The notes under the pieces were generated by a model. That model saw only the letters and a program-made list of their open reading frames with translations, did no database searches and was not told where the DNA came from. From Minisyncoccota bacterium (GTDB taxonomy: Bacteria; Patescibacteriota; Minisyncoccia; Phycocordibacterales; UBA9973), in NCBI GenBank assembly GCA_035510575.1, contig DATKGV010000008.1:4618-68617 (forward strand): a stretch of 64,000 nucleotides of DNA, in the 5' to 3' direction. A program made the translations under genes and the position numbers. This document shows positions 1-64,000 of this stretch, piece by piece. Every line of letters begins with the position of its first letter. Positions within the stretch are counted from its first letter, which is position 1.

Positions 1-233
1 GACACTCCAACGTCCACGATACAATTGGCTTCTCCCGGAACACAAGCCGGATCAAGTGTTGCGCCTGGAGCATATGGCGAGCCGATAGCGAATATTCTGG
101 CATACGCTATTAATAGCAGCAAGAAAAAAGAAACCGAGATAACGCGGGGCCAGTGATTTTTAAATAGATATTTAAAAAATGAAACAGTTTTCATGTTATA
201 TCACGCTTGTTAATTATAACATAATATTGATGT

Positions 234-1616
234 TTATTGGCAATCCAATATTACCTGTTCCATGGCATCAGGAGCATGAGCATTTATGCCAAGAGTATCA
301 TGCAATCTCTGAGCCAAGAATAAAGATGATTTCGGTTCGCCCATAACAACAAAAACTTTCTTCAGGGTGCTGGCTGTGTCTTTTACGAAACTTACCAGAT
401 GATCGGAATCCTTATGTCCGGAATAGCCGTTAATCATGACGACATGGGCTCGAAGAGGTATCTGCTCGCCTTGAATGTGCAGGGTCTTCGCTCCATCTTC
501 AATGGTTCTGCCAAGAGTGCCGATGGATTGATAGCCGATAAGAAGTATCGTATTGTTTGCATCCGGCAGATAATTAATCTCATGATGGATAATGCGTCCG
601 CCGTTGGACATTCCGCTTCCGGCCATAACAATCTTGGGATTAGGGACTTGAAGGATAGCTTTTGATTCTTCGGTTTCCATTGTGCTCTTCAATCCGGGGA
701 AATCAAACAGCTTGTCTCCCGTTTTGATTATCTTCAAAGTTTTCTCATTGAAATACTTTTCATATTTCAGATAAATGACTGTCAACTTGATGGCAAGAGG
801 CGAATCAAGAAACATCGGCATGCGCGGAATGCGATTGTTTTCAACCATTCCATCTATCTCATAAAGCAATTCTTGGGCGCGTTCAAGAGAGAATATCGGT
901 ATCATTAAAGTGCCTTTCCGCCTGTAATTGTCCATTATGGTCTCTTCAAGCTTCTTTTTTCTTTCATTGCGGTCTTCATGATTTCTGTCTCCATAAACCG
1001 ATTCCATAATCAGATAATCGGCGCCGGTAATGACATCGGTATCGGGCAAAAGTGGCGATGGCGAGTTGCCAAGATCGCCAGTGAAAACTATTTTCTTGCC
1101 GTTATAGATTACTTCAACCATTCCGGACCCGAGTATATGGCCGGCATTTTTGTATGAAAATTGGAAACCGCCGTCTATATCAAGTTTCTGCCCATACTCT
1201 AGAGTATCCCACACATCAAGGGCTTTCTTAATATTTTCGGCAGTATATATTTTATCCAGCCCATGCTCGGTGTCGCGCGATAATATGTGCGCCGTATCGG
1301 CAAGCATGACTTCTGTAATCTCTTTCGTCGGTATAGTTGAAACAATTCTGCCCTTAAATCCTTCATCAATCAATTTCGGAATGCGGCCTATATGGTCTAT
1401 ATGCCCGTGAGTAATGAAAAGAATATCTATCGACGAAGCATCATACGGGAATTTATCCCAGTTTGCATCATCGGCTATTTTTTCACCTTGAATCAATCCG
1501 CAATCAATCAGGAATTTTTTGCCATTGCCTTCCAGTAAAAAATTGGCGCCGGTCACAGTGCCTGCTCCTGAACAGAAAGTGACTTTCAGTTTCTTGTCAT
1601 CCGCATTATTTTTCAT
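234..1616 (-). CDS. MBL-fold metallo-hydrolase, beta-CASP/RNase J-like RNA-processing nuclease
   Basis: 460 aa. HGHIDH (HxHxDH) metallo-beta-lactamase motif near the N-terminus and a C-terminal beta-CASP-like region with conserved His/Asp. Organisation is typical of RNA-metabolising MBL enzymes. Confidence 0.55.
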   Translation of the reverse strand: MKNNADDKKLKVTFCSGAGTVTGANFLLEGNGKKFLIDCGLIQGEKIADDANWDKFPYDASSIDILFITHGHIDHIGRIPKLIDEGFKGRIVSTIPTKEITEVMLADTAHILSRDTEHGLDKIYTAENIKKALDVWDTLEYGQKLDIDGGFQFSYKNAGHILGSGMVEVIYNGKKIVFTGDLGNSPSPLLPDTDVITGADYLIMESVYGDRNHEDRNERKKKLEETIMDNYRRKGTLMIPIFSLERAQELLYEIDGMVENNRIPRMPMFLDSPLAIKLTVIYLKYEKYFNEKTLKIIKTGDKLFDFPGLKSTMETEESKAILQVPNPKIVMAGSGMSNGGRIIHHEINYLPDANNTILLIGYQSIGTLGRTIEDGAKTLHIQGEQIPLRAHVVMINGYSGHKDSDHLVSFVKDTASTLKKVFVVMGEPKSSLFLAQRLHDTLGINAHAPDAMEQVILDCQ

Positions 1617-1912
1617 ATTGAGCCATTATACCTTATAACAAGCATTATAAAAAATAAAAAATCCTTCCAATCAAGAAGAATTCCTTATTAGGATTATCTG
1701 AGAGATATTACCATAGCATAACGCTAAGTGGGACAAAGGATGGTGCGGATTTGTTAACGTAATAAGTATACAGCCCCGCATCAAAACTCTATATCCCCTA
1801 TAAAATGTGTTCTAGGTAATACATTTCCGATAACCCTGCCTAAAGTATACTATTGGATAAAAACTCCGCAAGCATTTTTCTAAAACAGCACACATTTTGA
1901 GTTGTTTCAAGT

Positions 1913-2497
1913 TTATTCATCCACGCCGAAACGCTTGTAGTCCAAGATTTTTATTTCTCCGAACCAGTGCTTAATTTCATGTTCAGCTTCTTCGGGGGTT
2001 TCGGAGCAATGAACTATGTTCATCACAGCTCGCTTTTCCATATTGGCAAGCGCCGGACTGTCAATGGAAAAGTCCCCGCGAATCGTGCCCATATCGGCTT
2101 TATACGGCATCGTATCTCCCGCTATTTTGCGAACCACGTCCACGGCGTGAACGCCTTTGACTATCATTTTCACAAGCGGAGCCGAAGTCATGTAGTCAAT
2201 AAGCCACTTGCGTATTTCAGGACCGATCTTCGCCGGATCGGCAGTGCCAAAATCTTTCACGGCATCATAGCCATATTTTTCATAGGTAGTCATAGTTTTT
2301 TGTCCGAGTCGAGTAACCCATTCTTCATTTTTCGGATAATGGTCATTAACTTTATCAAATGACGGATTAAACATTTCAAGAGCCACAATTTTAAGATCGC
2401 GCTGCTCGAAACGCTTGATAACCTCGCCGATAAGCCCTTTGCGGACTCCGTCGGGCTTCAGCATTACGTATGTAACTTCTTCTTTTGGATGCTTCAT
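1913..2497 (-). CDS. ndk: nucleoside diphosphate kinase (with internal insertion)
   Basis: The N-terminal 'TYVMLKPDGVRKGLIGEVIKRFEQRDLKIVALE' segment matches the NDK nucleotide-binding region. A C-terminal 'HCSETPEEAEHEIKHWF' segment resembles the NDK active-site His region. Longer than canonical NDK. Confidence 0.7.
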   Translation of the reverse strand: MKHPKEEVTYVMLKPDGVRKGLIGEVIKRFEQRDLKIVALEMFNPSFDKVNDHYPKNEEWVTRLGQKTMTTYEKYGYDAVKDFGTADPAKIGPEIRKWLIDYMTSAPLVKMIVKGVHAVDVVRKIAGDTMPYKADMGTIRGDFSIDSPALANMEKRAVMNIVHCSETPEEAEHEIKHWFGEIKILDYKRFGVDE

Positions 2498-2567
2498 ATT
2501 CTATAAAAACTAAAAAATTGTAATGTATGCATACTATCAGATTTCCATTAAAATTCCAAATTAAATA

Positions 2568-5294
2568 TTACTGTCTATATTTTTCCATTATCTCCTCTTC
2601 TATCTCGGCGCGGTCGCGGCCGTATTTCAAATATGACAGCTCCTTGATCTTATCAACGATTTCCATAATGCCTTGCGCAGGCGAATATGTTTTTATATTG
2701 AACGGCTTGGTCGGCTGGCCGTTTATGAGCATTGATAAATAAGCGTTGTAGTTTTCAATTTTCATAATATCGGCTGCCGTAAAGACCGGCTTGAATTTGC
2801 TTTCAAGGAATTGCGCATCATCGGCTCCAACTCGGAAAACCGCCATTGATCCAACGTTGCCGAAGACCGCATCTTTTATATTTTCTTCGAGCTGAGCTAT
2901 GTATTGATGCGCCACAGTCAGCGACAGGCGATATTTGCGGGCTTCAGAAAGTATGGATTCAATTGAATCAGTTGTTACGTTCTGGAATTCATCTATATAA
3001 AGATAAAAGTCCTCCATTTTTTTGCCGTACATATCCACGCGCGAAAGCGCCGCCATCTGTATTTTGCCGACAATCAGAAGCCCGATCAGATTGGCGTTAA
3101 TATCACCCAGGCGCCCTTTTGAAAGATTAACTAAGAGGATTTTCTTGCTATCCATGATGTCTCGGAAATTAAAGACCGATTTTTCCTGAAGAACGACCGG
3201 GCGCATAATGTCATTTGAAATAAAATTATCAAATTTGGAAGTTATATACGGCACGAAGTTAGCCAAGCTTTGTTCGCCTGTTGTTTGCTCGGCATTTTTC
3301 CAGAATTGAGTAATAATAGGATTCTTGCAATGCGACAGCTTCATGTCTCGAAAGGCCTTGTCTGAAAGAACGCGCCCGATTTCAAGCAACGTTGAACCGC
3401 TCTCGGGATGTTCCATCACAAGAAAGGCCGAGTTCTTGAAATATTGCTCGAACATCGGGCCGCCGGAGGTTTTCATATCAAAAAGCTTGTTGAAAATGCT
3501 CATCAGTTCGTTCACTACGAATGTCTTCTGCTCAGGATATTTAGGATCATACTCAAGCATGTTCAAGCCCATCGGCCGCGGAGTGTATGCCGGATCAAAA
3601 TAAATAACGTCATCAATTCTTTCCTTCGGTATATAGCTTAAGATATCCTGAATATCGGTTCCATGAGGATCGATATAGCATACTCCATGCCCCATTTCTA
3701 TGTCCTGGGCAATCATATTCTTCATAATAGTTGTCTTGCCAGTACCCGTCTGTCCGATAACATATAAGTGGCGCATGCGATCTTCCGGGGCAAAATGCAC
3801 TTCCGTATCTTTGCCTCTGTAACTATTAACGCCTAGAACAACGCCCTTGTTTCCCATTTCAATCGGCGCCGGCGCAATACCGGCTCTGGCTTGTTTGAGC
3901 TGAGGCGATGACGCTATACCGTAAGGAAAATGGAAAATTGTCGCCAGTTCTTTCAAGTTTAGCGGCATTCCGTATTTATTGGAAAATGTTCTATAAGAAA
4001 AATCGTGGACCAAATCATTCAGCTCGCCTCCCTCCAAGTTATGAAAATTAAATCCGTTGCGGTCAGCTTCGGTAAACTGGTTGAACGATGATTCAATGTC
4101 GGCAAGAATCTGCTTGGCGCGCGAGCTCGTTTCAGCTGAAGCGATTATGCGGATATTCGCTCCCATAATAGTGCTCTTTAATTTCTCTGTAATATTTTCC
4201 ACCGCTTTGTCATTGACTTTTTTCTCTTTGTTTTTTGAAGGGCCGAATATCATTTCCTTGGCAATAGAGCCGAAGCCCTTGGCGAATTGGCGAGTCATGT
4301 TTCCTGCAGTCCGAACCGACATGCCTTCTTTGACATCAGAGAGAACTATGTGGAATTTTTTGATGATTTCATCATCTTCCGGGCATATTATGAATTGAAT
4401 AGAAGCTCCTTCGCCTGATTTTTTCAGCTTGGTAAAAACATTCAATATAATATTAAGCGGATCATGATCAAGCGCATCATAGAGCTTTATCGGATAAACT
4501 TCATGATGAGCAAGCGTAGCATATGAGCCGGCCACAGCCCCGCCTTCAGTAAAAATATTATAGTCATCCGGAACTTCCACGACTTTAGCGTTCGGATGCA
4601 CGCCAAGAAGCTGTTTCTCGAACAAGTCGGCTTTGTGCGCCGGCACTGCGGCATAGAATATGAATTCGTCGCTATTTTCAGATAAAGCTATCTCAAGAGC
4701 AAAATGATTGCGGCTGTAATTTTCCCGCCCTTCGCCCACGGAATGCATGCCGGCATAGAATTGCTCCATCGCTCCCAATAATTCTTTCAACCCTTTTTTG
4801 TTATTTTCATCAGTTGTCGGATCAGGAAGCGTAATTTCAAATAATTTCATATCAAGGGACTTGAAAAGAGGCGTACCTTCCTTAAGCCCCGGAATCTTAT
4901 GAGTGCTTGATAAATATTGGACCAAGAAACGATGGAAATCGTCGTCCAAATGCGGATTATTCATTTTTCTGACTATTGATAAAGTGCTTGAGATTCCTTT
5001 ATCAAGCAGAAGTCCTAGCATTTCTTCCATTTTCCTGTCATGAGCTTCAGGATGAAGGCGCAAAATCAGCTTCTCGGCTTCATCTATCGGTATGAGATTT
5101 TTATCATACATTACCTCTTCGGGTTCATACTCCTTGTATTCTTGAATTACATTACTCGCCAGCTCTTCGTGACTTACTTCCTGCCCTTCTTGCTTAAGAG
5201 CTTCCTCTCGTTCTCTTATATGTGCGCGCAAAAACTCCAGCTCTTCCTGCGGGCTTTTGAATTTCGGCGCATTGTTTAAACTAAAATTCTCCAT
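2568..5294 (-). CDS. large P-loop ATPase of the TraG/TraD/VirD4 (T4SS coupling protein-like, FtsK/HerA superfamily) type with an unknown roughly 450-aa N-terminal region
   Basis: 908 aa. Walker A 'GQTGTGKTT', Walker B-like 'LYIDEFQN', and a following 'TVAHQ' motif typical of T4SS DNA-transfer ATPases. N-terminal half has no recognisable motif. Confidence 0.45.
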   Translation of the reverse strand: MENFSLNNAPKFKSPQEELEFLRAHIREREEALKQEGQEVSHEELASNVIQEYKEYEPEEVMYDKNLIPIDEAEKLILRLHPEAHDRKMEEMLGLLLDKGISSTLSIVRKMNNPHLDDDFHRFLVQYLSSTHKIPGLKEGTPLFKSLDMKLFEITLPDPTTDENNKKGLKELLGAMEQFYAGMHSVGEGRENYSRNHFALEIALSENSDEFIFYAAVPAHKADLFEKQLLGVHPNAKVVEVPDDYNIFTEGGAVAGSYATLAHHEVYPIKLYDALDHDPLNIILNVFTKLKKSGEGASIQFIICPEDDEIIKKFHIVLSDVKEGMSVRTAGNMTRQFAKGFGSIAKEMIFGPSKNKEKKVNDKAVENITEKLKSTIMGANIRIIASAETSSRAKQILADIESSFNQFTEADRNGFNFHNLEGGELNDLVHDFSYRTFSNKYGMPLNLKELATIFHFPYGIASSPQLKQARAGIAPAPIEMGNKGVVLGVNSYRGKDTEVHFAPEDRMRHLYVIGQTGTGKTTIMKNMIAQDIEMGHGVCYIDPHGTDIQDILSYIPKERIDDVIYFDPAYTPRPMGLNMLEYDPKYPEQKTFVVNELMSIFNKLFDMKTSGGPMFEQYFKNSAFLVMEHPESGSTLLEIGRVLSDKAFRDMKLSHCKNPIITQFWKNAEQTTGEQSLANFVPYITSKFDNFISNDIMRPVVLQEKSVFNFRDIMDSKKILLVNLSKGRLGDINANLIGLLIVGKIQMAALSRVDMYGKKMEDFYLYIDEFQNVTTDSIESILSEARKYRLSLTVAHQYIAQLEENIKDAVFGNVGSMAVFRVGADDAQFLESKFKPVFTAADIMKIENYNAYLSMLINGQPTKPFNIKTYSPAQGIMEIVDKIKELSYLKYGRDRAEIEEEIMEKYRQ

Positions 5295-5472
5295 TGAGAA
5301 TATTATATCACATAATAAAAAGCAAAATATCTAAAAAAGAGGCTTGCGAGCGCGTCGGTGAGAATAAAAGCAATATAATTAAAAATGGGCTTATGAGCTC
5401 GACGGAGCGAATAGTGAGCAAATTTTCAGCAGAAAATTTGTGTGCCATTTTTAAGTATATTGCTTTTTGAAT

Positions 5473-6240
5473 TTATATTTCAGTCAAAATTTCCGCTTCA
5501 CCTTCTGTTATAAGTATCGTATGTTCAAAATGCGCGGAGCGCGAGCCATCGGCTGTCTTAACCGTATAGCCGTCATCCGAGCTTATGATATCCGCCTTGC
5601 CGATATTTATCATCGGTTCAATGGCTATGACCATTCCAGGAATTAATTTCTGCCCATGCCCAGCTTTGCCATAATTTGGAACATAAGGATCTTCATGAAT
5701 TTTTATGCCAACTCCATGTCCGGCAAGTTCGCGAACTATGCCATATCTTTTATTTATAAATTGTTCAATGGCATGGCCAACATCTCCAACAGTATTTCCA
5801 CCACGCGCCATATCTATACCAACCATTAATGCTTCTTTAGTGTCATACATAAGCTTCTCTGATTTTTTATCAGTTTTTCCGACCGGCACAGTCACGGCAT
5901 GATCAGTAAATAGTCCTTTATGCTTGATCCCAAGATCAAGCGAAACAATATCGCCAGCTTTCAAAATTTTATTTCTGCTTGGAATTCCATGAACAACTTC
6001 GTTATTTACCGAAATACAAATTGAAGCAGGAAATGCGCGTGATACGCCGTCCGGCTTATAATTCAAAAATGCCGGTTCATCTTCAAGTTCTTTTATTAAA
6101 TCATAAGCATACTTATCAAGTTCAAATGTTGAAATCCCCGGCGCAACTTTTTTTGCAACCTTCGCCAAAACAGCCGCCAAGCGCTTTCCACCTTCTCTTA
6201 TAATATTTATTTGTTCTTTTGTTTTTATAATAACTGACAT
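5473..6240 (-). CDS. map: methionine aminopeptidase type I
   Basis: 255 aa with the conserved metal-ligand pattern (D..D, H, E, E) and 'VHGIP' / 'GHGVG' motifs of MetAP-I. Confidence 0.85.
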   Translation of the reverse strand: MSVIIKTKEQINIIREGGKRLAAVLAKVAKKVAPGISTFELDKYAYDLIKELEDEPAFLNYKPDGVSRAFPASICISVNNEVVHGIPSRNKILKAGDIVSLDLGIKHKGLFTDHAVTVPVGKTDKKSEKLMYDTKEALMVGIDMARGGNTVGDVGHAIEQFINKRYGIVRELAGHGVGIKIHEDPYVPNYGKAGHGQKLIPGMVIAIEPMINIGKADIISSDDGYTVKTADGSRSAHFEHTILITEGEAEILTEI

Positions 6241-6277
6241 ATTTTTATACTAACCAAATAAGCCCCACTTTGCAAAC

Positions 6278-7963
6278 CTAATAAACTTCTTGTTGATAAC
6301 ATTTTTCACAGTAAACAATTTCGGGTCTATCTGGTGCATAGCTTGTCTCAAATTCAACTTGGCATTTTCCTTCATGATTAGGATGCTTTTTATCGCACAT
6401 ACATTGCCTTTGCCAAAGTTTAGATGGTCCACGAAGTTTGAATCTATTTTCTAAACGACAAAAGAAACAATGCCTTGGTATTGGAATTTTCCATTTTTTA
6501 TAAAAATTTAATTCTTCATTTACTATTTTGTAATTTCTTTTGCAAATTAAACATTCAAGAATTTCATCTGTAATTGAATCTGATATATCGTTAATATTAT
6601 CTGAGACTTCAAAAAGAGTAGTTTTTCCTCTTGTTTGTTGAATATTATTCTGCCAACGAAACCCTTTTCTTAAAACATTTTCTTTTGAAAGTGGAAAGTA
6701 AAGCATCGCCATTGATTCATTATAAGCAAAAGAAGACATAGACATTGGGAAAAATTCTCCCCATTCCCCTGTTTTTTTCATATACTCTATAATTTTATTT
6801 TTAAGTTCAAAATATTCATCTTTTGTATATTCTTTATTAAAGATAGAATATTTACAATGCTTTAATCCCACACAACCAAAACATTCCTGACATGACATAC
6901 AAAAGTCAGAATAAAGAACATCCAAACTTTTCCAAACATAATTAACAAATAATGCTCGGGTTGAATGATCTGGAGTTATTCCTTCATAGCATTGTTCGAG
7001 TTCCCCGCCAACCGATAAATCATAGCTGTCTTTTTGGGTATCTCCATTTTCAATATATCTGCTATTTTCAAGTCTTCTAGTGTGAAAAGCATCTTTAGAA
7101 TTTTTACTATTTGCCAAATTATTTCCAGTGCAATTTAAACAATTATTGAAATTGGCATATTTTCTAGGCTGTTTTATAATAAATTCATTAAATTGTTTTT
7201 TAGCTTTTTCTACACCAGTCCAACTATCAAGCGAATAGTTAGCTATTATTTTTTCATATTCTTCTTTTACATATTGTTTATTTAAAATATTAAATTTTTT
7301 ATTTCGAAGTCCTACACACATAAAACAGTTACTGCATCCTCGGCAATCGTAACAAAAAATACAATTCACCAGTGTATTTGAATCTTGAATATATTTTGAA
7401 CCAAAACAATCCTGACTATACAGAGCTTCATAAAGACCTTCGCTTTTACTCATAATTCCCATACTATCCACAATATCTTTCGCATCAACTCCATATGCAA
7501 AATACATGCAATTTTCAATTTTCCAAGAAACTATTGTCATATAACAATCTTTACTGTAAACAACATCTTGAGTATATTCACAATTAGTACTGCCAATAGT
7601 ATTATCATTTACTAATGCCAAAGTAGGAATTTTCATGCGAAATTCATTAAATTGTTCAAAGAATGGTTTAGAAAAATCAAAACTCTGAGCGTATTTCTTT
7701 GGATCCCATATATCACCCCACCAACATTTATTGCAATAAATTATTTGTGGATTATCTGGAGAATAAATTGAAATTATATTTCTTTTGCATAAATCGCAAG
7801 TACGATTATAAAAAATAAATTCATTTCGCCATGAAAGTCTTCTTTGGCTTCTGCATTCTGGGCACCAAGTAGGTGCTGGAACCTTTATTTTCTCATAAAA
7901 AGAAAAGTCGTCTGGCTCAATTATAAAGTCTTTTTTGCAATTCTGGCAATTCCTAGTTTCCAT
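6278..7963 (-). CDS. cysteine-rich multi-zinc-ribbon protein of unknown function
   Basis: 561 aa with more than 40 Cys arranged as repeated CxxC pairs. N- and C-termini carry similar CxxC...FYxKxKxPxPxxCxxCR modules. The centre carries repeated C..C..C..C.GL modules. Confidence 0.5.
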   Translation of the reverse strand: METRNCQNCKKDFIIEPDDFSFYEKIKVPAPTWCPECRSQRRLSWRNEFIFYNRTCDLCKRNIISIYSPDNPQIIYCNKCWWGDIWDPKKYAQSFDFSKPFFEQFNEFRMKIPTLALVNDNTIGSTNCEYTQDVVYSKDCYMTIVSWKIENCMYFAYGVDAKDIVDSMGIMSKSEGLYEALYSQDCFGSKYIQDSNTLVNCIFCYDCRGCSNCFMCVGLRNKKFNILNKQYVKEEYEKIIANYSLDSWTGVEKAKKQFNEFIIKQPRKYANFNNCLNCTGNNLANSKNSKDAFHTRRLENSRYIENGDTQKDSYDLSVGGELEQCYEGITPDHSTRALFVNYVWKSLDVLYSDFCMSCQECFGCVGLKHCKYSIFNKEYTKDEYFELKNKIIEYMKKTGEWGEFFPMSMSSFAYNESMAMLYFPLSKENVLRKGFRWQNNIQQTRGKTTLFEVSDNINDISDSITDEILECLICKRNYKIVNEELNFYKKWKIPIPRHCFFCRLENRFKLRGPSKLWQRQCMCDKKHPNHEGKCQVEFETSYAPDRPEIVYCEKCYQQEVY

Positions 7964-8042
7964 AACACCATTATATCAAAGTATAAATAAAATACCTTAT
8001 AATCACTTTGAACGATCGTCTAATTAGGTTATAATAAGAAAT

Positions 8043-8525
8043 ATGAATATTATACAAGAAACACTGCATACTATTAGTAATTATCCTGGCGGATACAGGA
8101 TGATTTATGACTTAATATATAAAGAAAGGAATAAACCAAAGAATAATGGGCAAGTACTTAGAAATACATTATCAAAAATGAAAAAACGTGGATTACTTTC
8201 TAATGAAAAAGGTGTTTGGAAAATCACACCAGAAGGAAAGATTTTCTTAAAAAATGAGAATGTATCATTGATTAAATTTTCAGATTCAAAAAATAAAAAC
8301 AATAAACTTCCCAAAACAACGATGGTAGTTTTTGATATTCCTGAAAAGAAAAGGCTTTACCGTAACTGGCTTCGCAATGAACTTGTTGGCTTTGGATTTA
8401 CACTTATTCAAAAAAGTGTATGGTTTGGTCCAGCACTTCCAAAAGAATTTATATCTTATCTATCGGATCGTAAAATATTGGAATATGTAAGATTCTTTAA
8501 AGTTACAGAGAATGATCTAATTTAA
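8043..8525 (+). CDS. small putative DNA-binding protein, paralog A (wHTH-like N-terminus with a conserved 'DIPE..KR...R..L...F..IQKSVWFGP' C-terminal module)
   Basis: 160 aa. A clear paralog of the ORF at 33894-34394 shares 'V/LFDIPEKK', 'IQKSVW(F/V)GP' and 'LPKEFI(S/D)Y'. The C-terminal module is loosely reminiscent of Cas2/PaaX-type folds (tentative). Confidence 0.5.
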   Translation: MNIIQETLHTISNYPGGYRMIYDLIYKERNKPKNNGQVLRNTLSKMKKRGLLSNEKGVWKITPEGKIFLKNENVSLIKFSDSKNKNNKLPKTTMVVFDIPEKKRLYRNWLRNELVGFGFTLIQKSVWFGPALPKEFISYLSDRKILEYVRFFKVTENDLI

Positions 8526-8618
8526 ATTTATTAAATATGTTTATAACTTGTATAGACGATCGTCTGATTTGGTTATAAGTTATAATTATGATTTATATAA
8601 AGTATATTAAGAAAAATT

Positions 8619-9305
8619 TTATTTTATCACAGTCCCTATAAATTCCTTATTGTCAATATAGTTCTTGAGATTTTCCATGTTTCTGCCGTTTACAATGACA
8701 ACTTCAAGAGAAAGCGACTCGGCTTTCTCGGCTGCAATCGGGTCAAAAGGCGAACTTAATCCCGGATTCCATTCTTTGGGCAGCAGAGCGCGGAAATCTT
8801 TCCACGAACTTTCTTTTATCATTTTCGCGTCTGGATATATTTTGGGATCCTTGTCATAAGCATGATCAATGTTTGAAAGATTTATTATTCTTTTGACATT
8901 AAGCTGTTCGGCAATGACAACAGCGTCATAATCGCTGCTCCATCCCGGCTTCCATCCGGCGCCGATCATAATCGGCCTATCGGTCTCAGGAACTATGTTT
9001 GGGTCTATAATAATATCTGAATGCGCAAGAGAACCGAATATCAGGCGCATAAATTCCGCATTCAGGCGAGTCGCATAAATGCCGAGCCAATCAAGGGAAC
9101 TGGAAGAAGATTCTGAAACGTCGCTGAGCGCTTTTTGATAGCGCCTGCAGGTCTTGCCGCCGCCGGTAATAATAACAAAGTGATACCCTTTATTCACATA
9201 TTCTTTAATAGTCGAAACAAAAGATTTTAAAAAATCAGCATCTATCTGGTCTGGAACTATGAGCGAACCGCCGAGAGATATGACAATGTGTTCTTTTTTG
9301 TCCAT
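8619..9305 (-). CDS. pyrH: UMP kinase, archaeal-type amino-acid-kinase family
   Basis: 228 aa with 'VISLGGSLI' and 'VIITGGG' motifs of the carbamate/UMP kinase fold. Located next to adk. Confidence 0.6.
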   Translation of the reverse strand: MDKKEHIVISLGGSLIVPDQIDADFLKSFVSTIKEYVNKGYHFVIITGGGKTCRRYQKALSDVSESSSSSLDWLGIYATRLNAEFMRLIFGSLAHSDIIIDPNIVPETDRPIMIGAGWKPGWSSDYDAVVIAEQLNVKRIINLSNIDHAYDKDPKIYPDAKMIKESSWKDFRALLPKEWNPGLSSPFDPIAAEKAESLSLEVVIVNGRNMENLKNYIDNKEFIGTVIK

Positions 9306-9306
9306 A

Positions 9307-9897
9307 TTATATCCCGAGCTTTGAAATTAATTCTTTATAGACATCCGGAATAGATTGTTCGCCGTTGATTGTGTAAATTGTGTAGCCATCTTTTCCTTTG
9401 AAATAATTCATAGATGGAATCACATTTTTTACATATTCGTCAAAGCGATTAGCGATGCCTTCATCTGTGTCATCAGTTCTGCCGCGCAATTTCATGCGCC
9501 TGACAGCTTCTTCTTTGCTTAATTCTATGTATATGACTTTTACATCTCCGCGATTATAAAATTTCATCGCTTTTTCAAAAGCTTCTGATTGCGGAATCGT
9601 ACGGGGAAAACCGTCGGCAATAAGCGAGGTATTTTCTTTAAGATTCGTGGTTAGAATATTTGTAAACAAGCTTATAGTAAGGAAGTCCGGCTGCAAATAT
9701 CCTTTTTCAAGAATATCTTTGATAATCGTGGAAGTGTAGCTTCCGCTTTCAATAATTTTCCTATATTCCGCCCCTACTGAGGTGCATAAGACATCATCTG
9801 AAAGATTTTTCTCTTTCAAATATTTTTGCAAAAGCTCCGCTTGCGTTCCCTTGCCGGAACCGACAATGCCAAAAAATATAAATGTGTATGGCTTCAT
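9307..9897 (-). CDS. adk: adenylate kinase
   Basis: P-loop 'GIVGSGKGTQAELL' near the N-terminus. Canonical position immediately downstream of secY. Confidence 0.7.
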   Translation of the reverse strand: MKPYTFIFFGIVGSGKGTQAELLQKYLKEKNLSDDVLCTSVGAEYRKIIESGSYTSTIIKDILEKGYLQPDFLTISLFTNILTTNLKENTSLIADGFPRTIPQSEAFEKAMKFYNRGDVKVIYIELSKEEAVRRMKLRGRTDDTDEGIANRFDEYVKNVIPSMNYFKGKDGYTIYTINGEQSIPDVYKELISKLGI

Positions 9898-9954
9898 GTT
9901 TTTATTATATCCTGTAGTGAAATTTTTAATAAAATTCTACTACAGGATTATATG

Positions 9955-11226
9955 CTAATATTCTCGCATTGAAAGCTGGGCTTCAACTTTTTTGATCAAA
10001 TCAAGCACGACTGAAACGACAATCAAAAGCGCCGTACCGCCGATAGCGAAAGACGTTATGCCGGTAATCGAGCGCATTAAGAGAGGAAATACGGCAATCA
10101 ATCCCAAAAATACCGCGCCCATCATGGTAATGCGATTGAGAATTTTTAAAATATATTCCTTTGTGGCAGGACCGGGCCTGATGCCGGGAATGAATGCGCC
10201 ATTTTTCTGAAGATTTGTGGAAATCTGTTCTGGATCAAAGGTTACCGCCGTATAGAAATATGTGAACAGGAATACGAAGATGAAATAAGCCAAAGAATAA
10301 AGCCACGTATTGGCGACAAACCAAAGGAGTCCGTGCGAGATGCTCTGCAATGCATGATTGCTCATGCCTGCCAGAAAGTTGCCGGCAAGCTGGGGGAAAA
10401 GCAATATTGAAAGAGCGAAAATTATAGGTATGACTCCGGCTTGATTCACGCGCAACGGCAAATATGTCTGGGTGCCCCCTGCGACGTGATCACCTCTGAC
10501 TTGTTTCGCATAGGTAACCGGTATCGGCCGCTCGGCCTCGGTAACTATCACTACCGCCGCAACAATAAGAAATCCAATGGCTAGGAACAAGATATACAAA
10601 GGCAAGCTGGCAGTGTTATAAGTGAAGATGAACTGGGAAACTTCAGTCGGAATATTCGCGACGATGCCGGCAAATATTATCAGGGAGACGCCGTTACCGA
10701 TGCCGAATTCGGAAATCAATTCGCCTATCCACATAAGAAGCATTGAACCGGCAACAACGACAGACAAGCTGGAAACCATGTTAAAGAGAGAAAGATTGCC
10801 GACAATGCCTTGACGTTTCAAGAGAATAATAAGTCCTAATCCCTGAATTATGGCAAGAGGAACAGTGATGATACGGCTGTAATTATTGAATTTCTTGCGC
10901 CCGATTTCTCCGTCTTCCTGATACATCGCTTTCAACTTGGGCGACATGATGGTCAGAAGCTGCATTATTATCGAAGAAGTTATATATGGGCCGACGCCAA
11001 GCATCAGAATGGAGAGATGCGATAATCCGCCGCCGGAAAACATATTTAACACTCCGAGAAACTGGTTATTGTTTATGAAGGTCTCTAGCTTTGCCGAATC
11101 AATGCCTGGAATAGGTATTATCGCAAGCAGCCTAAAAACGATGAGCGCTCCAAGAACGAACAAAATGCGGGATCTTATCGCCTTGTCGGTAAATATCATT
11201 TTTATTTTGTCTAAGACAGTTTCCAT
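9955..11226 (-). CDS. secY: preprotein translocase subunit SecY
   Basis: Ten predicted TM helices with typical SecY segments. Position after rplO. The ORF track start at 11292 overlaps rplO, so the start is probably the internal Met (METVLDK). Confidence 0.9.
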   Translation of the reverse strand: METVLDKIKMIFTDKAIRSRILFVLGALIVFRLLAIIPIPGIDSAKLETFINNNQFLGVLNMFSGGGLSHLSILMLGVGPYITSSIIMQLLTIMSPKLKAMYQEDGEIGRKKFNNYSRIITVPLAIIQGLGLIILLKRQGIVGNLSLFNMVSSLSVVVAGSMLLMWIGELISEFGIGNGVSLIIFAGIVANIPTEVSQFIFTYNTASLPLYILFLAIGFLIVAAVVIVTEAERPIPVTYAKQVRGDHVAGGTQTYLPLRVNQAGVIPIIFALSILLFPQLAGNFLAGMSNHALQSISHGLLWFVANTWLYSLAYFIFVFLFTYFYTAVTFDPEQISTNLQKNGAFIPGIRPGPATKEYILKILNRITMMGAVFLGLIAVFPLLMRSITGITSFAIGGTALLIVVSVVLDLIKKVEAQLSMREY

Positions 11227-11231
11227 ATGAA

Positions 11232-11660
11232 TTATTTGATGCTGCCGCCGGCTTTTTCTATTTTTGCGCGGGCGGATTTTGAAACGGCGCAATCAACAAC
11301 CGAAACTTTGACCTTTAATTCGCCATCGCCTAAAATTTTAACTTTCGGAATGGCTCCGTTTATTTTTCTGATAAGATTTTTTTCAAAAAGTGCCGCTCCA
11401 TTTATTATTGATCCGGCTGGAAATGCGTTAAGAGCTTCCACGTTAACCGGCGAAAATTTATCAGTTATCGATTTAAACTTATAACCGCGAAGCTTCGGGA
11501 TCTTCTTTATTATATCGCGAATCTGCGGGCGGCGCTTGTTGCCGGCGCGGGCTGTCTGGCCTTTGCCTCCGCGACCCGAGGTCTTGCCGCGCTTGCCGCC
11601 GCGGCCGACGAGGCGCGATTTCTTATTCGGATGTTCTCTTTTTAATGTATGTAATTGCAT
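11232..11660 (-). CDS. rplO: 50S ribosomal protein L15
   Basis: Gly/Arg-rich 'GRGGKRGKTSGRGGKGQ' N-terminal region and operon position. Confidence 0.9.
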   Translation of the reverse strand: MQLHTLKREHPNKKSRLVGRGGKRGKTSGRGGKGQTARAGNKRRPQIRDIIKKIPKLRGYKFKSITDKFSPVNVEALNAFPAGSIINGAALFEKNLIRKINGAIPKVKILGDGELKVKVSVVDCAVSKSARAKIEKAGGSIK

Positions 11661-11673
11661 ATGATTATTTGTT

Positions 11674-12291
11674 TTAAATTTCTTCCGCTTCCGTCACTAT
11701 TGGAATATCTTCAACTATGACCGGCTCGATTATTTTGGGAACGGCTGACTTGGCGCGAATTTCCAAAAGAGCCTTATATGTGACGCGGGCATTATTCAAC
11801 TTATTCTTGCTGCCGGAATGAAGCTTGGCCGTCACATTTTTGAGCCCGGCGAGAGCAAGCATATCTCGCACAGTGCTTCCCGCAACCAATCCTTTGCCTC
11901 GATTAGGCATCATTGCCAGCTTGGAACTTGAGAACTTTGCAGAAACTTCATGAGGAATGGACATTTCTTTAGTTGTTTTGATTTTAAACATATTCTTTTT
12001 TGCCTGGCGAAGCGCTTTGGCTATGGCTATGGCCGTATCACCTCCCTTGCCCGTGCCCAAACCGACTGAACCTTTCTTGTCGCCTATCGCGATAGCAACT
12101 GCAAACGTCATGCGCCTGCCTCCGGCAACCACGCGGGTAACTCGGCGGATGGAAATCATTTTCTGGTCAAACTCCGGCTTTGGGCGCTCAAACATCGCTC
12201 TCGGCTTGCGATCACTGCCACTTTTGCCGCCATGAGCAGATCTGGCATTCTTAATATTATTCGTATGTTGTTTTTGTTTTGATGTGTCCAT
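11674..12291 (-). CDS. rpsE: 30S ribosomal protein S5 (with N-terminal extension)
   Basis: S5 dsRBD and C-terminal domain ('RVTRVVAGGRRMTF', 'GLVAGSTVRDMLALAGL'). Operon position. Confidence 0.9.
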   Translation of the reverse strand: MDTSKQKQHTNNIKNARSAHGGKSGSDRKPRAMFERPKPEFDQKMISIRRVTRVVAGGRRMTFAVAIAIGDKKGSVGLGTGKGGDTAIAIAKALRQAKKNMFKIKTTKEMSIPHEVSAKFSSSKLAMMPNRGKGLVAGSTVRDMLALAGLKNVTAKLHSGSKNKLNNARVTYKALLEIRAKSAVPKIIEPVIVEDIPIVTEAEEI

Positions 12292-12300
12292 ATTTTTATA

Positions 12301-12642
12301 TTAAAATTCTAAACCTGAAGCGCGCGCGGAATCGGCCAGCGCTTTGATCCGGCCGGTATATTTGAATCCATTGCGGTCAAAAACTACCGATTTTATTCCT
12401 TTATCTTTTGCCGACTTTGCGACAAGAGCGCCGACAGATACTGAGCGTTCCGTTTTTGTGCCTTTTTTTATGCTCATATCGGAAGCTGAAACAATTGTCT
12501 TGCCTGTCTCATCATTTATAATTTGGACATAGATAAATTTATTGGAACGAAAAACTGAAAGGCGAGGACGGCTTTCATTTCCGAATATCTTTGTTCGAAT
12601 CTTTTTCTTCAAGCGTATTCTTTTTTCTGATTTCTTATTCAT
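12301..12642 (-). CDS. rplR: 50S ribosomal protein L18
   Basis: Conserved L18 motifs 'RLSVFRSNKFIYVQII' and 'FDRNGFKYTGRIKALADSAR'. Confidence 0.9.
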   Translation of the reverse strand: MNKKSEKRIRLKKKIRTKIFGNESRPRLSVFRSNKFIYVQIINDETGKTIVSASDMSIKKGTKTERSVSVGALVAKSAKDKGIKSVVFDRNGFKYTGRIKALADSARASGLEF

Positions 12643-12683
12643 AATATTTTGTATTTTCTAGTCACTAGAAACTATAACCTAAT

Positions 12684-13220
12684 TTATGCAGCTTTCTTGC
12701 CCTGCTTGCGGCGTACAATTTCGTTATTGTAATGGAATCCTTTACCCTTGTACGGCTCCGGCTTCTTCATAGATCTTAGCGAGGCGGTAAACTGGCCGAC
12801 TAATTCTTTATCAATGCCGGTGACTGTTATATTATTCTTGTCAGCTGTTATTTTAATCCCTTCCGGAATTTTAACCTTAACCGGATGAGAAAATCCCAAG
12901 GCAAGATTTAAAAATTGCCCGGCAACTTCCGATTTAAAGCCGATGCCTTCAAGAACAAGCCCTTTAGTGTAACCTTTGTTTACGCCATCTATCATATTCT
13001 TGACATGGGAAGCATAAGCGCCCCAGAGCGCATTAACTGTGCGATCACCTGTTCTATTCGGAGTAAAAGTAATTTCATTGCCATTGATATGAATAGTGAC
13101 ATCACCTGGGAAATCGCGAGTGAGCGCGCCTTTAGGTCCTTTCACTGTGAAAACAGTTCCAGAGAGTTTAACTTCGGTGCCGTTTGGAATTATTATTTTT
13201 TGTTTACCTATGCGTGACAT
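12684..13220 (-). CDS. rplF: 50S ribosomal protein L6
   Basis: Begins 'MSRIGKQKIIIPNGTEV', the canonical L6 start. The longer ORF to 13265 is an upstream read-through into rpsH. Confidence 0.9.
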   Translation of the reverse strand: MSRIGKQKIIIPNGTEVKLSGTVFTVKGPKGALTRDFPGDVTIHINGNEITFTPNRTGDRTVNALWGAYASHVKNMIDGVNKGYTKGLVLEGIGFKSEVAGQFLNLALGFSHPVKVKIPEGIKITADKNNITVTGIDKELVGQFTASLRSMKKPEPYKGKGFHYNNEIVRRKQGKKAA

Positions 13221-13224
13221 ATAA

Positions 13225-13611
13225 TTACCAAACTTTAAATAATACTTCTCCTCCGACCATTTCACGGCGTGCTTCCCTGTCAGTCAAAATTCCTTTCGGT
13301 GTAGTCAGAACCATTAAGCCGAATCCGTTGCGGGTTGATTTTATATCCTTGACTCCCTTGTAAATACGCCGAGATGATTTTGAAACGCGCTCTACTCCGC
13401 TTACTTTCGGCTGGCCATCAACATACATCAACTCAAGTTCAATAACAGGCAAGCCCTTTCTTATTTTCTTAACAACGGATTTTAGAAAACCTTCTTTAAC
13501 GAGGCATTCGGCAATAGAATATTTAATTTTTGAAAATGGCACAATAACGGACTCTCGTTCTGCGAGATTGCCATTTTTTATCATATTCATCATGTTTGCG
13601 ATTTGATCCAT
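13225..13611 (-). CDS. rpsH: 30S ribosomal protein S8
   Basis: Starts with the 'DQIANMMNMIKNG' S8 signature. Operon position. Confidence 0.9.
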   Translation of the reverse strand: MDQIANMMNMIKNGNLAERESVIVPFSKIKYSIAECLVKEGFLKSVVKKIRKGLPVIELELMYVDGQPKVSGVERVSKSSRRIYKGVKDIKSTRNGFGLMVLTTPKGILTDREARREMVGGEVLFKVW

Positions 13612-13620
13612 ATAAATATT

Positions 13621-13806
13621 TTACCAACTTGATTTTCTAACACCGGGAAGCATTCCTTCATTTGCCATTTCACGAAAGCATATTCGGCAAAGACCGAAAT
13701 CCCTCATGTAAGCATGGGCGCGTCCGCAGCGAAAACACCGATTTGTTTCTCGCGTGCTAAATTTGCTTTTCTTTAAATGTCTGACTATAACTGATTTTTT
13801 GGCCAT
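13621..13806 (-). CDS. rpsZ: 30S ribosomal protein S14 type Z (zinc-binding)
   Basis: 61 aa with a CxxC...CxxC zinc ribbon ('[20 protein letters not shown]'). Confidence 0.9.
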
Positions 13807-13921
13807 AGATAAAATGCTTTTATTGATAAGGCGATATCATGTGTTATTTCTTCTTGGCCTTCCCTAAAACGATTACGTTCGGGCAAAGAAGGAGAAACAC
13901 AGATCAGCTCAATATCAAACT

Positions 13922-13958
13922 CCCCCTATACTAGCAGAAGAGGTATTTAATGTCAATA
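13922..13958 (-). promoter_or_regulatory. internal sigma70-like promoter upstream of rpsZ (TTGACA-N17-tgcTAGTATA)
   Basis: Minus-strand 'TTGACATTAAATACCTCTTCTGCTAGTATAGG' in the unusually long (159 nt) rplE-rpsZ spacer. Confidence 0.5.
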
Positions 13959-13965
13959 AAAAGCC

Positions 13966-14505
13966 TTATTTTTTAAACGGCAGGCCGATGAGTTCAAAGA
14001 AATCTGTGGCTTCTTTTTTGGTTTTGGCTGTTGTGACTATGGTAACAGCCAGGCCGAAAACGTCTTTCAATTCTTCATCGCCCGTTTCAGGGAAAATAGT
14101 ATGCTCTTTGATGCTTAAAGTCAGATTGCCGATATTATCCACAACTTTGCGGTCAATGCCGCGGAAGTCCTTTGTGCGGGGAATTGCCACATTTATAAGC
14201 TTGTCCAAAAATCCGTACATGCGCGCTCCGCGAAGAGTAACAAGCACGCCGATAGGATCGCCGATGCGGGTCTTGAATCCGGCAATAGATTTCTTGGCGC
14301 TGCGAGTAGCCGGTTTTTGTCCGGTAATTTTAGCCAAGCGGTCCATAACCAAATCATTGCGATTTTTATCGCGCTTGATGCCGCTGCCCGTGCCTGATGC
14401 CGCCACTATTTTTACAAGGTGAGGCGCAGCCATGGCATTTTTATATCCATGTTCGGCCTTAAGCTTGCTGAATGCTTTCTTTTCTTTTTGTTTGACTGTT
14501 TCCAT
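13966..14505 (-). CDS. rplE: 50S ribosomal protein L5
   Basis: L5 signature segments and operon position. Confidence 0.9.
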   Translation of the reverse strand: METVKQKEKKAFSKLKAEHGYKNAMAAPHLVKIVAASGTGSGIKRDKNRNDLVMDRLAKITGQKPATRSAKKSIAGFKTRIGDPIGVLVTLRGARMYGFLDKLINVAIPRTKDFRGIDRKVVDNIGNLTLSIKEHTIFPETGDEELKDVFGLAVTIVTTAKTKKEATDFFELIGLPFKK

Positions 14506-14520
14506 AATATTTAAAATAAA

Positions 14521-14754
14521 TTATTCATGTTTTGCCACATTTGATGCGTCAATAGGCATTGCTATATCCAATATCTGGCTTCTGTCCCCTTTTTTATTGG
14601 ACTTATGCGTTTTCTTTTTAAGATTAACGCCTTCAACGACGACTTGGTTGGAAGCAGGAATAGCCCTCAAGATCTTGCCCTTCTTGCCTTTGTTGCTTCC
14701 GGTGATAACTATTACATTGTCTCCTTTTTTGATTTTCATAATTTTTTGTGCCAT
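14521..14754 (-). CDS. rplX: 50S ribosomal protein L24
   Basis: KOW motif 'IKKGDNVIVITGSNKGKKGKI'. Confidence 0.85.
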   Translation of the reverse strand: MAQKIMKIKKGDNVIVITGSNKGKKGKILRAIPASNQVVVEGVNLKKKTHKSNKKGDRSQILDIAMPIDASNVAKHE

Positions 14755-14815
14755 AGGTCAGACCTAGGGACTTTCTTTTTTAAAATTTTGCCCCTAGGTC
14801 TGACCTATGGACCCT

Positions 14816-15187
14816 TTATATAACTTCCTGCGCAAGCGAAATAATCTTCTGATAACCCTTCTCCCCGATTTCTCGAGGAATAGGCCCGAACACGCGGCCG
14901 CCTTTCGGATCAAGCTTATCTTTTTCCAAAATCACGACAGCATTATCGTCAAAGCGTATGTATGATCCGTCTTTTCTTCTGTACGCTTTGACTGTGCGCA
15001 CCACGACGGCTTCTTGCACATCTTTTTTCTTCACCATCTTTCTGGGTTCGGCGATTTTAACGGAAATTATAACCTTGTCGCCGATTGCGGCATAGCGCTT
15101 TTTTGACGAACCAAGCACTTTGAAAACTCTTCCAATCTTGCCCCCGGTATTATCAGCTATATTTACTATTGTTGCATCTTGAATCAT
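14816..15187 (-). CDS. rplN: 50S ribosomal protein L14
   Basis: Starts 'MIQDATIVNIADNTGGK', typical L14. Confidence 0.9.
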   Translation of the reverse strand: MIQDATIVNIADNTGGKIGRVFKVLGSSKKRYAAIGDKVIISVKIAEPRKMVKKKDVQEAVVVRTVKAYRRKDGSYIRFDDNAVVILEKDKLDPKGGRVFGPIPREIGEKGYQKIISLAQEVI

Positions 15188-15196
15188 ATTATTATT

Positions 15197-15457
15197 CTAC
15201 TTGTCCGCCTCTGGCGTGACTATTTTAAATTTTTTATCTTTTGAAATGGGGCGGGTCTCAACTATTTCCACAAGATCGCCTATTTTCTTGCTGTTATTTT
15301 CATCATGAGCTTTATAGTTCTTTGATTTCTTGATGCGCTTGCCGTATTTGGCATGCTCAACAAAGCGAGTAACTTTCACAACGATTGTCTTATCCATCTT
15401 GTCGGAAACGACTATTCCTTTCAAAACTTTATTTAATTTTTTATTTTTTGTTTCCAT
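15197..15457 (-). CDS. rpsQ: 30S ribosomal protein S17
   Basis: OB-fold S17 pattern '[18 protein letters not shown]'. Directly abuts rplP with no room for rpmC (L29). Confidence 0.85.
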
Positions 15458-15468
15458 GATTTTTATTT

Positions 15469-15885
15469 TTATCTGGCTACTACGCGCGTATTAACCGGCA
15501 ATTTAGTGCCTGCTTTGCGAAGAGATTCTTTCGCCAGCGCTTCTGGCACTCCGTCGACTTCAAATATAATTCGTCCGGGCCGCACATCCAAACAGTAGCC
15601 CTGAGGATCGCCTTTGCCTTTTCCCATTCCCACTTCTGCCGGCTTGGCAGTAAACGGCCGATCTGGAAATACGCGAATCCACATGCGGCCGGTCTTGCCG
15701 AGAGTTCTTGACGTGACTTTGCGGGCTGATTCCAGCTGATTCGAGCGAATGCGTCCGCCCGTGACGGCTTTGAGTCCGAAAGAGCCGAAAGCGACAGTTA
15801 TGCCACGAGTGTCGGGAGTGACTTTGGTCATATCAGTTCGGCCTGTCTGCCACTTTCTATATTTTACTTTTTTGGGTAATAGCAT
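15469..15885 (-). CDS. rplP: 50S ribosomal protein L16
   Basis: Starts '[11 protein letters not shown]', typical L16 conserved core. Confidence 0.9.
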
Positions 15886-15893
15886 AAAAATAA

Positions 15894-16556
15894 TTATTTC
15901 TTAATATCGTTAAAAACTTCTCCGCGATAAATCCAGACCTTGATGCCGATATCTCCATAGCTCATATGAGCTTTCTCGCGGGCAAAATCAACATCGGCTC
16001 TGAATGTCTGAAGAGGAATGGAACCGCGCTTAATTTGCTCGCTGCGGGCGATTTCAGCTCCGCCAAGGCGTCCGCCAAGATAAATGCGCGCGCCTTTCAC
16101 TCCGCGGGCCGCCATAATTTTCTCGATGGCTTGCTTGATAACTCGGCGATACGGCAAGCGCTTCTCAAGGCCTTCGGCAATCAGGCACCCCATTATTGAA
16201 GCATCGGCATCCGGATTTGGAACTTCAACAATATCAAGCTTGAAATCTTCAGGGATGGCGATATTATTTCTGTTCATGACAGAAATCAAATCGCTTTTGA
16301 GCTTAGTTGCGCCTTCGCCGGAACGACCGATAATCATGCCCGGGCGCGATGTGTGCACAATTACTTTTGTAACTTTGACATTGCGCTCTATTTCAATGCG
16401 GGAAACATAAAAGCCCCTGAGTTTCTTGGCTAAGAACTCGCGAATAATAACGTCGCTCTTTAACAAGTCCTTATATTTTTTGTCGGCAAACCAGCGCGAT
16501 TTCCAGTCGCGGAGAGTCACTAACCTATGTGAATATGGATGGACAACTTTTGACAT
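15894..16556 (-). CDS. rpsC: 30S ribosomal protein S3
   Basis: KH domain and S3 C-terminal domain ('GIKVWIYRGEVF'). Confidence 0.9.
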   Translation of the reverse strand: MSKVVHPYSHRLVTLRDWKSRWFADKKYKDLLKSDVIIREFLAKKLRGFYVSRIEIERNVKVTKVIVHTSRPGMIIGRSGEGATKLKSDLISVMNRNNIAIPEDFKLDIVEVPNPDADASIMGCLIAEGLEKRLPYRRVIKQAIEKIMAARGVKGARIYLGGRLGGAEIARSEQIKRGSIPLQTFRADVDFAREKAHMSYGDIGIKVWIYRGEVFNDIKK

Positions 16557-16558
16557 AA

Positions 16559-16933
16559 TTATTTCTTTGATTTATTTATCTTTTTAACTTGCCTTGCCTT
16601 ATTATCAGCAGGTTTTTCGGAAAGCGTCAGAAGAACATGACTTGTGCGCCTGTTGATGCGGGACGCACTGCCTCGTGCGCGTGGCATGCTGCGCTTCATG
16701 ACAATGCCGTTATTAACCGTAATATTTGAAATTACAAGATTTTTATCTTCTATTCCGGCTTGCTTGGCATTGGAAATAGCGGAGGCAAGCAAGTTCTTTA
16801 TGGGAAGCGAGGCTCTTTTAGGAAGATTATCCAGCAAAACAAAAGCGTCGGCAACCCTTTTGCCTTTTATTAAGCTCGCTACAAGATTAACCTTGCGGGG
16901 AGACTGTCTGTAGTTTTTCAACGATGCCTTCAT
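16559..16933 (-). CDS. rplV: 50S ribosomal protein L22
   Basis: L22 conserved segments and operon position. Confidence 0.85.
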   Translation of the reverse strand: MKASLKNYRQSPRKVNLVASLIKGKRVADAFVLLDNLPKRASLPIKNLLASAISNAKQAGIEDKNLVISNITVNNGIVMKRSMPRARGSASRINRRTSHVLLTLSEKPADNKARQVKKINKSKK

Positions 16934-16941
16934 AATTAAAT

Positions 16942-17286
16942 TTATTTCTTTGCGGTTTCAACGGCTTCCTTGGCTGATTTTGATGCTGATATTTCCGCTT
17001 CTTTTTTCTTTTCTTCAAGTTCTTTCTGCATTTTTCCGCCGTGTCTGACGAATTTGCGCGTCAGAGAGAATTCGCCAAGCCGATGCCCTACCATATCTTC
17101 GCTTATCAAGACCTCTATGTGCTGTTTGCCATTATGAATGCCGAACATAAAACCAACCATTTCCGGAGAAATGACGCATGCTCGCGACCATGTCTTGATC
17201 ACGCCTGTTTCAATCGGCTTCTTGCCGGCAATCTTTTTCAACAGCCGTTCATCAACGTATGGGCCTTTTTTGAGCGATCTTGTCAT
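16942..17286 (-). CDS. rpsS: 30S ribosomal protein S19 (with Lys/Glu-rich C-terminal tail)
   Basis: Starts '[18 protein letters not shown]' with a later 'HNGKQHIEV' S19 signature. Confidence 0.9.
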
Positions 17287-17319
17287 AATATAATATAAAT
17301 AAGCTCACAAAGAGCTCGC

Positions 17320-17356
17320 AGGATCATACTAGCAAATCTGAAAATAAAGTCAATCT
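17320..17356 (-). promoter_or_regulatory. internal sigma70-like promoter upstream of rpsS (same motif as the tuf promoter)
   Basis: Minus-strand 'TTGACTTTATTTTCAGATTTGCTAGTATG', about 30 nt upstream of the rpsS start. Confidence 0.55.
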
Positions 17357-17553
17357 TTTGGGTTTATATGAGAAATGCCCTGCTCTCACTGGAACACAGG
17401 GCATTAAAATTGCTCGAATCTTTAGCATTATGGGCAATTGAAAACTATTCTCTTCTAACTTAAGTGTTACAGGACTCACCTTTTAACACCGTCGGAATGT
17501 GCAATCTCAACGACTATCTTATATTAAAATAATAATTTGTCAACAACTAAAAT

Positions 17554-17964
17554 TCAATTCATCAGCGCCAAAATTTTCGGCAAGAAGATAATTAATCCAA
17601 CAATTATGGATATAAAAACTGTTAAAAGAACTGCGCCGGCAGCGACATCTTTCGTGTCGCGGGCATACGGATGATATGTTGGACTTGTCAGGTCTATGTC
17701 TATTTCAATGGCAGAGTTTATAGTTTCAGCCAGAATCACAAGACCTATTGTCAGTATAATCAATATCCATTCAATGCTTGAGATGCGCAAAATAAAACCT
17801 AAATATACGGCAAGACCTGCAAAAAACAAATGCCCCCAAGCATTATGACTGCTTTTTAGGAAAATACCAATGCCTCTGACGGCATTATTCGAGCTTCTGA
17901 TGCGGGATATTATTGAGAATTTCTTTTTTTCTGAAAGCCTTTGATACATGGTTGTATTATACAC
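17554..17964 (-). CDS. diacylglycerol kinase (DgkA)/undecaprenol kinase family small membrane protein
   Basis: 136 aa with three TM helices and an 'AETINSAIE' motif resembling the DgkA catalytic region. Unusual position between rplB and rpsS. Confidence 0.5.
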   Translation of the reverse strand: MYNTTMYQRLSEKKKFSIISRIRSSNNAVRGIGIFLKSSHNAWGHLFFAGLAVYLGFILRISSIEWILIILTIGLVILAETINSAIEIDIDLTSPTYHPYARDTKDVAAGAVLLTVFISIIVGLIIFLPKILALMN

Positions 17965-18015
17965 CTAAAAAATAAATTTCCTGACATAATGGCCAGGAAA
18001 TTTCATAAATTATTA

Positions 18016-18228
18016 TTATGCCCATCCGTATGGTGCTCCACGTTTTCTGGCACTAAGCATCGCTAGACGTTCATCTTCTTTTTGTTTTCTTTCTCTGGCA
18101 AAAATCGGATTTTGAGCTCTATTATAAGCATATGCTACTTTTTTGGTTTTGGATCTTTTTATGACCTCTTGAGTTTGATTACATTTGAAACGACCTCTTG
18201 AAAGAGGTTTAAAAGTTGATGGTTTCAT
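18016..18228 (-). CDS. small highly basic protein (70 aa), unknown; possibly an r-protein-like or nucleic-acid-binding protein
   Basis: Lys/Arg-rich ORF inside the r-protein cluster with no recognisable family motif. Confidence 0.3.
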   Translation of the reverse strand: MKPSTFKPLSRGRFKCNQTQEVIKRSKTKKVAYAYNRAQNPIFARERKQKEDERLAMLSARKRGAPYGWA

Positions 18229-18315
18229 ATTTTAATGTATTAAGAATTTTAATTGATATTACATTTATGAGAATCAAAAGTCAATTAAAAATACCCCGAA
18301 GGGTATTTTTGAAAA

Positions 18316-19167
18316 TTATTTTAGATTTTTCGATTTGCCAACTTTGCGTCTTGAGACAACCCACATATTTGAATATTTCTTAGGCGTGCGGGTCTTCTGC
18401 CCTTTGCCGGATGGCTTGCCCCAGATGGTTTTGGCTCGGCGCAATCCTCGCCCTTGCCTGCCTTCGCCGCCGCCATACGGATGATCAACAGGGTTCATGA
18501 CTGAACCGCGAACACGGGGACGAATTCCTTTCCAGCGCGATCTTCCCGCCTTTCCGAAATTTTGAAGCTTAAATTCTTCGTTTGAAACCTCGCCGATGCA
18601 AGCATAGCAATTCTCCGAAACCTTGCGGATTTCCGTTGATGGCATTTTAATATTTGTGTAGCCCAAGTCATTCGCGACTACTTGGCCGAAAGTGCCGGCA
18701 GAACGCGCAAGCTTGCCTCCATTGCCCGGCTTTATTTCTACGTTATAGACGAAAGTTCCGACAGGTATAAGTTTAAGCGGCAAGCGATTAGCAGTCGTCA
18801 AAGGAGCTTTTTCTCCCACAATGAAAGTATCGCCGACTTTTACTGATTTAGGAATGATGACATAACGCTTCTCACCGTCGGCATAGATAGCTAGTCCGAT
18901 GAAAGCATTGCGGTTCGGATCATATTCAATGGAAGAAATTTTGGCGAGAATATCGCGCTTGTCATACATGAAGTCGATATCGCGATATAGGCGCTTGTGT
19001 CCGCCTCCGCGATGCCGCATGGTTATGCGCCCTTGGTTATTCCTTCCGTAAGACCGCTTGAAACCGCCAGTCAAAGATTTCGTAGGTTTACTTTTAGAAA
19101 GTACGTTACGATAATTAACTGTTGTTTGATTGCGTCTTGAAGGCGATGTTGGCTTATATGTTTTCAT
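18316..19167 (-). CDS. rplB: 50S ribosomal protein L2
   Basis: 283 aa with conserved L2 C-terminal 'GGGEGRQGRG' and His region. Confidence 0.9.
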   Translation of the reverse strand: MKTYKPTSPSRRNQTTVNYRNVLSKSKPTKSLTGGFKRSYGRNNQGRITMRHRGGGHKRLYRDIDFMYDKRDILAKISSIEYDPNRNAFIGLAIYADGEKRYVIIPKSVKVGDTFIVGEKAPLTTANRLPLKLIPVGTFVYNVEIKPGNGGKLARSAGTFGQVVANDLGYTNIKMPSTEIRKVSENCYACIGEVSNEEFKLQNFGKAGRSRWKGIRPRVRGSVMNPVDHPYGGGEGRQGRGLRRAKTIWGKPSGKGQKTRTPKKYSNMWVVSRRKVGKSKNLK

Positions 19168-19172
19168 AATTA

Positions 19173-19496
19173 TTATACAAATGCTATCTTGTCTCCCTTT
19201 TTCAAATATACGACCGCTTTTTTGCCTCCTTGTTTTACGCCAATAACTCCGCGGCGGACAACAACTTTTTCTTTAACTTGCATGATTCTCACTTTTATCG
19301 GAGACACGTTATAAACCATTTTGACAGCTTTCTTGATCTCATTTTTGGTCGCATTATTCACGACATTGAAAGTGTACGCTCCTTTGTCGGCAAAAATCGC
19401 CGACTTTTCCGTAATTCGCGGACCAATGATAAGCGGATGGGTTTTAACTTTCTTATCTTCCTCTTTATTATTCTTTTTTACTTTTGTTGTTGCCAT
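19173..19496 (-). CDS. rplW: 50S ribosomal protein L23
   Basis: L23 fold motifs and operon position between rplD and rplB. Confidence 0.85.
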   Translation of the reverse strand: MATTKVKKNNKEEDKKVKTHPLIIGPRITEKSAIFADKGAYTFNVVNNATKNEIKKAVKMVYNVSPIKVRIMQVKEKVVVRRGVIGVKQGGKKAVVYLKKGDKIAFV

Positions 19497-19497
19497 A

Positions 19498-20163
19498 TTA
19501 CTTTTCTATTTTACCGAGAAGATATGAAATACTTTCTTTCGGGTGTGAAATAATAATGTATCGGTGATTCATTAAATCAACTGGGTTAAGGTTGCGAACT
19601 TCATTAATTTCCACAGTCGGGATGTTGGCAAAACTTTTCTTAAGATTTTCGGTCTTTGCCGGCACTGTAATATACGTGTTGGCTTTTCTGCCGCCGGAAA
19701 TTTTTTCAAAACCTTTTACTTTGCTTAAATCATTAATGACCGCTGCTGCGTCTTTGGTTTTTATATTCTTAAGAGAAAGCTCCTCAACAAAAAGTATCTG
19801 TCCGCGTCTGAATTTTTCAGAAAGGACCATGCACAGAGCTTTGGCGCTCGCTTTTTTGTTAATTTTCTGCTTATAGCTTTTTTCATTGCGCGGACCGTGA
19901 GTTATGCCGCCGCCTCTCCATATCGGCGAACGCGTCGAGCCGTGGCGGGCTTGTCCGGTACCTTTCTGCCTCCAGGGCTTTCTGCCTCCTCCGCTGACAT
20001 CTCCGCGAATTTTAGTATGGGCAATAGGCGTGCGGGCATTGGCCTGCATGGCAGTTACAACTTGATGAACAAGATCTCCGTTCCACGGCAAGCCGAAAAC
20101 CGATTCCGGAACTTCAAGTTTTCCGACGGATTTTCCTTTTTGATTGTATATTTGCGTTTCCAT
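19498..20163 (-). CDS. rplD: 50S ribosomal protein L4
   Basis: L4 core with operon position. The ORF track start (20199) translates the intergenic palindrome. The true start is probably the internal Met ('METQIYNQKG'). Confidence 0.85.
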   Translation of the reverse strand: METQIYNQKGKSVGKLEVPESVFGLPWNGDLVHQVVTAMQANARTPIAHTKIRGDVSGGGRKPWRQKGTGQARHGSTRSPIWRGGGITHGPRNEKSYKQKINKKASAKALCMVLSEKFRRGQILFVEELSLKNIKTKDAAAVINDLSKVKGFEKISGGRKANTYITVPAKTENLKKSFANIPTVEINEVRNLNPVDLMNHRYIIISHPKESISYLLGKIEK

Positions 20164-20217
20164 ATATTTGTTCCATAGGTCGGACTTGTGGCTAGCCACA
20201 AGTCCGACCTATGGCCT

Positions 20218-20844
20218 TTATCCTATTATCTCCACCAAAGTTCCGCGCCTGCCAGGAACAGCGCCTTTGACGAGAAGCTGATTATTCTCCTTGTCAACGC
20301 CGATAATTTCCAAATTCTTCACGGTAATGCGATCACCTCCCATCCGGCCGCCCATGCGCATGGCTTTTGGAACTTTATTTCGCAATCCTCCGCCGATGGA
20401 ACCGTGCTCGCGTTCGGAATGTTTCTGTCCATGGCTTCGCGGACCTCCGTGGAAGCCATGGCGCTTGACAACGCCTTGAAAGCCCTTGCCTTTTGAAATT
20501 CCTGAAACAGTTACCATGTCTCCTTTTGAAAAAGCATCAACAGTAATCCTGTCTCCTACCGCAATTTCTTCAATATCGCGGAATTCACGAAGATGTTTGT
20601 AAGCGCCTGTGGCTTTTTCATCAGTAAGACCAGCCTTCTTCACGTGTCCAAGATGCGCCTTCGTTGCCCGGCTGGCTTTCTGTTCTTCAAATGCCACTTG
20701 CACTGCGGTATAGCCATCAACATCGGGATTTTTTACCTGAGTCACTATAAGCGGACCGGCTGAAATAACAGTGGTCGGAATTACCGCGCCATTATCATCA
20801 AAGCACTGCATCATATGCTGTTTTTTTCCAAGGATAAATTTCAT
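20218..20844 (-). CDS. rplC: 50S ribosomal protein L3
   Basis: L3 conserved core 'FDDNGAVIPTTVI' and Gly-rich C-terminal region. Confidence 0.9.
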   Translation of the reverse strand: MKFILGKKQHMMQCFDDNGAVIPTTVISAGPLIVTQVKNPDVDGYTAVQVAFEEQKASRATKAHLGHVKKAGLTDEKATGAYKHLREFRDIEEIAVGDRITVDAFSKGDMVTVSGISKGKGFQGVVKRHGFHGGPRSHGQKHSEREHGSIGGGLRNKVPKAMRMGGRMGGDRITVKNLEIIGVDKENNQLLVKGAVPGRRGTLVEIIG

Positions 20845-20852
20845 AAATTAAA

Positions 20853-21215
20853 TTACATCATCTTCACGTCTATATCAACGCCGGAAGGCAGCGACAAGCT
20901 GGTGAGGGCCTCAATCGTTTTCGGATTGGGATTTAAAATATCAATCACGCGCTTATGAATTCTGATTTCAAACTGTTCGCGGGCATTTTTAAAGATGAAC
21001 GGCGCCCGGTTCACAGTATATTTTTTGATTTCGGTCGGAAGAGGAATCGGTCCGACTATCTTTGCGTCATAGCGCGAAGCCGTATCGATAATCTGCTTGA
21101 CTGACGCATCAAGAATCTTGTTCTCGTATGCCCGCACGCGGATGCGAAGCTGGACGACTGCGTCTTCTTTCTTTTTAACTGTCGTTTTCTTTTTGGTTTT
21201 TAATTCTGTTGCCAT
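20853..21215 (-). CDS. rpsJ: 30S ribosomal protein S10
   Basis: Contains 'RIRVRAYENKILD' and 'GPIPLPT', typical of S10. First gene of the S10 operon. Confidence 0.9.
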   Translation of the reverse strand: MATELKTKKKTTVKKKEDAVVQLRIRVRAYENKILDASVKQIIDTASRYDAKIVGPIPLPTEIKKYTVNRAPFIFKNAREQFEIRIHKRVIDILNPNPKTIEALTSLSLPSGVDIDVKMM

Positions 21216-21294
21216 AAGTATAGGTTCTAGTTTCTAGGTTTTAGATTTTAGTATTTCTATTACTAGAACCTAGGCACTAGCTACTAACAACTGA

Positions 21295-22497
21295 TTATTT
21301 TATGATCTTTGTGACAACGCCTGCGCCTACCGTCTTGCCTCCTTCCCGGATGGCGAAGTGCATCTGCGCTTCAAGAGCGACCGGGGTTACTAATTTGATC
21401 GTGAGCTTGACCGTATCGCCAGGCATAACCATTTCTGTTCCGGAAGGCAAAGTCGCCTCGCCTGTAACGTCAGTCGTGCGGATATAGAATTGGGGCTTGT
21501 AGCCGGTAAAGAACGGGGTATGCCGTCCGCCTTCTTCTTTCTTCAAGACATAGACCTCGCATTCGAATTCCGAATGAGGAGTAACAGTACCCGGCTTGGC
21601 AAGAACTTGTCCGCGAGTAATGTCTTCTTTCTTGATTCCGCGGATAAGGACGCCGGCATTATCGCCAGCCATGCCTTCTTTCAAATTCTTGTTGAACATT
21701 TCAATGCCTGTAACCGTTGTTTTGGCGGTGGGCTTGATGCCGACAATTTCAACATCTTCGCCGAGCTTTACTATTCCGCGTTCAATCTTACCGGTCACAA
21801 CTGTACCGCGCCCTTCAATGGAGAAAATATCTTCAATCGGCATTAAGAACGGCTTTGTAATATCGCGCTCAGGAATCGGAATGTAAGTGTCAAGAGCATT
21901 TACAAGATCAAGAACTTTCTTTGCGTATTCATCATTATTATCTTTAGATTCAAGAGCTTTAAGCGCTGAACCGCGGATAACTGGAGCATTGGCGCCGTCA
22001 TATCCTTGTTTGGTTAGGAGTTCGCGAACTTCTTCTTCAACAAGATCAAGCATATCGGGATCGTCAACCATGTCGCATTTATTGAGAAATACTATAATTT
22101 TAGGAACGTTAACTTGTTTTGCAAGGAGAACGTGCTCGCGGGTCTGAGGCATCACGCCGTCAGTCGCAGCAACGACGATAATAGCGCCATCCATCTGAGC
22201 GGCGCCCGTAATCATATTCTTAATATAGTCGGCATGGCCCGGAGCGTCTATGTGAGCATAGTGGCGGGTCGGAGTCCAGTATTCATTGTGAGAAAGGGCG
22301 ATCGTAATGCCGCGCGCCTTTTCTTCAGGAGCTGAGTCGATTTGATCTACGCCTTTAATCTTAGCGCCGTATCCAGCGCCTTGTCGAGCCAGAATCGCCA
22401 AAATAGCCGCTGTTAATGTTGTTTTCCCATGGTCGACGTGGCCGATGGTTCCCACATTTACATGTGGCTTATCCCTGTTAAATTCTTCTGTTGCCAT
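21295..22497 (-). CDS. tuf: elongation factor Tu
   Basis: 400 aa with G1 'GHVDHGKTT', G3 'DAPGH' and G4 'NKCD' motifs. Near-universal EF-Tu sequence throughout. Confidence 0.95.
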
Positions 22498-22557
22498 ATT
22501 GTTTATTGGTCCCGCCGTTTACGTCGGGACATAAATTAATTAATAAAATTAAACGAT

Positions 22558-22598
22558 TGACTTCCATACTAGCAAATCTAAAAATAAAGTCAACCTAC
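22558..22598 (-). promoter_or_regulatory. sigma70-like promoter for tuf (minus strand): TTGACT-N16-tgcTAGTAT
   Basis: Minus-strand reading 'TTGACTTTATTTTTAGATTTGCTAGTATG'. A nearly identical copy lies upstream of rpsS and a third variant upstream of rpsZ. Confidence 0.6.
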
Positions 22599-22604
22599 CA
22601 TTAA

Positions 22605-22865
22605 TTATTTATAAATATCATGGTCGCCAACTCCCAATATAGCTGCTTTATTTTTATTTTCATATTGAAAAATAATTCGATAGGCATAATTAACTGAAAA
22701 ACCATAACAATTCTTATATTGGCCATTCAATTTATGAACTTTTAAAAGCTTATGATTCGAAATATTTTTAAACAGTTCAATTTTTTCTAAAACTTCTTCT
22801 TTCAAGTTATCATCTAATTTTCTAAAATTTCTAACAAAAATTGGAGCATAGATAATTTCAATCAT
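22605..22865 (-). CDS. type II toxin, RelE/ParE superfamily
   Basis: 86 aa. The C-terminal 'YRIIFQYENKNKAAILGVGDHDIYK' matches the RelE/ParE consensus (YRIIY...I..IGHRKDIY). Overlaps an upstream RHH gene by 1-2 nt. Confidence 0.6.
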   Translation of the reverse strand: MIEIIYAPIFVRNFRKLDDNLKEEVLEKIELFKNISNHKLLKVHKLNGQYKNCYGFSVNYAYRIIFQYENKNKAAILGVGDHDIYK

Positions 22866-22866
22866 A

Positions 22867-23088
22867 CTATTTGAATTTTTTAGCTAATTCCCTTAAATCT
22901 CCTGATAATCCCTTTCCCAGAGATATTTCTTTTTGAGCTATTAAAATCGCATTTACAGCTTCTTCTTCCGCAAGGCGGGTTATGGCGCGGCGAACGACAT
23001 CGGCTTTGTTCGAGCCATAGCCGGATTTTACCAGATTATTTAATTCCTTTTCTAATTGATAAGGCAATGGAACAGATATGGTAGTCAT
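22867..23088 (-). CDS. ribbon-helix-helix (CopG/ParD-like) antitoxin
   Basis: An 'MTTISVPLPYQLEKELNNLVKSGYGSNKADVVRRAI' RHH N-terminus. The ORF track start at 23121 runs into the operator palindrome, so the internal Met is the probable start. Confidence 0.55.
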   Translation of the reverse strand: MTTISVPLPYQLEKELNNLVKSGYGSNKADVVRRAITRLAEEEAVNAILIAQKEISLGKGLSGDLRELAKKFK

Positions 23089-23118
23089 AATATTTCTCAA
23101 TTTATTAAACTTATAATA

Positions 23119-23150
23119 CATATGATAATATCATATGATATTATCATATG
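23119..23150. promoter_or_regulatory. perfect 32-bp palindrome CATATGATAATATCATATGATATTATCATATG; candidate operator for the RHH antitoxin
   Basis: The sequence equals its own reverse complement and sits 30 bp upstream of the antitoxin start. Confidence 0.6.
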
Positions 23151-23210
23151 CAATAGCCCGGCAGTCCTAACCCATTCCGCATTTCTTGGTAATAAATATC
23201 AGCTTTCTAA

Positions 23211-23250
23211 CCACTAGCAAGAACCACTAGCAAGAACGGTTCTAGCTAGT
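23211..23250. repeat. REP-like palindromic repeat at the 3' side of the RAYT gene (one full 26-bp unit, 23225-23250, plus an upstream half unit)
   Basis: 'CCACTAGCAAGAAC|CACTAGCAAGAACGGTTCTAGCTAGT'. The unit forms a roughly 12-bp hairpin (ACTAGCAAGAAC / GTTCTAGCTAGT). Confidence 0.7.
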
Positions 23251-23928
23251 GGGTTCTATTATAAAATAATTCTCTATAAAATCTTTAAAAGATTGCTGTG
23301 ATTGGAAATAATCGGGAAATGCTTTTTTATTTAAAATATTACTTTCTATTCTGTCTGTGCCTATATAATCTTGATAACTGGAATATCTGTATGTTTCTAG
23401 AAAATCTTTCATTTCTTTATTATTTTTGTCTTTGTCTTTATCTTGTTTTTCCCAACCTGAAAACTTAATATCAAGTACATTTAGATGAATATATGCAAAA
23501 AGCTGCCGCATATAGTTATCATCTGCTTTTATACATTTTGATTTAAAGAGTCCGCCAAACAAAGCTCCTTGTCTTTGGTATTTTTTGTTAAAAAACATTG
23601 AATATCCTACACCTATCTTCCTCATGAACTTTGTTATTCCTCCATCTACTTCCTGCTTAACTAATATATGAAAATGATTATTCATAAGGCACCATGCGCC
23701 AATAGAAACTAGCGGCTCGCTTTTATTTAAGATCATTATTTCTTCATATCCCTTATGAAGAATATTTATTAAATTATCTAGTTTAATTGCTTCCTTATTA
23801 TTTGCAATATATAAAAGCATTTTAAATCTCTCGAAATCTCTTTCAAGCTTAAAAATGACTCTTTTATCTATACCCCTATTATAGATATGATAATATTCAC
23901 CGGTTATGAATGAATCTTTGCGAAGCAT
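23242..23928 (-). CDS. IS200/IS605-family Y1 (HUH) transposase, REP-associated tyrosine transposase (RAYT)-like
   Basis: 228 aa with 'YYHIYNRGIDKRVIF', HUH motif 'NHFHILV' and the catalytic-Tyr region 'AYIHLNV' (YIHxNP-type). Flanked on both sides by the same palindromic repeat. Confidence 0.65.
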   Translation of the reverse strand: MLRKDSFITGEYYHIYNRGIDKRVIFKLERDFERFKMLLYIANNKEAIKLDNLINILHKGYEEIMILNKSEPLVSIGAWCLMNNHFHILVKQEVDGGITKFMRKIGVGYSMFFNKKYQRQGALFGGLFKSKCIKADDNYMRQLFAYIHLNVLDIKFSGWEKQDKDKDKNNKEMKDFLETYRYSSYQDYIGTDRIESNILNKKAFPDYFQSQQSFKDFIENYFIIEPTS

Positions 23929-23954
23929 GTTTACAGTATAACAAACACCTTAGC

Positions 23955-24116
23955 CACTAGCAAGAACGGTTCTAGCTAGTCCCCAAGGCGGTTTTTATCT
24001 TATACACTAGCAAGAACGGTTCTAGCTAGTCTCGGCAATTCCAGCTACCCACTAGCAAGAACGGTTCTAGCTAGTCCTCACTATATATTACCTATAGCAA
24101 GAAAGGTCTAGCTAGT
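23955..24116. repeat. array of four REP-like 26-bp palindromic units (CACTAGCAAGAACGGTTCTAGCTAGT; the last is degenerate) separated by 19-24 nt unique spacers, at the 5' side of the RAYT gene
   Basis: Exact copies at 23955-23980, 24005-24030 and 24050-24075. Degenerate copy at 24095-24116. Confidence 0.7.
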
Positions 24117-24123
24117 CTCATCA

Positions 24124-24156
24124 AAAACCGCCCCATCAAACATAGGGGCGGTTTTT
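24124..24156. terminator. bidirectional Rho-independent terminator (AAAAACCGCCCC...GGGGCGGTTTTT)
   Basis: GC-rich 7-bp stem flanked by A-run and T-run. Followed by a second palindrome TAGCAAGGACCGTCCTTGCTA (24161-24181) related to the REP core. Confidence 0.6.
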
Positions 24157-24200
24157 GATTTAGCAAGGACCGTCCTTGCTAATCTGTAGCTTTAGCTTTT

Positions 24201-25403
24201 TTAATAGCAAAGTGTTTTGACTTCAAGAGCAGGGCCTGAACCTTTTACTGTTATAGTAGGATCTTCACTATTACGAAAAGTGATATACGACGAACCAGCA
24301 TCTATAATTGTTCTTATAGGACTTGATTCACTTATATACAAACTATGATCATAATCATCTGGTGCATTAATGAAGAGTGTATATTCTCCTTCAATGTGAG
24401 TAGCATTATTTGAAACATAACCATTAACAAAAACTTTACAAATACTGCCAAAGAAATTACTTGTAGTAGGGTGAGGCAAAAAATAATGGGCAGTATTATC
24501 ATATATACGTGTAACATAAGCGAATCGATCGGTAATATTCGCATTATTAATACAATTAGCTCCATTTATGTCACAGTATGCATTTGCACCAACATTTTCG
24601 CTAGATGTGGTGGGTTTAACGTATGTTCCCGTATCTGTCCAGGGACCACTTCCGGGTGTTCCCCAACTAGCAAGACCAGTAGCGTCTGAAGTAAGAACTT
24701 TGCCTACGCCGGGAGTTCCGCCAGAGATTTTAATGGTTCCTCCGATAGTAACTGCACCGCCGTCTGGCTGAAGTATAAGCGTCCTTGGGCCTGATCCAGA
24801 AGATGGATAATAATTGCCGGCATTTATAAACGCATTATCAGCAGCAGTGTTATATCCCAATTCCAATCTTGCGCCAGCTCCATTCGACGAATTGCCGATA
24901 ATAAGCTGACCTCCGGTATAATGCGAAGCGTCTGGTTTCGTATATGTTCCAGTATCTTTGATTTCCAAGTCCGCGCCAGGAGCAGTTGTGCCAATGCCAG
25001 TATTGCCAGTAATAAAGACATTTTGCATAAACTGCGCATTTTTCCTGGCAATAAGAGCATATGTGTCTATTCCTGTGTTTTTAAGCAAGTTCGTGTACGA
25101 TGTGATATAACCATTTGTATCTTTAATTCCCGCACCTGTTGATAATGTTGTAGGTGTAATTGAAGTAGTATAAGTATATCCATTATAAGCCGAAATAGCG
25201 CCTAAATTCAACGTCCCAATTTTATTCTGAACAGCAGCGCCAATATTTATAGGGGTATCTGTATTATTTGTAGGAGGCGTACCTGTAGCAGGAGTCCAAC
25301 CTTTAATAGTAGAATCACCTGCAAATACATATCTAACCCCCGAAACAATCATTATAGCCAAAACCAAAGCGAGCGCTATTTGTGTGAACTTTTTTGTATT
25401 CAT
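24201..25403 (-). CDS. secreted/membrane-anchored Gly/Thr-rich protein with phage-tail-fibre-like motifs
   Basis: N-terminal TM/signal segment and a 'TGNTGIGTTAPGADLEIKDTG' motif of the kind common in tail-fibre and surface proteins. Several Cys near the C-terminus. Confidence 0.45.
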   Translation of the reverse strand: MNTKKFTQIALALVLAIMIVSGVRYVFAGDSTIKGWTPATGTPPTNNTDTPINIGAAVQNKIGTLNLGAISAYNGYTYTTSITPTTLSTGAGIKDTNGYITSYTNLLKNTGIDTYALIARKNAQFMQNVFITGNTGIGTTAPGADLEIKDTGTYTKPDASHYTGGQLIIGNSSNGAGARLELGYNTAADNAFINAGNYYPSSGSGPRTLILQPDGGAVTIGGTIKISGGTPGVGKVLTSDATGLASWGTPGSGPWTDTGTYVKPTTSSENVGANAYCDINGANCINNANITDRFAYVTRIYDNTAHYFLPHPTTSNFFGSICKVFVNGYVSNNATHIEGEYTLFINAPDDYDHSLYISESSPIRTIIDAGSSYITFRNSEDPTITVKGSGPALEVKTLCY

Positions 25404-25620
25404 AATTTATATAGTTATTAATATTTAGTGCCTGTATTATATCACATATAATGATTTATTTATACAAATGCGAATTATGGAAAGGTGTGGAAAAGTAAAA
25501 TTGATAGCTAATTATCAAACTAAAACAACAAAAAAGTAAGCGTAAATCGCTTACTTTTTTTTATTAAAAATCCCAATCAAAGCTTACCATAAAGATATAC
25601 TCTTTCAGCACTAGCCGATT

Positions 25621-25821
25621 CTATCTCAATAGAACTATTTTTGACATTTTGCTTTTCCGTAATTTTTCATTGACATCCATTCTTTTATAAAGATTAAAAG
25701 AATTTGAGCCAATAGACGCTGTTCTCATTACAAAATATTCATAACCTTCTTTCTTTGCCCATTCTAAACGTTTTTGAACCAACTTTGATCCTATGCCTAG
25801 ATGTCGATATTTATAATCCAC
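25621..25821 (-). pseudogene. GNAT acetyltransferase C-terminal fragment (truncated remnant)
   Basis: 66 aa containing GNAT motif A 'RHLGIGSKLVQKRLEWAKKEGY' but lacking the N-terminal ~80 aa of the fold. Confidence 0.45.
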
Positions 25822-25905
25822 TGCAGGAAGGACAAGATACTGGTTGGAAAAAATTCTGGAAAGAACGATTTAATTTCTTGAAAATCTGGTTAAAAGATAA
25901 AAATT

Positions 25906-25936
25906 AAACCCGCTTCATAATTAAATGAAACGGGTT
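25906..25936 (-). terminator. Rho-independent terminator for the 25966-26472 gene
   Basis: Hairpin AACCCG(N17)CGGGTT followed by a T-run on the minus strand. Confidence 0.4.
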
Positions 25937-25965
25937 AGATTTTAGTTCTTTAAAACGCAGAAACA

Positions 25966-26472
25966 TTATGGAAGCATTGTATGTTTTTGTGTAGCACGAT
26001 AGCATCCGTTATTGTCACAATAAGACCATACAAATTCATCCATTGTTAACGTCCAAATTTTAAGAGGGGCACCCAAAGATTGATTTATTTGTTTACCATC
26101 TGTACTCATAGTATAAGATGCTTGAAAATAAACTGATCCATTAGCATGATAACTCCAAGTACTATCAGCAGAATATAAATCATAATCAGTGTGAGCAAAT
26201 GGTATTGGATATTCAGTCCAATCATTAGCTCCGGGACCACTGCTTTTTTCTGCTTTGAAAGGATACCATTTCCCTGACATCAGGCACTTTTTCAAGCTAT
26301 CTAATGGCGATGCAATTTCATGCATAACTATATCTGCAACTGGCTTTTCTGCCATTGGGATATAGATTGTATCCTTAACCGTAATTATTCTCATACACGA
26401 CACTTTCTGTGCCATTAAGTTTGTGGCTCCTATTGCTATAATAGTAGCCAAAAAAAATAAAATCTTTTTCAT
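25966..26472 (-). CDS. secreted hypothetical protein
   Basis: N-terminal signal peptide 'MKKILFFLATIIAIGATNLMA'. No recognisable domain. Confidence 0.45.
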   Translation of the reverse strand: MKKILFFLATIIAIGATNLMAQKVSCMRIITVKDTIYIPMAEKPVADIVMHEIASPLDSLKKCLMSGKWYPFKAEKSSGPGANDWTEYPIPFAHTDYDLYSADSTWSYHANGSVYFQASYTMSTDGKQINQSLGAPLKIWTLTMDEFVWSYCDNNGCYRATQKHTMLP

Positions 26473-26484
26473 GGCTTAGAGTTT

Positions 26485-27009
26485 TTAATTTTTTATTATT
26501 TTTTTTGTTATTATAGCACCGTCATTCGTTTTTAAACGAAGAATATAGGCGCCTACTTTTAGATTCTGACCATTGATTATAAAGTCTTCAGTTGACTGAC
26601 TTGTCAATTGAGTACTTACAATCTGACCAGTAAGAGAGAATACATCAATACTTTTCACTTCTAAATTAGTCCTAAGTGAGAAATTACTTGATGAAGGGTT
26701 GGGATACACACTGACTTGATCAGTATTAGTTACAGTTTTAACATCGGTTGCCGATGTGTCATAAATGAAACTAAATCCAATAATATCAATGTCTTTTCCT
26801 GCATTGGTGTGGATAACAAAATTAAATTCACCACTAGAAGCTATTGGCAATGAAATATCCTTAAGGAGAAATTTCTGGTAGCTACCATCTGCAAGTACAG
26901 CACTAACTGTATTGACGTCATCTTGAGCGCTTATCCTTGATAAGCCAAATGACAAAAGTATCGTAACGAGTACGAACACTCTTTTCAGAAAGAGAATTTT
27001 TGCTTTCAT
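26485..27009 (-). CDS. secreted protein with a C-terminal beta-sandwich sorting-domain-like tail (T9SS type-A-like 'YPNP...' segment)
   Basis: Signal peptide. The C-terminus 'VYPNPSSSNFSLRT...GAYILRLKTNDGAIITKKIIKN' resembles Por/T9SS C-terminal sorting domains. Confidence 0.4.
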   Translation of the reverse strand: MKAKILFLKRVFVLVTILLSFGLSRISAQDDVNTVSAVLADGSYQKFLLKDISLPIASSGEFNFVIHTNAGKDIDIIGFSFIYDTSATDVKTVTNTDQVSVYPNPSSSNFSLRTNLEVKSIDVFSLTGQIVSTQLTSQSTEDFIINGQNLKVGAYILRLKTNDGAIITKKIIKN

Positions 27010-27234
27010 ATTTTCAGTTTTATTTATTTTTCAAAAATCAAATTTATATTAGAATTAGAACACGGAATACTCTTATTGACAAGTATAGGGCATTTTTAGG
27101 CATTTGTCAAGCTCAAAGGCCTTTGGCTGTGGAAAGAGTGGATAAAGGTTAGAAGGGGTTTCCAAACAAAAAGCCATATATTATATGGACTTTATGGTTT
27201 AAATCGTCCAAATTGCGATTATTATAGCTAACTA

Positions 27235-27519
27235 TTATCTTTGTAATTTGCGCTCTATTCGCCCAAAACGAATAAGCAGATTATCAAATTCGTGCCTAGG
27301 GACGAATCGGTCACCAAGATCCAATACGTCGCGGCGAGTGGCCTTCAAGTTTTCTTTTACCTCATTAAGATCTATTTTAATATCGGCAATATCCTTATCA
27401 ACGCTTTCAAATCTTTTATCAACGCCGTCAAATCTTTTATCAACACTTTCAAACCCCTTGGCAACCATAATCGCCAAATTGTCTATTGTCATGTTCTTTT
27501 TATTTGTAACCTTTTTCAT
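27235..27519 (-). CDS. small hypothetical protein with internal 'VDKRF(D/E)(G/S)VDK' repeats
   Basis: 94 aa with probable coiled coil and internal tandem repeats. Confidence 0.35.
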   Translation of the reverse strand: MKKVTNKKNMTIDNLAIMVAKGFESVDKRFDGVDKRFESVDKDIADIKIDLNEVKENLKATRRDVLDLGDRFVPRHEFDNLLIRFGRIERKLQR

Positions 27520-27545
27520 ATATTAAAACAGTTATTGATTATTTA

Positions 27546-27845
27546 CTATTTTGACAAGCTTTCAAGCTCTTTCAGACGGTCAGCGTCGCTTATCTTGGCG
27601 GCAGTTGAGGATTTGTTCAATTTACTCAGGTCCGAAAGGCGTTCTTGCTCGGTTGCCGTTACTGGCTTTGACTCTTCAGCAAGCTTCTGTAATTCTTGTT
27701 CTCTGATCAAGTCGGTATTGGCCATTTGGGACTTTCTATAAAAAACAAAGTACCAGATAGCGACAATAATGAGCAAAAACAATATGATGGCCGTGATGAC
27801 AATATTCTTGCTAGATTTGACGTTATTCATTTGATTTGGTTCCAT
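27546..27845 (-). CDS. small membrane-anchored coiled-coil protein
   Basis: Single TM helix 'IVITAIILFLLIIVAIWYFVFY' followed by a charged helical region. Confidence 0.4.
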   Translation of the reverse strand: MEPNQMNNVKSSKNIVITAIILFLLIIVAIWYFVFYRKSQMANTDLIREQELQKLAEESKPVTATEQERLSDLSKLNKSSTAAKISDADRLKELESLSK

Positions 27846-27889
27846 ATGATTATTGTAAACCCACGCCTGTGGCGGGGCAAGATTAACTA

Positions 27890-29482
27890 TTAAAATTCTT
27901 TAAAGATTGGCTTGACTACTTTCTTGCAAGTGGCAGGATTTGTATGGTCATTATCGGTGTGGCAACTGTCATCTCCGCAATCAATCTTACCATCACCATT
28001 ATTATCTATGCCATGCAAGCCATTCGGACAAATTTGAGGGCCTACAGTTATAGTTACTGTATCCGAACCGCTTCCGTATGTGTTTGAACACGTCATTGTA
28101 TAGCTGTTTGTATAACCAATTGAATCGGTTGCAGGAGGTAATGATACTTGAGCATTACTATTAGGTGCTGTATTAGATGTCCATGTTGGTGCTGAACAAG
28201 AAGTAGCATTTGGACTAAGCCATGAAAGAGTTGATGTTCCTCCAGCTGAATTAAATGATGGCGGAGTTGCCGTAAGCGTAACAGTCGGAGGTTGAGGAGT
28301 GATTACGCTGACAACAACTGAATTAGAAACTATCGTTGTACCGCCTTTTGTGCATTGAATTGTGAAAGTTGTATTTTCAGTTATAGGTTTTGTGTTTTCA
28401 CCTGGAGGATAAGCTAAATTAGCGGGTTCTGACTTAGTAGGATTCTGCCATAAACCGCTTCCAGGAACACATGAATATGAGGAGTCCAAGTTTGATGTCC
28501 ATGTAAGATTAGAAGTTCCATTTTTAGGCACGTTCGTAGGGTTGGCAAACAAAGAAACATATGGATATGATGATGCGCAAATGGTTCCATTCCAAGTAGA
28601 ACCGGACTGGCAAGTAGCATTGGCAGTAGAAGTAGCGACATCAATGGAATCTATGCCGTTTATATTCTGTGAAAGATGGAATGTTTCAGATCCGAAGGAA
28701 ATAGTAAATGCCTGTAAACCAGAACTGCCATCTGGTTTATAATAAGAACTGCTATCTGCTTTATGATAATTGGAAGTTAAAGAGTAAGCGCCAACAGGAT
28801 CTGTAGTGTTCCATGTTACAGTTGTGGAACATGAAGAAGCGCCCGCAGGAATAGTGCAATCCGGCGTAGTTAGCGTGCTAATAGCTGGCATTATACTAAC
28901 ATGATAATCATTAGCTCCAGAACAATCACTGGTGCTGCAACTTGATGCTGAAATCCAGCCGACTACATTACCGCCCCAAGCGTATCCAGTCACAATACCG
29001 GTAGCCAGATTGGCATTAAAACCCCAAGAGTTGCTATCTCCATCGCTATCAGAACTTAAAGCAATAAGACCGTTCCACCCACTAGATCCATCGCTGCCAG
29101 AAATGGTCTTTGCCCATCCTGAAAATTTTCCAGTTGACGACATATTAGGTTGGCATTTTGTTCCGCAAACAGCTAAATCATTGCTGGTAAATTCACCGAT
29201 ATTAAACGAAATCCAGCCGACATTGGAAGACCAAGCATATCCTGAAAGATTGCCACTCGTTGGATTAATACTTACGCCATAGCTAGTACCGGGACACGTA
29301 GTAACGTCTGTACAATTATTAAATGAAATCCAGCCGATATTGGAGGACCAAGCGAAACCGTACATCTGCCTATCGCTGTCATGACCTGCCATAGCATTAT
29401 TAGCCTGGACAATCGTCTTGCCAAAAACAAAGATGGCACAGATGGAAAGAATGGCTATTGTAAAAATATATTTAGCGCGCAT
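27890..29482 (-). CDS. secreted repeat protein (4-5 copies of a ~45-aa 'GYAWSSN(V/I)GWISFN' module) with Cys-rich C-terminal domain
   Basis: Signal peptide 'MRAKYIFTIAILSICAIFVFG'. Repeated 'AWSSNIGWISFN' modules. C-terminal 'CPNGLHGIDNNGDGKIDCGDDSCHTD'. Confidence 0.5.
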   Translation of the reverse strand: MRAKYIFTIAILSICAIFVFGKTIVQANNAMAGHDSDRQMYGFAWSSNIGWISFNNCTDVTTCPGTSYGVSINPTSGNLSGYAWSSNVGWISFNIGEFTSNDLAVCGTKCQPNMSSTGKFSGWAKTISGSDGSSGWNGLIALSSDSDGDSNSWGFNANLATGIVTGYAWGGNVVGWISASSCSTSDCSGANDYHVSIMPAISTLTTPDCTIPAGASSCSTTVTWNTTDPVGAYSLTSNYHKADSSSYYKPDGSSGLQAFTISFGSETFHLSQNINGIDSIDVATSTANATCQSGSTWNGTICASSYPYVSLFANPTNVPKNGTSNLTWTSNLDSSYSCVPGSGLWQNPTKSEPANLAYPPGENTKPITENTTFTIQCTKGGTTIVSNSVVVSVITPQPPTVTLTATPPSFNSAGGTSTLSWLSPNATSCSAPTWTSNTAPNSNAQVSLPPATDSIGYTNSYTMTCSNTYGSGSDTVTITVGPQICPNGLHGIDNNGDGKIDCGDDSCHTDNDHTNPATCKKVVKPIFKEF

Positions 29483-29570
29483 ACTGCCATTATTGTACCA
29501 TATATAATAATTTATAAACACAAATCAAAGTTATTTTGCGGTGTGGAAAACTATTTTTCTTTGTATTAAT

Positions 29571-29625
29571 CTCCCCCTGCCAAGGGGGAGATGCCGGAGG
29601 CAGAGGGGGTTGTATTAATTAATTT
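29571..29625. repeat. GC-rich repeat element, partial copy A (first hairpin only)
   Basis: CTCCCCCTGCCAAGGGGGAGATGCCGGAGGCAGAGGGGGTTGTATTAATTAATT in the divergent promoter region between the 27890-29482 gene and nusA. Confidence 0.7.
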
Positions 29626-29761
29626 CTTGACCATAAGAATCACTTATAGTAGTATTCAATGTGTAAGTCCGTTCTCGAAACCGGACTTTTTTTATAAACA
29701 ATTTAATAAAAGGTATTTATATTTTAGCCAGCAACTAAAACCTAAAACCTAGAAACTAACA

Positions 29762-30934
29762 ATGTTAGACCTAAAAACAATGAGGTCGGCTCTGGAACAG
29801 CTTGAAACGGAGCGCAAGATACCTCGCGAGAAGATTATAGACGCGATTGAGCAAGCCCTGGCCGCCGCCTACAAGAAGGACTACGGCAAAAAAGGCCAGA
29901 TAATCCGCGCAAAAATAGATATTGAAACGGGTAAGACGGAGTTTTATCAAGTTAAAATCGTTGTCGACGAATCGCTTGTGCGAATGACGAAAGAAAACGA
30001 GGAAGAGGAAGAGATTGCCGAAGACGACGATCGCGTCCGCTACAATGAAGAGCATCATATCCTCCTTTCCGATGCCAAGAAAATAAAAAACGGCGCCAAA
30101 CTTGAAGAAGAAATAATTTTCCCGCTTGAAACCAAGGAGGACTACGGGCGCATTGCCGCTCAGACGGCCAAGCAGGTTATCATACAGAAGATTCGCGAAG
30201 CGGAGCGCGGCGCTGTCATTGAAGAATACGGGAGCAAGGAAGGCGAAATTATCAACGGAATTATTTCAAAAGTTGAAAGAGGCATCGTTTATATTGACTT
30301 CAATCGCGCAACTGGAATAATCCTGCCCGAAGAGCAGATTCCCGGCGAATTTTATAAGCGCGGAGAGCGAATTCGCGCCTATTTGTATTCCGTTGAAGAG
30401 ACGCCTCACGGCGTAAATCTCAAGCTTTCCCGCACTCATCCTCAATTCATTGAAGGATTATTCGCCATGGAAGCTCCCGAAATAGCATCAGGTGTCGTAG
30501 AAATAAAAGCGATTGCTCGCGAAGCAGGTTCACGTTCTAAGATTGCCGTATATTCAAATGACGAGCATGTTGATCCGGTCGGATCATGCGTCGGACAGAG
30601 AGGAGTTCGCGTAACGACAGTCATGAGCGAATTGAACGGCGAGAAAATAGATATTATCCCATGGTCGCCCGATATCGCCCAGTATGTTTCAAATTCAATC
30701 TCGCCGGCTCGAGTCCTTGATATAAATATAATTGACGAAGAGCATAAAGCCATAGTTGAAGTGGCGCCCGATCAATTGTCGCTTGCCATCGGCAAAGGCG
30801 GGCAGAATGTGCGCCTGGCCGCAAAATTAACCGGCTGGAGAATAGATATCAAAGCCGGCAATTCCGAAGAAATTATTTCAAGCGAAAATGATATACTGGA
30901 TGATGGCATCGTGGATGATGGCACAGATGCGTAA
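29762..30934 (+). CDS. nusA: transcription termination/antitermination factor NusA
   Basis: 390 aa with N-terminal NusA domain, S1-like and tandem KH regions ('LAIGKGGQNVRLAAKLTGWRIDI'). Confidence 0.85.
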   Translation: MLDLKTMRSALEQLETERKIPREKIIDAIEQALAAAYKKDYGKKGQIIRAKIDIETGKTEFYQVKIVVDESLVRMTKENEEEEEIAEDDDRVRYNEEHHILLSDAKKIKNGAKLEEEIIFPLETKEDYGRIAAQTAKQVIIQKIREAERGAVIEEYGSKEGEIINGIISKVERGIVYIDFNRATGIILPEEQIPGEFYKRGERIRAYLYSVEETPHGVNLKLSRTHPQFIEGLFAMEAPEIASGVVEIKAIAREAGSRSKIAVYSNDEHVDPVGSCVGQRGVRVTTVMSELNGEKIDIIPWSPDIAQYVSNSISPARVLDINIIDEEHKAIVEVAPDQLSLAIGKGGQNVRLAAKLTGWRIDIKAGNSEEIISSENDILDDGIVDDGTDA

Positions 30935-30962
30935 AAATTATTAATAATTAATAAAAATTTAT

Positions 30963-33029
30963 ATGAATCCTTTCATTATTTTTGCTCTTGTTTCCTCAAT
31001 TGTCGCAATATTATACGGCCTGTTTCTGATAAAAATCGTGATGAAAGAAGGCGCGGGCGACAAGAAAATGCAGGATATCGCTTCGGCCATACAGCAAGGC
31101 GCAAAAGCATATTTAAATCGCCAATATAAGACAATCGGTATTATCGCTCTTATTTTATTTTTAATAATCGGCTTTATCCCGATGCTCGGGTGGATGATGG
31201 CTATCGGTTTCTTGACTGGAGCCGTATTATCAGCATTGGCTGGATATATAGGCATGAACGTTTCAGTTCGCGCCAATGTCCGCACGGCCGAAGCCGCAAA
31301 GAAAGGTCTTAAGGAAGCGCTTGGTCTTGCGTTCAAAGGAGGCACAGTTACAGGACTTCTTGTAGTTGGACTCGCCCTTTTAGGTGTAACTTTATTTTAT
31401 ATAATTGCGGAAAAATTTGTCGGTGGCGGAGCTGTCCGCTCTCTTGTCGGATTATCTTTCGGAGCAAGCTTAATTTCTGTCTTTGCTCGTCTTGGCGGCG
31501 GCATATTTACCAAAGCAGCCGACGTCGGCGCCGATTTAGTCGGCAAGGTTGAAGTCGGTATTCCTGAAGATGATCCTCGCAATCCCGCCGTTATTGCCGA
31601 CAATGTCGGAGATAATGTCGGCGATTGCGCAGGCATGGCAGCGGACTTATTTGAGACCTACGCCGTGACATCCGTTGCCACGATGCTGCTCGGGTCGCTC
31701 ATTTTCTCAAACTGGAGCAATGCCGTAATTTTTCCTCTGGCTATCGGAGGCATGGCGATACTCTGTTCCATTATAGGCACATGGTTTGTTCGCTTAGGTA
31801 AACCTGCCCGCCCTCACGATGTTTCGGGAGCAGGCGGGAATAATAATATCATGGGAGCTTTGTATAAGGGCCTCATAGTTTCCGGCATACTATCAGCGAT
31901 TGGATTTTATCCTATAACAAAGTGGCTCATGTCTGGGCAATCAATTTATTCTGTCGGCGCTCTTTACGTTTGCGCATTAGTTGGAATATTTGTCACAGCT
32001 ATGATTATAGTTGTAACTGAATATTATACTTCCACAAAATACAATCCTGTTAAATCAATCGCCTATGCATCGCAATCAGGTCACGGCACAAATGTCATTC
32101 AAGGTTTGGCTATTTCAATGAAATCCACAGCTTTGCCTCTTATCGCCATTGTTGTTGGAATATTAGTTTCATATCATTTCGGCCAACTTTACGGAGTTGC
32201 GGTTGCCGCCATGTCCATGCTTTCTTTAACTGGAATAATAGTTGCAATTGATTCATTCGGTCCTATTACTGACAACGCCGGCGGAATCGCTGAAATGGCA
32301 AACTTGCCGGAAAGCGTCCGTGATGTGACTGATCCGCTTGATGCCGTCGGCAATACCACGAAAGCTGTTACGAAAGGTTACGCTATCGGTTCAGCCGGAC
32401 TTGCCGCTCTTGTTCTCTTCTCTTCATATACTCAAGAATTTTCTGATCTCGGGCATAAATTAAATTTTGATCTTGGTAATCCGCTTGTTATCGTCGGACT
32501 TTTAATCGGCGGACTTCTACCGTTTTATTTCAGCGCATTATGCATGGAAGCAGTCGGTAAAGCCGCCGGAAAAGTCGTTGATGAAGTTCGCCGACAATTC
32601 CGCGAGATTAAAGGAATCATGGACGGTTCTGGAAAACCGGATTATGCCAAATGTGTAGACATCGTTACCACTGGCGCAATCAAGCAAATGATTGTCCCAG
32701 CGCTTATTCCGGTTCTGACTCCGATTTTAGTCGGTTTCATACTTGGACCACAAGCTCTCGGTGGACTCCTCGTTGGATCTATTGTTACAGGAATCTTTCT
32801 TGCAATCTCAATGACATCCGGTGGTGGTGCATGGGATAATGCCAAGAAATATATTGAACTTGGAAATCACGGAGGCAAAGGAAGTGATGCTCACAAAGCA
32901 GCCGTTACAGGCGACACAGTTGGTGATCCTTATAAAGACACCGCTGGTCCTGCAATCAATCCGATGATTAAGATTCTAAACATCATCGCATTGCTATTGG
33001 TTCCAATATTAATAGCAATTTGGTTTTAA
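30963..33029 (+). CDS. hppA: membrane-bound H+/Na+-translocating pyrophosphatase
   Basis: 688 aa with about 16 TM helices. Conserved '[20 protein letters not shown]' and '[19 protein letters not shown]' PPase motifs. Confidence 0.9.
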
Positions 33030-33041
33030 TGCTCATTAGGA

Positions 33042-33082
33042 CAAGGACGGTTCTTAAGAGAGTTTCCCCAAGAACCGTCCTT
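33042..33082. repeat. 13-bp perfect inverted repeat AAGGACGGTTCTT...AAGAACCGTCCTT downstream of hppA
   Basis: Shares the GAACGGTTCT core with the REP units at 23955-24116 and the palindrome at 24161-24181. Confidence 0.55.
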
Positions 33083-33094
33083 AATTACACATTA

Positions 33095-33122
33095 AAAAAT
33101 CCCTCAGTTGAGGGATTTTTTA
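33095..33122. terminator. bidirectional Rho-independent terminator AAAAAATCCCTC-AGTT-GAGGGATTTTTT
   Basis: Perfect 6-bp GC-containing stem flanked by A6/T6 runs, between convergent hppA and the 33138-33770 gene. Confidence 0.65.
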
Positions 33123-33137
33123 ATGCAAAGTTACAAA

Positions 33138-33770
33138 TTAAATCTTTTCATAACCAAGAAGACCATGAGTAGACTCACTAGTGTCTTTATTTATTATTTT
33201 ATTTTTTGCCCACTTCAACTCTTTTATATCAGAACCTACATTATTGGGATTAAAATCCCAATCACTCTCTTGATCATCAGAAACATTTTTATTTAAAAGT
33301 TCTTCAACTTTTTTAATTAATAACTTATCACTTATAGGTATTGTTTGTAATTTCATTAAAAGTTCATCATAAGCCATATTATTATCAAACTTTAAATCTT
33401 TTTTACCAATTTTTTCAGCATATCCAACAATATAATCAACTAATTGTTTGTCTTTCTTTAAATACCCTAATCTATGTTGAATATTATCAACCATTACACA
33501 AAAAGCGTTAAAAGAAAACATCTCAACATTAAATTTTTTATTAAGTTCATTTCGATATGATTTATCTTCTTGATCAAAACTCTTTCTTTCTTTTCCTGTT
33601 TCAAAAAATTTATCTGGGTCAACTTCTTTTAAAAATTCAAGTATTTTTTTCTTAGATCCTTCTTTTTGTAATCTAATTTCTTCTGGAGAAATACATTCAC
33701 TTATAATTTCTTTACTTAATTTATCAGAATCTTCAATTACTTCTTCCTTTTTATTTAATCCTTCATTCAT
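33138..33770 (-). CDS. acidic hypothetical protein
   Basis: 210 aa. No recognisable motif. Confidence 0.4.
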   Translation of the reverse strand: MNEGLNKKEEVIEDSDKLSKEIISECISPEEIRLQKEGSKKKILEFLKEVDPDKFFETGKERKSFDQEDKSYRNELNKKFNVEMFSFNAFCVMVDNIQHRLGYLKKDKQLVDYIVGYAEKIGKKDLKFDNNMAYDELLMKLQTIPISDKLLIKKVEELLNKNVSDDQESDWDFNPNNVGSDIKELKWAKNKIINKDTSESTHGLLGYEKI

Positions 33771-33893
33771 AAAATTTAGTTAATATTACTAATATGCCCA
33801 CATTCTACCCCCCCCCCAACGCATCTTGTCAATAAACTAGGTAACAATAATCTATTTCCACTGCCTTGCGCGATAGCGTAAAGTAATGGAAAG

Positions 33894-34394
33894 ATGTATA
33901 ATATAATTATGTCTTTAAAAAATGAAATTTTAGAAATATTGAATACTCCTAAATTTTACTATAAAGGAATTCCAATGAATGCCCTATTTTTACCTGCCCT
34001 AGACAGTTATAAACATAAAACAATTCAAAATAATTTTTATAATCTTAAAAAAGAAGGGTATATAGAAAAATCAAATGGAAAATTCATAATAAATAAAAAC
34101 GGTAAAAATTTTTTAGAAAAATCTAAAAAACCGCAATTAAAAATTTTCAAAAGTATGAAAAATAATAATCCTAAAAATCTGCTTCTACTTTATGATATTC
34201 CGGAAGATAAGAAAAAAGAGCGCGATTGGTTCCGCCGCACATTGATAAAATTTAGTTTTGTGATGATTCAAAAAAGTGTCTGGGTTGGGCCGTCTCCTTT
34301 ACCAAAAGAATTTATTGATTATACAAAATCAATAGGATTAAAAGATTCTATAAAAAGTTTCAAGTTGGAAAAAGGATATAATATACAAAAATAA
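33894..34394 (+). CDS. small putative DNA-binding protein, paralog B (same family as 8043-8525)
   Basis: Shares 'LLLYDIPEDKKKER..FRRTL..F.FVMIQKSVWVGPSPLPKEFIDY' with paralog A. Flanked by its own direct repeats. Confidence 0.5.
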   Translation: MYNIIMSLKNEILEILNTPKFYYKGIPMNALFLPALDSYKHKTIQNNFYNLKKEGYIEKSNGKFIINKNGKNFLEKSKKPQLKIFKSMKNNNPKNLLLLYDIPEDKKKERDWFRRTLIKFSFVMIQKSVWVGPSPLPKEFIDYTKSIGLKDSIKSFKLEKGYNIQK

Positions 34395-34493
34395 TTTCCA
34401 TTGTTGTACGCGATAGCGTAAGATAGTGGAAATTAAATAATTAATAATAATTAGTTTGAAAATAGTTTAATTTTAGTATAAGATGTAAAAATT

Positions 34494-35585
34494 ATGAAAA
34501 TAACAATAAAAAAGCTTGAAAAAAGCGAAGTGGAAATATTGGGCGTATTACCTGTGGCAGATTTTGAAAAGTATGAGGAGAAGGCTCTTAATATCATAAG
34601 TGAAAGAGTTGAATTGCCGGGCTTCAGAAAAGGTAAAGCTCCTATCGCAATGATAAAAGAAAATGTAAAAGAAATGGAATTATTGGAAGAAATGGCAGAA
34701 CAGGCGCTTTATGATAATTATCCAAAAATATTACAAGAGAATAAAATAGACGCTATCGGCCGACCACAAATCGCAATTACTAAAATTGCCAAGGGTTCCG
34801 ATTTGGAATTCAAAATATTAACGGCAGTATTGCCGGAGATAAAGCTTCCTGACTATAAAAAAATAGCTAAAGAAAAAAATAGTAGCAATGATTTCAAAAA
34901 AGAAATTGTAGTCGATGAAGCAATGGTTGAGAAAACAATTCTTGATTTACGCAAAATGCGAGCTGAGCAAGCACAACATAAGGATCATGAACATGTACCT
35001 GCCCGCCCTCACGATGTTTCGGGAGCAGGCGGGAAAGGAGAAACTCACGTTGAAATTCCTGAAAGCGAATATCCGGCGTTTGATGATGCTTTCGCCAAAA
35101 CATTCGGCGACTTTGCCAGCGCTGAGGCATTAAAAGAAAAAATTCGCGCCAATCTAAAAATTGAAAAAGAAACCGAGCAGAAAGACAAGCTTCGTCTTGC
35201 TATTGTTGAGGAACTTTTGAAACAATCAGAATGCGAAATTCCAGAAATTCTTATAGACAGCGAAGTTGAAAAGATTTTCTATCGTTTGGAAGCAGATATT
35301 ACAAATATGGGTTTCAAATTTGATGAATATTTAATTCAAATTAAGAAAACTGAAGAAGATTTGCGAAAAGAATGGCGACCTGAAGCAGAAAAGCGCGCCA
35401 AGCTTCAAATGATAATCCAGACAATTTCCGAAAAAGAAAATCTCAAAGCAACTGAAGAAGAAATTGAAAAGGAAGTGAATAACATCGTAACCATCTATAA
35501 GGATGCTGATCCAGCCCGCGCCCGCGCTTATGTGGAACAAATGCTTGAAAATGAAAAGGTCTTTGCATTTCTTGAGAAACAATAA
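34494..35585 (+). CDS. tig: trigger factor (short form)
   Basis: N-terminal ribosome-binding domain '[14 protein letters not shown]' and C-terminal chaperone arm. Immediately upstream of clpP as in many bacteria. Confidence 0.7.
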
Positions 35586-35602
35586 TCTGCTATAATAAAC
35601 TT

Positions 35603-36193
35603 ATGTTAATTCCTACAGTTATAGAAAAAACAATGAATGGCGAACGGGCATATGATATCTACTCTCGCCTTTTGAACGAGCGTATTATTTTCCTCGGTGG
35701 TCCGATAGATGACAATGTCGCCAATCTTGTTATCGCTCAGCTTCTTTATTTGGATCATACAGATTCAAAGAAAGACATTCACCTTTATATAAACTCCCCC
35801 GGCGGTTCAGTTACTGCAGGGCTCGCAATCTTAGATACTATGGGTTTTGTGAAAGCCGATGTCTCTACTATATGTGTCGGTATCGCCGCATCAATGGGCG
35901 CAGTTCTACTTTCAGCTGGTACAAAAGGTAAAAGATTTGCGCTTCCCAATTCTGAAGTTATGATTCATCAAGTTATGGGTGGCGCTGAAGGCCAGGCCTC
36001 AGATATTGCTATCAATGCCAAACATATTCTTCGTACGAAAGATACATTAAATAAAATTTTGGCAAAAAATACTGGCCAGACAGTTACACAAGTAGAGAAA
36101 GATTCCGACCGCGACAATTACATGACCGCCGATGAAGCCAAAAAATACGGAATCATAGACGATACGGTTACTAAAGCGAAAAATAATAAATAA
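35603..36193 (+). CDS. clpP: ATP-dependent Clp protease proteolytic subunit
   Basis: Ser-His-Asp catalytic context '[11 protein letters not shown]' and 'MIHQVMGG'. Confidence 0.9.
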
Positions 36194-36200
36194 CCAATTC

Positions 36201-36230
36201 AAAAAAATCTCCGTAATGGAGATTTTTTTG
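36201..36230 (+). terminator. Rho-independent terminator after clpP
   Basis: Hairpin ATCTCCGTAATGGAGAT followed by T7. Confidence 0.6.
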
Positions 36231-36437
36231 AAACTCGACAAAATTTATCTTTTGCTGTATTATGAAGTTATCGAATTTTAACAGATTAGTTACAGTGCTT
36301 TACTTTTAAATACATTACCAAGGTATGAATATCAACCAATACGAAACGAGCGTTATGTGTCCGAAGAAATATAATATAGAACGCATAGAATATCTGCCAA
36401 TGATATAGTGTTTTTAAGGGTAGTCCACTGCCCATTT

Positions 36438-37964
36438 ATGAGTTTAATAGCAATAATAATTTCCATTGCGGCCCTAGTAATAGGCGCCGGTGTCGGGTAT
36501 TATTTGCGGCTTGTTATTTCGCTTGGCAAGAAAGGTTCGATGGAACTTGAAATCAAGCAGATAATGCTCGGCGCAAAAGAAGAAGCCCAGAAAGTAATTG
36601 ACGAAGCCAAGAAAAAGGCCGAAGAAAGATTAATTGAATCTCAGAAAGAGACCAAATTAAAAGAAGAGGAATGGAAGCAGACAGAACACCGCTTGATTAA
36701 AAAAGAGGAGCTTCTTGACGCCCGCCAGACAGAAATTGACAAAGAAGTCGAGAATATAAAAATAAAAGTTGAAGAAGTAAAAAAGATTAAAGAGCGCGTG
36801 GATAATATGCAAGCCGAGAAAGAAAAAGAGGTTGAGAAAATAGCTCTTTTGTCCGCCGATGAAGCCAAAGAAATGCTATTTAAAAACATTGAAGATAAAT
36901 ACGAGGAGGACTTGCTCGTCAGAATGCAAAAAATGGAAACCTCTAATACCGAGAAACTTGATCGCCGAGCCAAAGACATACTTGCCGCTTCCATAAATCG
37001 CCTCGCCTCTTCAACGGCCTCTGAAATGATGACTACGTCGGTCAATATTCCGAACGACGATATAAAAGGGAAAATTATCGGCAAGGAAGGGCGCAATATA
37101 CGCGCGTTTGAACGAACAGCGGGAGTTGAGCTTATTATCGATGAGACGCCTGGAGCTATTGTCATATCTTCATTTGATCCGGTTCGCCGGCAAGTGGCTC
37201 GGCTGGCGCTTGAAAGTTTGATTCTTGACGGCCGCATTCAGCCCGCCAAAATAGAAGAAGTCGTGGCGAAATCGGAAGCAGATATAAATAAAATTATCAA
37301 AGACAAAGGAGATCAGGCAGTATATGAATGCGGGATATTCAATCTTGATCCGCGCATTACGGCCATCATCGGCCGGTTATATTTCCGCACCAGCTACGGG
37401 CAAAATGTTCTGCAACATTCTATTGAAATGGCCCACATTGCCGGAATGCTGGCAGAAGAACTTGGCGCAGATATTCAAATAGCCAAGGCCGGAGCTCTAG
37501 TTCATGATATCGGCAAAGCGCTGGATCATGAAGTTCAAGGCACTCACATAGATATAGGCATCAGAATATTGCAGAAATTCAATGCCGATCCTCGAATTAT
37601 CACAGCCATGAAGAGCCATCACGATGATACTCCGCATGAATCAATTGAAGCGGTTATCGTTCAAACAGCCGATATGATTTCAGGAGGTAGGCCTGGCGCT
37701 CGCCGTGACAGCGTTGAGAATTATATCAAGCGCTTGCAAGACCTTGAGGCCTTGGCAAAGAGCTTTGAGGGCGTGGAAAAGTCCTATGCCTTATCCGCTG
37801 GCCGTGAAATACGCATATTTGTCACACCGGAGAAGCTTGGGGATATTGAAGCCAAGAATATGGCTCGCGATATAGCCAAGAAAATAGAGCAAGAACTTAC
37901 ATATCCAGGCGAAATAAAGGTTACAGTCATTCGCGAAAATCGAATTATCGAATACGCGAGGTAA
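36438..37964 (+). CDS. rny: ribonuclease Y
   Basis: N-terminal TM helix, coiled coil, KH domain 'GKIIGKEGRNIRAFE', and HD domain 'HSIEMAHIAGMLAEELGADIQIAKAGALVHDIGK'. Confidence 0.8.
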   Translation: MSLIAIIISIAALVIGAGVGYYLRLVISLGKKGSMELEIKQIMLGAKEEAQKVIDEAKKKAEERLIESQKETKLKEEEWKQTEHRLIKKEELLDARQTEIDKEVENIKIKVEEVKKIKERVDNMQAEKEKEVEKIALLSADEAKEMLFKNIEDKYEEDLLVRMQKMETSNTEKLDRRAKDILAASINRLASSTASEMMTTSVNIPNDDIKGKIIGKEGRNIRAFERTAGVELIIDETPGAIVISSFDPVRRQVARLALESLILDGRIQPAKIEEVVAKSEADINKIIKDKGDQAVYECGIFNLDPRITAIIGRLYFRTSYGQNVLQHSIEMAHIAGMLAEELGADIQIAKAGALVHDIGKALDHEVQGTHIDIGIRILQKFNADPRIITAMKSHHDDTPHESIEAVIVQTADMISGGRPGARRDSVENYIKRLQDLEALAKSFEGVEKSYALSAGREIRIFVTPEKLGDIEAKNMARDIAKKIEQELTYPGEIKVTVIRENRIIEYAR

Positions 37965-37982
37965 ACTGTCAATCTTCTTAAT

Positions 37983-38130
37983 CCCTTGCCCGCACACTCA
38001 TTTTGCTGTAGCTTTTTTGTTCTGCCGATAGAAGATTTGCCTATTTGGGTATTTATTGCTTAATATATAAGGTATTATTATTCTTTATATTGAAAAAGCA
38101 GAATAACAGCAAAATGAGTGTGCGGGCTTG
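37983..38130. repeat. 22-bp perfect inverted repeat (GCCCGCACACTCATTTTGCTGT) flanking a 96-nt AT-rich core; MITE-like or large RNA hairpin between rny and hup
   Basis: Left arm 37988-38009 and right arm 38106-38127 are exact reverse complements. Confidence 0.6.
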
Positions 38131-38254
38131 TATTAAAATAAGCTTGGTATATAATAACATCATACCTATTTATTAGGGATCGTTTGCAAACGGTCGAATA
38201 TTATTCAGATAGTGTTCTCATTTTTTGAAAGAAAATTTTGAGAAAGCAAAATAA

Positions 38255-38527
38255 ATGAATAAACAAGCATTAGTAGAACTCGTTCATGAAAAAATCGGCG
38301 GTACGAAAGTGCAGGCTGAAGAGGTTGTGAACGTAATATTTGATTCAATCGTCAGCACTTTGAAGAAAGGCGACGAGGTATCAATTGCAGGTCTTGGCAT
38401 TTTCTCAGTCAAAGCGCGCGCGGCTCGCATGGCTCGCAATCCAAAGACCGGGGAACAAGTCAAGGTTGCTGCAACAAAAGTTCCAAAGTTTAGAGCAGCG
38501 AAAGCTCTCAAAGACGCTGTAAAATAA
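38255..38527 (+). CDS. hup: DNA-binding protein HU
   Basis: 90 aa with the HU arm motif 'GLGIFSVKARAARMARNPKTGEQVKV'. Confidence 0.85.
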   Translation: MNKQALVELVHEKIGGTKVQAEEVVNVIFDSIVSTLKKGDEVSIAGLGIFSVKARAARMARNPKTGEQVKVAATKVPKFRAAKALKDAVK

Positions 38528-38543
38528 TTTAATATTACAGATT

Positions 38544-38579
38544 AAAAAACCGCTCTATTCTATCTATGAGTGGTTTTTT
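38544..38579 (+). terminator. Rho-independent terminator after hup
   Basis: AAAAAACCGCTC...GAGTGGTTTTTT. Confidence 0.5.
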
Positions 38580-38610
38580 AATGCGTGAACATCGCCAGCT
38601 GACGGATTAT

Positions 38611-39333
38611 TTAAAATAATCTAGTAATAAGAAAAATAAACAAAACACCAAGCACAGTCATGCCGACAGTTTTCAATGATGAGTTCTTGCTGTGAGCTTC
38701 AGGTAAAATATCAGAAACGCCTATATAGAGCAAAAATCCGGCAAAAAATCCAAGATACATTAATAGGGTCTTTTCAGATAAGGCGAAAAAAAGCGTTGAG
38801 AGGCCGCCAAATACCGGCGCAATTGCATCTATGAAAAGAAATTGCAGAGCTTTTTTGTCGGTATTTTTATGGCGGATCATTAATGAAACAGTATTCAGGC
38901 CATCGCAGAAATCGTGCGATATGACGGCAATAGCTATAAGAATGCCAGTCGGTCCGGATATTTGGAATCCAAGGCCAATGCCAACTCCATCAATAAATGA
39001 ATGTCCCGCAAGAGCAAGCGCTTGGAACTTCCCTATCGTCGGATGAGTGTGAGGACCATATTCATCTTCATGCGCATGGTGAACAAGCAAGAATTTTTCT
39101 GCGACATGAAAAATAATAAATCCGGAAACAAGTGCAATCATCGGATACGTCGAATTGACTGAAAGCATTCCGGTTAATTTTATGATCTCCGGGAAAATAT
39201 CAAAAGCAATAACGCCGAGTATCACTCCAGCAGTAAGACCCAAGATAAGATGCATTTTGTCCTTATATTTCAAGCCAAAAAGGCCTCCGAGAAAGGTAGA
39301 AACAAATGTAAAAAATATAAATATAAATTGCAT
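38611..39333 (-). CDS. ZIP-family zinc/metal transporter (ZupT-like)
   Basis: 240 aa with eight TM helices and the 'HSFIDGVGIGLGF' and 'HDFCDGLN' ZIP signatures. Confidence 0.75.
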   Translation of the reverse strand: MQFIFIFFTFVSTFLGGLFGLKYKDKMHLILGLTAGVILGVIAFDIFPEIIKLTGMLSVNSTYPMIALVSGFIIFHVAEKFLLVHHAHEDEYGPHTHPTIGKFQALALAGHSFIDGVGIGLGFQISGPTGILIAIAVISHDFCDGLNTVSLMIRHKNTDKKALQFLFIDAIAPVFGGLSTLFFALSEKTLLMYLGFFAGFLLYIGVSDILPEAHSKNSSLKTVGMTVLGVLFIFLITRLF

Positions 39334-39334
39334 G

Positions 39335-39405
39335 TGCGGGACGGGAGAATCGGACTCCCGCCAACAGTTTGGAAAACTGTAGTTCTACCACTAAACTAGT
39401 CCCGC
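39335..39405 (-). tRNA. tRNA-Gly (anticodon UCC)
   Basis: Cloverleaf: acceptor GCGGGAC/GTCCCGC, D-arm with GG, anticodon arm ACAGT-TTTCCAA-ACTGT. Shares D and T arms with the tRNA-Gly(GCC) at 40644-40717. Confidence 0.6.
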
Positions 39406-39467
39406 CTTCGTTTTGCGCAGGCTTGCAGGCCCGCTTTGCAAAGTAATAAAACAATTTCCAGATATTG

Positions 39468-39541
39468 TCGGGGTGCCGGGATTCGAACCCGGAGTCGCCT
39501 GTTCCCAAAACAGGAATGTTAGCCGTTACACCACACCCCGA
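39468..39541 (-). tRNA. tRNA-Pro (anticodon UGG)
   Basis: Acceptor CGGGGTG/CACCCCG with the C1:G72 pair characteristic of bacterial tRNA-Pro. Anticodon loop TTTGGGA. Confidence 0.65.
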
Positions 39542-39550
39542 AAAACTAAT

Positions 39551-39621
39551 TCGGAGTGCCGGGAATCGAACCCGGTTCTCACGAACCCGAATCGCGTATA
39601 CTACCGGTGTACTACACTCCG
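39551..39621 (-). tRNA. tRNA-Pro (anticodon CGG), tentative
   Basis: Acceptor CGGAGTG/CACTCCG (C1:G72), T-arm CCGGG-TTCGATT-CCCGG, anticodon arm CGCGA-TTCGGGT-TCGTG. Confidence 0.5.
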
Positions 39622-39667
39622 ATTGGACTCAATAATATTAGCATATTTTTAATTAAAAACAATTAAA

Positions 39668-40093
39668 TTATAAAATAATATTATCTATTGTTTTCACGCG
39701 GGCTTTTTTTTGTTTGAGATCAAGATACACAAGTAATAGATCAAATTGCCAAGGAGTGTTCCCTATTCTTTTATGAATTAAATATGTTTGAATTGTCCGT
39801 GAAAGCCGTTTCATTTTCCAAGGATGCATATTTTCTTCAGGCCTTGATATGAACGGATTGGTTTCTCGTGTAACATCGCATGCCTGCCCGCCAACATTTA
39901 CTAATGGGCGGGAAACGGACTTAACTTCTATAAAATATATTTTACCCTCTTTCTCCGAAATAATATCAATCTCACCCCATTTTTTAGTATAATTTCTTTC
40001 TAACACAGAAAAACCTTTACTAATAAGATGTTTACAAGCTATATCTTCTCCCAATTGCCCTATTTTTTGAGAATTTGAAGTAAATTTTTTCAT
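39668..40093 (-). CDS. yraN: YraN-family (UPF0102) endonuclease
   Basis: 'GEDIACKHLISKGFSVLERNY...GEIDIISEKEGKIYFIEVKSVSRP' matches the YraN/Holliday-junction-resolvase-like fold. Confidence 0.6.
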   Translation of the reverse strand: MKKFTSNSQKIGQLGEDIACKHLISKGFSVLERNYTKKWGEIDIISEKEGKIYFIEVKSVSRPLVNVGGQACDVTRETNPFISRPEENMHPWKMKRLSRTIQTYLIHKRIGNTPWQFDLLLVYLDLKQKKARVKTIDNIIL

Positions 40094-40396
40094 ATATGTT
40101 TCACATGAAACGTTATATATATATATAAAAGACAATGGATTGTCCTTTATATATAATATCCTTATTATATCAACTTATTTCTGTAAAATAGCAATTTTAA
40201 CTTTCAAAAATCTTTTAATTATTGGTGTCTTTTATAAACAATGCACACATAGTTATCCACATAAATCTTAATTTTAAAGGTTTTTTAATGTGTATAAAGG
40301 ACTAATAAAGGTCAAAAAGAAATTTGTGTGGTCACAAGTATTTTTCTACTAAAAAATCTCGCGACCCCGCCTCGGTTCGTCAACCTCCGGCTTGCA

Positions 40397-40440
40397 CAAA
40401 TTATTAAATTAAATACTTTTAATTTAATAATTTGTGCACC
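40397..40440. repeat. perfect AT-rich 20-bp-stem palindrome GCACAAATTATTAAATTAAA...TTTAATTTAATAATTTGTGC directly 3' of tRNA-Arg
   Basis: Generates the mirrored spurious ORFs 40312-40497(-) and 40328-40510(+). Probable terminator or processing hairpin. Confidence 0.55.
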
Positions 40441-40506
40441 TACCAGGACTCGAACCTGGAACATCTGCTTCGAAGGCAGGTATGATATCCATTTCACTAT
40501 AGGTGC
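40434..40506 (-). tRNA. tRNA-Arg (anticodon UCG), tentative
   Basis: Acceptor GCACCTA/TAGGTGC, T-arm CCAGG-TTCGAGT-CCTGG, anticodon loop CTTCGAA with U33. Confidence 0.5.
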
Positions 40507-40643
40507 ATAAAACTATAAATCATTATACATAAATAATCATTATTTACAAAATATGTTTACAGATTAAGGTTAAAAATAAATTGCATTTAATCATTAAAAA
40601 TATTATAATCCAACTCAGGTTGTAATTTTATTAATAAAAATAT

Positions 40644-40717
40644 GCGGAATTGGTTTAGTGGTAGAACACGTCCTTGCCAAGGATGAGACAGGAGTCCGAT
40701 TCTCCTATTCCGCACCA
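40644..40717 (+). tRNA. tRNA-Gly (anticodon GCC) with encoded CCA
   Basis: Acceptor GCGGAAT/ATTCCGC, anticodon arm CGTCC-TTGCCAA-GGATG, 3' CCA present. Confidence 0.65.
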
Positions 40718-40724
40718 AATTTTT

Positions 40725-42446
40725 ATGGCTGATAAGCCAATCATAAACAATTCAAAAATACCATCTTATGTTACACATGTAACAGAAACACTCAAAAATG
40801 CTGGTTTTGAGAGTTTTCTTGTGGGTGGCTGCGTTCGTGATCTTATACTTAATAAGGAACCAAAGGACTGGGATATTACAACAAATGCTAAACCTGAAGA
40901 AATAATAGCTTTATTTGAGAAAACCGTATATGAAAATACTTTTGGAACAGTGGGGGTGTTTATTCTTGATGTTTCGCATGAAACAAAGGAAGATGTTACA
41001 CGTGTAACTAATAATGATGTTAATCCCGCCGACGGATTACCTGTGGCGGGCAGGCATGAAACAGATAGGGATGTTACACGGGAAACACCTCAATATAATA
41101 TAGTTGAAGTTACACCATATAGGATTGAAGCAAAATATAGCGATTTTAGGCACCCAGATAAAGTTAAATTCAGTGAAAACGTTGAAGATGACTTAAAAAG
41201 ACGTGATTTTACTATAAATGCTATGGCATATGATTCTGATAAAGGACATTTAATGGACTTATTTGATGGGATAAAGGACATAAAGGACAAAGTGATAAGA
41301 GCGGTAGGGAAGCCGAGCGATAGATTTAATGAAGATGCATTGCGAATGCTTCGAGCTATCAGGTTTTCCACACAATTAAATTTTGTAATTGAATATGACA
41401 CGATGCAAGCAATTGTGGATAACTCTCATTTGTTAAAAAATATTTCTGAAGAAAGAATTCGTGATGAATTTATAAAAATTATTGAATCAAAAAATTCTGC
41501 AATGGGAATTGGAATGTTATCAAAATTAGGATTACTAAAATATATTATTCCAGAACTTGAAGAGGGAATTGGCTGTGTTCAAGGAGGAGCTCATACTCTT
41601 GATGTGTTTGAACATTTATTAAAAGCGCTTGAATATGCTTCAGATAAAAATTTCTCAATTGAAATTAGATTGGCTGCATTATTTCATGATATTGGAAAGC
41701 CAAGATCAAGGAGAAATAATGCAGGATTTATAGAACCAGAAACCAATTTATCAGGTCCTCGGATCTCCTCGCTTATAGCTCGGCCAGACCATGCTAAATT
41801 AGTTTCTGGTTCAAAAAATTTAAAGAAAAAATACACATTCTATGGCCATGAAGTTGTTGGTGCAAAAATGACACAAAAAATTTTGGATCGATTAAAATTT
41901 CCAAAAAAGATTTCTGATTTAGTTGTGTCGATGATTCGCAATCACATGTTCTTCTCTGATACAGAACAGATTACACTTTCTGCAGTGCGTCGTATTGTGC
42001 AAAAAGTTGGACCCTCCGACGCTAAAGCTTTGGCGGGCAGGAAAGAAAATTATCCAATTTGGGATTTAATGAAAGTTAGAGAGTGTGATAGAGCTGGAAT
42101 GAAGAAAAGTGAATCACCTTATCGCTTGCGAAAATATTACGCCATGATTGAAGAAGTACTACACGATCCGATTTCTGTCGGCCAACTTGCTATTGATGGG
42201 GAAGTATTAATAGGTGAGTTACACATGAAACCATCGCCTCGTATGGGCTGGATTTTACATGCCTTACTTGAAGAAGTCCTTGATGATCCAACAAAAAATG
42301 ATAAAGGACATCTAATGGACATTGCTAAATCATTAGATTTATTGGGGGATAATGAATTAAAAGCATTAGGTGAAAGAGGGAAGGAAGAAAAAGAAAAGTT
42401 AGAACAAGAAGAAATTAAAAGGTTACATGAGAAACATGGAGTATAA
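40725..42446 (+). CDS. cca: CCA-adding tRNA nucleotidyltransferase (poly(A) polymerase family head with HD domain)
   Basis: Pol-beta nucleotidyltransferase motif 'GGCVRDLILNKEPKDWDITT' and HD motif 'HDIGKP'. The ORF track start inside the tRNA is spurious, so the start is taken at 'MADKPII'. Contains a tandemly duplicated insertion (see findings). Confidence 0.75.
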   Translation: MADKPIINNSKIPSYVTHVTETLKNAGFESFLVGGCVRDLILNKEPKDWDITTNAKPEEIIALFEKTVYENTFGTVGVFILDVSHETKEDVTRVTNNDVNPADGLPVAGRHETDRDVTRETPQYNIVEVTPYRIEAKYSDFRHPDKVKFSENVEDDLKRRDFTINAMAYDSDKGHLMDLFDGIKDIKDKVIRAVGKPSDRFNEDALRMLRAIRFSTQLNFVIEYDTMQAIVDNSHLLKNISEERIRDEFIKIIESKNSAMGIGMLSKLGLLKYIIPELEEGIGCVQGGAHTLDVFEHLLKALEYASDKNFSIEIRLAALFHDIGKPRSRRNNAGFIEPETNLSGPRISSLIARPDHAKLVSGSKNLKKKYTFYGHEVVGAKMTQKILDRLKFPKKISDLVVSMIRNHMFFSDTEQITLSAVRRIVQKVGPSDAKALAGRKENYPIWDLMKVRECDRAGMKKSESPYRLRKYYAMIEEVLHDPISVGQLAIDGEVLIGELHMKPSPRMGWILHALLEEVLDDPTKNDKGHLMDIAKSLDLLGDNELKALGERGKEEKEKLEQEEIKRLHEKHGV

Positions 42447-42450
42447 GAAA

Positions 42451-42477
42451 AATAACCGACATAATCGGTTATTTTTT
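42451..42477. terminator. bidirectional Rho-independent terminator AATAACCGACATAATCGGTTATTTTTT
   Basis: 8-bp stem flanked by A/T runs between convergent cca and the 42476-43420 gene. Confidence 0.55.
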
Positions 42478-43420
42478 ATTTTTCAGGATTATTATAGTCC
42501 CAACCATGATGTTTATAATTTTCTTTTTTATCTTTATTTTTTGGTGTCTTAGGATTATGAAAAATGCCTCTTTCCATTGATTTTGTTATAGGATTATACG
42601 TAAATGACTTTAACCCTTCTATGTTTGGTAAAGATGCTTCTGATGTAGGAGTTATAGTTATTCCCCCATTTTCAACATTTCCTTTTTCTATTACATCTCC
42701 TATTAGTTCACTGTGTTGGTCTAATGGCTTTCCTATTGAAGCTTCTAGTGCGGACTGTTTTGCAAATAAATGCCTACCTTCTGGTTGATCAAGCAATGAA
42801 CGCTTTACCATTCCCTTGTAAGGTTCTCCTTTTTGCCACCATGTGCTATCCTTGCCAGATTTATCATTCTTTCTTATTTTTCCCATATCATTATGAATAA
42901 TCCAATTATCTAAATTATCTTCAGTTTCATTAAATTTATAAAATTGATCATTATTTATTGGCGTACTAGCATCTGAAACATTATATTTTTTTTGATATTT
43001 TAATTTTCTTTTAGAAGGATAAAGTTCATCAGGACGGGGCATAAAATCATAAGTGCTGTCTACAAGATCAAAACCCCCTTTAAATTTTCTAATATGATAC
43101 ATTCGGCCATCTTTTTGTAGATATTGTGAACCATAAACGTCAATTATCTTGGCTCCTTCAGGTAAAGAAGGAGTAAATCCTGAATAAGATTCATTAGGTG
43201 CAATTAGTTCTTCTTCTAATATACGATTAGCAGATAGATTATCTGCTAAAGTTTTATCCATTTTACTATTATCTAGTAATTTAGATAATAGTGTGGCTTT
43301 AAAATTAGGTGTATTTTTTATTAGTGTTCTAATTTTAGCCAAATTTGAAACTTTAGATTCCTTATCTAAAATAGATTCTTTTTTGGGGTCTTCCTTTTTT
43401 ATTAGATTAAAATTTTCCAT
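42476..43420 (-). CDS. Lys-rich hypothetical protein
   Basis: 314 aa. No recognisable motif. Confidence 0.4.
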   Translation of the reverse strand: MENFNLIKKEDPKKESILDKESKVSNLAKIRTLIKNTPNFKATLLSKLLDNSKMDKTLADNLSANRILEEELIAPNESYSGFTPSLPEGAKIIDVYGSQYLQKDGRMYHIRKFKGGFDLVDSTYDFMPRPDELYPSKRKLKYQKKYNVSDASTPINNDQFYKFNETEDNLDNWIIHNDMGKIRKNDKSGKDSTWWQKGEPYKGMVKRSLLDQPEGRHLFAKQSALEASIGKPLDQHSELIGDVIEKGNVENGGITITPTSEASLPNIEGLKSFTYNPITKSMERGIFHNPKTPKNKDKKENYKHHGWDYNNPEK

Positions 43421-43443
43421 AGATTAATTTTACTACAAAAAAA

Positions 43444-44211
43444 CTAAAACTCAATCATTATTGGACAGTGATCGGAACCATAGTAATCAGATAGAGTTTT
43501 AAAATCTTTTATTTTTTTCATGAAATTTTTATCTACAAAAAAGTAATCTATGCGCCAGCCGACATTTCGGTCGCGTGCGCGAGTTATCTGATCCCAATAA
43601 GTATAAACATCTTTTTTATTTGGGTTAAGAGTACGGAAAGTATCCACAAATCCATTGTCTATAACTTTATCTATCCATTCTCGTTCCATCGGTAAGAACC
43701 CAGTTGAATCCTCATTATCTTTTGGACGAGCAAGATCAATAGCGGTGTGTGCTGTATTTACATCTCCAGTGAAAATCACATTATATCCGGCCTTCTTTTT
43801 CCTATTTATAAATTTTAAAAATGCATCATAAAACTCCATTTTATATTTTAATCGTACAGGTCCACCACCACCATTAGGGAAGTAGCAATTGATTAAAATA
43901 AAATTTTTATAATAAGAAATAACCGTGCGACCTTCATCATCAAATTCTTCTATGCCAATTCCATATTCAACTTTCTCTGGTTTTACTTTTGAATAGATAG
44001 CTACTCCACTGTAACCTTTTCTTTTTTTAGAAAATGAGAAATAAGAATTGTAACCAAAATAATTTCGGATTTCATTTGGCAATTGCTCTGGCTCACATTT
44101 TGTTTCTTGAAAGCAAACAATATCGGGTTTGTATTTCGAAAATAGGGGATAAAAATGGCCTTGATTGGCTGTAGCTCTTAACCCATTTGTGTTCCATGAA
44201 ATTATTTTCAT
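43444..44211 (-). CDS. xth: exodeoxyribonuclease III (EEP family AP endonuclease)
   Basis: Starts 'MKIISWNTNGLR' with 'FQETK' and a C-terminal 'GSDHCP' catalytic His. The ORF track N-terminal extension to 44277 is translation of a GC-rich repeat element. Confidence 0.8.
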   Translation of the reverse strand: MKIISWNTNGLRATANQGHFYPLFSKYKPDIVCFQETKCEPEQLPNEIRNYFGYNSYFSFSKKRKGYSGVAIYSKVKPEKVEYGIGIEEFDDEGRTVISYYKNFILINCYFPNGGGGPVRLKYKMEFYDAFLKFINRKKKAGYNVIFTGDVNTAHTAIDLARPKDNEDSTGFLPMEREWIDKVIDNGFVDTFRTLNPNKKDVYTYWDQITRARDRNVGWRIDYFFVDKNFMKKIKDFKTLSDYYGSDHCPIMIEF

Positions 44212-44230
44212 GATAGAAGTATAGCATTTG

Positions 44231-44324
44231 CCTCGCCCCCTGCTAAGGGGGAGATGCCGGAGGCAGAGGGGGTGCATTAATTAATTCACCCCTCCTCAAT
44301 CCTCCCCTTGTTAAGGGGAGGAGG
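44231..44324. repeat. GC-rich two-hairpin dispersed repeat element, copy B
   Basis: CCTCGCCCCCTGCTAAGGGGGAGATGCCGGAGGCAGAGGGGGTGCATTAATTAATTCACCCCTCCTCAATCCTCCCCTTGTTAAGGGGAGGAGG. Near-identical to 61463-61549. Confidence 0.8.
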
Positions 44325-44334
44325 AACTCAAAAA

Positions 44335-45384
44335 CTATTTACTGTGAAATTTCTTATGAACATCGCGAAGCTGTTTGTCTGTTATATGAGTATATATCTG
44401 AGTCGTGGCAATATTCGCATGGCCTAACATCATTTGAACTGAACGAATATCTGCTCCATTTGAAAGCAAGTCAGTGGCAAATGAGTGGCGAATAATGTGA
44501 GGAGTAACTTTCTTTGAAATTCCGGCCTTTATCGCATAAAACTTTACGATACGCTCTATAGAACGAGGTGCGAGCCTGTTTCCCACCGAAGCAAGGCTTA
44601 GGTTTTTACCTAAGCCTTGCTTCGGTGAATTATGCGAATACTGAACAAAAAGTGGCTGATCCATATCTTTTCTAGATTTTAAGTAATTACGAATGGCATC
44701 TTTGGCACTATCAGACAGGAATACAACGCGAACTTTCTCTCCTTTACCGCGAATAGAAAATTCATCTTTTGATAAATCAATATCTCGATCAAGAGAACAT
44801 AATTCAGACAGACGCAATCCAGTTGAGAAAAATAATTCAAGAATGGCTTTATCACGCAGAATTCTTATTGTTTTGCTGGCAATGGAATTTTGAAGTCCTC
44901 GGATCTCCTCGCTATTACTTTCTTTGTTTTTTGAAATAGCTCGGCCAGACTTCAAAATTCCATTGCCAGCTTCACTCATATTGGGAGCATTAAGAAGTCT
45001 TGTTAATTCTTCAGCAGAGATTAAATCAAGCGAGCGCTCTTTTATCTTTGCCAGTTCTATCCTATCCGGCGAGAGGGAAGTTATGCCGCGCTTCATCAGA
45101 TATTTAAGAAACGAACGAAGCGCAATAAGATGATAATTTTGAGTGTTTTTCTTCAAAGTGCCGGCATGTTGCCCGCGAATTTTAACTCCGGGTTGGCGAT
45201 TCAAATATAATCTAAACTCCCGTATTTTGTCGTCAGTTATTCCATTTGGTTCGGAAATCTTGGCAAAGGCAAAAAATCTGGAAAGATAATAGTCATAATT
45301 ATTTACTGTCTTTAAGCTGTTGCCTTTCTCGATTTCCACATGTTCGAGAAATTCTCTTTTTAATTGTTCAATACGTGCTGCCAT
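44335..45384 (-). CDS. tyrosine site-specific recombinase XerC/XerD-like (with two in-frame palindromic insertions)
   Basis: C-terminal catalytic region 'HIIRHSFATDLLSNGADIRSVQMMLGHANIATTQIYTH'. The start is taken at the internal 'MAARIEQLKREF', typical of Xer N-termini. Confidence 0.7.
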   Translation of the reverse strand: MAARIEQLKREFLEHVEIEKGNSLKTVNNYDYYLSRFFAFAKISEPNGITDDKIREFRLYLNRQPGVKIRGQHAGTLKKNTQNYHLIALRSFLKYLMKRGITSLSPDRIELAKIKERSLDLISAEELTRLLNAPNMSEAGNGILKSGRAISKNKESNSEEIRGLQNSIASKTIRILRDKAILELFFSTGLRLSELCSLDRDIDLSKDEFSIRGKGEKVRVVFLSDSAKDAIRNYLKSRKDMDQPLFVQYSHNSPKQGLGKNLSLASVGNRLAPRSIERIVKFYAIKAGISKKVTPHIIRHSFATDLLSNGADIRSVQMMLGHANIATTQIYTHITDKQLRDVHKKFHSK

Positions 45385-45492
45385 GATAGAAAAACATGTA
45401 ATGCCTGCCCGACCTTTGGAGGGTCGTAAAACAATTATAGCATAAAATAAAACATTGCATTTTCTACTAAAATGTGCTAACATTGAGGTGTA

Positions 45493-45753
45493 ATGTTAAC
45501 AACAAAGAAAAAGCAGAATATCATAAAAAAGAGCCGACTTCATGATAAAGACACGGGCAGTCCTGAGGTGCAGATTGCGATTCTTAGCAAAAGAATTGAC
45601 GAATTGGCTGAACATTTGAAAGGACACAAGAAGGACAACAGCTCCCGCAGAGGATTGATCAAAATGGTTGCTGACAGAAGGGGCCATTTGAAGAATCTTG
45701 AAAAGACCGACAAAGCAAGGCACGCAAATCAAATTAAGAAATTAAAAGAATAA
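45493..45753 (+). CDS. rpsO: 30S ribosomal protein S15
   Basis: 'DTGSPEVQIAILSKRIDELAEHLKGHKKDNSSRRGL' is the S15 signature. Confidence 0.85.
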   Translation: MLTTKKKQNIIKKSRLHDKDTGSPEVQIAILSKRIDELAEHLKGHKKDNSSRRGLIKMVADRRGHLKNLEKTDKARHANQIKKLKE

Positions 45754-45804
45754 ATAAGATGTCTCGGCCTTGGTCGGGGCATTTTATTTTGATATAATGC
45801 AAGC

Positions 45805-46302
45805 ATGATCATAAAACATAAAGAACAAAGGGTAGGAGTTTTCATAGACACTTCCAATATATATCACAGCGCAAAAAATTTATATAAAAGGAAAGTCAAT
45901 TTCGGGGCGGTTTTGAAAGACGCTCTTGCCGGAAGAAAGCTGGTGCGAGCGATAGCCTATGTCATAACCAGCGAGGGGGGCGAAGAAAAAAAATTCTTTG
46001 AGGCGCTGGTCAAGCTCGGCATTGAAACAAAAACAAAAGATCTTCAAGTTTTTGCCGGCGGAGCAAAAAAGGGCGATTGGGATGTGGGCATTACCGTCGA
46101 TGCCATTACTATGTCGTCCCGAATTGACGCGGCAATTCTTATAACCGGCGACGGCGATTTCGTCCCTCTTGTCGAATATTTGAAAAATACAACGCAAGTA
46201 GAGGTGATTTCATTCGGAAAATCAACTTCAATGAGATTAAAGGAGGCAGCCGATGATTTCCTTGATCTGTCAGAAAATCCCAGAAAATATTTGATATATT
46301 AA
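45805..46302 (+). CDS. NYN-domain (LabA/DUF88-like) putative RNase
   Basis: 165 aa. 'VGVFIDTSNIY' N-terminal PIN-like strand, a conserved 'ITGDGDF' motif and acidic residues consistent with NYN nucleases. Confidence 0.5.
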   Translation: MIIKHKEQRVGVFIDTSNIYHSAKNLYKRKVNFGAVLKDALAGRKLVRAIAYVITSEGGEEKKFFEALVKLGIETKTKDLQVFAGGAKKGDWDVGITVDAITMSSRIDAAILITGDGDFVPLVEYLKNTTQVEVISFGKSTSMRLKEAADDFLDLSENPRKYLIY

Positions 46303-46367
46303 ATTATTAATATCAATAAAAAAATAAGCCATCCTAAATAGGTGGCTCATTCATTGTTTCTTATTAA

Positions 46368-47081
46368 TCAATCTTCATCGTCATATTGATTAATTTGGTT
46401 TTTAACACCAATAGTAGAAACTTCTATTAGGTATTGAAGATGATTAATGTATAAAGTTATTCTGTTGCCGGGATTTAACTCAACAATTTTGTAGAAATTA
46501 TCACTGTTATTATAAACCACTGATCTAAAGTTTTTATATTCAACATTAGATTTATTCGTTTTGACAATTTCACCTTCTATTCTAAGAAAGTTGTGCTTTC
46601 CCTTATACAACATATTACAAGAATATCCAACACATTCTTGCAATAGTGTTCTCATATCTATGAGAGATCTCAAATAATTTGAGTAACATGATGATATTAT
46701 AAAAGGATTAATGCAATCCAATTCTGGATGCATCGGTATTATTCCTAATATATTATCAAATCTTACAACCAAATCTATTGGTTCTTCATAAATAGAAGAG
46801 GATAGGTCTTGGCAAGTGTAAAAATGAAAACTATTTTCTCCCATAGAACCTACTATTCCCGTGATATGTTTCCAGGAAAATAAACCGTCCTCTTTTATAC
46901 GAGTCACAGGCAATTTTATTTGTCTGCCTTTATTCCTATTTATATAATCTTTGAGCAAGATTAGATTATTCAAATAATCTTTGCTAAAAGATATAAGTTG
47001 TTCCGGTTCCAGATTAGTATAACCATCAAACTTAATAGTTTTTGGCGTTATTCTTTGGGGTGTTAATAATAAATCTTTCAT
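46368..47081 (-). CDS. hypothetical protein
   Basis: 237 aa. No recognisable motif. Confidence 0.4.
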   Translation of the reverse strand: MKDLLLTPQRITPKTIKFDGYTNLEPEQLISFSKDYLNNLILLKDYINRNKGRQIKLPVTRIKEDGLFSWKHITGIVGSMGENSFHFYTCQDLSSSIYEEPIDLVVRFDNILGIIPMHPELDCINPFIISSCYSNYLRSLIDMRTLLQECVGYSCNMLYKGKHNFLRIEGEIVKTNKSNVEYKNFRSVVYNNSDNFYKIVELNPGNRITLYINHLQYLIEVSTIGVKNQINQYDDED

Positions 47082-47195
47082 AGTACAATTTTTTAAGTTT
47101 TCTTTACTTTATAGAAAATAAAAACTATTGTCAATAAACTTGACAATATATAATTTTTATGATAATATGTCAAAAAACATTTAAAAAATACGGTT

Positions 47196-47504
47196 ATGAA
47201 AAAACACTTGGTATTTCTAATAACGGGAATTCTTGCTATTAAAATTTCTGCGGGAATTTGTTTATTTATGTTTTTAAAATTAAAAACTATAAATAATTAT
47301 TCTGGGATTTTCATATCTTTTATATTTTTTGTACTCGGATTAATCTTGTTTGGATATTACGTAAAATTCAGGAACGAGTATAAAATTTTAAAGAATATTG
47401 AAGAAAAAGAAATTTATCCTTTTTTAAAAGAAAAAGAAATAGGAGAGTTTAGGAATAGTGTGAAAAAAGTTGGCGAAGAATTTAAAAAGAGAAAAAAGGA
47501 ATGA
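47196..47504 (+). CDS. small two-TM membrane protein
   Basis: 102 aa with two hydrophobic helices and a Lys/Glu-rich tail. Confidence 0.4.
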   Translation: MKKHLVFLITGILAIKISAGICLFMFLKLKTINNYSGIFISFIFFVLGLILFGYYVKFRNEYKILKNIEEKEIYPFLKEKEIGEFRNSVKKVGEEFKKRKKE

Positions 47505-47508
47505 ATGA

Positions 47509-47546
47509 AATCCTGCTTGTATGCAAAGTACAAGCAGGATTTTTGT
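47509..47546 (+). terminator. Rho-independent terminator
   Basis: AAATCCTGCTTGTA...TACAAGCAGGATTTTTG. Perfect 12-bp stem plus T-run. Confidence 0.65.
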
Positions 47547-47711
47547 TTGCAAAAAACCTGCCAATATCGCCTCTTTATAAAAGTAAATATTTCTGCTATG
47601 CTTTGGCTATTAGCAGCCAATAACTAGCTACCCTTCAGACGGATAGAGTTGAAGCCGGAAAATTATCAGGTTTCAAAACTAGGGTCTGAAAAGTAGCTTA
47701 TAAAATACAAT

Positions 47712-49835
47712 ATGAACAGCAAAGAATATGAATTAGAAGTAGGCGGAAAGAAAATTACCGCAATTTTCAGCGATTTGGCGGATCAAGCCAATGGATCGGT
47801 AATGCTCAAATCGGAAGGAACAGTCGTTATGGCGACAGCCGTCATATCGAAAGACGGGGATTCAAATCCGGGATTTTTCAATCTGACAGTCGAGTATCTG
47901 GAGAAATTCTACGCGGCCGGAAAAATCCTCGGCAGCCAGTTTAATCACCGTGAAGGCAGGCCGAGCGATCAAGCGATACTGGCTGCCCGCATGACAGACA
48001 GAACTATACGACCGCTTTTTGATCATCATATAAAGAATGCGGTTCAAGTCATCATAACGGTCCTTGCCATAGGCAAAGCCGACCCGAAAACTCTCGGAGT
48101 TAATGCCGCATCAATAGCGCTTTATGTTTCGGACATACCATGGAATGGTCCAGTCGGAGCTGTTCATGTAAGCAAAACAAAAGCAGATGAAACTATTAAA
48201 ATAAATGATTACATACCGATCGCCGATGAGCCGGTGTATACGCTTGATCTGCTTGTGTGCGGAAAAGACCAAACAATCAATATGATAGAAGCCATGGCTT
48301 TTGAGCTGTCTGAAGAGGAAATGGGTAAGTGTTTTGAAGTCGCCGTTGCCGAGATAACAAAATGGGAAGATTTCCAGAAAAAACTTCGAGCTGAATTCGG
48401 CAAAGAAAAATTATTATTCCCTAAAGTTGAAACACCCGCTGAAATGCTTTCAATCTTCGATGAAAAAGTCAAACCGATGTTAGAGAGTGGATTATTCAGC
48501 AAAGACAGCAAAAAGATAACAAGTGAGGCCGAGGAACTTTGGAAAAATATTATTGACGGGAAATATGATCCTGATGATGACAAGGGCAGGTATGCCGCAG
48601 AAGATCACATGCGCCATTATTTAGATAAAGCATTTCATGATGCTGCGCTTATTAAAGGCATCCGCGCTGACGGACGCGCGCCTGATGAAATTCGGAAATT
48701 ATACGCCAAAGCCGGAGGTATCTCAGACACGTTGCATGGTTCCGGGATATTTTATCGCGGAGAGACGCATGTGCTTTCGGTTTTGACTCTTGCCGGCCCT
48801 GAAGCAATGCACACGATTGAAGGAATGGAATCATCTTGCAAGAAACGCTTCATGCATCATTATAACTTTCCTCCATATTCCAGCGGCGAGACCGGGCGGT
48901 TCGGCGGAATCAATCGCCGAGAAATGGGCCACGGCTTTCTGGCTGAAAAAGCGCTTACTCCAGTCATACCTGACAAAATTTTATTCCCTTATACTATCCG
49001 CGTCGTCTCGGAATCAGTCGCTTCTAATGGATCAACTTCTCAGGCATCAATCTGCGCATCAACTATCGCTCTTATGGATGGAGGAGTGCCTATTAAAAAT
49101 CCGGTAGCCGGAATATCAATCGGGCTTATGATTGATAAGGATGACAAGAATAAATACGTTCTTTTTTCAGATATTCAAGGGCCTGAAGATCATTATGGCG
49201 ATATGGATTTTAAAGTTGCCGGCACAAGAAACGGCATTACCGCCATACAGTTGGATATAAAAGTTGACGGCGTTTCCGTCATGATACTGAAAGACGCGCT
49301 AGAAAGAGCAAAGAGCGCCCGTCTTCAAATTCTCGAAGCTATCGCCAAAGAAATAGCAGGGCCGCGCGCAAATATTTCTTCAAATGCTCCGATGATTCTG
49401 ACAGTAAAAATCAAGAAAGACCAGATAGGAATGATTATCGGTCCCGGCGGCAAGAACATAAATGCTATACGGGAAGAAACCGGAACTGAAATCACAATAG
49501 AAGAAGACGGCACGGTATTTGTCACTGGCAAGAATGGAGGAGCGGAAAAAGCGGTAAAAATAATAGGAGAAATAACGCATGAATATAAAGTTGGCGACAC
49601 TGCGCAAGGGGAGGTTGTAAAACTTATGGATTTCGGCGCTTTCGTCCGCATCGGCCATGATACCGAGGGACTTGTGCATATTTCAGAAATTGCGCCGTTC
49701 CGAGTTGAGAAAGTTTCTGATATTCTTAAAGAAGGAGATAAAGTTCCAATTAAGATAATCAAGGTTGATGAGAAAGGCCGATTGAGTTTGTCAATAAAGG
49801 AAGCCGATATTAATTTCTTCAAGCCAAAAGCATAA
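47712..49835 (+). CDS. pnp: polynucleotide phosphorylase
   Basis: 707 aa with two RNase PH domains, a KH domain ('IGMIIGPGGKNINAIREETG') and a C-terminal S1 domain. Confidence 0.9.
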   Translation: MNSKEYELEVGGKKITAIFSDLADQANGSVMLKSEGTVVMATAVISKDGDSNPGFFNLTVEYLEKFYAAGKILGSQFNHREGRPSDQAILAARMTDRTIRPLFDHHIKNAVQVIITVLAIGKADPKTLGVNAASIALYVSDIPWNGPVGAVHVSKTKADETIKINDYIPIADEPVYTLDLLVCGKDQTINMIEAMAFELSEEEMGKCFEVAVAEITKWEDFQKKLRAEFGKEKLLFPKVETPAEMLSIFDEKVKPMLESGLFSKDSKKITSEAEELWKNIIDGKYDPDDDKGRYAAEDHMRHYLDKAFHDAALIKGIRADGRAPDEIRKLYAKAGGISDTLHGSGIFYRGETHVLSVLTLAGPEAMHTIEGMESSCKKRFMHHYNFPPYSSGETGRFGGINRREMGHGFLAEKALTPVIPDKILFPYTIRVVSESVASNGSTSQASICASTIALMDGGVPIKNPVAGISIGLMIDKDDKNKYVLFSDIQGPEDHYGDMDFKVAGTRNGITAIQLDIKVDGVSVMILKDALERAKSARLQILEAIAKEIAGPRANISSNAPMILTVKIKKDQIGMIIGPGGKNINAIREETGTEITIEEDGTVFVTGKNGGAEKAVKIIGEITHEYKVGDTAQGEVVKLMDFGAFVRIGHDTEGLVHISEIAPFRVEKVSDILKEGDKVPIKIIKVDEKGRLSLSIKEADINFFKPKA

Positions 49836-49858
49836 GGCATAAATTTGCTTGGACAAAT

Positions 49859-50752
49859 ATGGAAGAAAATAAGCCACAACCAAATAGCGCGGAAGGCCTG
49901 CAGGTTTTAAGGACATATTCATCGGATATGGCTGATGCTGTCCGCAATAATGAAATGTCTGTGATAAAAATAGCAATGGCCGAGCAAAAAAGGCATGAGA
50001 TGGAAAAAGTATATGAGGAAGAAAAAAAGATTAGTACTTCAAAAATACTTATGATAATTGGCGGGCTTATTTTGATTGTATCATCGATTGCCGGCTTGTA
50101 TTTCATATTTCAGAAAAAAAATGCCGATAATGCGGTGCAACAGGCAATTATAAAGCCAAATGCTCTTATTTCTTACGATGACCAGTCATATATTGACGTA
50201 ACAAACGTATCAAGCGGCGCAAATCTGGTAAACTTGATAAAATCTGAAGCGGCTAAACCGGAAAAGCAGGGCGCTATAAAATCGTTATTCTTGACGGCAA
50301 ATGCAAATGGGAGTACGGCATTGATCAAGTTAAGAGATTTTCTGTCTCTCATGGGAGTGACAGCGTCATCATCTCTTATTGATTCTTTCTCCGATAGATA
50401 TATGATAGGCACTTATACGCCGGCTGATAAGCCGCATTTGTTCCTGCTGTTCGAAATAAAAGATTATAATCAAGCCTATGCCGGAATGCTCGCTTGGGAA
50501 AGATCATTATTGAGCGATATGTTCCTGTTATTTCAAATCGACATCTCAGGTAGTAATAGCGGACTCTTAAATGCTTCGTGGAAAGATATTATCATAAATA
50601 ATAAGGACGCTCGCGTTTTATATGACCAGAATAATAATCCCTTGCTTTACTATATATTCATAGACAAAAATAACTTCGTCATTGCCGACAGCCAGGATAC
50701 TATAAAAGAAATAATTTCAAGATTATTGACTCAAAATACCAAGCCGTTATAA
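49859..50752 (+). CDS. membrane-anchored hypothetical protein
   Basis: Single TM 'ILMIIGGLILIVSSIAGLYFIF' after a roughly 60-aa cytoplasmic N-terminal region. Confidence 0.45.
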   Translation: MEENKPQPNSAEGLQVLRTYSSDMADAVRNNEMSVIKIAMAEQKRHEMEKVYEEEKKISTSKILMIIGGLILIVSSIAGLYFIFQKKNADNAVQQAIIKPNALISYDDQSYIDVTNVSSGANLVNLIKSEAAKPEKQGAIKSLFLTANANGSTALIKLRDFLSLMGVTASSSLIDSFSDRYMIGTYTPADKPHLFLLFEIKDYNQAYAGMLAWERSLLSDMFLLFQIDISGSNSGLLNASWKDIIINNKDARVLYDQNNNPLLYYIFIDKNNFVIADSQDTIKEIISRLLTQNTKPL

Positions 50753-50788
50753 TTTGTTATTTATTATAACAATGCTAATATATAAATT

Positions 50789-51148
50789 ATGAAAATAAAT
50801 ATAAATAAAACAAAGCTTGAAGAAGAAAAGCAATTATTGGAAAACGAACTTGGCGGATTGGGCCGCGTTGATAAGGATACCGATGAATGGGAAGCAGTTC
50901 CAGAAGAGCAGACAGCGCCTGAAGCCGATGAGAACGATCTGGCTGACAGATCGGAAGATTTCGAGGAACGATCAAGCACAATGACAGCTCTAGAAACTCG
51001 GCTGGAAGACATTAATCATGCTCTAGGTTCAATTGAGGATGGAACTTACGGCATCTGCGAAATTTGCGGAAAAAAAATAGAGGAAGATAGATTAGAAGTA
51101 AATCCTGCGGCGCGCACATGCAAGGAATGCATGGTAAAAGCAATTTAA
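50789..51148 (+). CDS. DksA/TraR-family C4 zinc-finger protein
   Basis: C-terminal 'CEICGKKIEEDRLEVNPAARTCKEC' four-Cys finger preceded by an acidic coiled coil. Confidence 0.65.
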   Translation: MKININKTKLEEEKQLLENELGGLGRVDKDTDEWEAVPEEQTAPEADENDLADRSEDFEERSSTMTALETRLEDINHALGSIEDGTYGICEICGKKIEEDRLEVNPAARTCKECMVKAI

Positions 51149-51155
51149 ATAAATT

Positions 51156-52724
51156 ATGTCATTTGCAAGAGTTTATTCTGCGCAGACACATTTAATAAAA
51201 GGAAAAATTGTCACGGTGGAAGTTGATATTACTAAGAACACCCTGCATGCTTTTACTCTTGTCGGGCTTCCTGATAAAGCCGTGGATGAGTCAAAAGACA
51301 GGATGAGCTCGGCGCTGAAAAATTCCGGATTTGCTTCTCCCAAGAATCAAAATCAAAAAATAGTCATATCTCTTTCGCCGGCTGATCTTAAAAAAGAAGG
51401 CCCCTATTTTGATTTAGCGATTGCTCTTGCATATCTGCTGTCGGCTGAGGAAATTGATTTTGATCCTAAAGACAGGGTATTTCTCGGAGAACTTTCGCTT
51501 AATGGCGAACTGCAGCCGATCAAAGGCGCCCTTCCTCTTGCAGAAGCGGCTAAAAAACTTGGATTTAAGGAAATTTATCTGCCGATCATGAACGCCAAAG
51601 AAGCGGCGCTGGTGGACGGCATAACTATTTACGGAGCAAAGACATTAAAAGAAGTCATTGATCATATTTATAAGATAAAATACGACAAAAAAGGAAATCC
51701 TTTAGAACAGGAAAAGCCGAAATTAAAACCTCAGCCAAAAACAATAATAGAATACGCCAAGAAAAATCCTGAAATAGATTTCTCCGATATCCGCGGACAG
51801 GAAGCTGCCAAGCGCGGTTTGGAAATCGCGGCATCGGGAGGGCACAACATAGCGATGTCAGGACCGCCCGGTACCGGCAAGACAATGCTTGCCCGCGTTT
51901 TTTCAAATATACTTCCAGAGCTGAAAAAAGACGATGTGCTGGAAATTACCGGCATTCATTCTGTGGTCGGGCAACTGGACGGCGAACTTGTCACAGAACC
52001 GCCGTTTCGAGCGCCGCATCATACCGCAAGCTATGTCTCTATGATTGGCGGAGGATCCATTCCCAAGCCCGGAGAAGTGACTTTGGCTCACAAAGGAGTA
52101 TTGTTCCTGGATGAATTTCCCGAATTTGAAAAGAGAGTTCTTGAATCGCTGCGTCAGCCGCTTGAAGATAATTTCGTGTCAATTTCCCGAGCCAAAGAAT
52201 CCGCAATATTTCCATCAAATTTCATATTAGTAGCCGCTATGAATCCGTGTCCCTGCGGAAATCGCGGCAACAAGCAGAAAACTTGCATCTGCAAGCCGAG
52301 CGATTTGGACAAATATCAAAGAAAATTATCAGGCCCGATAATGGACCGCATCGACATTTGGGTGACAGTCGGCGCTGTTGATTATGATAAGCTTTCAAAT
52401 ATGGAACAAGTTGGGGATAAGACATTTAATATAAAAGATAGAGTAAAAATGGCTCGTGATATACAGGCAAAAAGATTCAAGAATGCAGCCAGAAAAATAA
52501 GCTCAAATAGCGAAATGAACGTCAAGGAACTGGGCATATATGCCCCGCTAACGCCTGAAATAAAACAATTATTGAATCAAAGCGCGGAGAAGCTTCAATT
52601 ATCAGCCCGCGCCTATCACAGAGTTATAAAATTGGCGCGCACGATTGCTGATCTTGAAGGAAGCGAAAATATAAATCAACCTCATATTCTTGAGGCCTTG
52701 CAATACAGGCCTAGGGTAAATTAA
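51156..52724 (+). CDS. comM: YifB/ComM-family Mg-chelatase-like AAA+ ATPase
   Basis: N-terminal Lon-like domain, Walker A 'GPPGTGKTM', Walker B 'VLFLDEFPEF' and a C-terminal chelatase subunit ChlI-like region. Confidence 0.75.
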   Translation: MSFARVYSAQTHLIKGKIVTVEVDITKNTLHAFTLVGLPDKAVDESKDRMSSALKNSGFASPKNQNQKIVISLSPADLKKEGPYFDLAIALAYLLSAEEIDFDPKDRVFLGELSLNGELQPIKGALPLAEAAKKLGFKEIYLPIMNAKEAALVDGITIYGAKTLKEVIDHIYKIKYDKKGNPLEQEKPKLKPQPKTIIEYAKKNPEIDFSDIRGQEAAKRGLEIAASGGHNIAMSGPPGTGKTMLARVFSNILPELKKDDVLEITGIHSVVGQLDGELVTEPPFRAPHHTASYVSMIGGGSIPKPGEVTLAHKGVLFLDEFPEFEKRVLESLRQPLEDNFVSISRAKESAIFPSNFILVAAMNPCPCGNRGNKQKTCICKPSDLDKYQRKLSGPIMDRIDIWVTVGAVDYDKLSNMEQVGDKTFNIKDRVKMARDIQAKRFKNAARKISSNSEMNVKELGIYAPLTPEIKQLLNQSAEKLQLSARAYHRVIKLARTIADLEGSENINQPHILEALQYRPRVN

Positions 52725-52762
52725 CATAATAAAAAATATCGAACCATATGGTTCGATATTTT

Positions 52763-53038
52763 TTATGCTTTCTTCTTTATTACAGTTTTCTTTTTTGCGG
52801 TTACTTTTTTGGCTGAGTGGGGAGCATTGTCAAGAGTGATAAGCGGGGGATTGATGATGAGTTTCTCAGCAACTTTTTTCTTTTTTACAGTTTTCTTTTT
52901 TTTAACTGCTACTTTTTTAGTTACCGATTTTACGGCTGAAACAGCCGTACTGGATGAACTTGTTGCGGCAAAACTGCTTATTGGATAACCAACAAATAAA
53001 GATATAATTATTAATACTGGAATAATTTTTTTAATCAT
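52763..53038 (-). CDS. small secreted Lys-rich protein
   Basis: Signal peptide followed by a KKKxxVKKKK low-complexity region. Confidence 0.35.
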   Translation of the reverse strand: MIKKIIPVLIIISLFVGYPISSFAATSSSSTAVSAVKSVTKKVAVKKKKTVKKKKVAEKLIINPPLITLDNAPHSAKKVTAKKKTVIKKKA

Positions 53039-54173
53039 TGATCATTAAATCAGTGCTGTTAATTTTCAGTCCCACATAAGGGTTGCCAAGAGTGCCATGG
53101 AATCCGATATGAACATGAGGCCCGGTAGAATGACCAGTAGAACCAACATAGCCTATTATATCGCCTTGCTTGACGATATCGCCGGCCTTTGCTGCAACTT
53201 TACTCATATGGCCGAAAATGGCTTGGCGCCCGTCATTAAAGTTTATAACCACATATAATCCGTAACCGCCGTTATATCCGGTTGAATGAGCAATTAAGAC
53301 GATACCGCTTTGGACCGCGTATATGGGCGTGCCCTTTGGAGCAGCGAAGTCATATGCCTGGTCGGCATGCAATCCTTGAGAAATTCGTCCAACTCCTTCC
53401 GGGAATGGCCATATATACCCGCCTACTACTGTGCCTGTCGGTTGACCGGTTGGTGTTGCAGGTTCTGCTGCAGGTGTAACATTTGTTGTCGTATCAACAG
53501 TAGGTGCTGGTGCTGGCACTGGTGCTGGTGCTGGTGCTTGCAATTGATCAACTTCATCGGCAGGTTTGTTTGTATTTGTCTGGATTTGTTCTGAAGAAGA
53601 AACATCTGTTTTTTCGTCTTCTTTTTTAATAACCGGCTTTGGCATGTCGTCTTTGACAGGCAAGATAACAAGAGTTTGACCTATTTTGAGAGTATCTTTA
53701 TCCTCTAAGTCAGCGTTAGAGTAAAAGATAGTGTCTTTTGATATTTTAAATTTCTTGGCTATGCTTTCAAGAGTGTCGCCTTCTTTGACGATATAAACGT
53801 TAATTTTTGCAGATGAAGCGTATTTTTCCAAATCGTTGGCTGGTCCGAGAGACCCATTATTGGAAAGAAGCGTTCCATCTTCAACTACTGCCGTATTATC
53901 TTGCGTATTATTGATATTTTTCATGTCTGGATCAATAGACGATTCAGGAAGAGGTATGGTTTGGGAATTATAGACGACATTGTCATTGGCAGAAGTTGCT
54001 GCAGCCGGCTGATCTGCTTGAGCAGTTTGGCTTTTTCCAAGAATCCCCGATACTAAATCAGAAAAAAATCCGGCATTTGCCTGTGTTGGAATGCCAATTA
54101 TTGGTATTAAAACCAGCAACAGAAAAAAGACCTTGACAATATGAGCCTTGATAAATAAGGATATTTTCATCAA
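53031..54173 (-). CDS. LysM-domain M23-family metallopeptidase
   Basis: LysM 'YIVKEGDTLESIAKKF', (PA)n linker, and M23 catalytic 'HSTGYNGGYGLYV...GSTGHSTGPHVHIGF'. Confidence 0.75.
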   Translation of the reverse strand: MMKISLFIKAHIVKVFFLLLVLIPIIGIPTQANAGFFSDLVSGILGKSQTAQADQPAAATSANDNVVYNSQTIPLPESSIDPDMKNINNTQDNTAVVEDGTLLSNNGSLGPANDLEKYASSAKINVYIVKEGDTLESIAKKFKISKDTIFYSNADLEDKDTLKIGQTLVILPVKDDMPKPVIKKEDEKTDVSSSEQIQTNTNKPADEVDQLQAPAPAPVPAPAPTVDTTTNVTPAAEPATPTGQPTGTVVGGYIWPFPEGVGRISQGLHADQAYDFAAPKGTPIYAVQSGIVLIAHSTGYNGGYGLYVVINFNDGRQAIFGHMSKVAAKAGDIVKQGDIIGYVGSTGHSTGPHVHIGFHGTLGNPYVGLKINSTDLMIND

Positions 54174-54618
54174 ACGACCATTTTGATCATCAAAATTGTC
54201 GTTTGAATCTTTTATTTTGAGTAAAATAAGCCTAAATTAAATAATCACACCACATTGCCCCCAAACAGGAACTACAGTACGACCGCAAAAGCGAGGGCTG
54301 TAATCATATAAGCAACGCGAGTGATTGTTACAATCATCTCAGAAATGCTGTAAAATAAAGGTTTTTTCTGATAAATCAGTACAAGAGGGCCCTATACCAT
54401 TGAACCCTGCCTATAAGGGTAGCCCATGTGAAAGCATTAGTCAATAAAGTAATCCACAGTTTAGATTCCCCTCTTCTAGGGTGGATTTTGTAATCAAAAG
54501 ACGGGGTGGAATAAATTAAATGCATCCACCTCCCCCGCATTAGCGGGTACTCCTCAAGAGGAGAATAAACCAGAACATAAAATTAAATTTTTGACAAGAA
54601 GAGGGGTATTGTTGTATA
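54174..54618 (+). ncRNA. 445-nt non-coding, hairpin-rich region (candidate structured RNA or long 5' leader of the giant ORF). Identity unknown.
   Basis: No ORF in a compact genome. Three consecutive stem-loops at 54503-54570 (GGTGGA..TCCACC, CCCGC-ATTA-GCGGG, CTCCTC-AA-GAGGAG) immediately before the 54619 start codon. Confidence 0.3.
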
Positions 54619-57600
54619 ATGGCAGGTATGACAAATGAAGTTCCCCCAAAAACTAAAAATAAAGAAATTGCACACGCAGATAAAGTTAATGCCCGCATAG
54701 AAGAAGTCAAAAAAAGACAAGTAGAACTTGCTGAATTAATTAAATCGCCAAACAACAAGATGGCTATAGAAGAAAATAATGAGCTTGTAAAAGAGGCGTT
54801 ATCGCTTGATAAAGAATCAAATATAATAAAAACAGAATCTCTAGAAAAAACAAATAAAAAAGCATATGAAATATATGAGAAGAGAAAAAGAGAGGGAAGA
54901 GAGGGCAATGAAAAGACAGATTGGGAACAAGCTGAAAAAGAATTAAATGCAGATAACGAAAAAAAGACGGGGAAAATTAAAGAAAACATAAATTTTGACC
55001 TCAATAAAAAAGATGAAGAGAAAAATAAGAAAATTCTTGATAACAAATTAGTACAGGCAGGATTAAGTAAAGATGATTTTAAAAATATTCCAGAGTGGAA
55101 TGATCTTTCGGCTGGACAAAAAATGCTCGTGGTTGAACAGGCCTCTCAAGATACTCTTTCGCGTGTGAGAGAAATAGGAGAAAAGAATTTTCAAGAGAAA
55201 AATAAGCTTTCAATAAAAGATCCAAAAACATTGCCCAAAAAGATTCTTCATCGTTTATTTAAAAAAGTTTGGATTAGCAAGGAAGAAAAAAGCGTTATTG
55301 AGGATGTGCGAAACGGCAAAATAAAACCAGATGAAGAAAAATTAAAACAGTTGGCGGAAAGAACTGCTGATATGGATTTAAATGCCACTATCAAAGATGG
55401 CAAGGCAAGTGTTGAATTCATACCAATCGATAAAAGTTTATCAAAAGAACAGCAGGAAGTTGTTGAAAATTACAATAAACTTGCAAATGAATTCTCTAAA
55501 ATGCCTGACTCTTGGAAGAATGAGAAAGCTGCAGCAAGCAAGAAAAGTAATTTATTTAATAAAAATAAGTCAGAACATTACGACAAATATAAAAATATAG
55601 AATTACAATATAATGAAGCGCTTAAAACATTACTTGAATTGAAGGCAAAGAACTACGATCCAAACACTATGATTCAAACTTCAAATGGCGTATATGAAGA
55701 ATCACAAAAAGTTGCAAAAGAAAAAGCCATGCTTGAAATGAAAGATAGCGATTTTAATGTAGCCATGCTTCAATTCACAAATACTAATCCAGATGCCATA
55801 GAAGAATTAAATAAAATACGAAATGAAAGTTCATGGGGAAGATTGGTAAATAATGAAACCATCTGGCGAGGATTATATATGGGTATCGGCTATGGCGCAC
55901 GCAAGGGATTAACATATTCTTTTGGATTGCTTGCAGCGCCAATTGTCGCTGGAACTATTGGAGGAATTCGCGCTCGTGAGAAAGCCAAGCAAAAAATAAA
56001 TACGGCGTTCATGGAAGGACGCAATGAAGAAACATTTTTAGAAAGAAAAGAAGCGGGCAAAAAAGGAGCAGTTGATGATAAAAATAAAAATACTGGAATT
56101 ATTTCAAAAGTGTTTAGCGGTCAAAAAATAAATACCAAAGAAGTTGCCGCTTTTGTGGATGCTGACAGTCAGATGCAAAGATTGAATAATATAAAGCAAA
56201 AATTAGAAAAAGTTAGTTCGAAAGAAGAAAGATTTAGATTAAATTCTGAACTTTACCATCGCTTGAGTTTTGTTGAAGAAAAACTTCAAAAGGGTCTGAT
56301 AAATTATGGAACAAAGAATGCTATTGGCAAGAATTATGAGCTGTTAAAAATTTTAGGTGAAACGTCAATACAAATCGCAGAACCTTCTCCAGATTTAATA
56401 AAAGAAGATAATAGGCGCCATGAATTGCTCCAAAAAATAATGAAAGATAATGAAGCTAAGCTGGGAAGCAAGCAAGCTATCATTAAGAATCAAGAAATGC
56501 TGCGAGGCATGGCAGTCAGCGCAGGATTTGCAACTCTTGGATTTTATATTCGTGAATTTATGCATCATGGCGCACCGACTATAGGCGCTCATGCTGGTGC
56601 AATTAACGCGCATATTGAAAACGGCCACTTGATAAAAAATATTGATGCAACGCAGGCGGATAAGCCATTGAATGAAGCAATGATGAAAAACTATTTCCCG
56701 AATACGAAGCTCGATAATGAGTTGCATGAAAATATTTTAAATCCTGATGCAGTTGTCCATAAAGGCGAAGGAATAGAAAGCACATTCATCAGGCAGATTC
56801 AAAATAATCATGAATTGGCAAAATCTCTCGGATTCAAGGGAGATGCAAATGATGCAAATGCATTACATGAATTTGCCGGACGCGAAGCGCATATTTTGGC
56901 GATAAAAGAAGGATATGTAGGAAGTGATGGACAAGAAATAAGAGTTGCAGATGCAGACAAAGTGGCTTATGAAATAAAAATGGAAAATGGGCATGCGGTC
57001 ATTAATGAGAAAACCGTCGATGGGAAAATAGTTGAAACGCATCATGAAGGAGATAAATTTGAAGCGACAAAAGCAAATAAATATGAGAGAGTTCATACAA
57101 ATGAAATAAAAAAAGTTGAAGTAGAAAATGAAAATAATGAAAATATAGATAGTACGAAAACAGAAGAGGTAACGGAACCTAAGCCAATATCAAAAAATAT
57201 AAGCGGCTACGATTTCAGCAATAAGGAAAAAGCAATTGCCGACTTTGATGATGTGAGCGAGGAAACAAAAGGCACTTACGCGGAGGATTTGATGAAAGTT
57301 AACGATGATCCGACGGAGCAGAATGATGTGGGCAAGGCCCTGATTGCTTTGCGTGAGACAGTTAAAGCAAACACTGGCAAATTGATTAATCCAAATCCTG
57401 ATGAAAGCTTGCATGATTACGTCCATAGATTGATGAACGCCGATTCAAATGCGCCGACAGAAAAAATAGGCAGGCCGAATTTTGAAAAGATGGAATCAAT
57501 ACCTGCAAAAAATGTCGGGGTAGAACATGCGCAGACAGCACAGCCAAAAATTAGGCAAGTTGAAGATAATTATATTAAAAATGATTCAAGCATAAATAAG

Positions 57601-58455
57601 ACGCCCACTAATATTGATGGAAAAACGACACTTTCGGCATCAGAAGCAAATAGATTTTCTGATTTGGCTAGAGAAAATAAAATTCTTGATGCACATATAA
57701 AAGAAGATAATCCGTTCAAAGGAGAAACTTTTGCGTCTGATTCTACACATTATAGGCAAGTCGGCTTTGGTGAAAGCAAGGATCTTGAAATTGCAAGAAA
57801 AATTGCCAATACTGATTACAGAGCAAAGATTGCCATGGAAAGCGGCGTAATTAAATTAGGAGCATCAAATGATATGGAATTGCATGACCTTAAAGAAGTA
57901 GTCATGCAAGACAAAACAACTGGTTTGTATCATGTTTATCATGCAGTTGAAGTTGATAAACCTGCATCGTCAGTTAGTGGTACTGAACATATCGCCGTTG
58001 TTGAGAATAAAGCTAATATACATGAAAATAATTATGAAAAATTTCATAAAGCATTTCCGAATAGCGAGCAGGTGCATGGCATGCCTCGCGCAGAATATGA
58101 CAGCAAGGTTGAAAATTATCTAAAGAGTAAAGGAATAACATGGGCAGATGATGCTAAACGAGATACAGATTTATGGCTATGGGAAAAATTTGGAAAAGTG
58201 GATCCAATGCAGAGTCCGGATGAGAATCCGCTCTGGCAATTGGCAAAAAACAGCAGAGACCCTTCTGCTCTGGACTTAATGGAAGTTGGAAAAGATGAAG
58301 GAAATAAATACAGAGTTGGACAGGAACTTGTAAAGCTCTTTAATCTTGTTAAAGTTCAGACAGGAGAAGAAATATATCCGAATATAAGCCCGGTTGAAAC
58401 TCCTAATGAATACGTTTATCGTTTGATAGAAGCGCTTGAAAGAAAAAACTCTTAA
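54619..58455 (+). CDS. giant (1278 aa) Lys/Glu-rich coiled-coil protein with two central hydrophobic helices. Unknown function.
   Basis: Long uninterrupted ORF with strong AT-rich codon usage consistent with the genome. Predicted TM segments around residues 420-450 and 640-660. Confidence 0.55.
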   Translation: MAGMTNEVPPKTKNKEIAHADKVNARIEEVKKRQVELAELIKSPNNKMAIEENNELVKEALSLDKESNIIKTESLEKTNKKAYEIYEKRKREGREGNEKTDWEQAEKELNADNEKKTGKIKENINFDLNKKDEEKNKKILDNKLVQAGLSKDDFKNIPEWNDLSAGQKMLVVEQASQDTLSRVREIGEKNFQEKNKLSIKDPKTLPKKILHRLFKKVWISKEEKSVIEDVRNGKIKPDEEKLKQLAERTADMDLNATIKDGKASVEFIPIDKSLSKEQQEVVENYNKLANEFSKMPDSWKNEKAAASKKSNLFNKNKSEHYDKYKNIELQYNEALKTLLELKAKNYDPNTMIQTSNGVYEESQKVAKEKAMLEMKDSDFNVAMLQFTNTNPDAIEELNKIRNESSWGRLVNNETIWRGLYMGIGYGARKGLTYSFGLLAAPIVAGTIGGIRAREKAKQKINTAFMEGRNEETFLERKEAGKKGAVDDKNKNTGIISKVFSGQKINTKEVAAFVDADSQMQRLNNIKQKLEKVSSKEERFRLNSELYHRLSFVEEKLQKGLINYGTKNAIGKNYELLKILGETSIQIAEPSPDLIKEDNRRHELLQKIMKDNEAKLGSKQAIIKNQEMLRGMAVSAGFATLGFYIREFMHHGAPTIGAHAGAINAHIENGHLIKNIDATQADKPLNEAMMKNYFPNTKLDNELHENILNPDAVVHKGEGIESTFIRQIQNNHELAKSLGFKGDANDANALHEFAGREAHILAIKEGYVGSDGQEIRVADADKVAYEIKMENGHAVINEKTVDGKIVETHHEGDKFEATKANKYERVHTNEIKKVEVENENNENIDSTKTEEVTEPKPISKNISGYDFSNKEKAIADFDDVSEETKGTYAEDLMKVNDDPTEQNDVGKALIALRETVKANTGKLINPNPDESLHDYVHRLMNADSNAPTEKIGRPNFEKMESIPAKNVGVEHAQTAQPKIRQVEDNYIKNDSSINKTPTNIDGKTTLSASEANRFSDLARENKILDAHIKEDNPFKGETFASDSTHYRQVGFGESKDLEIARKIANTDYRAKIAMESGVIKLGASNDMELHDLKEVVMQDKTTGLYHVYHAVEVDKPASSVSGTEHIAVVENKANIHENNYEKFHKAFPNSEQVHGMPRAEYDSKVENYLKSKGITWADDAKRDTDLWLWEKFGKVDPMQSPDENPLWQLAKNSRDPSALDLMEVGKDEGNKYRVGQELVKLFNLVKVQTGEEIYPNISPVETPNEYVYRLIEALERKNS

Positions 58456-58476
58456 ATTTTGAATTGGATAATAATA

Positions 58477-58511
58477 AAACCCCTCTCAATTTAGTATTGA
58501 AAGGGGTTTTT
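58477..58511. terminator. bidirectional terminator AAAACCCCT...AGGGGTTTTT
   Basis: 7-bp GC stem flanked by A/T runs between convergent genes. Confidence 0.5.
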
Positions 58512-58520
58512 ATTTAAATT

Positions 58521-59363
58521 TTAGTATCCTGCTAGACGATCCCATGGATCATTTACACGAAACAACTTATTGTCTTTATTGCCTGTATTTCCGGGAATAG
58601 GGCTAAAGTTGGTTACCACGTTGATTGGTATGGCATTTTTCTTCGGCTCAATGTCTATGCAACCGTTTTGGGTTGTATATAGCACATATGTGTTCAAGAA
58701 AAAGCTATTTTCCATACTTTGGGTGATGAGTTTTTTTCTGTTATCCTTTGTATCAGGAACATATAAAACTTCATTCTTAAAAATTCTTTGCCCATTATCC
58801 ACTTCCAAAACTTTTGTTGCTTCAATTTGGAAAAAGTATTTCTTGGTTCCCCAAAATCCATGCTTAAACCAAACCTTTCTTGGAACTAAGTAATCCAGTC
58901 GTGAATAGAAATATTTTTGCATATCCCTTACAGTAACTTTGCATTTCCTATCAAATTTAACTGGTTCACCCATAGCATAGACAAGATTGTCGCCGTCATC
59001 GCCCTTGCCTACCGGCAGGTAATTACCAGCTCGCAAGGAAACTTTTTCATACAAAATCCAAAATGGCTTAAACTCGGACTGCAAAGCTCTCAAGGCCTTG
59101 TAGTTTTCGTCAGTATATTCAAGTTTGACGATAACATTCTTTGTTGTGTCATCTTCTGGGTCGTCGAGCTTTCCATATTTTTCAACATTTAATATCATGA
59201 ACGGTTTTGGTCCATCCGGGGTATTCATGACATACTGGATGTCGATAATTCCTGAGAGCATAACAAATGCATATTCCCTGTTGTTGTTCTGCCCGAAGGC
59301 GACTTTTGGTGCAACTGCCATAATTAATAGGCAAAATACACTACATAAAACAATTTTTCTCAT
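58521..59363 (-). CDS. secreted hypothetical protein
   Basis: Signal peptide 'MRKIVLCSVFCLLIMAVAPKVAFG'. No recognisable domain. Confidence 0.45.
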   Translation of the reverse strand: MRKIVLCSVFCLLIMAVAPKVAFGQNNNREYAFVMLSGIIDIQYVMNTPDGPKPFMILNVEKYGKLDDPEDDTTKNVIVKLEYTDENYKALRALQSEFKPFWILYEKVSLRAGNYLPVGKGDDGDNLVYAMGEPVKFDRKCKVTVRDMQKYFYSRLDYLVPRKVWFKHGFWGTKKYFFQIEATKVLEVDNGQRIFKNEVLYVPDTKDNRKKLITQSMENSFFLNTYVLYTTQNGCIDIEPKKNAIPINVVTNFSPIPGNTGNKDNKLFRVNDPWDRLAGY

Positions 59364-59478
59364 TTTTCTACGTATTAGTTACTATTTAAAATTTTCAATT
59401 TATTTTCGCCCATTATATACTATATTTTACAAGTTGTCAATAATATGTTTTATGTAAAAACTGCTATCATAGACAGGC

Positions 59479-61455
59479 ATGAATTACCTCGAAAATCTCA
59501 ATGACAAACAGAAAGAAGCGGTTCTTTATACAGAAGGACCCCTTTTAATCGTGGCTGGAGCCGGAGCTGGCAAGACAAAGACCATTACGCATAGAATTAT
59601 CCATCTTATTCATCAGGGAATTGCGCCAAGTTCCATACTTGCCCTGACTTTTACTAATAAAGCCGCCAAAGAAATGAAGGACAGAGTAAGCGTGTTGCTC
59701 GGAGATCCTATACACGGCAATATGCCGGAGTTTGGAAGGACGGCTCGCCCCGCCCAAAGGCGGGACGAGCCGTTTATTTCTACTTTTCATTCTCTTGGAG
59801 TTCACATTATAAAAGAAAATGCTAGTTTGCTCGGTCTGACCAAGCATTTCACTATCATTGATGAACATGACGCTCTGGTTATTATTAAAGATGCGATGAA
59901 GGCGCGCGACATAGATGGGAAACAGCATGAACCGCAAAAAATAAAAAGCATCATATCAAAAGCAAAAGGCGATTTCATAACTGCTGATGCTTATAACAAT
60001 AGCGCGGCAAGCGCGTTGCAAAGCATTGTCGGAGTGATCTGGCGCGATTATGAAAGGACTCTTAAAAAAGAGAAGGCCTTGGATTTCGATGATTTATTGC
60101 TTGAGACGGTCTTGCTTTTGAAAAAATATCCCGAAATCAAAAAAAATTATCAGGACAGATGGCAATATATCCACATTGACGAATATCAGGATACTAATGA
60201 AGTCCAATATGAGCTCGTTAAATTGCTTGTGAATAAAAAAGAAAATATCTGCGTCGTCGGCGATACCGACCAGAATATTTACAGCTGGCGCGGAGCAAAC
60301 ATAAAAAACATGCTTCTATTTGAAAAGGATTATCCTAATGCCAAAATTGTCATGCTTGAGCAGAATTATCGCTCAACCAAGAATATTATTGAGGCGGCAA
60401 ACAGCGTCATCAAGAAAAACCAATACCGCATAGACAAAAATCTTTTTACTAAAAATATTGAAGGCGAATCAATCAGCGTGCACGAGGCCTACGATGAGGG
60501 AAGCGAAGCGGAATTCGTCGCAGACACTATAAGCGAACTGCTGCGAAAAAATGATCCAGAAGATATCGCCGTTCTTTACCGAGCCAACTTTCAATCGCGC
60601 GCGATCGAAGAAGCATTGCTCGGAAAGCAGATTCCGTACCAAGTGCTCGGAGTAAAATTTTTTGAGAGAAGAGAAGTCAAGGACTTGCTCTCATATATCC
60701 GCGCAAGTTACAACAGAGAGAGTTTATCAGACATAAAAAGAATTATTAATAATCCGGCGCGCGGCATCGGCAAAGTCACGCTTGTAAAACTTTTTGCGAA
60801 TCAATTCGCCATGCTGCCTGCCGCTATGCAAGAAAAAATAAATAAATTTTATTCATTGCTCGATGACATACACGCATATTCTGAATCTCACGCGCCGTCA
60901 GAATCCATAAAATATGTCTTGGAGAAAAGCGAAATTGAAAAAGAACTTTCGCATGGCACAAGCGACGAGCAAGAACGCTTGGAAAATATGAAAGAATTGG
61001 TAACCTTGGCAACCAAATATGATGCGATGCCGCAGGGAATTGGCATGGAAAAATTGCTTGAAGATGCCGCGCTTTCAAGCGATCAAGATACCTTGATGCA
61101 TAATATGGGTAAAGGCGCTCGCCCCGCCAACGGCGGGGTAAAATTAATGACAGTTCATGCATCAAAAGGGCTTGAATTCAAATATGTTTTCATAACCGGC
61201 ATGGAGCAAGATTTATTCCCTCATGCAATGAGCGGCACGAAAACAAAAGAAGACGGCGAGGAAGAACGGCGGCTTTTTTATGTGGCGCTGACGCGGGCAA
61301 AGCATAAATTATATTTATCATATGCAGAGCTCCGCACGATATTCGGCTCAAAACAAGTGAACATGCCGAGCGAATTTATTTATGACATTCCGGAACATCT
61401 GACAAGTTTTGAGCAGGGTAAGCCAAGTAATAAGGAGAAAATAGTTTATTTATGA
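59479..61455 (+). CDS. UvrD/PcrA/Rep-family SF1 DNA helicase (compact)
   Basis: Walker A 'AGAGAGKTKTITHR', motif II 'HIDEYQDTN', motif III 'VVGDTDQNIYSWRGA' and C-terminal 'VHASKGLEF...FYVALTRAK'. Contains two in-frame GC-hairpin insertions. Confidence 0.8.
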   Translation: MNYLENLNDKQKEAVLYTEGPLLIVAGAGAGKTKTITHRIIHLIHQGIAPSSILALTFTNKAAKEMKDRVSVLLGDPIHGNMPEFGRTARPAQRRDEPFISTFHSLGVHIIKENASLLGLTKHFTIIDEHDALVIIKDAMKARDIDGKQHEPQKIKSIISKAKGDFITADAYNNSAASALQSIVGVIWRDYERTLKKEKALDFDDLLLETVLLLKKYPEIKKNYQDRWQYIHIDEYQDTNEVQYELVKLLVNKKENICVVGDTDQNIYSWRGANIKNMLLFEKDYPNAKIVMLEQNYRSTKNIIEAANSVIKKNQYRIDKNLFTKNIEGESISVHEAYDEGSEAEFVADTISELLRKNDPEDIAVLYRANFQSRAIEEALLGKQIPYQVLGVKFFERREVKDLLSYIRASYNRESLSDIKRIINNPARGIGKVTLVKLFANQFAMLPAAMQEKINKFYSLLDDIHAYSESHAPSESIKYVLEKSEIEKELSHGTSDEQERLENMKELVTLATKYDAMPQGIGMEKLLEDAALSSDQDTLMHNMGKGARPANGGVKLMTVHASKGLEFKYVFITGMEQDLFPHAMSGTKTKEDGEEERRLFYVALTRAKHKLYLSYAELRTIFGSKQVNMPSEFIYDIPEHLTSFEQGKPSNKEKIVYL

Positions 61456-61462
61456 GATAATT

Positions 61463-61549
61463 CCTCGCCCCCTGCTAAGGGGGAGATGCCGGAGGCAGAG
61501 GGGGTGCATTAATTCACCCCTCCTCAATCCTCCCCTTGGCAGGGGAGGA
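61463..61549. repeat. GC-rich two-hairpin dispersed repeat element, copy C
   Basis: Greater than 90% identical to copy B. Located in the uvrD-rsmA spacer. Confidence 0.8.
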
Positions 61550-61585
61550 AAAACTCAATTTTTGAATAAATGCTAATATACAAAT

Positions 61586-62464
61586 ATGATTTATCATGCG
61601 AAAAAATCTCTCAGCCAAAATTTTCTAAAATCAAAACCGGCGCTTGAAATGATGATCAAAGCGGGCGAGGTTGATGACAATGATATTATTTTGGAAATCG
61701 GTCCCGGCAAAGGCGCCTTAACAAGCAAGCTTCTGGAAAAAGCGAAAAAAGTAATCGCCGTTGAGAAAGATAGCAGCTTGATCAGAATGCTTGAAGAAAA
61801 ATTCAAGAATGAAATAAAAAATAAAAAACTTATTTTAATAAATGAGGATATCTTAAAGTTTAAATTCCCCCTCCCCTTTACAAGGGGAGGGCTGGGGAGG
61901 GGTGAATTGATAGACCCCCTCTGCCCTTCGGGCATCTCCCCCTTATCAAGGGGGAGAGGGATTAATGAGTACAAAATAATAGCCAATATTCCTTACAATA
62001 TTACCGGCGCAATCATAAAAAAATTTCTCTCCGGAGAAAATCAGCCGTCGGTTATGATCCTGCTTGTGCAAAAAGAAGTGGCAGACAGAATTACTGCTAG
62101 AAGTAACAAAGAAAGCATTTTATCGCTCAGCGTCAAAGCTTATGGAACGCCGAAATATGTGATGAAAGTTGGAAAAAGATTCTTCTCGCCCAGCCCTAAA
62201 GTGGATTCAGCCATTATATCGATAAAAGATATCTCCAGAAAAAATTTCAAGACGCCGAGTGAAGAAGAGCAATTCTTCAAAATAATCAAGAGCGCTTTCG
62301 CGCACAAGCGAAAAGTTCTCCGCAAGAACTTGGAAGAGGTGGCATCGCTTGAAACTATTGATTTTATGTTTGCAAAATTAGGAATAAATCAAAAAATCAG
62401 AGCTGAAGATGTGCCATTTACGCAGTGGCTCTCGATAAGCAGATATTTATCAGAAAATGCCTAG
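61586..62464 (+). CDS. rsmA: 16S rRNA (adenine1518/1519-N6)-dimethyltransferase RsmA/KsgA, carrying an in-frame ~108-bp repeat-element insertion
   Basis: 'GQNFLKSKPALEMMIKAG...EIGPGKGALT' SAM-binding region and C-terminal RsmA domain. The segment 'LPFTRGGLGRGELIDPLCPSGISPLSRGRGINE' is encoded by an inverted copy of the GC-rich element seen at 44231 and 61463. Confidence 0.75.
   Translation: MIYHAKKSLSQNFLKSKPALEMMIKAGEVDDNDIILEIGPGKGALTSKLLEKAKKVIAVEKDSSLIRMLEEKFKNEIKNKKLILINEDILKFKFPLPFTRGGLGRGELIDPLCPSGISPLSRGRGINEYKIIANIPYNITGAIIKKFLSGENQPSVMILLVQKEVADRITARSNKESILSLSVKAYGTPKYVMKVGKRFFSPSPKVDSAIISIKDISRKNFKTPSEEEQFFKIIKSAFAHKRKVLRKNLEEVASLETIDFMFAKLGINQKIRAEDVPFTQWLSISRYLSENA
61865..61972. 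repeat. GC-rich repeat element, inverted copy D inserted in-frame inside rsmA
   Basis: The reverse complement aligns to copies B and C along its whole length with a few substitutions and a 4-nt indel. Confidence 0.75.
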
Positions 62465-62508
62465 GAAAATTCTCTCATAAATAGTATAATTCGCAGATAA
62501 GAAACATA

Positions 62509-63387
62509 ATGAATAAGAATTATCTGCCAAGCAAACAATTCATAATTCGCATAGCAATTATCGCGGCAGTTGTCGCCGTCGTTTGGGGCACCTATGAGAT
62601 AACAAGCTATTTCATGAACAGGCCTAAAAAAGAAGGAGTACCGACCAAACTGCTGGTTAAAGACATTGTGCAGAAGGACAGCAATAATAACGGCATACCC
62701 GACTGGGAAGAAATATTATGGGGTCTTGATCCGAGCAAGAATGGGCCGTCGAACAAGGAATTCATCACTGCAAAGCAGGAAGCTTTGTCCAAAGAAAACG
62801 GCGCTTCCGTTTCTTCTACAAATAAAACAGATAATGAATTACTCTCGCAGGAATTCTTTGCCACTATCATGTCGCTGGAGCAGACAGGAAATCTCGATGA
62901 TGCATCAATGCAATCGATATCCGATGCCATTGGGCAAAAAATCATAGCCGACCCTATCGCTGATGTTTACACGAAAGATATGCTGATTGTAAAGACAACG
63001 ACAACATCATCGGCTGTTAAATATTATCAGGATTTAAAAAACCTATTAACCAAATATAAAGACAAGGACATAGGCAATGAATTGACCTTTATCGCTCAAG
63101 GCGTGCAAAATAACGATCCTCAAGCCCTATATCTAGCTGGAACAATAGCTGACCAATACAAATCGTTCGCCAATGAATTAATTAAGATTCCCGTGCCGGA
63201 AGCGTTTGCGCCCAAAGATCTCAGCTTGGCAAATGATTATGACAAGGTTTCCCAGTCCATAACAGGGTTAACGCAGATAATTTCGGATCCGATTACCGGA
63301 ATGAAGGCCTTGATTAATTACAAGAAATACAGCGACGCGCTGGTGGCCGATATCACATATTTTTCAGACAATTTTAATCAGAAATGA
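62509..63387 (+). CDS. membrane-anchored hypothetical protein
   Basis: N-terminal TM 'IIRIAIIAAVVAVVWG'. No recognisable domain. Confidence 0.45.
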   Translation: MNKNYLPSKQFIIRIAIIAAVVAVVWGTYEITSYFMNRPKKEGVPTKLLVKDIVQKDSNNNGIPDWEEILWGLDPSKNGPSNKEFITAKQEALSKENGASVSSTNKTDNELLSQEFFATIMSLEQTGNLDDASMQSISDAIGQKIIADPIADVYTKDMLIVKTTTTSSAVKYYQDLKNLLTKYKDKDIGNELTFIAQGVQNNDPQALYLAGTIADQYKSFANELIKIPVPEAFAPKDLSLANDYDKVSQSITGLTQIISDPITGMKALINYKKYSDALVADITYFSDNFNQK

Positions 63388-63407
63388 TATACTAAACATA
63401 AGAAAAT

Positions 63408-64000
63408 ATGAAGAAATTTGCCGCAAAAATAATAATATTCGCAATAATGGTTTTCTCTCTGCTTTCTGCGCAGGTTTTTTCGCCTTTGCCAGTTTCTGCA
63501 GCTGTACTTAATTATGACCACCCTAATGGCAGCAGCCCTTATAAGCTAAAGGCCTCGGATATAGCAAACCCTGAAGTATTTATGTCTGTTGTGGCATGCA
63601 CGGGAATTATAAACACTGTTGCGGGAGCAATTCAAGGACTTTTGACTAATCTTATTACCGTCAAAGCTCCAGAAGTTGCAAAAGAAGCAGATATAAGGGC
63701 AGGAGAAGTAACTTCAGTAACTGCTGGCGCGGCAGCAAGCACGGAAGTAGAAGGTACAGGAAACACTTCTCTTGAACAACTAGCGGCTGAGACAGACAAA
63801 CTTCTTGATGAAGCAACAATAGCGCAAAAATTTCAAGATGACCAAGCTCAACGAGATGCGCAAAGAACAAAATGCCTAGACGGCATAGCCATTCAGCTTG
63901 CTCGAAATCAGCTTACTAAAATGACAAAAGACACTATGAACTGGATCACGACCGGGTTTAACGGCAATCCATTTTTTGTGGGCGTGGCGGACTCTTTCAT
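63408..64000 (+). CDS. secreted/membrane hypothetical protein (3'-truncated by window end)
   Basis: ATG at 63408 with signal peptide 'MKKFAAKIIIFAIMVFSLLSAQVFSPLPVSAA'. Open frame runs to the window end. Not in the supplied ORF track because it is incomplete. Confidence 0.4.
   Translation, partial: MKKFAAKIIIFAIMVFSLLSAQVFSPLPVSAAVLNYDHPNGSSPYKLKASDIANPEVFMSVVACTGIINTVAGAIQGLLTNLITVKAPEVAKEADIRAGEVTSVTAGAAASTEVEGTGNTSLEQLAAETDKLLDEATIAQKFQDDQAQRDAQRTKCLDGIAIQLARNQLTKMTKDTMNWITTGFNGNPFFVGVADSF

Follow-up and report, generated by a model that had tools for sequence, protein, structure and literature searches.

LIM and GATA fingers are both treble-clef binding modules, and the Cys4 zinc modules of DnaJ, ClpX, and Hsp33 bind clients or partners in chaperone systems, where Hsp33 uses its Cys4 zinc centre as an oxidation-responsive switch. 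A LIM domain consists of contiguous fingers, C-x2-C-x16-23-H-x2-C followed by x2-C-x2-C-x16-21-C-x2-(C/H/D). Two Pfam families annotated as a “probable treble clef”, zf_Tbcl (PF13451) and zf_Tbcl_2 (PF23477), are themselves without assigned function. Ferredoxins and radical SAM proteins are recognized by CxxCxxCxxxCP or CxxxCxxC motifs with conserved ligands and by a match to Pfam Fer4 or Radical_SAM. Hexapeptide-repeat solenoids, the left-handed β-helix proteins such as γ-carbonic anhydrase, LpxA/LpxD, and GlmU, are recognized by [LIV]-[GAED]-x2-[STAV]-x hexads, 18 residues per coil, and a Pfam Hexapep match. The antifreeze protein of the beetle Tenebrio molitor (PDB 1ezg), which is secreted and held by disulfides, is a very narrow solenoid with a 12-residue rung and cysteines at fixed positions. 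TraD/FtsK/HerA-type motors usually move DNA, and VirD4-type coupling proteins recruit effector substrates. The gene described here lies at 6278..7963 on the minus strand of a 64-kb stretch of DNA that was analysed as a whole (the window), and its protein family was given the working name FAM.

Architecture of the FAM protein

The open reading frame at 6278..7963 proved to be real, running on the minus strand from an ATG to a stop codon at 6278-6280 and encoding a Cys-rich cytoplasmic protein of 561 aa. An identical protein (P0001) was on record in a Candidatus Paceibacterota MAG, and the order wHTH<-gene-Map was found in two independent assemblies. The reading frame and its motif pattern were beyond chance, since at least 7,965 homologues were found at E≤1e-3 and the duplications of the ends and the centre had the E-values given below. 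Conserved antisense ORFs inside FAM genes (ORF clusters 1 and 2) were treated as by-products of the conserved coding frame.

Profile alignment with hhalign and the AF2 model revealed the architecture A-B-B'-X-A', in which terminal modules A and A' enclosed the duplicated domains B and B' and a segment X. The structure prediction that the earlier note had proposed gave a confident model of a single body (pLDDT 92.2, pTM 0.92), which resembled no solved structure significantly. The translation and a Kyte-Doolittle scan showed neither a signal peptide nor a TM segment, and the maximum 19-aa mean of 1.08 indicated that there was no hydrophobic segment. The protein contained 35 cysteines (6.2%) instead of the more than 40 first claimed, and paralogues contained up to 49. 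CxxC occurred 13 times without overlap or 16 times when overlaps were counted. It had also been described as almost entirely CxxC zinc-ribbon modules, but zinc-module behaviour was limited to residues ~1-95 and ~466-561. The family was slightly acidic (mean net charge -5.5), and the solenoid and the X segment were acidic. The conserved parts were the ends, residues 361-430, and residues 541-560, and the variable parts were residues 141-200, 241-270, and 300-350.

Terminal zinc-finger modules

Module A (residues 1-95; 7679..7963, minus strand) and module A' (residues 466-561; 6281..6568, minus strand) each contained two Cys4 sites, and the two modules were homologous (BLASTP E 1e-18; hhalign probability 99.8%, E 3e-28). 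The same arrangement had been noted at both ends, and both CQNC...CPECR and CLIC...CFFCR indeed matched C..C-x(10-22)-FY.K.K.P.P..C..CR. The terminal domains had been called “mirrored”; their homology and mirrored placement stood, but the modules were direct duplicates in the same orientation. In module A, site 1 was formed by C6, C9, C34, and C37 as a zf_Tbcl-like treble clef, which carried FYxKIxVPxP and an Arg-rich helix, CRxQRRLxxRN, and site 2 was formed by C56, C59, C77, and C80 as a LIM/GATA-like finger. The equivalent sites in module A' were C471/C474/C499/C502 (site 3) and C521(/C523)/C534/C552/C555 (site 4). Across the family, the cysteines of sites 1 and 4 were 96-100% and 99% conserved, respectively, those of site 2 were jointly lost in about 30-40% of the members (phi 0.99-1.0), and those of site 3 were also lost jointly (phi 0.88-0.94). 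The terminal ligand sets were thus all-or-none (phi 0.88-1.0), and the metal at the four Cys4 sites is presumably zinc.

The first finger of each module, with the spacing C-x2-C-x24-C-x2-C, aligned with zf_Tbcl, and the second, C-x2-C-x17-C-x2-C followed by an aromatic residue (“...VYCxxCW/Y”), aligned with zf_Tbcl_2. Against a cut-off of 24 bits, PF13451 scored 19.3 bits on the whole window protein and 23.4 bits on isolated module A, and it passed in some paralogues (P0200, 32.5 bits; P0191, 25.2 bits). When isolated modules were searched, 25/28 matched PF13451 and 16/28 matched PF23477 at E≤0.1. PF23477 gave no match in the window protein at E≤10; its matches in FAM paralogues were sub-threshold, with a best score among ten full-length paralogues of 23.7 bits, below the gathering cut-off of 27 bits. 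These two families covered less than 20% of the FAM protein and nothing of B, B', or X. Searches with the module profile aligned the second finger with the C-terminal LIM finger (CRP1, PDB 1b8t, E 1.8e-4) and, less strongly, with GATA fingers (E 0.013). In contrast to LIM, the fingers of FAM were not contiguous but lay 18 residues apart, separated by the Arg-rich helix, and had no His ligand. Pfam LIM was matched weakly by 5/28 modules (best E 0.0013). A LIM identity was rejected because only the second finger aligned, the finger spacing was wrong, and the His ligand was absent.

The helix after the first finger contained invariant or near-invariant arginines in both modules (R38, R41, and R42, together with N47, in A; R503, R507, and R519 in A'), and both modules were mildly basic, with family mean net charges of +1.8 and +4.5. 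These arginines, the positive charge, and the resemblance of the second finger to GATA DNA-binding fingers would be expected if FAM were a nucleic-acid-handling factor whose treble clefs bound DNA or RNA at the ends of a rod. Such a role is at odds with the acidic character of the family as a whole and of its solenoid and X segment, and no DNA- or RNA-binding family in Pfam or NCBIfam was matched at threshold. The earlier note's suggestion of a nucleic-acid-binding or redox scaffold was neither demonstrated nor refuted. The neighbouring genes also bear on the nucleic-acid explanation and are considered below.

Central solenoid and segment X

Domain B (residues 112-243; 7235..7630, minus strand) contained about 9-10 rungs of a 12-residue repeat, x-[ND]-C-x-[YF]-x7, and ended with CxNCFxCxGLRNKxFxIxNKQYxKEEY and a helix. 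Domain B' (residues 265-398; 6770..7171, minus strand) was a second copy of the rung domain, ending with CxxCxxCFGCVGLKxxKYSIFNKEYTKDEY and a helix at 381-398. The alignment of residues 112-243 with residues 265-391 by hhalign had a probability of 99.95% (E 1.7e-37). Four central repeats had been claimed, but two copies of C..C..C.GL..K.Y.I.NK.Y.KEEY were found (residues ~207-236 and ~355-384), each closing one copy of the duplicated domain of ~130 residues. The two domains were separated by a variable helical hairpin (residues 244-264; 7172..7234, minus strand; AF2 helices 233-242 and 248-263), which was among the least conserved stretches (1.3-1.5 bits). The most conserved part of the protein was residues 361-390 and the most variable was residues 300-350. 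Segment X (residues 399-465; 6569..6769, minus strand) was a highly conserved region with the motif GEWGEFFP...S.FAYNE...YFPL...W, an information content of 2.9-3.0 bits per column, and a pLDDT of 90-98 over residues 401-470, and it matched no Pfam or NCBIfam family. An active site could explain the conserved Asp, Asn, Lys, and Tyr positions of the protein and the invariance of segment X just as well, and this would speak against a non-enzymatic role.

The cysteines of the centre followed a regular register. About 93% of the Cys-Cys distances up to 36 were multiples of 3, against 33% expected, with peaks at 3, 9, and 12, and DSSP analysis of the AF2 model showed a β-bridge at every third residue over residues 178-223. 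The central cysteines exchanged with Ser, Leu, Val, or Ile and were gained and lost independently, with co-occurrence phi values below 0.4 except for two neighbouring pairs at 0.44 and 0.55. Because they were swapped freely with Ser, Leu, or Val and showed no all-or-none co-occurrence, they look like residues of a core ladder rather than metal ligands, and the central domain is predicted from the model to be a rod-like, internally duplicated β-solenoid. An iron-sulphur, ferredoxin, or radical SAM protein was rejected, as no Pfam or NCBIfam family of this kind was matched and the highest central phi, 0.55, left no ligand-like set. The C201-C216 run had x2 spacing throughout and no Pro, and C201 and C204 were Cys in only 26-31% of diverse members, with Ser or Leu as replacements; the reading was dropped since the central cysteines were neither conserved nor co-varying.

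Among described solenoids, the 12-residue coil with a cysteine ladder was shared with the Tenebrio antifreeze protein as a design feature only. This protein was the sole PDB entry other than zinc fingers touched by the family profile, and the match was not significant (E 1). In contrast to 1ezg, FAM is cytoplasmic, its cysteines are placed at i, i+3 instead of i, i+6, and its ladder tolerates Ser, Leu, and Val. Homology was rejected on the E of 1 and on the lack of a signal peptide or hydrophobic segment in FAM, and the likeness is a resemblance of design. Most of the best, insignificant Foldseek matches were left-handed β-helix proteins, and these hexapeptide-solenoid matches, obtained with both AF2 models, fit a period divisible by 3. 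A hexapeptide left-handed β-helix was also rejected, because the Foldseek E-values were at least 0.49 and the TM values at most 0.2, Pfam Hexapep was not matched, and the coil was 12 and not 18 residues long. In addition, FAM had no active-site motifs of acyltransferases or carbonic anhydrases, unlike the hexapeptide proteins.

A cysteine content of 6.2% here, with up to 49 cysteines in paralogues, could also suggest a redox- or metal-responsive protein, namely a zinc or thiol buffer or sensor, or an Hsp33-like holdase. In such a protein, stress would cause the ladder and the four Cys4 sites to lose zinc or to become disulfide-bonded. Hsp33 provides a precedent for responsive Cys4 zinc centres, and the FAM genes inside a heat-shock operon, with a wHTH gene placed as it is at dnaK and tig-clpP, would suit a stress response. 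However, the individually dispensable central cysteines and their lack of co-variation argue against metal clusters with a defined ligand set and against constant disulfide pairing, and none of the Pfam, NCBIfam, and PDB searches linked FAM to Hsp33, metallothionein, ferredoxin, or thioredoxin-fold families. Buffering, moreover, would need no dozens of diverged paralogues, and we regard this role as very unlikely.

Family size and distribution

The FAM homologues fell into 4,878 clusters at 50% identity. The phyletic distribution, which the earlier note had asked for, was confined to Patescibacteria among the loci examined. A contig labelled “Burkholderiales” (L077, about 31% G+C) and a 2.6-kb contig labelled “Ignavibacteria” (L005) were taken as mis-binned and not as a wider host range. 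The supposition of an uncharacterised, lineage-specific family held, as the records read “hypothetical protein” and no Pfam-A or NCBIfam model matched at threshold. One JGI record labelled a member as “uncharacterized protein YbaR (Trm112 family)”. Membership in a known abundant family such as radical SAM or ferredoxin, named beforehand as the outcome that would overturn the idea, was looked for and not found.

Pfam, NCBIfam, and PADLOC scans of the window protein gave nothing at threshold, and a PDB sequence search with it gave no matches. The family profile gave insignificant PDB matches only (LIM, E 0.16, and 1ezg, as above), and no match was significant when two AF2 models were compared with PDB and BFVD by Foldseek. 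In these comparisons, the terminal finger of 40 residues was the one part to match phage proteins, which were annotated as “putative zinc-ribbon”. An origin from phages or mobile elements was rejected, since no FAM sequence was found by tblastn in phage and plasmid collections and the IMG/VR viral contigs contained a single partial match, at a contig end. Full-text literature searches found no published description of the family or its gene neighbourhood.

Gene neighbourhood

FAM was divergent from a gene for a 160-aa protein with a wHTH and a PaaX/Cas2-like part (8043..8525, plus strand; PaaX_M E 1.8e-13), which is likely a local regulator. The 79-bp divergent promoter region between them contained a 23-nt element, ACGATCGTCTAATTAGGTTATAA (8012..8034, plus strand), which included the palindrome ACGATCGT and overlapped a promoter-like site, TTGAAC-16-TATAAT, in a promoter scan. 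A second copy lay at 8556-8578, so that the element occurred twice in the window, where 0 matches were expected. Members of the wHTH family were divergent from dnaK in 10 related loci, where 7/10 of the wHTH-dnaK spacers contained a related CG-rich palindrome, and a paralogue of the regulator in the same window was located before tig-clpP. In two syntenic relatives (L001 and L010), a 584-aa FAM paralogue occupied the position of the wHTH gene. On the other side, the methionine aminopeptidase gene map (5473..6240, minus strand; Peptidase_M24 E 4.4e-46) lay 37 bp downstream of FAM on the same strand, and the order FAM-Map-ATPase was also present in both relatives.

The ATPase (2568..5294, minus strand) was a soluble TraD/VirD4/HerA-like protein of 908 aa with the Pfam domains T4SS-DNA_transf, TrwB_AAD_bind, and TraG-D_C. 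An N-terminal DUF8128 was seen on an orthologue, no TM segment was found, and the protein was 84% identical to its L001 orthologue. Both neighbours, the wHTH/Cas2-like protein and the VirD4/TraG-like ATPase, were as originally described, and the suggested co-occurrence with the ATPase was borne out by an ATPase of the same family within about 6 kb in 26/83 loci, adjoining FAM in 16. The pairing recurred in several different wider contexts.

The strongest genomic associations of FAM were with Hsp70-system genes and the TraD-like ATPase. An Hsp70-system gene was present in 23/83 loci, with the recurring order GrpE-FAMn-wHTH<-DnaK-ATPase-FAMn-ATPase-DnaJ, and arrays of FAM were interleaved with soluble TraD/VirD4-like ATPases, often within the grpE-dnaK-dnaJ operon. 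As these loci are largely one inherited synteny block, the Hsp70 context represents few independent events, and some proteostasis neighbours are expected by chance because genes for translation and proteostasis make up much of these small genomes. No dnaK, grpE, or dnaJ was present within the 64-kb window, and many FAM copies were located in unrelated housekeeping operons (ScpAB-MraY-FtsW, RpoBC-DnaG, UvrABC, and aaRS genes). Like the cysteine-rich domain of DnaJ and the zinc modules of ClpX and Hsp33, the ends of FAM are Cys4 modules, and some family members are located in the operon of DnaJ. A DnaJ-type domain has four CxxCxGxG repeats. Unlike DnaJ, however, FAM had neither this motif, to which CRGCSNC and CQECFGCVG were the nearest strings, nor a J domain, and a bona fide DnaJ was encoded separately in the same loci. 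A DnaJ-like reading was rejected on this neighbouring DnaJ, the absence of a PF00684 match at E≤10, and an E of 2.3 for PDB 1exk.

The ATPase and its neighbours also bear on the nucleic-acid-handling role, in which the FAM paralogues would load, target, or regulate a DNA-translocase motor serving DNA uptake, segregation, or repair in nucleotide-scavenging organisms. Among named proteins, the ATPase is closest to the coupling proteins of conjugation and to CedD, which translocates DNA, although its NCBIfam matches to TraD and CedD were far below the family cut-offs. Some FAM copies lay beside ScpAB, UvrABC, or RpoBC-DnaG, and the window encoded the nucleotide kinases Adk, PyrH, and Ndk; the strongest specific neighbourhood signal, nevertheless, came from the Hsp70 system and not from DNA-metabolism genes. 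On balance, we judge this role unlikely.

By analogy with VirD4-type coupling proteins and their known recruitment of effectors, the paralogues might instead be effectors that are recognized by the ATPase, exported to the host of these episymbionts, and kept secretion-competent by Hsp70. Arrays of diverged paralogues adjoined the ATPase, and in several loci long forms of the ATPase were followed by a secreted-type LTD/PKD protein. The ATPase, however, had no transmembrane anchor, and no other type IV secretion gene was found in any locus examined. A rigid protein with four zinc sites would also be a poor substrate for an unfolding-dependent channel, and the conserved parts were spread over the whole protein without a terminal signal, so that an exported cargo would be highly improbable.

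Paralogue arrays

In 61/83 related loci, 2 to 8 FAM copies formed tandem arrays on the same strand. As many as 8 genes lay within 14 kb, and one contig of 31 kb carried at least 5; a tblastn search found no second copy in the 64-kb window. Adjacent copies were 28-63% identical (median 40%) and none exceeded 80%, and by their sequences the arrays are old, diverged paralogues. The identity between FAM orthologues was 55%, compared with 65-90% for most flanking orthologues. The G+C content of FAM was below that of the flanking genes in 61/61 loci, by 12.9 points in the window, and the closest FAM relatives occupied different genomic places.

These features could suggest a conflict system, directed against phages or at host competition, whose sensors or effectors would be the fast-evolving arrays, linked to a HerA/FtsK-like ATPase in the manner of HerA-associated defence systems. 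The multiple copies in most loci, the rapid divergence, the low G+C content, and the scattered positions of close relatives are consistent with such a system. The age of the arrays, in which identity never exceeded 63%, and their co-directional position inside core housekeeping operons and not in defence islands speak against it. The ATPase had weak PADLOC matches to mad8 and HerA (E 3e-13 and 5e-7), yet it is a well-conserved core gene (84% identity), and the window protein and a paralogue had no PADLOC match at E≤0.01. Pfam showed no effector domain, be it a nuclease, an NADase, or another type, and the absence of FAM from the phage and plasmid collections, with the single partial match in IMG/VR, also counts against conflict, which we consider quite improbable.

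Discussion

The reading that we favour, tentatively and as a possibility, is that FAM is a non-enzymatic adaptor scaffold working with the TraD/VirD4/HerA-like ATPase in protein quality control. FAM would be a cytoplasmic binding scaffold, in which the B-B' β-solenoid forms a rod with a double zinc-finger cap (A, A') at each end. An unchanging partner, most likely the co-expanded soluble ATPase in the Hsp70 (GrpE-DnaK-DnaJ) quality-control network, would be bound through the conserved ends and the X segment, and the variable surfaces of the solenoid and hairpin would allow each paralogue to recognize a different client, a protein or possibly a nucleic acid. The rows of old, diverged paralogues would then represent a repertoire of adaptors for one motor. 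This adaptor reading is supported by the architecture and the pattern of conserved and variable parts, by the arrays and their ATPase and Hsp70 neighbours, by the resemblance of the terminal fingers to treble clefs of the binding type (LIM, GATA), by the lack of a match to an enzyme family, an Fe-S protein, or a defence system and of a signal peptide or TM segment, and by the position of FAM beside map and divergent from a wHTH regulator whose relatives precede tig-clpP and dnaK. Physical contact of FAM with the ATPase or Hsp70 would follow from this reading, and gene neighbourhood is the one link between them. The single FAM copy in the window and the lack of Hsp70 genes within its 64 kb count against the adaptor reading, and a nucleic-acid role fits the motor at least as well, since motors of this type usually move DNA.

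A wider proposal, which we hold to be rather doubtful, is that FAM and the ATPases form an undescribed, Patescibacteria-specific ATP-driven machine in the Hsp70 operon, with the solenoids as its interchangeable specificity adaptors and a new solenoid class defined by a 12-residue coil with a strict three-residue register. FAM is abundant and has no curated Pfam or NCBIfam model, solved structure, or paper that we could find, which leaves a clear knowledge gap. Patescibacteria genomes contain well under a thousand genes, and many of these small genomes still keep rows of FAM and several copies of the ATPase, often inside an operon that is among the most conserved in bacteria. If FAM had no more than a structural or storage function, its fold would be the main point of interest. 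If the adaptor-plus-motor reading is true, FAM would extend bacterial protein quality control, or else DNA handling, by a new component in a lineage that is difficult to grow. As a new type of solenoid, the predicted fold would also be useful for design.

Architecture and distribution of the family

The gene at 6278..7963 (minus strand) was a complete ATG-to-stop reading frame encoding 561 residues, as the earlier note had proposed. An identical protein, annotated as hypothetical, has been recorded from a Candidatus Paceibacterota MAG, and the local gene order was also found in two other assemblies, so the gene is not an assembly artefact. The protein contained 35 cysteines (6.2%), fewer than the “more than 40” first counted, with 13 non-overlapping or 16 overlapping CxxC motifs. 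Both ends matched the pattern C..C-x(10-22)-FY.K.K.P.P..C..CR, in line with the common arrangement noticed before, and were homologous to each other both in BLASTP, where 95 residues aligned at 29% identity (E 1e-18), and when their profiles were compared (probability 99.8%, E 3e-28). The centre was also duplicated: residues 112-243 aligned with residues 265-391 (hhalign probability 99.95%, E 1.7e-37), and each domain of about 130 residues was closed by one copy of the motif C..C..C.GL..K.Y.I.NK.Y.KEEY, giving two central copies instead of the four repeats previously described. The homologous ends and the duplicated central domain defined the architecture A-B-hairpin-B'-X-A', in which modules A (residues 1-95) and A' (466-561) enclosed domain B (112-243), a hairpin, domain B' (265-398) and segment X (399-465).

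A word-indexed search that scored 8,000 candidates gave at least 7,965 homologues of this family (FAM) at E<=1e-3, and a profile search run exhaustively over 1.84 billion representatives yielded 4,878 clusters at 50% identity, 2,096 of them at E<=1e-30. About 140 of the 150 profile matches listed were 520-610 aa long and aligned end to end. The best 80 genomic loci each came from a different species and agreed with the proposed lineage specificity: all carried Patescibacteria-type labels (Nomurabacteria, Paceibacterota, Minisyncoccia, Staskawicz-, Lipton-, Harrison- and Uhrbacteria, and others) except two contigs, which were likely mis-binned. Phage and plasmid collections contained no match, IMG/VR contained one partial match, and a literature search found no paper describing FAM.

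Cysteine sites and terminal modules

Cysteine conservation was calculated from one alignment of 78 close homologues and one of 141 diverse ones, and co-occurrence (phi) from an alignment of 400 sequences. The first N-terminal site (C6, C9, C34, C37) was 96-100% conserved and the last C-terminal site (C521, C534, C552, C555) 99-100%. Two further sites, the second at the N terminus (C59, C77, C80) and the first at the C terminus (C474, C499, C502), were kept in 60-80% of the diverse members, and the cysteines of each were retained or lost as a set (phi 0.99-1.0 and 0.88-0.94, respectively), the behaviour expected of metal ligands. These patterns support four Cys4 sites in FAM, all present in the window protein, and the ligand pattern suggests zinc as the metal. 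In one paralogue class (such as L001:6244-7998, in a locus syntenic with the window; about 30-40% of members), all cysteines of the second N-terminal finger were lost and the rest of the protein was kept, so this finger is dispensable for the fold. Each central cysteine was exchanged for Ser, Leu, Val or Ile in 10-80% of members, and no strongly co-occurring central pair was found in the 400 sequences (highest phi 0.55 for C201/C204, then 0.44, others below 0.4). The central cysteines were therefore concluded from the alignments to be probably interchangeable core residues, contrary to the view of a protein built almost entirely of zinc-ribbon modules. A redox or metal sensor or a holdase seems an improbable role for FAM.

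The first finger scored 19.3 bits against Pfam zf_Tbcl (PF13451) in the whole protein and 23.4 bits as an isolated module, under the cut-off of 24 that some paralogues exceeded; zf_Tbcl_2 (PF23477) matched the second finger of paralogues under its own cut-off. Both are Pfam “probable treble clef” families without assigned function, and FAM belongs to no characterised family, as the earlier note had supposed. A 28-module profile matched the second finger of the CRP1 LIM domains (1b8t, E 1.8e-4) and GATA fingers (E 0.013). Unlike a LIM domain, the FAM module carried a conserved Arg-rich helix (CRxQRRLxxRN) between its two fingers, and thus it is not a LIM domain. The terminal modules had a small net positive charge, and the solenoid and X were acidic (family mean net charge -5.5 overall).

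Predicted central solenoid

Domains B and B' were arranged in 12-residue rows with the rung motif x-[ND]-C-x-[YF]-x7, which turned into (CxxC-x8)n in cysteine-rich paralogues. Among 141 sequences, about 93% of the Cys-Cys distances of <=36 residues in domain B were multiples of three (33% by chance), with peaks at 3, 9 and 12. Structure prediction, suggested earlier, was made with AlphaFold2; a diverse alignment gave a confident model (pLDDT 92.2, pTM 0.92), in which DSSP assigned one β-bridge per third residue from 178 to 223; a previous model from close homologues had lower confidence in the central region (pLDDT 58-74). Foldseek found no significant match to either model in the PDB (best E 0.49, TM <= 0.2), and left-handed β-helix proteins were the majority of the weak, insignificant matches. 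The Tenebrio-type 12-residue Cys-ladder antifreeze protein 1ezg matched the FAM profile at E 1 only.

Tandem arrays and genomic neighbourhood

ORFs were clustered across 83 related loci. FAM genes formed tandem arrays within about 13.5 kb, with all copies on the same strand: 22 loci had one copy, 26 two, 17 three, nine four, six five and four 6-8, a tally in which the window is one of the single-copy loci and partial copies at locus ends are included. Neighbouring copies shared 28-63% identity (median 40%), which marks the arrays as old and diversified. In every one of the 61 loci compared, FAM genes were lower in G+C than the conserved flanking genes, by 5 points on average; the window gene was the extreme case (29.8% vs 42.7%). 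Window positions 6278-8600, with the FAM and wHTH genes, formed a low-G+C island. Compared with L001, the FAM orthologue was 55% identical and most flanking genes 65-90%, with PyrH the exception at 50%. An archaeal-type UMP kinase (8619-9305, minus strand; TIGR02076, 178.5 bits, above cut-off) lay between adk and the FAM gene within the ribosomal-protein/secY operon; counting adk and ndk (1913-2497), three nucleotide kinases were encoded within 8 kb. The proteins closest in sequence to that of the window (75% and 69% identity) were encoded in unrelated contexts (loci L087 and L088), pointing to relocation of copies or to their transfer among Patescibacteria. In the window, the second FAM position of L001 and of the related locus L010 was occupied by the wHTH gene. 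A conflict system is an unlikely reading.

A soluble TraD/VirD4/HerA-like ATPase family without membrane anchor, including the well-conserved 908-aa window protein (2568-5294, minus strand; 84% identical to its L001 orthologue), occurred in 26 of the 83 loci, and the co-occurrence raised in the earlier note was thereby observed elsewhere; it directly adjoined a FAM member in 16 of the 26, in several distinct wider contexts. It was distant from named coupling proteins, far under every cut-off for them, and constitutes a separate uncharacterised family. Taken over the window and L012, L032, L033, L042, L061 and L080, the family was multi-copy, in three size classes: proteins of about 490 aa encoded directly upstream of dnaJ, proteins of 600-700 aa encoded after dnaK, and a long form of 850-1000 aa that carries DUF8128 at its N terminus. 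In L012, L016, L033 and L050, the gene after the long form encoded lamin-tail (LTD) and PKD domains, a combination typical of surface or secreted proteins. DnaK, GrpE or DnaJ occurred in 23 of the 83 loci, with the recurring order S9-GrpE-FAMn-wHTH<-DnaK-ATPase-FAMn-ATPase-DnaJ. A 194-aa conserved protein (cluster c51, e.g. L080:11904-12488) without Pfam or NCBIfam match followed dnaJ in the ATPase/FAM/DnaJ loci (L025, L061, L080 and others), and a 257-aa protein (cluster c163) lay between dnaK and the ATPase gene in L054 and L061. Other recurring contexts were SecY-Adk-PyrH-FAM-Map-ATPase, that of the window, ScpAB-FAM-MraY-FtsW-MurG, RpoBC-FAM-DnaG, UvrBAC-FAM, FAM-LepA, and aaRS, HPF and Def neighbourhoods. 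The Hsp70 block, for the most part one synteny passed on by descent, should count as few independent events; ATPase-FAM adjacency, found in differing settings, is the stronger signal.

Divergent wHTH gene, a likely regulator

The adjoining paralogue recognised in the earlier note was a wHTH/PaaX-Cas2-like gene (8043..8525) divergent from the FAM gene. Within the 79-bp spacer were a promoter-like site and an element of 23 nt that includes the palindrome ACGATCGT. This element (8012-8034, plus strand), which overlapped the promoter-like site, was repeated just past the wHTH gene (8556-8578, plus strand) as a flanking direct repeat, ACGATCGTCT(A/G)ATT(A/T)GGTTATAA, identical at 21 of 23 positions with none expected by chance. 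The repeat could be an operator duplicated along with the wHTH gene, or its copies could be the two ends of a cassette inserted in place of a second FAM paralogue. A second wHTH paralogue (33894..34394, plus strand; 35% identical to the one at 8043) lay immediately upstream of the genes for trigger factor and ClpP (34494-35585 and 35603-36193). In ten related loci a member of the wHTH family was divergent from dnaK, and in seven of these ten spacers there was a related palindrome rich in CG, TTCGYGnnCRCGAA, which is a candidate binding site (operator) of the wHTH protein. The form TTCGTGGTCRCGAA and its variants were located between promoter-like hexamers upstream of dnaK (L032, L039, L040, L043, L052, L054, L055). 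These small regulators may be the heat-shock/proteostasis repressors of the lineage; the regulator type is suggestive, not proof, that the window FAM-map-ATPase unit stands alongside proteostasis operons.

Discussion

Conserved zinc-finger ends, a variable solenoid, old arrays, cytoplasmic location and a co-expanded motor ATPase, with no enzyme signature, fit binding adaptors. From the observed architecture and genomic associations we infer a mechanism in which FAM members would share a constant partner and recognise differing targets. Our favoured, tentative reading is that FAM serves protein quality control or biogenesis together with the ATPase. The main rival, a role in nucleic-acid handling with the same ATPase, is possible and somewhat less probable; exported effectors would be the least likely of the roles considered. 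The parts of FAM, treble-clef fingers and a solenoid, are of known kinds, and their combination, expansion and association with the ATPase and Hsp70 appear undescribed. The finding differs in detail from the earlier note, but it is real and of more interest than a generic “Cys-rich hypothetical”.

Follow-up and report, generated by a model that had tools for sequence, protein, structure and literature searches.

Gene-specific pairs of 38-bp dyad sites flank genes for short PaaX-like proteins with a Cas2 fold in Patescibacteria

PaaX is a phenylacetyl-CoA-responsive repressor of the paa catabolon. In Escherichia coli, its operator is TGATTC-N27-GAATCA, and it represses its own promoter, Px, by steric hindrance (PMC9493321). 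Cas2 dimers lie along ca. 23 bp of duplex DNA in Cas1-Cas2 complexes. The looping repressors lambda CI (OL/OR around cI-rexAB), GalR, LacI, and DeoR have distant operators, and REP/RAYT systems combine a small gene with cognate palindromic repeats, each protein class having its own repeat class. To our knowledge, no regulator has been experimentally characterized in Patescibacteria, a group of tiny genomes, and no transcription-factor family is known to have two-sided operator duplication as a family-wide property. Here we describe two modules in which a gene for a small protein related to PaaX and Cas2 is enclosed by two copies of its own dyad site. The literature searched on PaaX, Cas2, or winged helix in Patescibacteria, CPR, or Parcubacteria contained nothing on this family, and the arrangement was undescribed there.

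The window (the whole 64-kb stretch of DNA that was analyzed) contains the following features.

7997-8034, no strand assigned: site A1, the upstream, operator-like 38-bp dyad of gene A, TTATAATCACTTTGAACGATCGTCTAATTAGGTTATAA; exact pattern match, 0 expected by chance
8008-8035, + strand: predicted sigma-70-type promoter of gene A; consensus scan, 10/12 matches
8043-8525, + strand: gene A, an open reading frame of 160 aa
8541-8578, no strand assigned: site A2, the downstream 38-bp copy, TTATAACTTGTATAGACGATCGTCTGATTTGGTTATAA
33855-33892, no strand assigned: site B1, the upstream 38-bp copy of gene B, TTTCCACTGCCTTGCGCGATAGCGTAAAGTAATGGAAA; in a divergent intergenic region
33909-34394, + strand: gene B, the paralog of gene A, 161 aa; second in-frame ATG at 33894
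34395-34432, no strand assigned: site B2, the downstream 38-bp copy, TTTCCATTGTTGTACGCGATAGCGTAAGATAGTGGAAA

Site A1 lies in the 79-bp divergent intergenic region upstream of gene A, and A2 sits between gene A and an amino-acid-kinase gene, which converge with stop codons at 8525 and 8619, respectively. B2 begins immediately past the stop codon of gene B and ends 61 bp short of the start codon of the trigger-factor gene. The neighbors of the two modules are genes for a Zn-ribbon protein, the amino-acid kinase, and trigger factor, together with adk, secY, and clpP. The site A pattern, TTATAA-N9-ACGATCGT-N9-TTATAA, matched exactly at 7997-8034 and 8541-8578 and nowhere else in the 64-kb window, even when three mismatches were allowed; shuffled sequences gave an expectation of 0. 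The site B pattern, TTTCCAYTG-N5-CGCGATAGCGTAA-N2-TARTGGAAA, matched only 33855-33892 and 34395-34432 in the window (0 expected). An unbiased repeat finder recovered both pairs, with start-to-start spacings of 544 bp (A) and 540 bp (B). Neither a third paralog nor a third copy of either site was found within the 64 kb. In the arms and core, 13-15 of 20 positions pair with dyad symmetry, whereas the symmetry is weak in the spacers of site A. A chance or low-complexity repeat was ruled out: none is expected from shuffles, and at least 69 of 79 homologous loci have such a pair as well.

The first-pass annotation, made from the sequence alone, had claimed two pairs of flanking sites, one per gene, with each pair specific to its gene and each site dyad-symmetric. 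Both pairs held in the pattern search and the repeat finder with small coordinate corrections: the true A2 is 7 bp further left, and the true B1 ca. 9 bp further right, than had been annotated. Gene specificity held in the window, and dyad symmetry held for the arms and core but not fully for the spacers of site A. The start of gene B had been placed at 33894; the ATG at 33909 (MSLKNEILEIL...), which fits the N-terminus of the family, is more probable. Three claims about the proteins also held, namely the paralogy of A and B (BLASTP, 35% identity over 119 residues, E = 5e-19), their shared C-terminal motif (BLASTP and the family alignment), and a winged helix-turn-helix followed by a Cas2/PaaX-type fold (Pfam PaaX_M, AlphaFold model, and Foldseek).

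The gene A protein consists of a winged helix (residues ca. 3-61), a helix (63-72), a low-confidence linker (73-92), and a Cas2-fold domain (93-159). In the AlphaFold model (pLDDT 75), the winged helix (helices 3-12, 18-26, and 36-48; strands 52-55 and 58-61) precedes a beta-alpha-beta-beta-alpha-beta domain. Pfam PaaX_M (PF20803), the central Cas2-like domain of PaaX, matched the proteins of genes A and B at 50.8 and 51.6 bits (cutoff, 24 bits; E = 1.8e-13 and 1e-13, respectively) and was present in all 70 database homologs. The N-terminal domain gave weak matches to HTH_45, Mrr_N, PadR, and S19e, and the Pfam model of the PaaX N-terminus did not match these proteins. TIGR02277 (NCBIfam PaaX) scored 13.5 and 20.6 bits, far below its cutoff of 264.55, and the match spanned only model positions 33-133 of 279. 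The best PDB matches in Foldseek were Cas2 chains, E. coli PaaX (8a39), and Rv0674 (3kfw).

The order of an N-terminal winged helix and a homologous central Cas2-like domain is thus common to PaaX and these proteins, and the full-length model matches both 8a39 (E. coli W) and 3kfw (Rv0674). In contrast, PaaX has ca. 300 aa and carries the PaaX_C effector domain, whereas the 160-aa protein ends ca. 20 residues past its Cas2-fold domain and lacks the C-terminal effector (phenylacetyl-CoA) domain. Unlike PaaX, genes A and B have no paa (phenylacetate catabolism) genes nearby, and the family has many diverged paralogs per genome. Genes A and B belong to a large family of Patescibacteria (Paceibacteria/Parcubacteria), a "mini-PaaX" that corresponds to the PaaX repressor minus its effector domain. 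This family comprises 1,930 clusters at 50% identity (E ≤ 1e-10) and appears to be specific to Patescibacteria.

The C-terminal domain of mini-PaaX has the same beta-alpha-beta-beta-alpha-beta fold as Cas2. The gene B protein exceeded the Cas2 cutoffs (Pfam CRISPR_Cas2, 29.1 vs 23.8 bits; TIGR, 28.8 vs 24.5 bits), and the gene A protein fell just under them (23.2 and 22.1 bits, respectively). The mini-PaaX motif FDIP...R..LR..L...GF..IQKSVW resembles FFDLP...FRKYLIKSGFIMQQKSVY of Cas2, including the position of the N-terminal Asp. Asp-98 in FDIPE, at the position of the Cas2 catalytic Asp, was invariant in 16 aligned members and aligns with the N-terminal FFDLP motif of one solved Cas2, which we take to contain the metal-binding Asp. 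The ca. 23-bp footprint of Cas2 is close to the length of the inner part of the mini-PaaX sites. Mini-PaaX differs from Cas2 in its fusion to a winged helix, and neither cas1, other cas genes, nor a CRISPR array was found beside gene A or B. At least 60 direct-repeat families were reported for the window, and none of the 20 largest was array-like. A CRISPR-like mini-array was rejected as an explanation of the paired sites, since there are just two diverged copies ca. 540 bp apart, the ca. 500-bp "spacer" holds the gene, and cas genes are absent beside the modules. Lrp structures of the Lrp/AsnC (feast/famine) group were weak full-length Foldseek matches (probability 0.2); there is no sequence relationship, and the C-terminal domain of mini-PaaX is Cas2/PaaX_M, not RAM.

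Whether further paralogs carry cognate repeats had been raised in the first-pass annotation, and the answer came from homologous loci in the genomes of other Patescibacteria. A cognate dyad site was present on both sides of the gene in at least 69 of the 79 gene-anchored loci (ca. 90%), a plan that spans 33-77% protein identity and many candidate phyla. These loci are single-gene modules. Each site consists of a gene-specific outer arm, N7, an (A/G)CGATCG(T/C) core, N7, and the mirrored arm, and is placed once upstream of the start codon and once downstream of the stop codon. The half-site consensus across the family is TTAACA-TTTT-NN-RCGA, and many sites are perfect or near-perfect palindromes of 34-40 nt. 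Orthologs of gene A (76-77% identity) occupy the same place beside pyrH-like, adk, and secY genes. The geometry is analogous to that of the PaaX operator, with 6-7-bp inverted arms ca. 20-24 bp apart in mini-PaaX compared with N27 in PaaX, although binding has not been shown for mini-PaaX. The mini-PaaX site differs in its conserved CGATCG-type core, its shorter spacer, and its presence on both sides of the gene.

The two copies of the site in a module evolve in concert: arm identity was 0.90 between the two copies of a module and 0.68 between related modules (37 pairs vs 3), and paralogs in one genome bear different arms. Arm divergence correlated with winged-helix divergence when the Cas2-fold domain was controlled (partial r = 0.21), and inner-spacer divergence correlated with divergence of the Cas2-fold domain when the winged helix was controlled (partial r = 0.21); in both cases, none of 1000 permutations reached the observed value. 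Neither cross term (arm vs Cas2-fold domain, spacer vs winged helix) was significant. The arm thus tracks the winged helix and the inner spacer tracks the Cas2-fold domain, with the reservation that Mantel-type permutations of this kind correct only in part for phylogenetic non-independence.

The upstream copy overlaps the promoter of its own gene, as predicted from sequence. The -35 (TTGAAC, 8008-8013) and -10 (TATAAT, 8030-8035) boxes of gene A, separated by a 16-nt spacer, lie nearly all inside A1. Because the -10 box ends 7 nt ahead of the ATG, a leaderless mRNA is implied. For gene B, a TATAAT box (33897-33902) starts 4 nt past the end of B1 and ends 6 nt ahead of the ATG. Across the family, 24 of 62 modules have a -10-like hexamer that ends 7-10 nt ahead of the ATG, and one of the 62 has a Shine-Dalgarno-like core; the center of the upstream site is most often 25-30 nt ahead of the ATG. 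The downstream copy was considered as the operator of the next gene. This was rejected as a general rule because 24 of 54 modules have a convergent gene downstream; A2 is at a location where it could serve no promoter.

The explanation that we favor, at a probability of about 0.6, is that each protein works as a dimer that occupies both flanking operators and represses its own gene. The anatomy, the family-wide conservation, the concerted evolution, the covariation of domains with subsites, and the promoter overlap were shown, whereas binding, repression, and the role of the downstream site are inferred. The first-pass annotation had suggested that the proteins bind the sites that flank them, and the support for this is indirect but consistent. 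Each paralog would form a dimer and act on a 38-bp DNA site of its own with two-fold symmetry. Two winged helices would read the gene-specific outer arms (positions 11-17 from the center, ca. 28 bp apart), and the Cas2-fold dimer, joined to them through the flexible linker, would cover the inner spacer and the conserved CGATCG-type core. Protein on the upstream site would block its own promoter, which is predicted to drive the leaderless mRNA, resulting in self-repression. With the co-evolving second copy past the stop codon, bound protein would flank the whole transcription unit on both sides. Two roles are most plausible for the downstream copy. It may act together with the upstream copy through a ca. 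540-bp loop. Alternatively, once bound by protein, it may be a barrier to transcription leaving the gene or entering it in antisense; in the case of gene A, the barrier would stop read-through from the convergent secY-adk-kinase operon.

A loop would resemble those of the looping repressors, in which two cognate operators hundreds of bp apart likewise enclose the regulator gene, one of them over the promoter. The mini-PaaX pair differs in that it hugs a single 0.5-kb gene as a family-wide property and in that mini-PaaX has no evident oligomerization domain beyond the dimer; looping by mini-PaaX is an inference. The spacing between the two sites showed only weak helical phasing (Rayleigh p = 0.01-0.05, uncorrected), which gives little support for a loop. 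Several observations count against the self-repression reading as a whole. No sensor domain was recognizable, and the purpose of a purely self-regulating loop is unexplained. A role in dimerization alone would not require an invariant Asp-98. Moreover, solo TTAACA-class sites in other genomes stand where classical promoter operators would not.

One rival explanation is that the sites act at the RNA level, being transcribed as 5' and 3' hairpins of the family mRNA (terminators, stabilizers, or processing sites), perhaps bound by the Cas2-like domain, whose ferredoxin-like fold is like that of RNA-recognition motifs. The perfect or near-perfect 34-40-nt palindromes at many loci support this idea, as do the folding energy of B2 (-10.9 kcal/mol, z = -6.7) and the fact that some differences between copies are compensatory within each copy. 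However, folding is weak for A1 (-1.4 kcal/mol, no better than shuffled sequence) and for A2 (-3.4 kcal/mol), and the sites have neither a GC-rich stem with a T-tract nor Rfam matches. The upstream copy overlaps the -35 and -10 boxes and would therefore be mostly untranscribed from the gene's own promoter. G:T and A:C dyad mismatches were equally common (107 vs 101), with no G:U-compatible excess on either strand. Pairing of the inner spacers was slightly stronger inside one site than between the two sites of a module (0.66 vs 0.60; 27 modules vs 11), which also speaks against the self-repression reading and hints at a hairpin or cruciform effect or at a palindrome-correcting mutation process. 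Since the cross-site value almost equals the within-site value, most of the symmetry reflects a shared consensus, not intramolecular pairing. The RNA explanation is thus very unlikely, and the evidence probably favors double-stranded DNA as the form of the site. Intrinsic terminators were also rejected, as no terminator-like sites were found in 7700-8900 or 33600-34700. Ordinary GC-stem/T-tract hairpins do occur elsewhere in the window, e.g., at 24121-24158 and 33089-33126.

The first-pass annotation had held that its proposal would be refuted if the repeats occurred at many loci unrelated to the family. This concern was partly borne out. For sites A and B, no stray copy was found in the 64-kb window, and solo sites are generally rare around family genes (ca. 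3 in 450 kb). Other genomes do have sites of the commonest arm class at positions away from family genes. Solo TTAACA-class sites cluster ca. 12-53 bp past stop codons; relative to background, they are about twice as frequent between convergent genes and depleted between divergent genes (21 convergent, 26 tandem, and 4 divergent, compared with 78, 235, and 63 in the background). These data cover one arm class from a site-anchored search that was not exhaustive, and the surrounding genes were called crudely as the longest open reading frames. That solo sites are scars of decayed modules was rejected: a family-like coding remnant lay within 800 bp in only 3 of 57 cases, and two of these three were extra copies beside an intact module.

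The solo sites bear on a second rival, in which the sites are gene-end boundary elements, recognized by family proteins that serve as sequence-specific roadblock or termination factors or as topological-domain anchors. The proteins would do their genomic work where transcription units end (3' ends), and the site copies that flank their own genes would be the same function self-applied. The gathering of solo sites past stop codons, with enrichment in convergent and depletion in divergent regions, supports this idea; the downstream copy of the module is placed likewise (center 17-48 bp past the stop codon in most modules), and no intrinsic terminator was predicted beside either module in the window. 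Against it, the sites are nearly confined to family genes, both in the window and in gene-anchored loci generally, the genome has the ordinary GC-stem/T-tract hairpins elsewhere (24121-24158 and 33089-33126), and the solo-site data carry the restrictions given above. We regard this explanation as unlikely.

As an alternative to binding, the first-pass annotation had proposed small mobile or recombination cassettes, which received weak support. In a REP/RAYT- or transposon-like selfish cassette, the 38-bp palindromes would be the ends of a ca. 600-bp element, the Cas2-fold domain with its conserved Asp would nick or cut the CGATCG core, and solo palindromes would be non-autonomous derivatives. 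A genuine RAYT with REP-like flanking palindromes is present in the same window at 23212-24107; its gene (23242-23928) matches Y1_Tnp. This offers a precedent for the architecture. The cassette idea is further supported by the tight enclosure of the gene by two cognate palindromes, the random orientation of modules relative to their neighbors, and the invariance of the Cas2 Asp position. Solo TTAACA-class sites stand mostly at 3' ends or between convergent genes, like REPs and MITEs, and one solo site almost matches the module sites of the same contig (L132 vs L111). Presence or absence of the unit as a whole, which had been suggested as a check, was seen in two comparisons (L045 vs L142 and L013 vs L151), where the entire unit including both sites was missing from the orthologous intergenic region and no site was left behind; one module was inverted between conserved flanks (L033 vs L031). 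On the strength of the two absence comparisons, modules are gained or lost as whole units.

Otherwise the modules are syntenic over deep divergence, between genomes whose flanks share just 65-75% identity, and orientation is conserved in 65 of 66 comparisons. Identity among the paralogs of one genome is just 38-64%, which leaves no recent copies. Active transposition was disfavored on the grounds of this synteny, the constant orientation, and the lack of near-identical copies within a genome. No relatives were found on viral contigs (phage and plasmid collections were outside this search), and no target-site duplications outside the sites were seen by eye in the aligned flanks, without a systematic test. 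The family alignment lacked HUH/Tyr and DDE-type motifs as well as any invariant His or Tyr, and the Y1_Tnp profile did not match gene A or B. Solo sites are scarce near family genes, absent from the 64-kb window, and without gene remnants, and site A has no stable hairpin. Mini-PaaX modules thus resemble REP/RAYT systems in pairing a small gene with its own class of palindromic repeats, which in some genomes also occur alone, mostly at gene 3' ends; they differ in that mini-PaaX is not a Y1/HUH enzyme, copy number is very low, with zero solo copies in the 64 kb, hairpins are not needed, and the modules are old and syntenic. A selfish cassette is in our view unlikely.

Less likely still is a recombination cassette or invertible switch, in which a site-specific recombinase, be it Xer-like, integron-like, or of an unknown type, would act on the palindromes to excise, insert, or invert the gene. 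This idea is supported by the one module-exact inversion and the two whole-unit absences, and the right arm ATGTTAA is superficially like the XerD-side arm of dif/pdif, a similarity that was not tested. However, tyrosine-recombinase sites of the Xer/dif or integron attC type have two recombinase-binding arms around central regions of 6-8 bp and a linked or shared recombinase, whereas the arms here are 20-24 bp apart. Each paralogous gene has its own arms, and these covary with the winged helix that the gene encodes rather than with any recombinase in common. No recombinase gene was linked to the modules among the neighbors examined, and 65 of 66 syntenic comparisons show the same orientation.

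Beyond self-repression, which remains the preferred reading, a bolder and unlikely one is that the modules are an unrecognized self-contained genetic unit built on a Cas2 relative, in which a winged-helix-fused Cas2-fold dimer would measure and recognize a ca. 38-bp palindromic repeat at both gene ends. In one version, this would be a minimal cassette, mobile or selfish either now or in the past, with the conserved Cas2 Asp acting on its CGATCG core and the solo palindromes as its derivatives; in the other, it would be a protein-programmed boundary system marking the ends of transcription units in the reduced genomes of Patescibacteria. If either were true, it would be the first sequence-specific repeat recognition by a Cas2-family protein outside CRISPR and a candidate for the kind of ancestor behind repeat handling in CRISPR adaptation.

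The finding supplies a predicted DNA motif for each member, a domain-to-subsite rule, and a leaderless promoter model. With a predicted operator beside each gene and dozens of matched pairs, protein-DNA recognition in uncultivated bacteria becomes testable in vitro. The inner 20 bp of the palindrome are apparently the part that the Cas2-fold domain recognizes, an inference that bears on how Cas2-family proteins came to handle repeats. The two-sided operator around a one-gene unit is an unexplained design, and it may show how compact genomes insulate genes from neighboring transcription.

The two mini-PaaX-type genes of the window, A and B, are each bracketed by an upstream and a downstream 38-bp dyad site (A1/A2 and B1/B2). 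Pattern searches tolerated up to three mismatches, and zero matches were expected from shuffled sequences. The genes and sites are as follows:

7997-8034 and 8541-8578: sites A1 and A2, pattern TTATAA-N9-ACGATCGT-N9-TTATAA, sole matches in the window
8043-8525: gene A, 160 aa
33855-33892 and 34395-34432: sites B1 and B2, pattern TTTCCAYTG-N5-CGCGATAGCGTAA-N2-TARTGGAAA, sole matches in the window
ATG at 33909: start of gene B, 161 aa, favoured by the family alignment; another in-frame ATG lies at 33894

Both pairs were found again by an unbiased repeat search, with spacings of 544 bp (A) and 540 bp (B). The first-pass annotation, made from sequence alone, had described two paralogous genes, each with its own site pair. 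The pairs were confirmed by sequence reading and pattern searches, and the paralogy by BLASTP (35% identity over 119 residues, E = 5e-19); the positions assigned to A2 and B1 failed in detail, being 7–9 bp off. No third gene copy was detected in the window by tblastn, and relaxed searches there turned up no additional sites, whether A-type, B-type, or generic.

Proteins A and B match Pfam PaaX_M ('PaaX protein central Cas2-like domain'; 1e-13, far over the cutoff), score at or near the cutoff for CRISPR_Cas2, and show weak winged-helix matches in their N-terminal halves. Against NCBIfam models, Cas2 was near the cutoff and PaaX far under it, with no coverage beyond position 133 of the 279 in the model. 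PADLOC placed type III-A-associated winged-helix profiles on the N-terminus and Cas2 profiles on the C-terminus. An AlphaFold model (pLDDT 75) predicts a three-helix winged helix (residues 3–61), one further helix, a low-confidence linker (73–92), and a β-α-β-β-α-β domain (93–159); its top PDB matches by Foldseek were Cas2 chains, E. coli PaaX (8a39), and Rv0674. In a profile alignment with one solved Cas2, the family motif vvFDiPE..R.WlR.eL...gf.liQKSVW pairs with RVIVFFDLP..FRKYLIKSGFIMQQKSVY, which places the invariant Asp98 at the Cas2 metal-binding position. The earlier guess of a winged helix joined to a Cas2/PaaX-type fold was thus borne out by profile, model, and fold matches, and the proteins are PaaX-like, reduced to a winged helix and a Cas2-fold domain. 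They are homologous to PaaX, but the effector domain, equivalog score, and paa gene context all fail; they are also homologous to Cas2, but without cas or CRISPR context. They are related to both and strictly members of neither.

A word-indexed search returned 70 homologs, and an exhaustive profile search gave 1,930 clusters (50% identity, E ≤ 1e-10), the top 150 of which were all short (88–230 aa, mainly 150–200 aa). The species-genome collection contained 367 confirmed family loci, of which 80 were retrieved and 79 were usable for flank comparison. All 80 are from candidate-phyla MAGs (Patescibacteria/Paceibacteria-type); those with phylum labels include Paceibacterota, Zambryskibacteria, Jorgensenbacteria, Wolfebacteria, Liptonbacteria, Vogelbacteria, and others, the remainder carrying generic labels only. 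Several genomes have more than one paralog. At each of the 79 loci, the 150 bp leading up to the start codon were matched against the 150 bp that follow the stop codon; in most loci, the best ungapped 38-mer match exceeded all shuffles. After a motif-based criterion was added, a flanking site pair was present at 69 of these loci in other genomes; in most of the remaining ten, a pair is visible by eye.

All sites share one plan: an outer arm at positions 11–17 from the centre, a spacer of ca. 6–7 bp, and usually an (A/G)CGATCG(T/C) core, the other half being the mirror image. Across the family, half-sites follow the consensus TTAACA-TTTT-NN-RCGA, and 77% of them have C at position 12. Arms vary by paralog (for example, TTATAAC, TTTCCA, GTATAC, TATATCA, and GTTAACA) and agree between both copies around one gene. 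Sites A and B are ordinary members of this set; the core of site B is CGATAG, also found in a few relatives.

It is very likely (probability ca. 0.85) that the family protein binds the sites flanking its own gene, an inference made without binding data. Self-complementarity was 92% in arms and 89% in cores; in the inner spacers it was 66%, against 38% between unrelated modules (a module being one family gene with both its sites). A rival explanation is that this symmetry encodes an RNA hairpin. However, would-be G:U mismatches were about as frequent on the plus (107) as on the minus (101) strand, so nothing points to a strand-specific RNA fold. A left half pairs with the partner site's right half (0.60) nearly as well as with its own (0.66), indicating that the symmetry is mostly a shared two-fold consensus, although a small within-site excess persists (27 modules versus 11). 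In folding, A1 was no better than shuffled sequence, A2 was weak, and B1 and B2 were strong; therefore, hairpin formation is not a constant feature.

Protein binding to duplex DNA is also supported by how the sites evolve. In 49 pairs of related modules (protein identity 55–98%), arm identity was 0.90 between the two copies within a module and 0.68 between corresponding sites of related modules, the former being higher in 37 pairs and lower in 3. Along the ortholog series of the window, L001, and L002 (the latter two from other genomes), all four half-sites switch arm from TTATAACC to TGTAACC. Arm divergence correlated with divergence of residues 34–62 (recognition helix and wing) when the Cas2-fold domain was controlled (partial r 0.21), and inner-spacer divergence correlated with the Cas2-fold domain when the winged helix was controlled (partial r 0.21); each value was reached in 0 of 1000 label permutations, and both cross terms were null. 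Columns 40 and 42–45, in the recognition helix, were among those most informative on arms. E. coli PaaX binds TGATTC-N27-GAATCA and sterically blocks its own Px promoter (PMC9493321). By inference, a dimer of the family protein would contact the arms through its winged helices, with its Cas2-fold pair over the central ca. 20 bp. This would echo the placement of the Cas2 dimer in Cas1-Cas2 complexes, along ca. 23 bp of DNA duplex.

The upstream copies lie at or beside putative promoters:

8008-8013 and 8030-8035: predicted gene A promoter, -35 TTGAAC and -10 TATAAT, by consensus scan
33897-33902: TATAAT box of gene B, 4 nt past B1, ending 6 nt before the ATG

Both gene A elements fall almost wholly within A1, and the -10 ends 7 nt from the ATG. 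In 24 of 62 modules, a -10-like hexamer ends 7–10 nt ahead of the start codon; a Shine-Dalgarno-like core is present in just one of the 62. Since the upstream-site centre is most often 25–30 nt before the ATG, the right arm coincides with the -10. The -10 position, rarity of Shine-Dalgarno sequences, and site overlap support leaderless transcripts and autorepression via promoter occlusion; the autorepression step is likely but inferred, repression not having been measured. A1 and B1 are both in divergent intergenic regions and thus cannot terminate an upstream gene. The Zn-ribbon gene divergent to gene A has a TATAAT-like box (GATATAAT; 7963-7976, minus strand) ending 6 nt before its ATG, so leaderless transcription is possibly common in this organism; the 79-bp region with A1 is common to both divergent leaderless promoters. 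A ten-C run that could be slippage-prone lies 38 bp before B1 (33808-33817), in the divergent promoter region between gene B and the minus-strand gene at 33138-33770.

The role of the downstream copy is less clear. Its centre is 17–48 bp past the stop codon in most modules. Gene A and the rplO-secY-adk-kinase operon converge, and A2 sits in the gap between the stop codon of gene A and that of the operon's last gene. No intrinsic terminator was predicted near either window module. Of 60 modules, 29 have a divergent upstream neighbour; of 54, 24 have a convergent downstream neighbour. A general operator of the next gene was rejected, because module orientation is random relative to neighbours. 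The downstream copy may pair with the upstream copy to form a loop, which is without specific support because helical phasing of the site-to-site spacing is weak, or it may be a bound barrier shielding the unit from neighbouring transcription. Any single role carries much lower confidence than binding or autorepression.

The commonest class, TTAACA-N7-CGATCG-N7-TGTTAA, was scanned on metagenome contigs (at least 120 loci). Of 139 sites, 47 adjoin a family gene, 42 are too near a contig end to be classified, and 50 are solo, with similar proportions from a relaxed detector. This sample is anchored on sites, and its flanking gene calls are longest ORFs; gene-anchored loci showed ca. 3 solo sites in 450 kb. 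The first-pass annotation had stated that repeats at many unrelated loci would refute it: the window has no solo sites, but TTAACA-class ones occur elsewhere. No family-gene remnants were found near them. Their settings were convergent in 21, tandem in 26, and divergent in 4 (background 78, 235, and 63), and half lie within ca. 50 bp of a stop codon. The solo site of L132 is near-identical to the module sites (L111) on the same contig, and the L105 and L170 modules have a third site copy. These data indicate that at least TTAACA-class proteins have extra genomic targets, which look like gene-end elements rather than promoter operators. Solo sites are the main observation unexplained by a simple autorepressor model, and owing to them boundary-element and REP-like readings remain alive. 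REP/RAYT (REP-associated tyrosine transposase) systems have a similar architecture, but the modules lack an HUH enzyme, high copy number, and obligatory hairpins.

Solo examples without a family gene nearby are L098:3123-3154, L163:4633-4664, and L157:728-759; solo sites are mostly 12–50 bp past stop codons and enriched where housekeeping genes converge (aminoacyl-tRNA synthetases, gyrA, prfB, and typA). At L105:7523-8470, the third copy has the upstream-site sequence, 185 bp past the downstream site. Two further clusters of CGATCG-core palindromes with no gene in between were seen: two of one class 90 bp apart (L038:2849-2977), and, in a divergent intergenic region, three of different classes inside 300 bp (L192:4178-4503).

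Other repeats and palindromes in the window are as follows:

23212-24107: RAYT/REP region; IS200-like Y1 transposase gene at 23242-23928, minus strand (Pfam Y1_Tnp, 7e-07), flanked by REP-like palindromes CACTAGCAAGAACGGTTCTAGCTAGT, one at 23221-23255, three at 23951-24080, and a degenerate fourth at 24079-24107
22605-22865, minus strand: HigB/ParE-like toxin gene, with a small partner gene upstream (22867-23121)
23116-23153: AT-rich 38-bp palindrome ATACATATGATAATATCATATGATATTATCATATGCAA over the toxin/partner start region
20175-20212: perfect 38-bp palindrome ATAGGTCGGACTTGTGGCTAGCCACAAGTCCGACCTAT between two minus-strand genes, unlike sites A/B and unexplained
52729-52766: perfect 38-bp palindrome ATAAAAAATATCGAACCATATGGTTCGATATTTTTTAT between convergent genes, unrelated to sites A/B
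44236-44322 and 61468-61957: GC-rich hairpin-like short repeat CCCCCTGCTAAGGGGGAGA (repeat family D5), four copies as two pairs 17 kb apart

The first has the classic layout of a RAYT with its REPs, here in a member of the Patescibacteria. ATACATATGATAATATCATATGATATTATCATATGCAA is likely the operator of the toxin/partner pair, and ATAAAAAATATCGAACCATATGGTTCGATATTTTTTAT resembles a bidirectional terminator.

The units had alternatively been proposed to be small mobile cassettes. Gene A orthologs in two other genomes occupy the same place beside pyrH-like, adk, and secY genes, the upstream neighbour differing in one, and many other ortholog groups are syntenic despite flanks only 65–75% nucleotide-identical. 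Module orientation was the same in 65 of 69 syntenic comparisons; in one, the module is exactly inverted between conserved flanks (L033:2901-3553 versus L031:2893-3570). The module was absent in three, representing two independent cases: L045 versus L142, where the former has it between EF-G and EF-Tu genes and the latter has a plain, site-free 190-bp intergenic region, and L013 versus L151. These whole-unit absences, a comparison proposed at first pass, indicate that the gene and both sites are gained or lost as one unit, rarely. Paralogs within one genome are only 38–64% identical, and no relatives were found on viral contigs. The mini-PaaX modules are an old resident family, not an active element. 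The inversion is between two Jorgensenbacteria genomes, with module proteins 44% and flanking proteins 55–70% identical.

No description of the family or its flanking sites turned up in the literature library searched. Looping repressors likewise have operators on both sides of a gene, whereas the bracket here is family-wide and encloses one-gene units. We read the system as an autoregulator of the PaaX type whose operator is duplicated, with both copies co-evolving and enclosing the regulator's own gene.

What the first reader, a model, noticed from the sequence alone, without database searches (positions are those of the whole stretch)
14751..14810. Perfect palindromic hairpins (CCATAGGTC[A/G]GAC family and others) occupy spacers inside the ribosomal-protein operon
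rplX|rplN spacer: a 19-bp perfect stem CCATAGGTCAGACCTAGGG...CCCTAGGTCTGACCTATGG (14751-14810). rplD|rplC spacer: a 42-nt perfect palindrome CCATAGGTCGGACTTGTGGCTAG|CTAGCCACAAGTCCGACCTATGG (20173-20214) that spuriously extends the rplD ORF. Additional hairpins lie at rpsJ|tuf (21220-21263), secY|adk (9909-9948) and rplR|rplF (12654-12671). Two share the CCATAGGTCRGAC arm, so they are a family. Candidates are RNase III or other processing sites, translational coupling or attenuation structures, or miniature inserted elements.
Basis: seen in the sequence. Interest (0 to 1): 0.6.

Follow-up and report, generated by a model that had tools for sequence, protein, structure and literature searches.

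The report
REPIN-like palindromes in ribosomal-protein operon
The two perfect hairpins between ribosomal-protein genes are copies of a small palindromic DNA element found across the ultra-small CPR/Patescibacteria bacteria, tied to a REP-type tyrosine transposase gene and inserted both between genes and, in frame, inside essential genes.

Summary
Windows 14751-14810 and 20173-20214 are perfect hairpins (RNA fold -42.6 and -37.6 kcal/mol, z about -8.5 and -8.9), and both recur unchanged in an independent assembly.

They are not operon-specific signals. Motif-only scans found 147 unique copies in CPR genomes and metagenomes, and none in 2.9 million viral contigs. The unit is the 19-bp palindrome CCATAGGTC-N-GACCTATGG. 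It occurs alone (87 copies) or as an inverted doublet with an A-rich spacer (60 copies), as in this window.

In 15 of 117 motif-selected loci the palindrome brackets, and usually also sits inside, a Y1/HUH transposase gene. That gene is 42% identical to window ORF 23242-23928, whose only curated NCBIfam match is the REP-associated tyrosine transposase. The window's own copy is bracketed by a different palindrome.

Related genomes have empty spacers of 1-5 nt at the same gene junctions. About 27% of copies lie in frame inside genes such as uvrB, xerD, rnhB and ligA.

Best reading: a REP/REPIN-RAYT-type element family, apparently not yet described in CPR. It has Rickettsia-palindromic-element-like coding insertions and a hot spot in ribosomal-protein spacers. 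A secondary role in mRNA processing is neither excluded nor shown.

The parts
14751..14810 (-). CCATAGG-family doublet (REPIN-like) in the rplN|rplX spacer. It has two 19-nt arms, CCATAGGTCAGACCTAGGG and CCCTAGGTCTGACCTATGG, each nearly palindromic on its own. The 22-nt loop is A-rich on the mRNA strand.
   Evidence: Orthologous doublets occur in L049, L079 and L102, a solo copy in L070, and empty sites in L096 and L116.
14740..14750 (-). A-rich 3' tail CACAAAAAATT between the doublet and the rplX start codon (ATG at 14739-14737). It is probably part of the inserted unit.
   Evidence: The flank consensus NACAAA lies on the sense side of intergenic doublets. Empty spacers lack it.
14811..14815 (-). 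5' flank AGGGT between the rplN stop codon (14818-14816) and the doublet. It is G-rich, unlike the other spacers of the operon.
20173..20214 (-). Compact CCATAGG-family doublet in the rplC|rplD spacer. The outer 13 nt of each arm are canonical. The inner stem has diverged (CTTGTGG/CCACAAG) but is fully compensated. It folds as a 19-bp stem with a CUAG loop.
   Evidence: The orthologous element in L030 differs at 5 stem positions, all compensated. L036 has an empty site.
20164..20172 (-). A-rich 3' tail AACAAATAT before the rplD start codon (ATG at 20163-20161).
20215..20217 (-). 5' flank AGG between the rplC stop codon (20220-20218) and the element.
23242..23928 (-). Y1/HUH transposase gene, RAYT-like, called 'type A' here. 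It is a paralogue (42% identity) of the 'type B' genes that are bracketed by CCATAGG palindromes in other CPR genomes. The HUH motif NHFH and the YIHLN tyrosine motif are conserved.
   Evidence: Pfam Y1_Tnp scores 29.8 bits against a cutoff of 23. The only NCBIfam match is REP_Tyr_transpos. BLASTP E = 3e-54 to the L087 gene. The motifs are invariant in the alignments.
23955..24075 (-). Three exact copies of the 26-nt imperfect palindrome ACTAGCTAGAACCGTTCTTGCTAGTG (24050-24075, 24005-24030, 23955-23980) just upstream of the Y1 gene. This is the REP-like partner of this Y1 gene and is a different sequence from CCATAGG.
   Evidence: Homologous type-A genes in L145-L147 are bracketed by GCAAGAAC-SG-TTCTTGC palindromes.
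23225..23250 (-). Fourth exact copy of ACTAGCTAGAACCGTTCTTGCTAGTG at the 3' end of the Y1 gene. The gene's TAG stop codon lies inside the repeat.
24161..24181 (.). Separate palindrome TAGCAAGGAC-GG-TCCTTGCTA of a third related class (AGGAC-NG-TCCT), next to the repeat array.
   Evidence: The same class brackets the Y1 gene in L144.

Best explanation
The two hairpins are copies of a REP/REPIN-type palindromic element family that is widespread in CPR/Patescibacteria.

Anatomy. The basic unit is a 19-bp palindrome, CCATAGGTC-N-GACCTATGG. The window's copies are inverted doublets: two units plus a short spacer, which fold into one long hairpin in single-stranded DNA or in mRNA.

Proposed mechanism (inferred). 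By analogy with REP/RAYT and IS200/IS605 systems, the elements are probably bound as single-strand hairpins and moved or copied by a dedicated Y1/HUH tyrosine transposase. The genes for that enzyme in other CPR genomes are bracketed by the same palindrome.

In this genome. The elements were inserted into spacers that are otherwise 1-15 nt long, between co-transcribed ribosomal-protein genes. They probably persist there for three reasons:
- the A-rich loop lies on the sense strand, so no U-tract follows a stem on the sense strand;
- the A-rich 3' tail leaves an unstructured stretch before the next start codon;
- inter-arm pairing is kept perfect.
Their visible side effect is a spurious in-frame ATG or GTG that lengthens the rplX and rplD ORFs.

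Shown here: family membership, insertion relative to empty sites, in-frame coding copies, and the association with Y1 genes.

Inferred only: catalysis by the Y1 protein, the single-strand mechanism, and the reasons the elements are tolerated.
For: 1. Dispersed family. A two-arm pattern hit 23 loci in Nomurabacteria, Paceibacterota, RAAC4_OD1 and Saccharibacteria genomes. After de-duplication there are 87 solo copies and 60 doublets.

2. Hairpin constraint. The central N is complementary between arms in 54 of 58 doublets, using all four pair types. In solo copies the same base is used about evenly, so its identity is free. 41 of 58 doublets have perfect 19-bp arms. The window and L030 elements at rplC|rplD differ at 5 positions, all compensated.

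3. Insertion. rplN|rplX is TAA-TATT-ATG in L096 and TAA-T-ATG in L116. It holds a solo copy in L070 and doublets in the window, L049, L079 and L102. rplC|rplD is empty in L036.

4. Transposase link. 19 of 117 motif-selected loci carry a Y1 gene. In 15 the palindrome lies about 35 nt upstream, in frame inside (SHRSDLW after the HUH motif), and over the stop codon.
- These genes are 42% identical to window ORF 23242-23928.
- All 8 aligned members match only NCBIfam REP_Tyr_transpos, best E = 6.9e-12.
- JGI names some homologues 'REP element-mobilizing transposase RayT'.

5. Each Y1 clade has its own palindrome:
- window and L145-147: GCAAGAAC-SG-TTCTTGC;
- L144: CTAGGAC-TG-TCCTAG;
- L148 (protein also recorded on a 693,530-bp contig, the length of the RAAC4 record): GCATAGGTCNGACCTATGC;
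- L021 (Saccharibacteria): CCAAGGCC-N-GGCCTATG doublets.

6. The protein in L148 is also on record on a 693,530-bp contig, the length of the RAAC4_OD1 genome record. That genome holds dispersed doublets L006, L009 and L012.

7. Published REPIN features match: inverted doublets, a spacer, common compensatory changes, and distinct RAYTs each with its own REP (PMC3116915).
Against: - The window does not contain a type-B Y1 gene. Its own Y1 gene is bracketed by a different palindrome, so the cognate enzyme for the two hairpins in this genome is not shown.
- The Y1 proteins score far below NCBIfam's RAYT cutoff (31 bits against 80). They give no sequence hit to any solved structure. The AlphaFold model was too poor to test the fold (pLDDT 46).
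- The REP hallmark tetranucleotide GTAG or CGTC is absent.
- Copy number is low: about 3-4 strict doublets per 0.7-Mb genome, and no degenerate copies in the 8-kb flanks.
- 21 of 60 doublets sit in S10/spc operon spacers.
- The 19-mer is identical across class-level lineages at orthologous sites.

The last three points fit a selected host function at least as well as a selfish element. No transposition intermediates or insertion polymorphisms within a population were seen; the two assemblies compared are identical.
Confidence: 0.75

Rival explanations
1. The doublets are primarily host-selected RNA structures that punctuate ribosomal-protein operons. On this reading a roughly 20-bp perfect stem between cistrons is cut by RNase III, or blocks 3' exonucleases. 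That would uncouple or tune expression of the downstream protein (L24, L4, S8). The link to transposase genes would then be their evolutionary origin only.
For: - 21 of 60 unique doublets, plus 2 solo copies, lie in S10/spc operon spacers, which are roughly 2-3% of a CPR genome. One locus (L102) has four.
- The A-rich loop is on the sense strand in 35 of 35 doublets whose gene strand could be called.
- Stems are 19-21 bp and perfect.
- The same spacers are occupied in distant lineages: rpsZ|rpsH carries the element in about 10 loci, including a Saccharibacteria contig.
- Other genomes carry unrelated hairpins at rplN|rplX (L006, L044, L017).
Against: - Close relatives have empty spacers at the same junctions, so the structure is dispensable.
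- The identical sequence lies in frame inside uvrB, xerD, rnhB, ligA and the Y1 gene, where cleavage would destroy the mRNA.
- Mismatches in stems are not enriched for G.U on the sense strand: 9 G.U-type against 5 A.C-type.
- Both strands keep Watson-Crick pairing, as expected for a constraint at the DNA level.
- No Rfam family matches.
Confidence: 0.17
2. The 19-bp palindrome is a double-stranded DNA operator or parS-like site for a dimeric DNA-binding protein. On this reading, doublets are simply two adjacent sites.
For: - Each arm is itself a 9-N-9 palindrome.
- Solo sites are the commonest form (87 of 147).
- A few doublets keep palindromy within each arm rather than complementarity between arms (L046, L086).
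- Copy number is low.
- The window lies near a GC-skew switch that may be the origin of replication.
Against: - Complementarity of the otherwise free central base between the two arms (54 of 58) has no explanation for independent duplex sites.
- Inner-stem divergence is compensated between arms, not within them (window 20173-20214, L021, L006).
- The palindrome sequence changes with the Y1 clade it brackets.
- The sites overlap stop codons and sit in frame in coding regions.
Confidence: 0.05
3. The hairpins arise locally and independently, by replication template switching that makes inverted duplications at permissive junctions. They would then not be copies of a common element.
For: Different, unrelated perfect hairpins occupy the same permissive sites in different genomes. 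Examples are rplN|rplX in L044 and L017, and the two xerD sites in this window.
Against: Independent origin cannot give an identical 19-mer in more than 140 loci from different classes of bacteria. It also cannot explain the shared loop and tail consensus.
Confidence: 0.03

Closest known systems
REP/REPIN elements with RAYT (REP-associated tyrosine transposase) of Proteobacteria (Nunvar 2010; Bertels & Rainey 2011, PMC3116915; Ton-Hoang 2012)
   Same: - The unit is a short palindrome.
- Inverted doublets with a spacer form a long hairpin.
- Compensatory changes across the stem are common.
- Solo copies occur alongside doublets.
- A Y1/HUH gene is bracketed by its own palindrome.
- Different Y1 clades carry different palindromes, and two clades appear to share a genome.
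- The nearest curated protein model is REP_Tyr_transpos.
   Different: - There is no GTAG or CGTC tag.
- The unit is a perfect 9-N-9 palindrome.
- There are a few copies per genome, not hundreds.
- About 27% of copies are inside genes, in frame, including one inside the transposase gene itself.
- Copies cluster strongly in ribosomal-protein operon spacers.
- The proteins fall far below the RAYT equivalog cutoff.
- The hosts are 0.6-1 Mb CPR genomes.
Rickettsia palindromic elements (RPE; Ogata et al. 2000; reviewed in PMC10969869)
   Same: Palindromic repeats are inserted in frame into protein-coding genes of a reduced genome, with the ORF kept open. They add a short peptide at tolerated sites, here 7-24 aa. 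The UvrB insert lies between two segments that align collinearly to solved UvrB.
   Different: - There is no sequence relation.
- Units are 19-60 nt rather than roughly 100-150 nt.
- A candidate cognate transposase is identifiable here, unlike for RPE.
- Most copies are intergenic.
IS200/IS605 insertion sequences and their palindrome-associated derivatives (PATEs/MITEs)
   Same: The Y1 gene plus its flanking hairpins spans about 730 nt, which is IS200-sized. There are asymmetric extra nucleotides outside the hairpin (RGGN on one side, NACAAA on the other). Orientation is strand-specific.
   Different: The left and right hairpins are the same palindrome. The gene appears in conserved single contexts rather than as multiple identical copies, but this was not fully tested.
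Intercistronic RNase III sites of phage T7 early mRNA, and REP stabilisers in E. coli operons (malE-malF)
   Same: A long stable stem lies between co-transcribed cistrons.
   Different: No processing data exist for these elements. T7 sites have internal loops and are not dispersed repeats.

Membership tests
REP/REPIN-RAYT system | Short palindromic unit repeated at many loci of a genome | tested here: met
   147 unique copies across 140 loci. At least 3-4 strict doublets occur in each of three genomes or MAGs (LBRL01, AWSN01, JBAYKP01). Copy number is low by REP standards.
REP/REPIN-RAYT system | Inverted doublets with a spacer that fold into one hairpin, with compensatory changes | tested here: met
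   58 doublets were scored: 41 have perfect 19-bp arms, and the central base is complementary in 54 of 58. The window and L030 elements differ at 5 compensated positions. The minimum-free-energy fold is the long hairpin.
REP/REPIN-RAYT system | A Y1/HUH transposase gene flanked by the same palindrome | tested here: met
   This holds in 15 of 117 motif-selected loci and in L148, whose protein is also on record on a 693,530-bp contig, the length of the RAAC4 record. It does not hold in this window for the CCATAGG family: the window's Y1 gene is flanked by ACTAGCTAGAACCGTTCTTGCTAGTG.
REP/REPIN-RAYT system | Protein passes the curated RAYT model (NCBIfam NF047646, cutoff 80 bits) | tested here: not met
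   The window protein scores 31 bits. The best of 8 relatives has E = 6.9e-12. This is the only NCBIfam family hit and no IS200 model matches. Pfam Y1_Tnp passes for the window protein (29.8 against 23) and is marginal for type B (24.2 and 21.5).
REP/REPIN-RAYT system | Conserved GTAG or CGTC tetranucleotide at one end of the REP (PMC3733652) | tested here: not met
   The unit and its flanks read TTTC-CCATAGGTCNGACCTATGG-GAAA, with no GTAG or CGTC.
REP/REPIN-RAYT system | Copies confined to extragenic space | tested here: not met
   39 of 147 copies lie in long ORFs with the frame kept open. This is still a three-fold depletion, since 84% of bases fall in such ORFs.
REP/REPIN-RAYT system | Each RAYT type present as a single copy per genome; the enzyme cleaves and joins REP single-stranded DNA | not testable with these tools
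   Whole genomes could not be fetched. Matching contig lengths suggest that types A and B share contigs (176,700 and 80,110 bp).
HUH/Y1 transposase fold | HUH motif, catalytic tyrosine, and the fold itself | tested here: inconclusive
   NHFH and Y-x-H-L-N are invariant in the alignments. The AlphaFold model had pLDDT 46, so no fold search was run. PDB sequence searches were empty.
Rickettsia palindromic elements | In-frame insertion in coding genes with the ORF preserved | tested here: met
   Inserts occur in uvrB, xerD, rnhB, ligA, mnmA, Jag, a methyltransferase and the Y1 gene. The UvrB insert of about 24 aa lies between residues that align to 427 and 426 of solved UvrB.
Rickettsia palindromic elements | Sequence and size class of RPE families | tested here: not met
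   Units are 19-60 nt with an unrelated sequence. This comparison rests on knowledge of RPE; no RPE model was run.
RNase III processing site | Double-stranded RNA stem of about two helical turns | tested here: met
   Folding gives stems of 19 bp (20173-20214) and 21-23 bp (14751-14810).
RNase III processing site | Mapped cleavage in the stem | not testable with these tools
   No transcript data were available.
Intrinsic terminator | GC-rich stem followed by a U-tract on the transcribed strand | tested here: not met
   The scan flags both elements only on the + strand, which is antisense. The sense-strand tails are A-rich.
Known RNA families (Rfam 15), including ribosomal-protein leaders | Match at the gathering threshold | tested here: not met
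   Only 5 tRNAs are reported in the whole window.

The most novel reading that the evidence does not exclude
CPR bacteria carry an ancient, low-copy REPIN-RAYT-like system in which the host has co-opted the 19-bp palindrome. On this reading:
- doublets act as intercistronic punctuation, for processing or stabilisation, preferentially in ribosomal-protein operons;
- copies are translated as 7-24-aa inserts in essential enzymes and in the transposase itself;
- perfect arm complementarity is actively restored, by hairpin-templated correction or re-copying by the Y1 enzyme, rather than by slow compensatory mutation.

This would explain identical 19-mers at orthologous sites across class-level lineages, and the near absence of decayed copies.
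Probability: 0.2. Interest if true: 0.75.

Novelty: new variant of a known kind. Interest (0 to 1): 0.55.

Why it matters
CPR/Patescibacteria genomes are among the most streamlined known and are usually described as repeat-poor. This finding shows a conserved palindromic element family with a candidate dedicated transposase spanning several CPR classes. The family sits in the most conserved operon of the genome and, in frame, inside DNA-repair and recombination genes.

Practical consequences:
- The elements create false start codons (rplX and rplD here) and apparent protein 'insertions'. These can mislead gene calling, ribosomal-protein phylogenies and structure prediction for CPR genomes.
- They are simple, searchable markers for studying REPIN-RAYT-type co-evolution in uncultivated lineages.
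- They give a concrete, testable case of whether such hairpins are used for mRNA processing in organisms whose spacers lack Shine-Dalgarno sequences.

Five full-text searches in the held library found no description of the motif, or of REP/RAYT elements, in CPR (for RPE).

Tried and rejected
- Census of in-frame inserts. A search of the protein database with the encoded peptide failed.
- Structure of the Y1 protein. The 24-sequence alignment was too shallow. AlphaFold gave pLDDT 46 and pTM 0.43, so no fold search was run. Single-sequence and profile searches of PDB sequences returned only noise.
- RNA-level selection. G.U-type mismatches on the sense strand were not significantly enriched over A.C-type (9 against 5), so the test did not discriminate.
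- Rfam. No family matches the hairpins.
- Decayed copies. None with up to 3 mismatches occur in the 8-kb flanks of 23 genome loci.
- Viral contigs. The motif is absent, so there is no sign of a phage vector.
- Intrinsic terminator. Rejected, because no sense-strand U-tract follows the stems.
- Ribosomal-protein autoregulatory leader. Rejected, because the same sequence occurs in unrelated loci and the spacers are empty in relatives.
- A type-B Y1 gene in the window. hmmsearch finds only ORF 23245-23949.
- Are the other listed hairpins family members? They are not.
Full report
**1. What is in the window**

The window has 39% G+C. A long run of minus-strand genes covers tuf, the S10 and spc ribosomal-protein operons, secY and adk. 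An identical protein in the public collection is named as coming from a Candidatus Paceibacterota MAG, so the source is a CPR/Patescibacteria bacterium.

Most spacers in the operon are 1-15 nt long, A/T-rich and without a Shine-Dalgarno sequence. Two spacers stand out:
- rplN|rplX, 76 nt: TAA-AGGGT-[14810..14751]-CACAAAAAATT-ATG.
- rplC|rplD, 54 nt: TAA-AGG-[20214..20173]-AACAAATAT-ATG.

The repeat finder confirms perfect arms of 19 nt with a 22-nt loop, and of 21+21 nt. As RNA they fold at -42.6 and -37.6 kcal/mol, z = -8.5 and -8.9, with no shuffle folding as well. The shared arm CCATAGGTCRGAC is far above chance: 7 matches against 0.85 expected.

Independent gene calls on the same DNA start at MKIKK (72 aa) and METQ (221 aa). 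An independent assembly from another sample is 99.97% identical over 13 kb and contains both elements unchanged.

**2.

- The secY|adk hairpin is significant (z = -7.2). It directly follows a CATATAAT -10 box. It recurs after a terminator and promoter in one other genome (L001), so it looks like an adk leader.
- The tuf|rpsJ structure is weak (z = -2.4). It is built from a CTAG-rich motif that recurs before start codons in other CPR ribosomal-protein operons.
- The rplF|rplR hairpin is no better than shuffled sequence.

**3. The motif is a dispersed family across CPR**

A scan of one genome per species with both 13-nt arms (chance expectation about 0.07) returned 23 loci. They came from Nomurabacteria, Paceibacterota, RAAC4_OD1 and Saccharibacteria, plus one contig binned as Runella. 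The same pattern found nothing in 2.9 million viral contigs, which serves as a rough negative control.

After removing duplicates there are 147 elements, 87 solo and 60 doublets. Each arm is itself a 9-N-9 palindrome, CCATAGGTC-N-GACCTA[T/G]GG. Solo copies usually extend to TTTC-...-GAAA. Doublets have either a spacer of about 20 nt with consensus RCAAAAnTTTAAAAnAnAAAGN, or a 2-4-nt spacer in the compact form.

**4. The long hairpin is under constraint**

The central base is used about evenly in solo copies (A 23, G 23, T 23, C 18). In doublets it is complementary between the two arms in 54 of 58 cases, using all four pair types. Neither search pattern required this.

Where the inner half of an arm departs from the consensus, the other arm carries the exact complement (window 20173-20214, L006, L016, L021). 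The window and L030 elements sit at the same rplC|rplD junction in genomes whose EF-Tu proteins are 94% identical. They differ at five stem positions, all compensated.

A few doublets (L046, L086) instead keep palindromy within each arm. Both the small and the long hairpin therefore seem to matter. Mismatches are not enriched for G.U on the sense strand, so the constraint is not visibly specific to RNA.

**5. They are insertions**

- At rplN|rplX, L096 reads TAA-TATT-ATG and L116 reads TAA-T-ATG. L070 has a solo copy. The window, L049, L079 and L102 have doublets.
- At rplC|rplD, L036 is empty.
- At rpsZ|rpsH, the window is empty (9 nt), while about ten other loci carry the element.

Filled sites also carry RGG(N) on the 5' side and an NACAAA-rich tail on the 3' side that empty sites lack. 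The inserted unit is therefore asymmetric and slightly larger than the palindrome.

**6. Copies inside genes**

39 of 147 elements lie in long ORFs with the frame open through the element. They read as HRSDLG/W, PRSDLW or [IL]GxTYG, the two frames of the palindrome that avoid its TAG. Hosts include uvrB (six loci, same site), xerC/D (two sites), rnhB, ligA, mnmA, Jag, a methyltransferase, and the transposase gene itself.

The L002 UvrB aligns to solved UvrB as two collinear blocks, query 1-94 to residues 334-427 and query 119-233 to residues 426-540. This leaves a 24-aa insert made of the element.

Elements are still about three-fold depleted in coding sequence: 27% of copies, against 84% of bases in such ORFs. 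The L004 copy is 43 nt long, and the downstream frame is correct only if the element is read through. That argues against removal from the mRNA.

**7. Link to a transposase**

Many metagenome loci show three copies spaced about 310 and 400 nt apart. These bracket and interrupt a gene of about 225 aa with a ...LMPNHFHIILISHRSDLWE...FMRK...YIHLNP motif.

A profile search of all held loci finds this gene in 19 of 117 motif-selected loci. In 15 of them the palindrome lies within 120 nt of, or inside, the gene. The common layout is about 35 nt before the start codon, in frame just after the HUH motif, and over the stop codon, where the TAG of CCATAGG is the stop.

The window's ORF 23242-23928 is a 42%-identical paralogue (E = 3e-54).
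- It passes Pfam Y1_Tnp, 29.8 bits against 23.
- The only NCBIfam family matched by it, and by all seven aligned relatives, is the REP-associated tyrosine transposase (best E = 6.9e-12). All scores are well below the equivalog cutoff.
- JGI's annotation names some homologues 'REP element-mobilizing transposase RayT'.
- The family is large: 1,722 and 6,070 database proteins for the two queries.

**8. Each transposase clade has its own palindrome**

- The window's gene is bracketed by four exact copies of ACTAGCTAGAACCGTTCTTGCTAGTG, three upstream and one over the stop codon.
- Homologues at 70-76% identity are bracketed by GCAAGAAC-SG-TTCTTGC variants (L145-L147) or CTAGGAC-TG-TCCTAG (L144).
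- In L148 the gene is bracketed by GCATAGGTCNGACCTATGC. The same protein is also on record on a 693,530-bp contig, the length of the RAAC4 record.
- A Saccharibacteria gene is bracketed by compact CCAAGGCC-N-GGCCTATG doublets, with an internal copy.

Matching contig lengths suggest that the two clades can sit on one contig (176,700 and 80,110 bp). They also suggest that RAAC4_OD1 (693,530 bp), which has three dispersed doublets, encodes the CCATAGG-type gene. This is the REP/REPIN-RAYT pattern described for Pseudomonas and E. coli: inverted doublets that form hairpins, common compensatory changes, and distinct RAYTs each with its own REP (PMC3116915, read).

**9. What does not fit a plain selfish-element picture**

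- Copy number is low, and decayed copies are essentially absent near the copies found.
- The same 19-mer sits at orthologous junctions in lineages as far apart as Saccharibacteria and Nomurabacteria.
- 21 of 60 doublets are in S10/spc spacers, which are a few percent of the genome. One locus has four.
- The A-rich loop is on the sense strand in 35 of 35 doublets where the gene strand could be called.

The orientation bias has two untested explanations. First, it may reflect selection against the orientation that would place a U-rich tract after a stem: the terminator scan flags both window elements only on the antisense strand. Second, it may reflect strand-specific insertion relative to replication, as in IS200/IS605, because the operon lies on the strand that GC skew suggests is leading. 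The hot spot could reflect a target preference, tolerance of hairpins at stop-start junctions (other genomes hold unrelated hairpins there), or a real role in mRNA processing.

**10. Verdict**

The elements are best filed as working like REP/REPIN-RAYT systems. As a formal member they meet the architectural criteria: the unit, the doublet hairpin, compensation, and bracketing of a Y1 gene. They fail three others: the GTAG/CGTC tag, extragenic restriction, and the curated RAYT protein cutoff. I therefore rate them a new variant of a known kind, with Rickettsia-palindromic-element-like behaviour inside genes.

Searches of the held literature found no paper with the motif in this context. None combined REP, RAYT, REPIN or IS200 with CPR lineages.

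Still inferred rather than shown: catalysis by the Y1 protein, the presence of a CCATAGG-type Y1 gene in this particular genome, and any effect on expression of L24 and L4.

Noticed in passing
window 44335-45483 (-), hairpins 44584-44627 and 44875-44970: The xerC/D-like recombinase gene carries two in-frame perfect hairpins of unrelated sequence: 20+20 nt with a 4-nt loop, and 23+23 nt with a 50-nt spacer. They sit at exactly the two positions where other CPR genomes carry CCATAGG doublets or solo copies (L046, L113, L066, L092, L123). Either several hairpin families target the same permissive sites, or the elements drift while staying perfectly paired.
   Followed up: partly
window 23225-24181: The Y1 transposase gene is bracketed by four exact copies of ACTAGCTAGAACCGTTCTTGCTAGTG, and its stop codon lies inside the last copy. 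A further palindrome, TAGCAAGGACGGTCCTTGCTA, lies at 24161-24181. None of these occur elsewhere in the 64 kb.
   Followed up: yes
window 17287-18315: The S10 operon is interrupted between rplB and rpsS. The interruption holds a terminator hairpin (18287-18310), a 70-aa ORF with no family match, a diacylglycerol kinase gene (17554-17964) and two sigma-70-like promoters. About 200 nt of possibly structured leader precede rpsS.
   Followed up: partly
window 13807-13965: The 159-nt rplE|rpsZ spacer contains a TTGACA...TAGTAT promoter-like site and a G+C-richer leader. It may be an internal promoter and regulatory leader for the distal spc genes. In other genomes this region also holds CCATAGG doublets (L040, L058, L102).
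   Followed up: no
window 9909-9948: The secY|adk hairpin follows a CATATAAT -10 box and is conserved in L001 after a terminator and promoter. Three other genomes have only the terminator and promoter. It looks like an adk 5'-leader structure of unknown role.
   Followed up: partly
window 21216-21294; L001, L017, L070, L080: A CTAG-rich motif (ACTAGAACCTA / CTAGAAACTAGAACCTA) lies just before the rpsJ start codon. It recurs in ribosomal-protein spacers of several CPR genomes, twice in L070. Its function is unknown.
   Followed up: partly
window about 24000-30000: GC skew changes from negative to positive, and gene orientation switches at about 29.5 kb (divergent ORFs 27890-29521 on the minus strand and 29762-30934 on the plus strand). 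This may be the replication origin, which would put the ribosomal-protein operon on the leading strand. Purine loading of the mRNA strand could also explain the skew.
   Followed up: partly
window 22605-23155: A HigB/RelE-like toxin and a ribbon-helix-helix antitoxin pair lie between the Y1 gene and tuf. A 21+21-nt near-palindrome (23114-23155) lies over the antitoxin start and is probably its operator.
   Followed up: no
L010, L071, L105, L135; L033, L065, L093: Another palindrome class, ACATAGGAC-CG-TCCTATGT / AAGGAC-SG-TCCTT, is scattered in the fetched CPR loci. It sometimes lies next to CCATAGG copies, giving hybrid pairs in L071 and L105.
   Followed up: no
L014 (contig binned as Runella) and L090 (G+C-rich contig): Isolated matches to the motif occur outside an obvious CPR context. 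They could be mis-binned contigs, chance hits, or transfer.
   Followed up: no
L102 3141-3198: One doublet at rplN|rplX has the same central base (T, T) in both arms, and shares its flanks with the solo copy in L070. It looks like a tandem duplication of a solo unit rather than an inverted doublet, so doublets may arise in more than one way.
   Followed up: no
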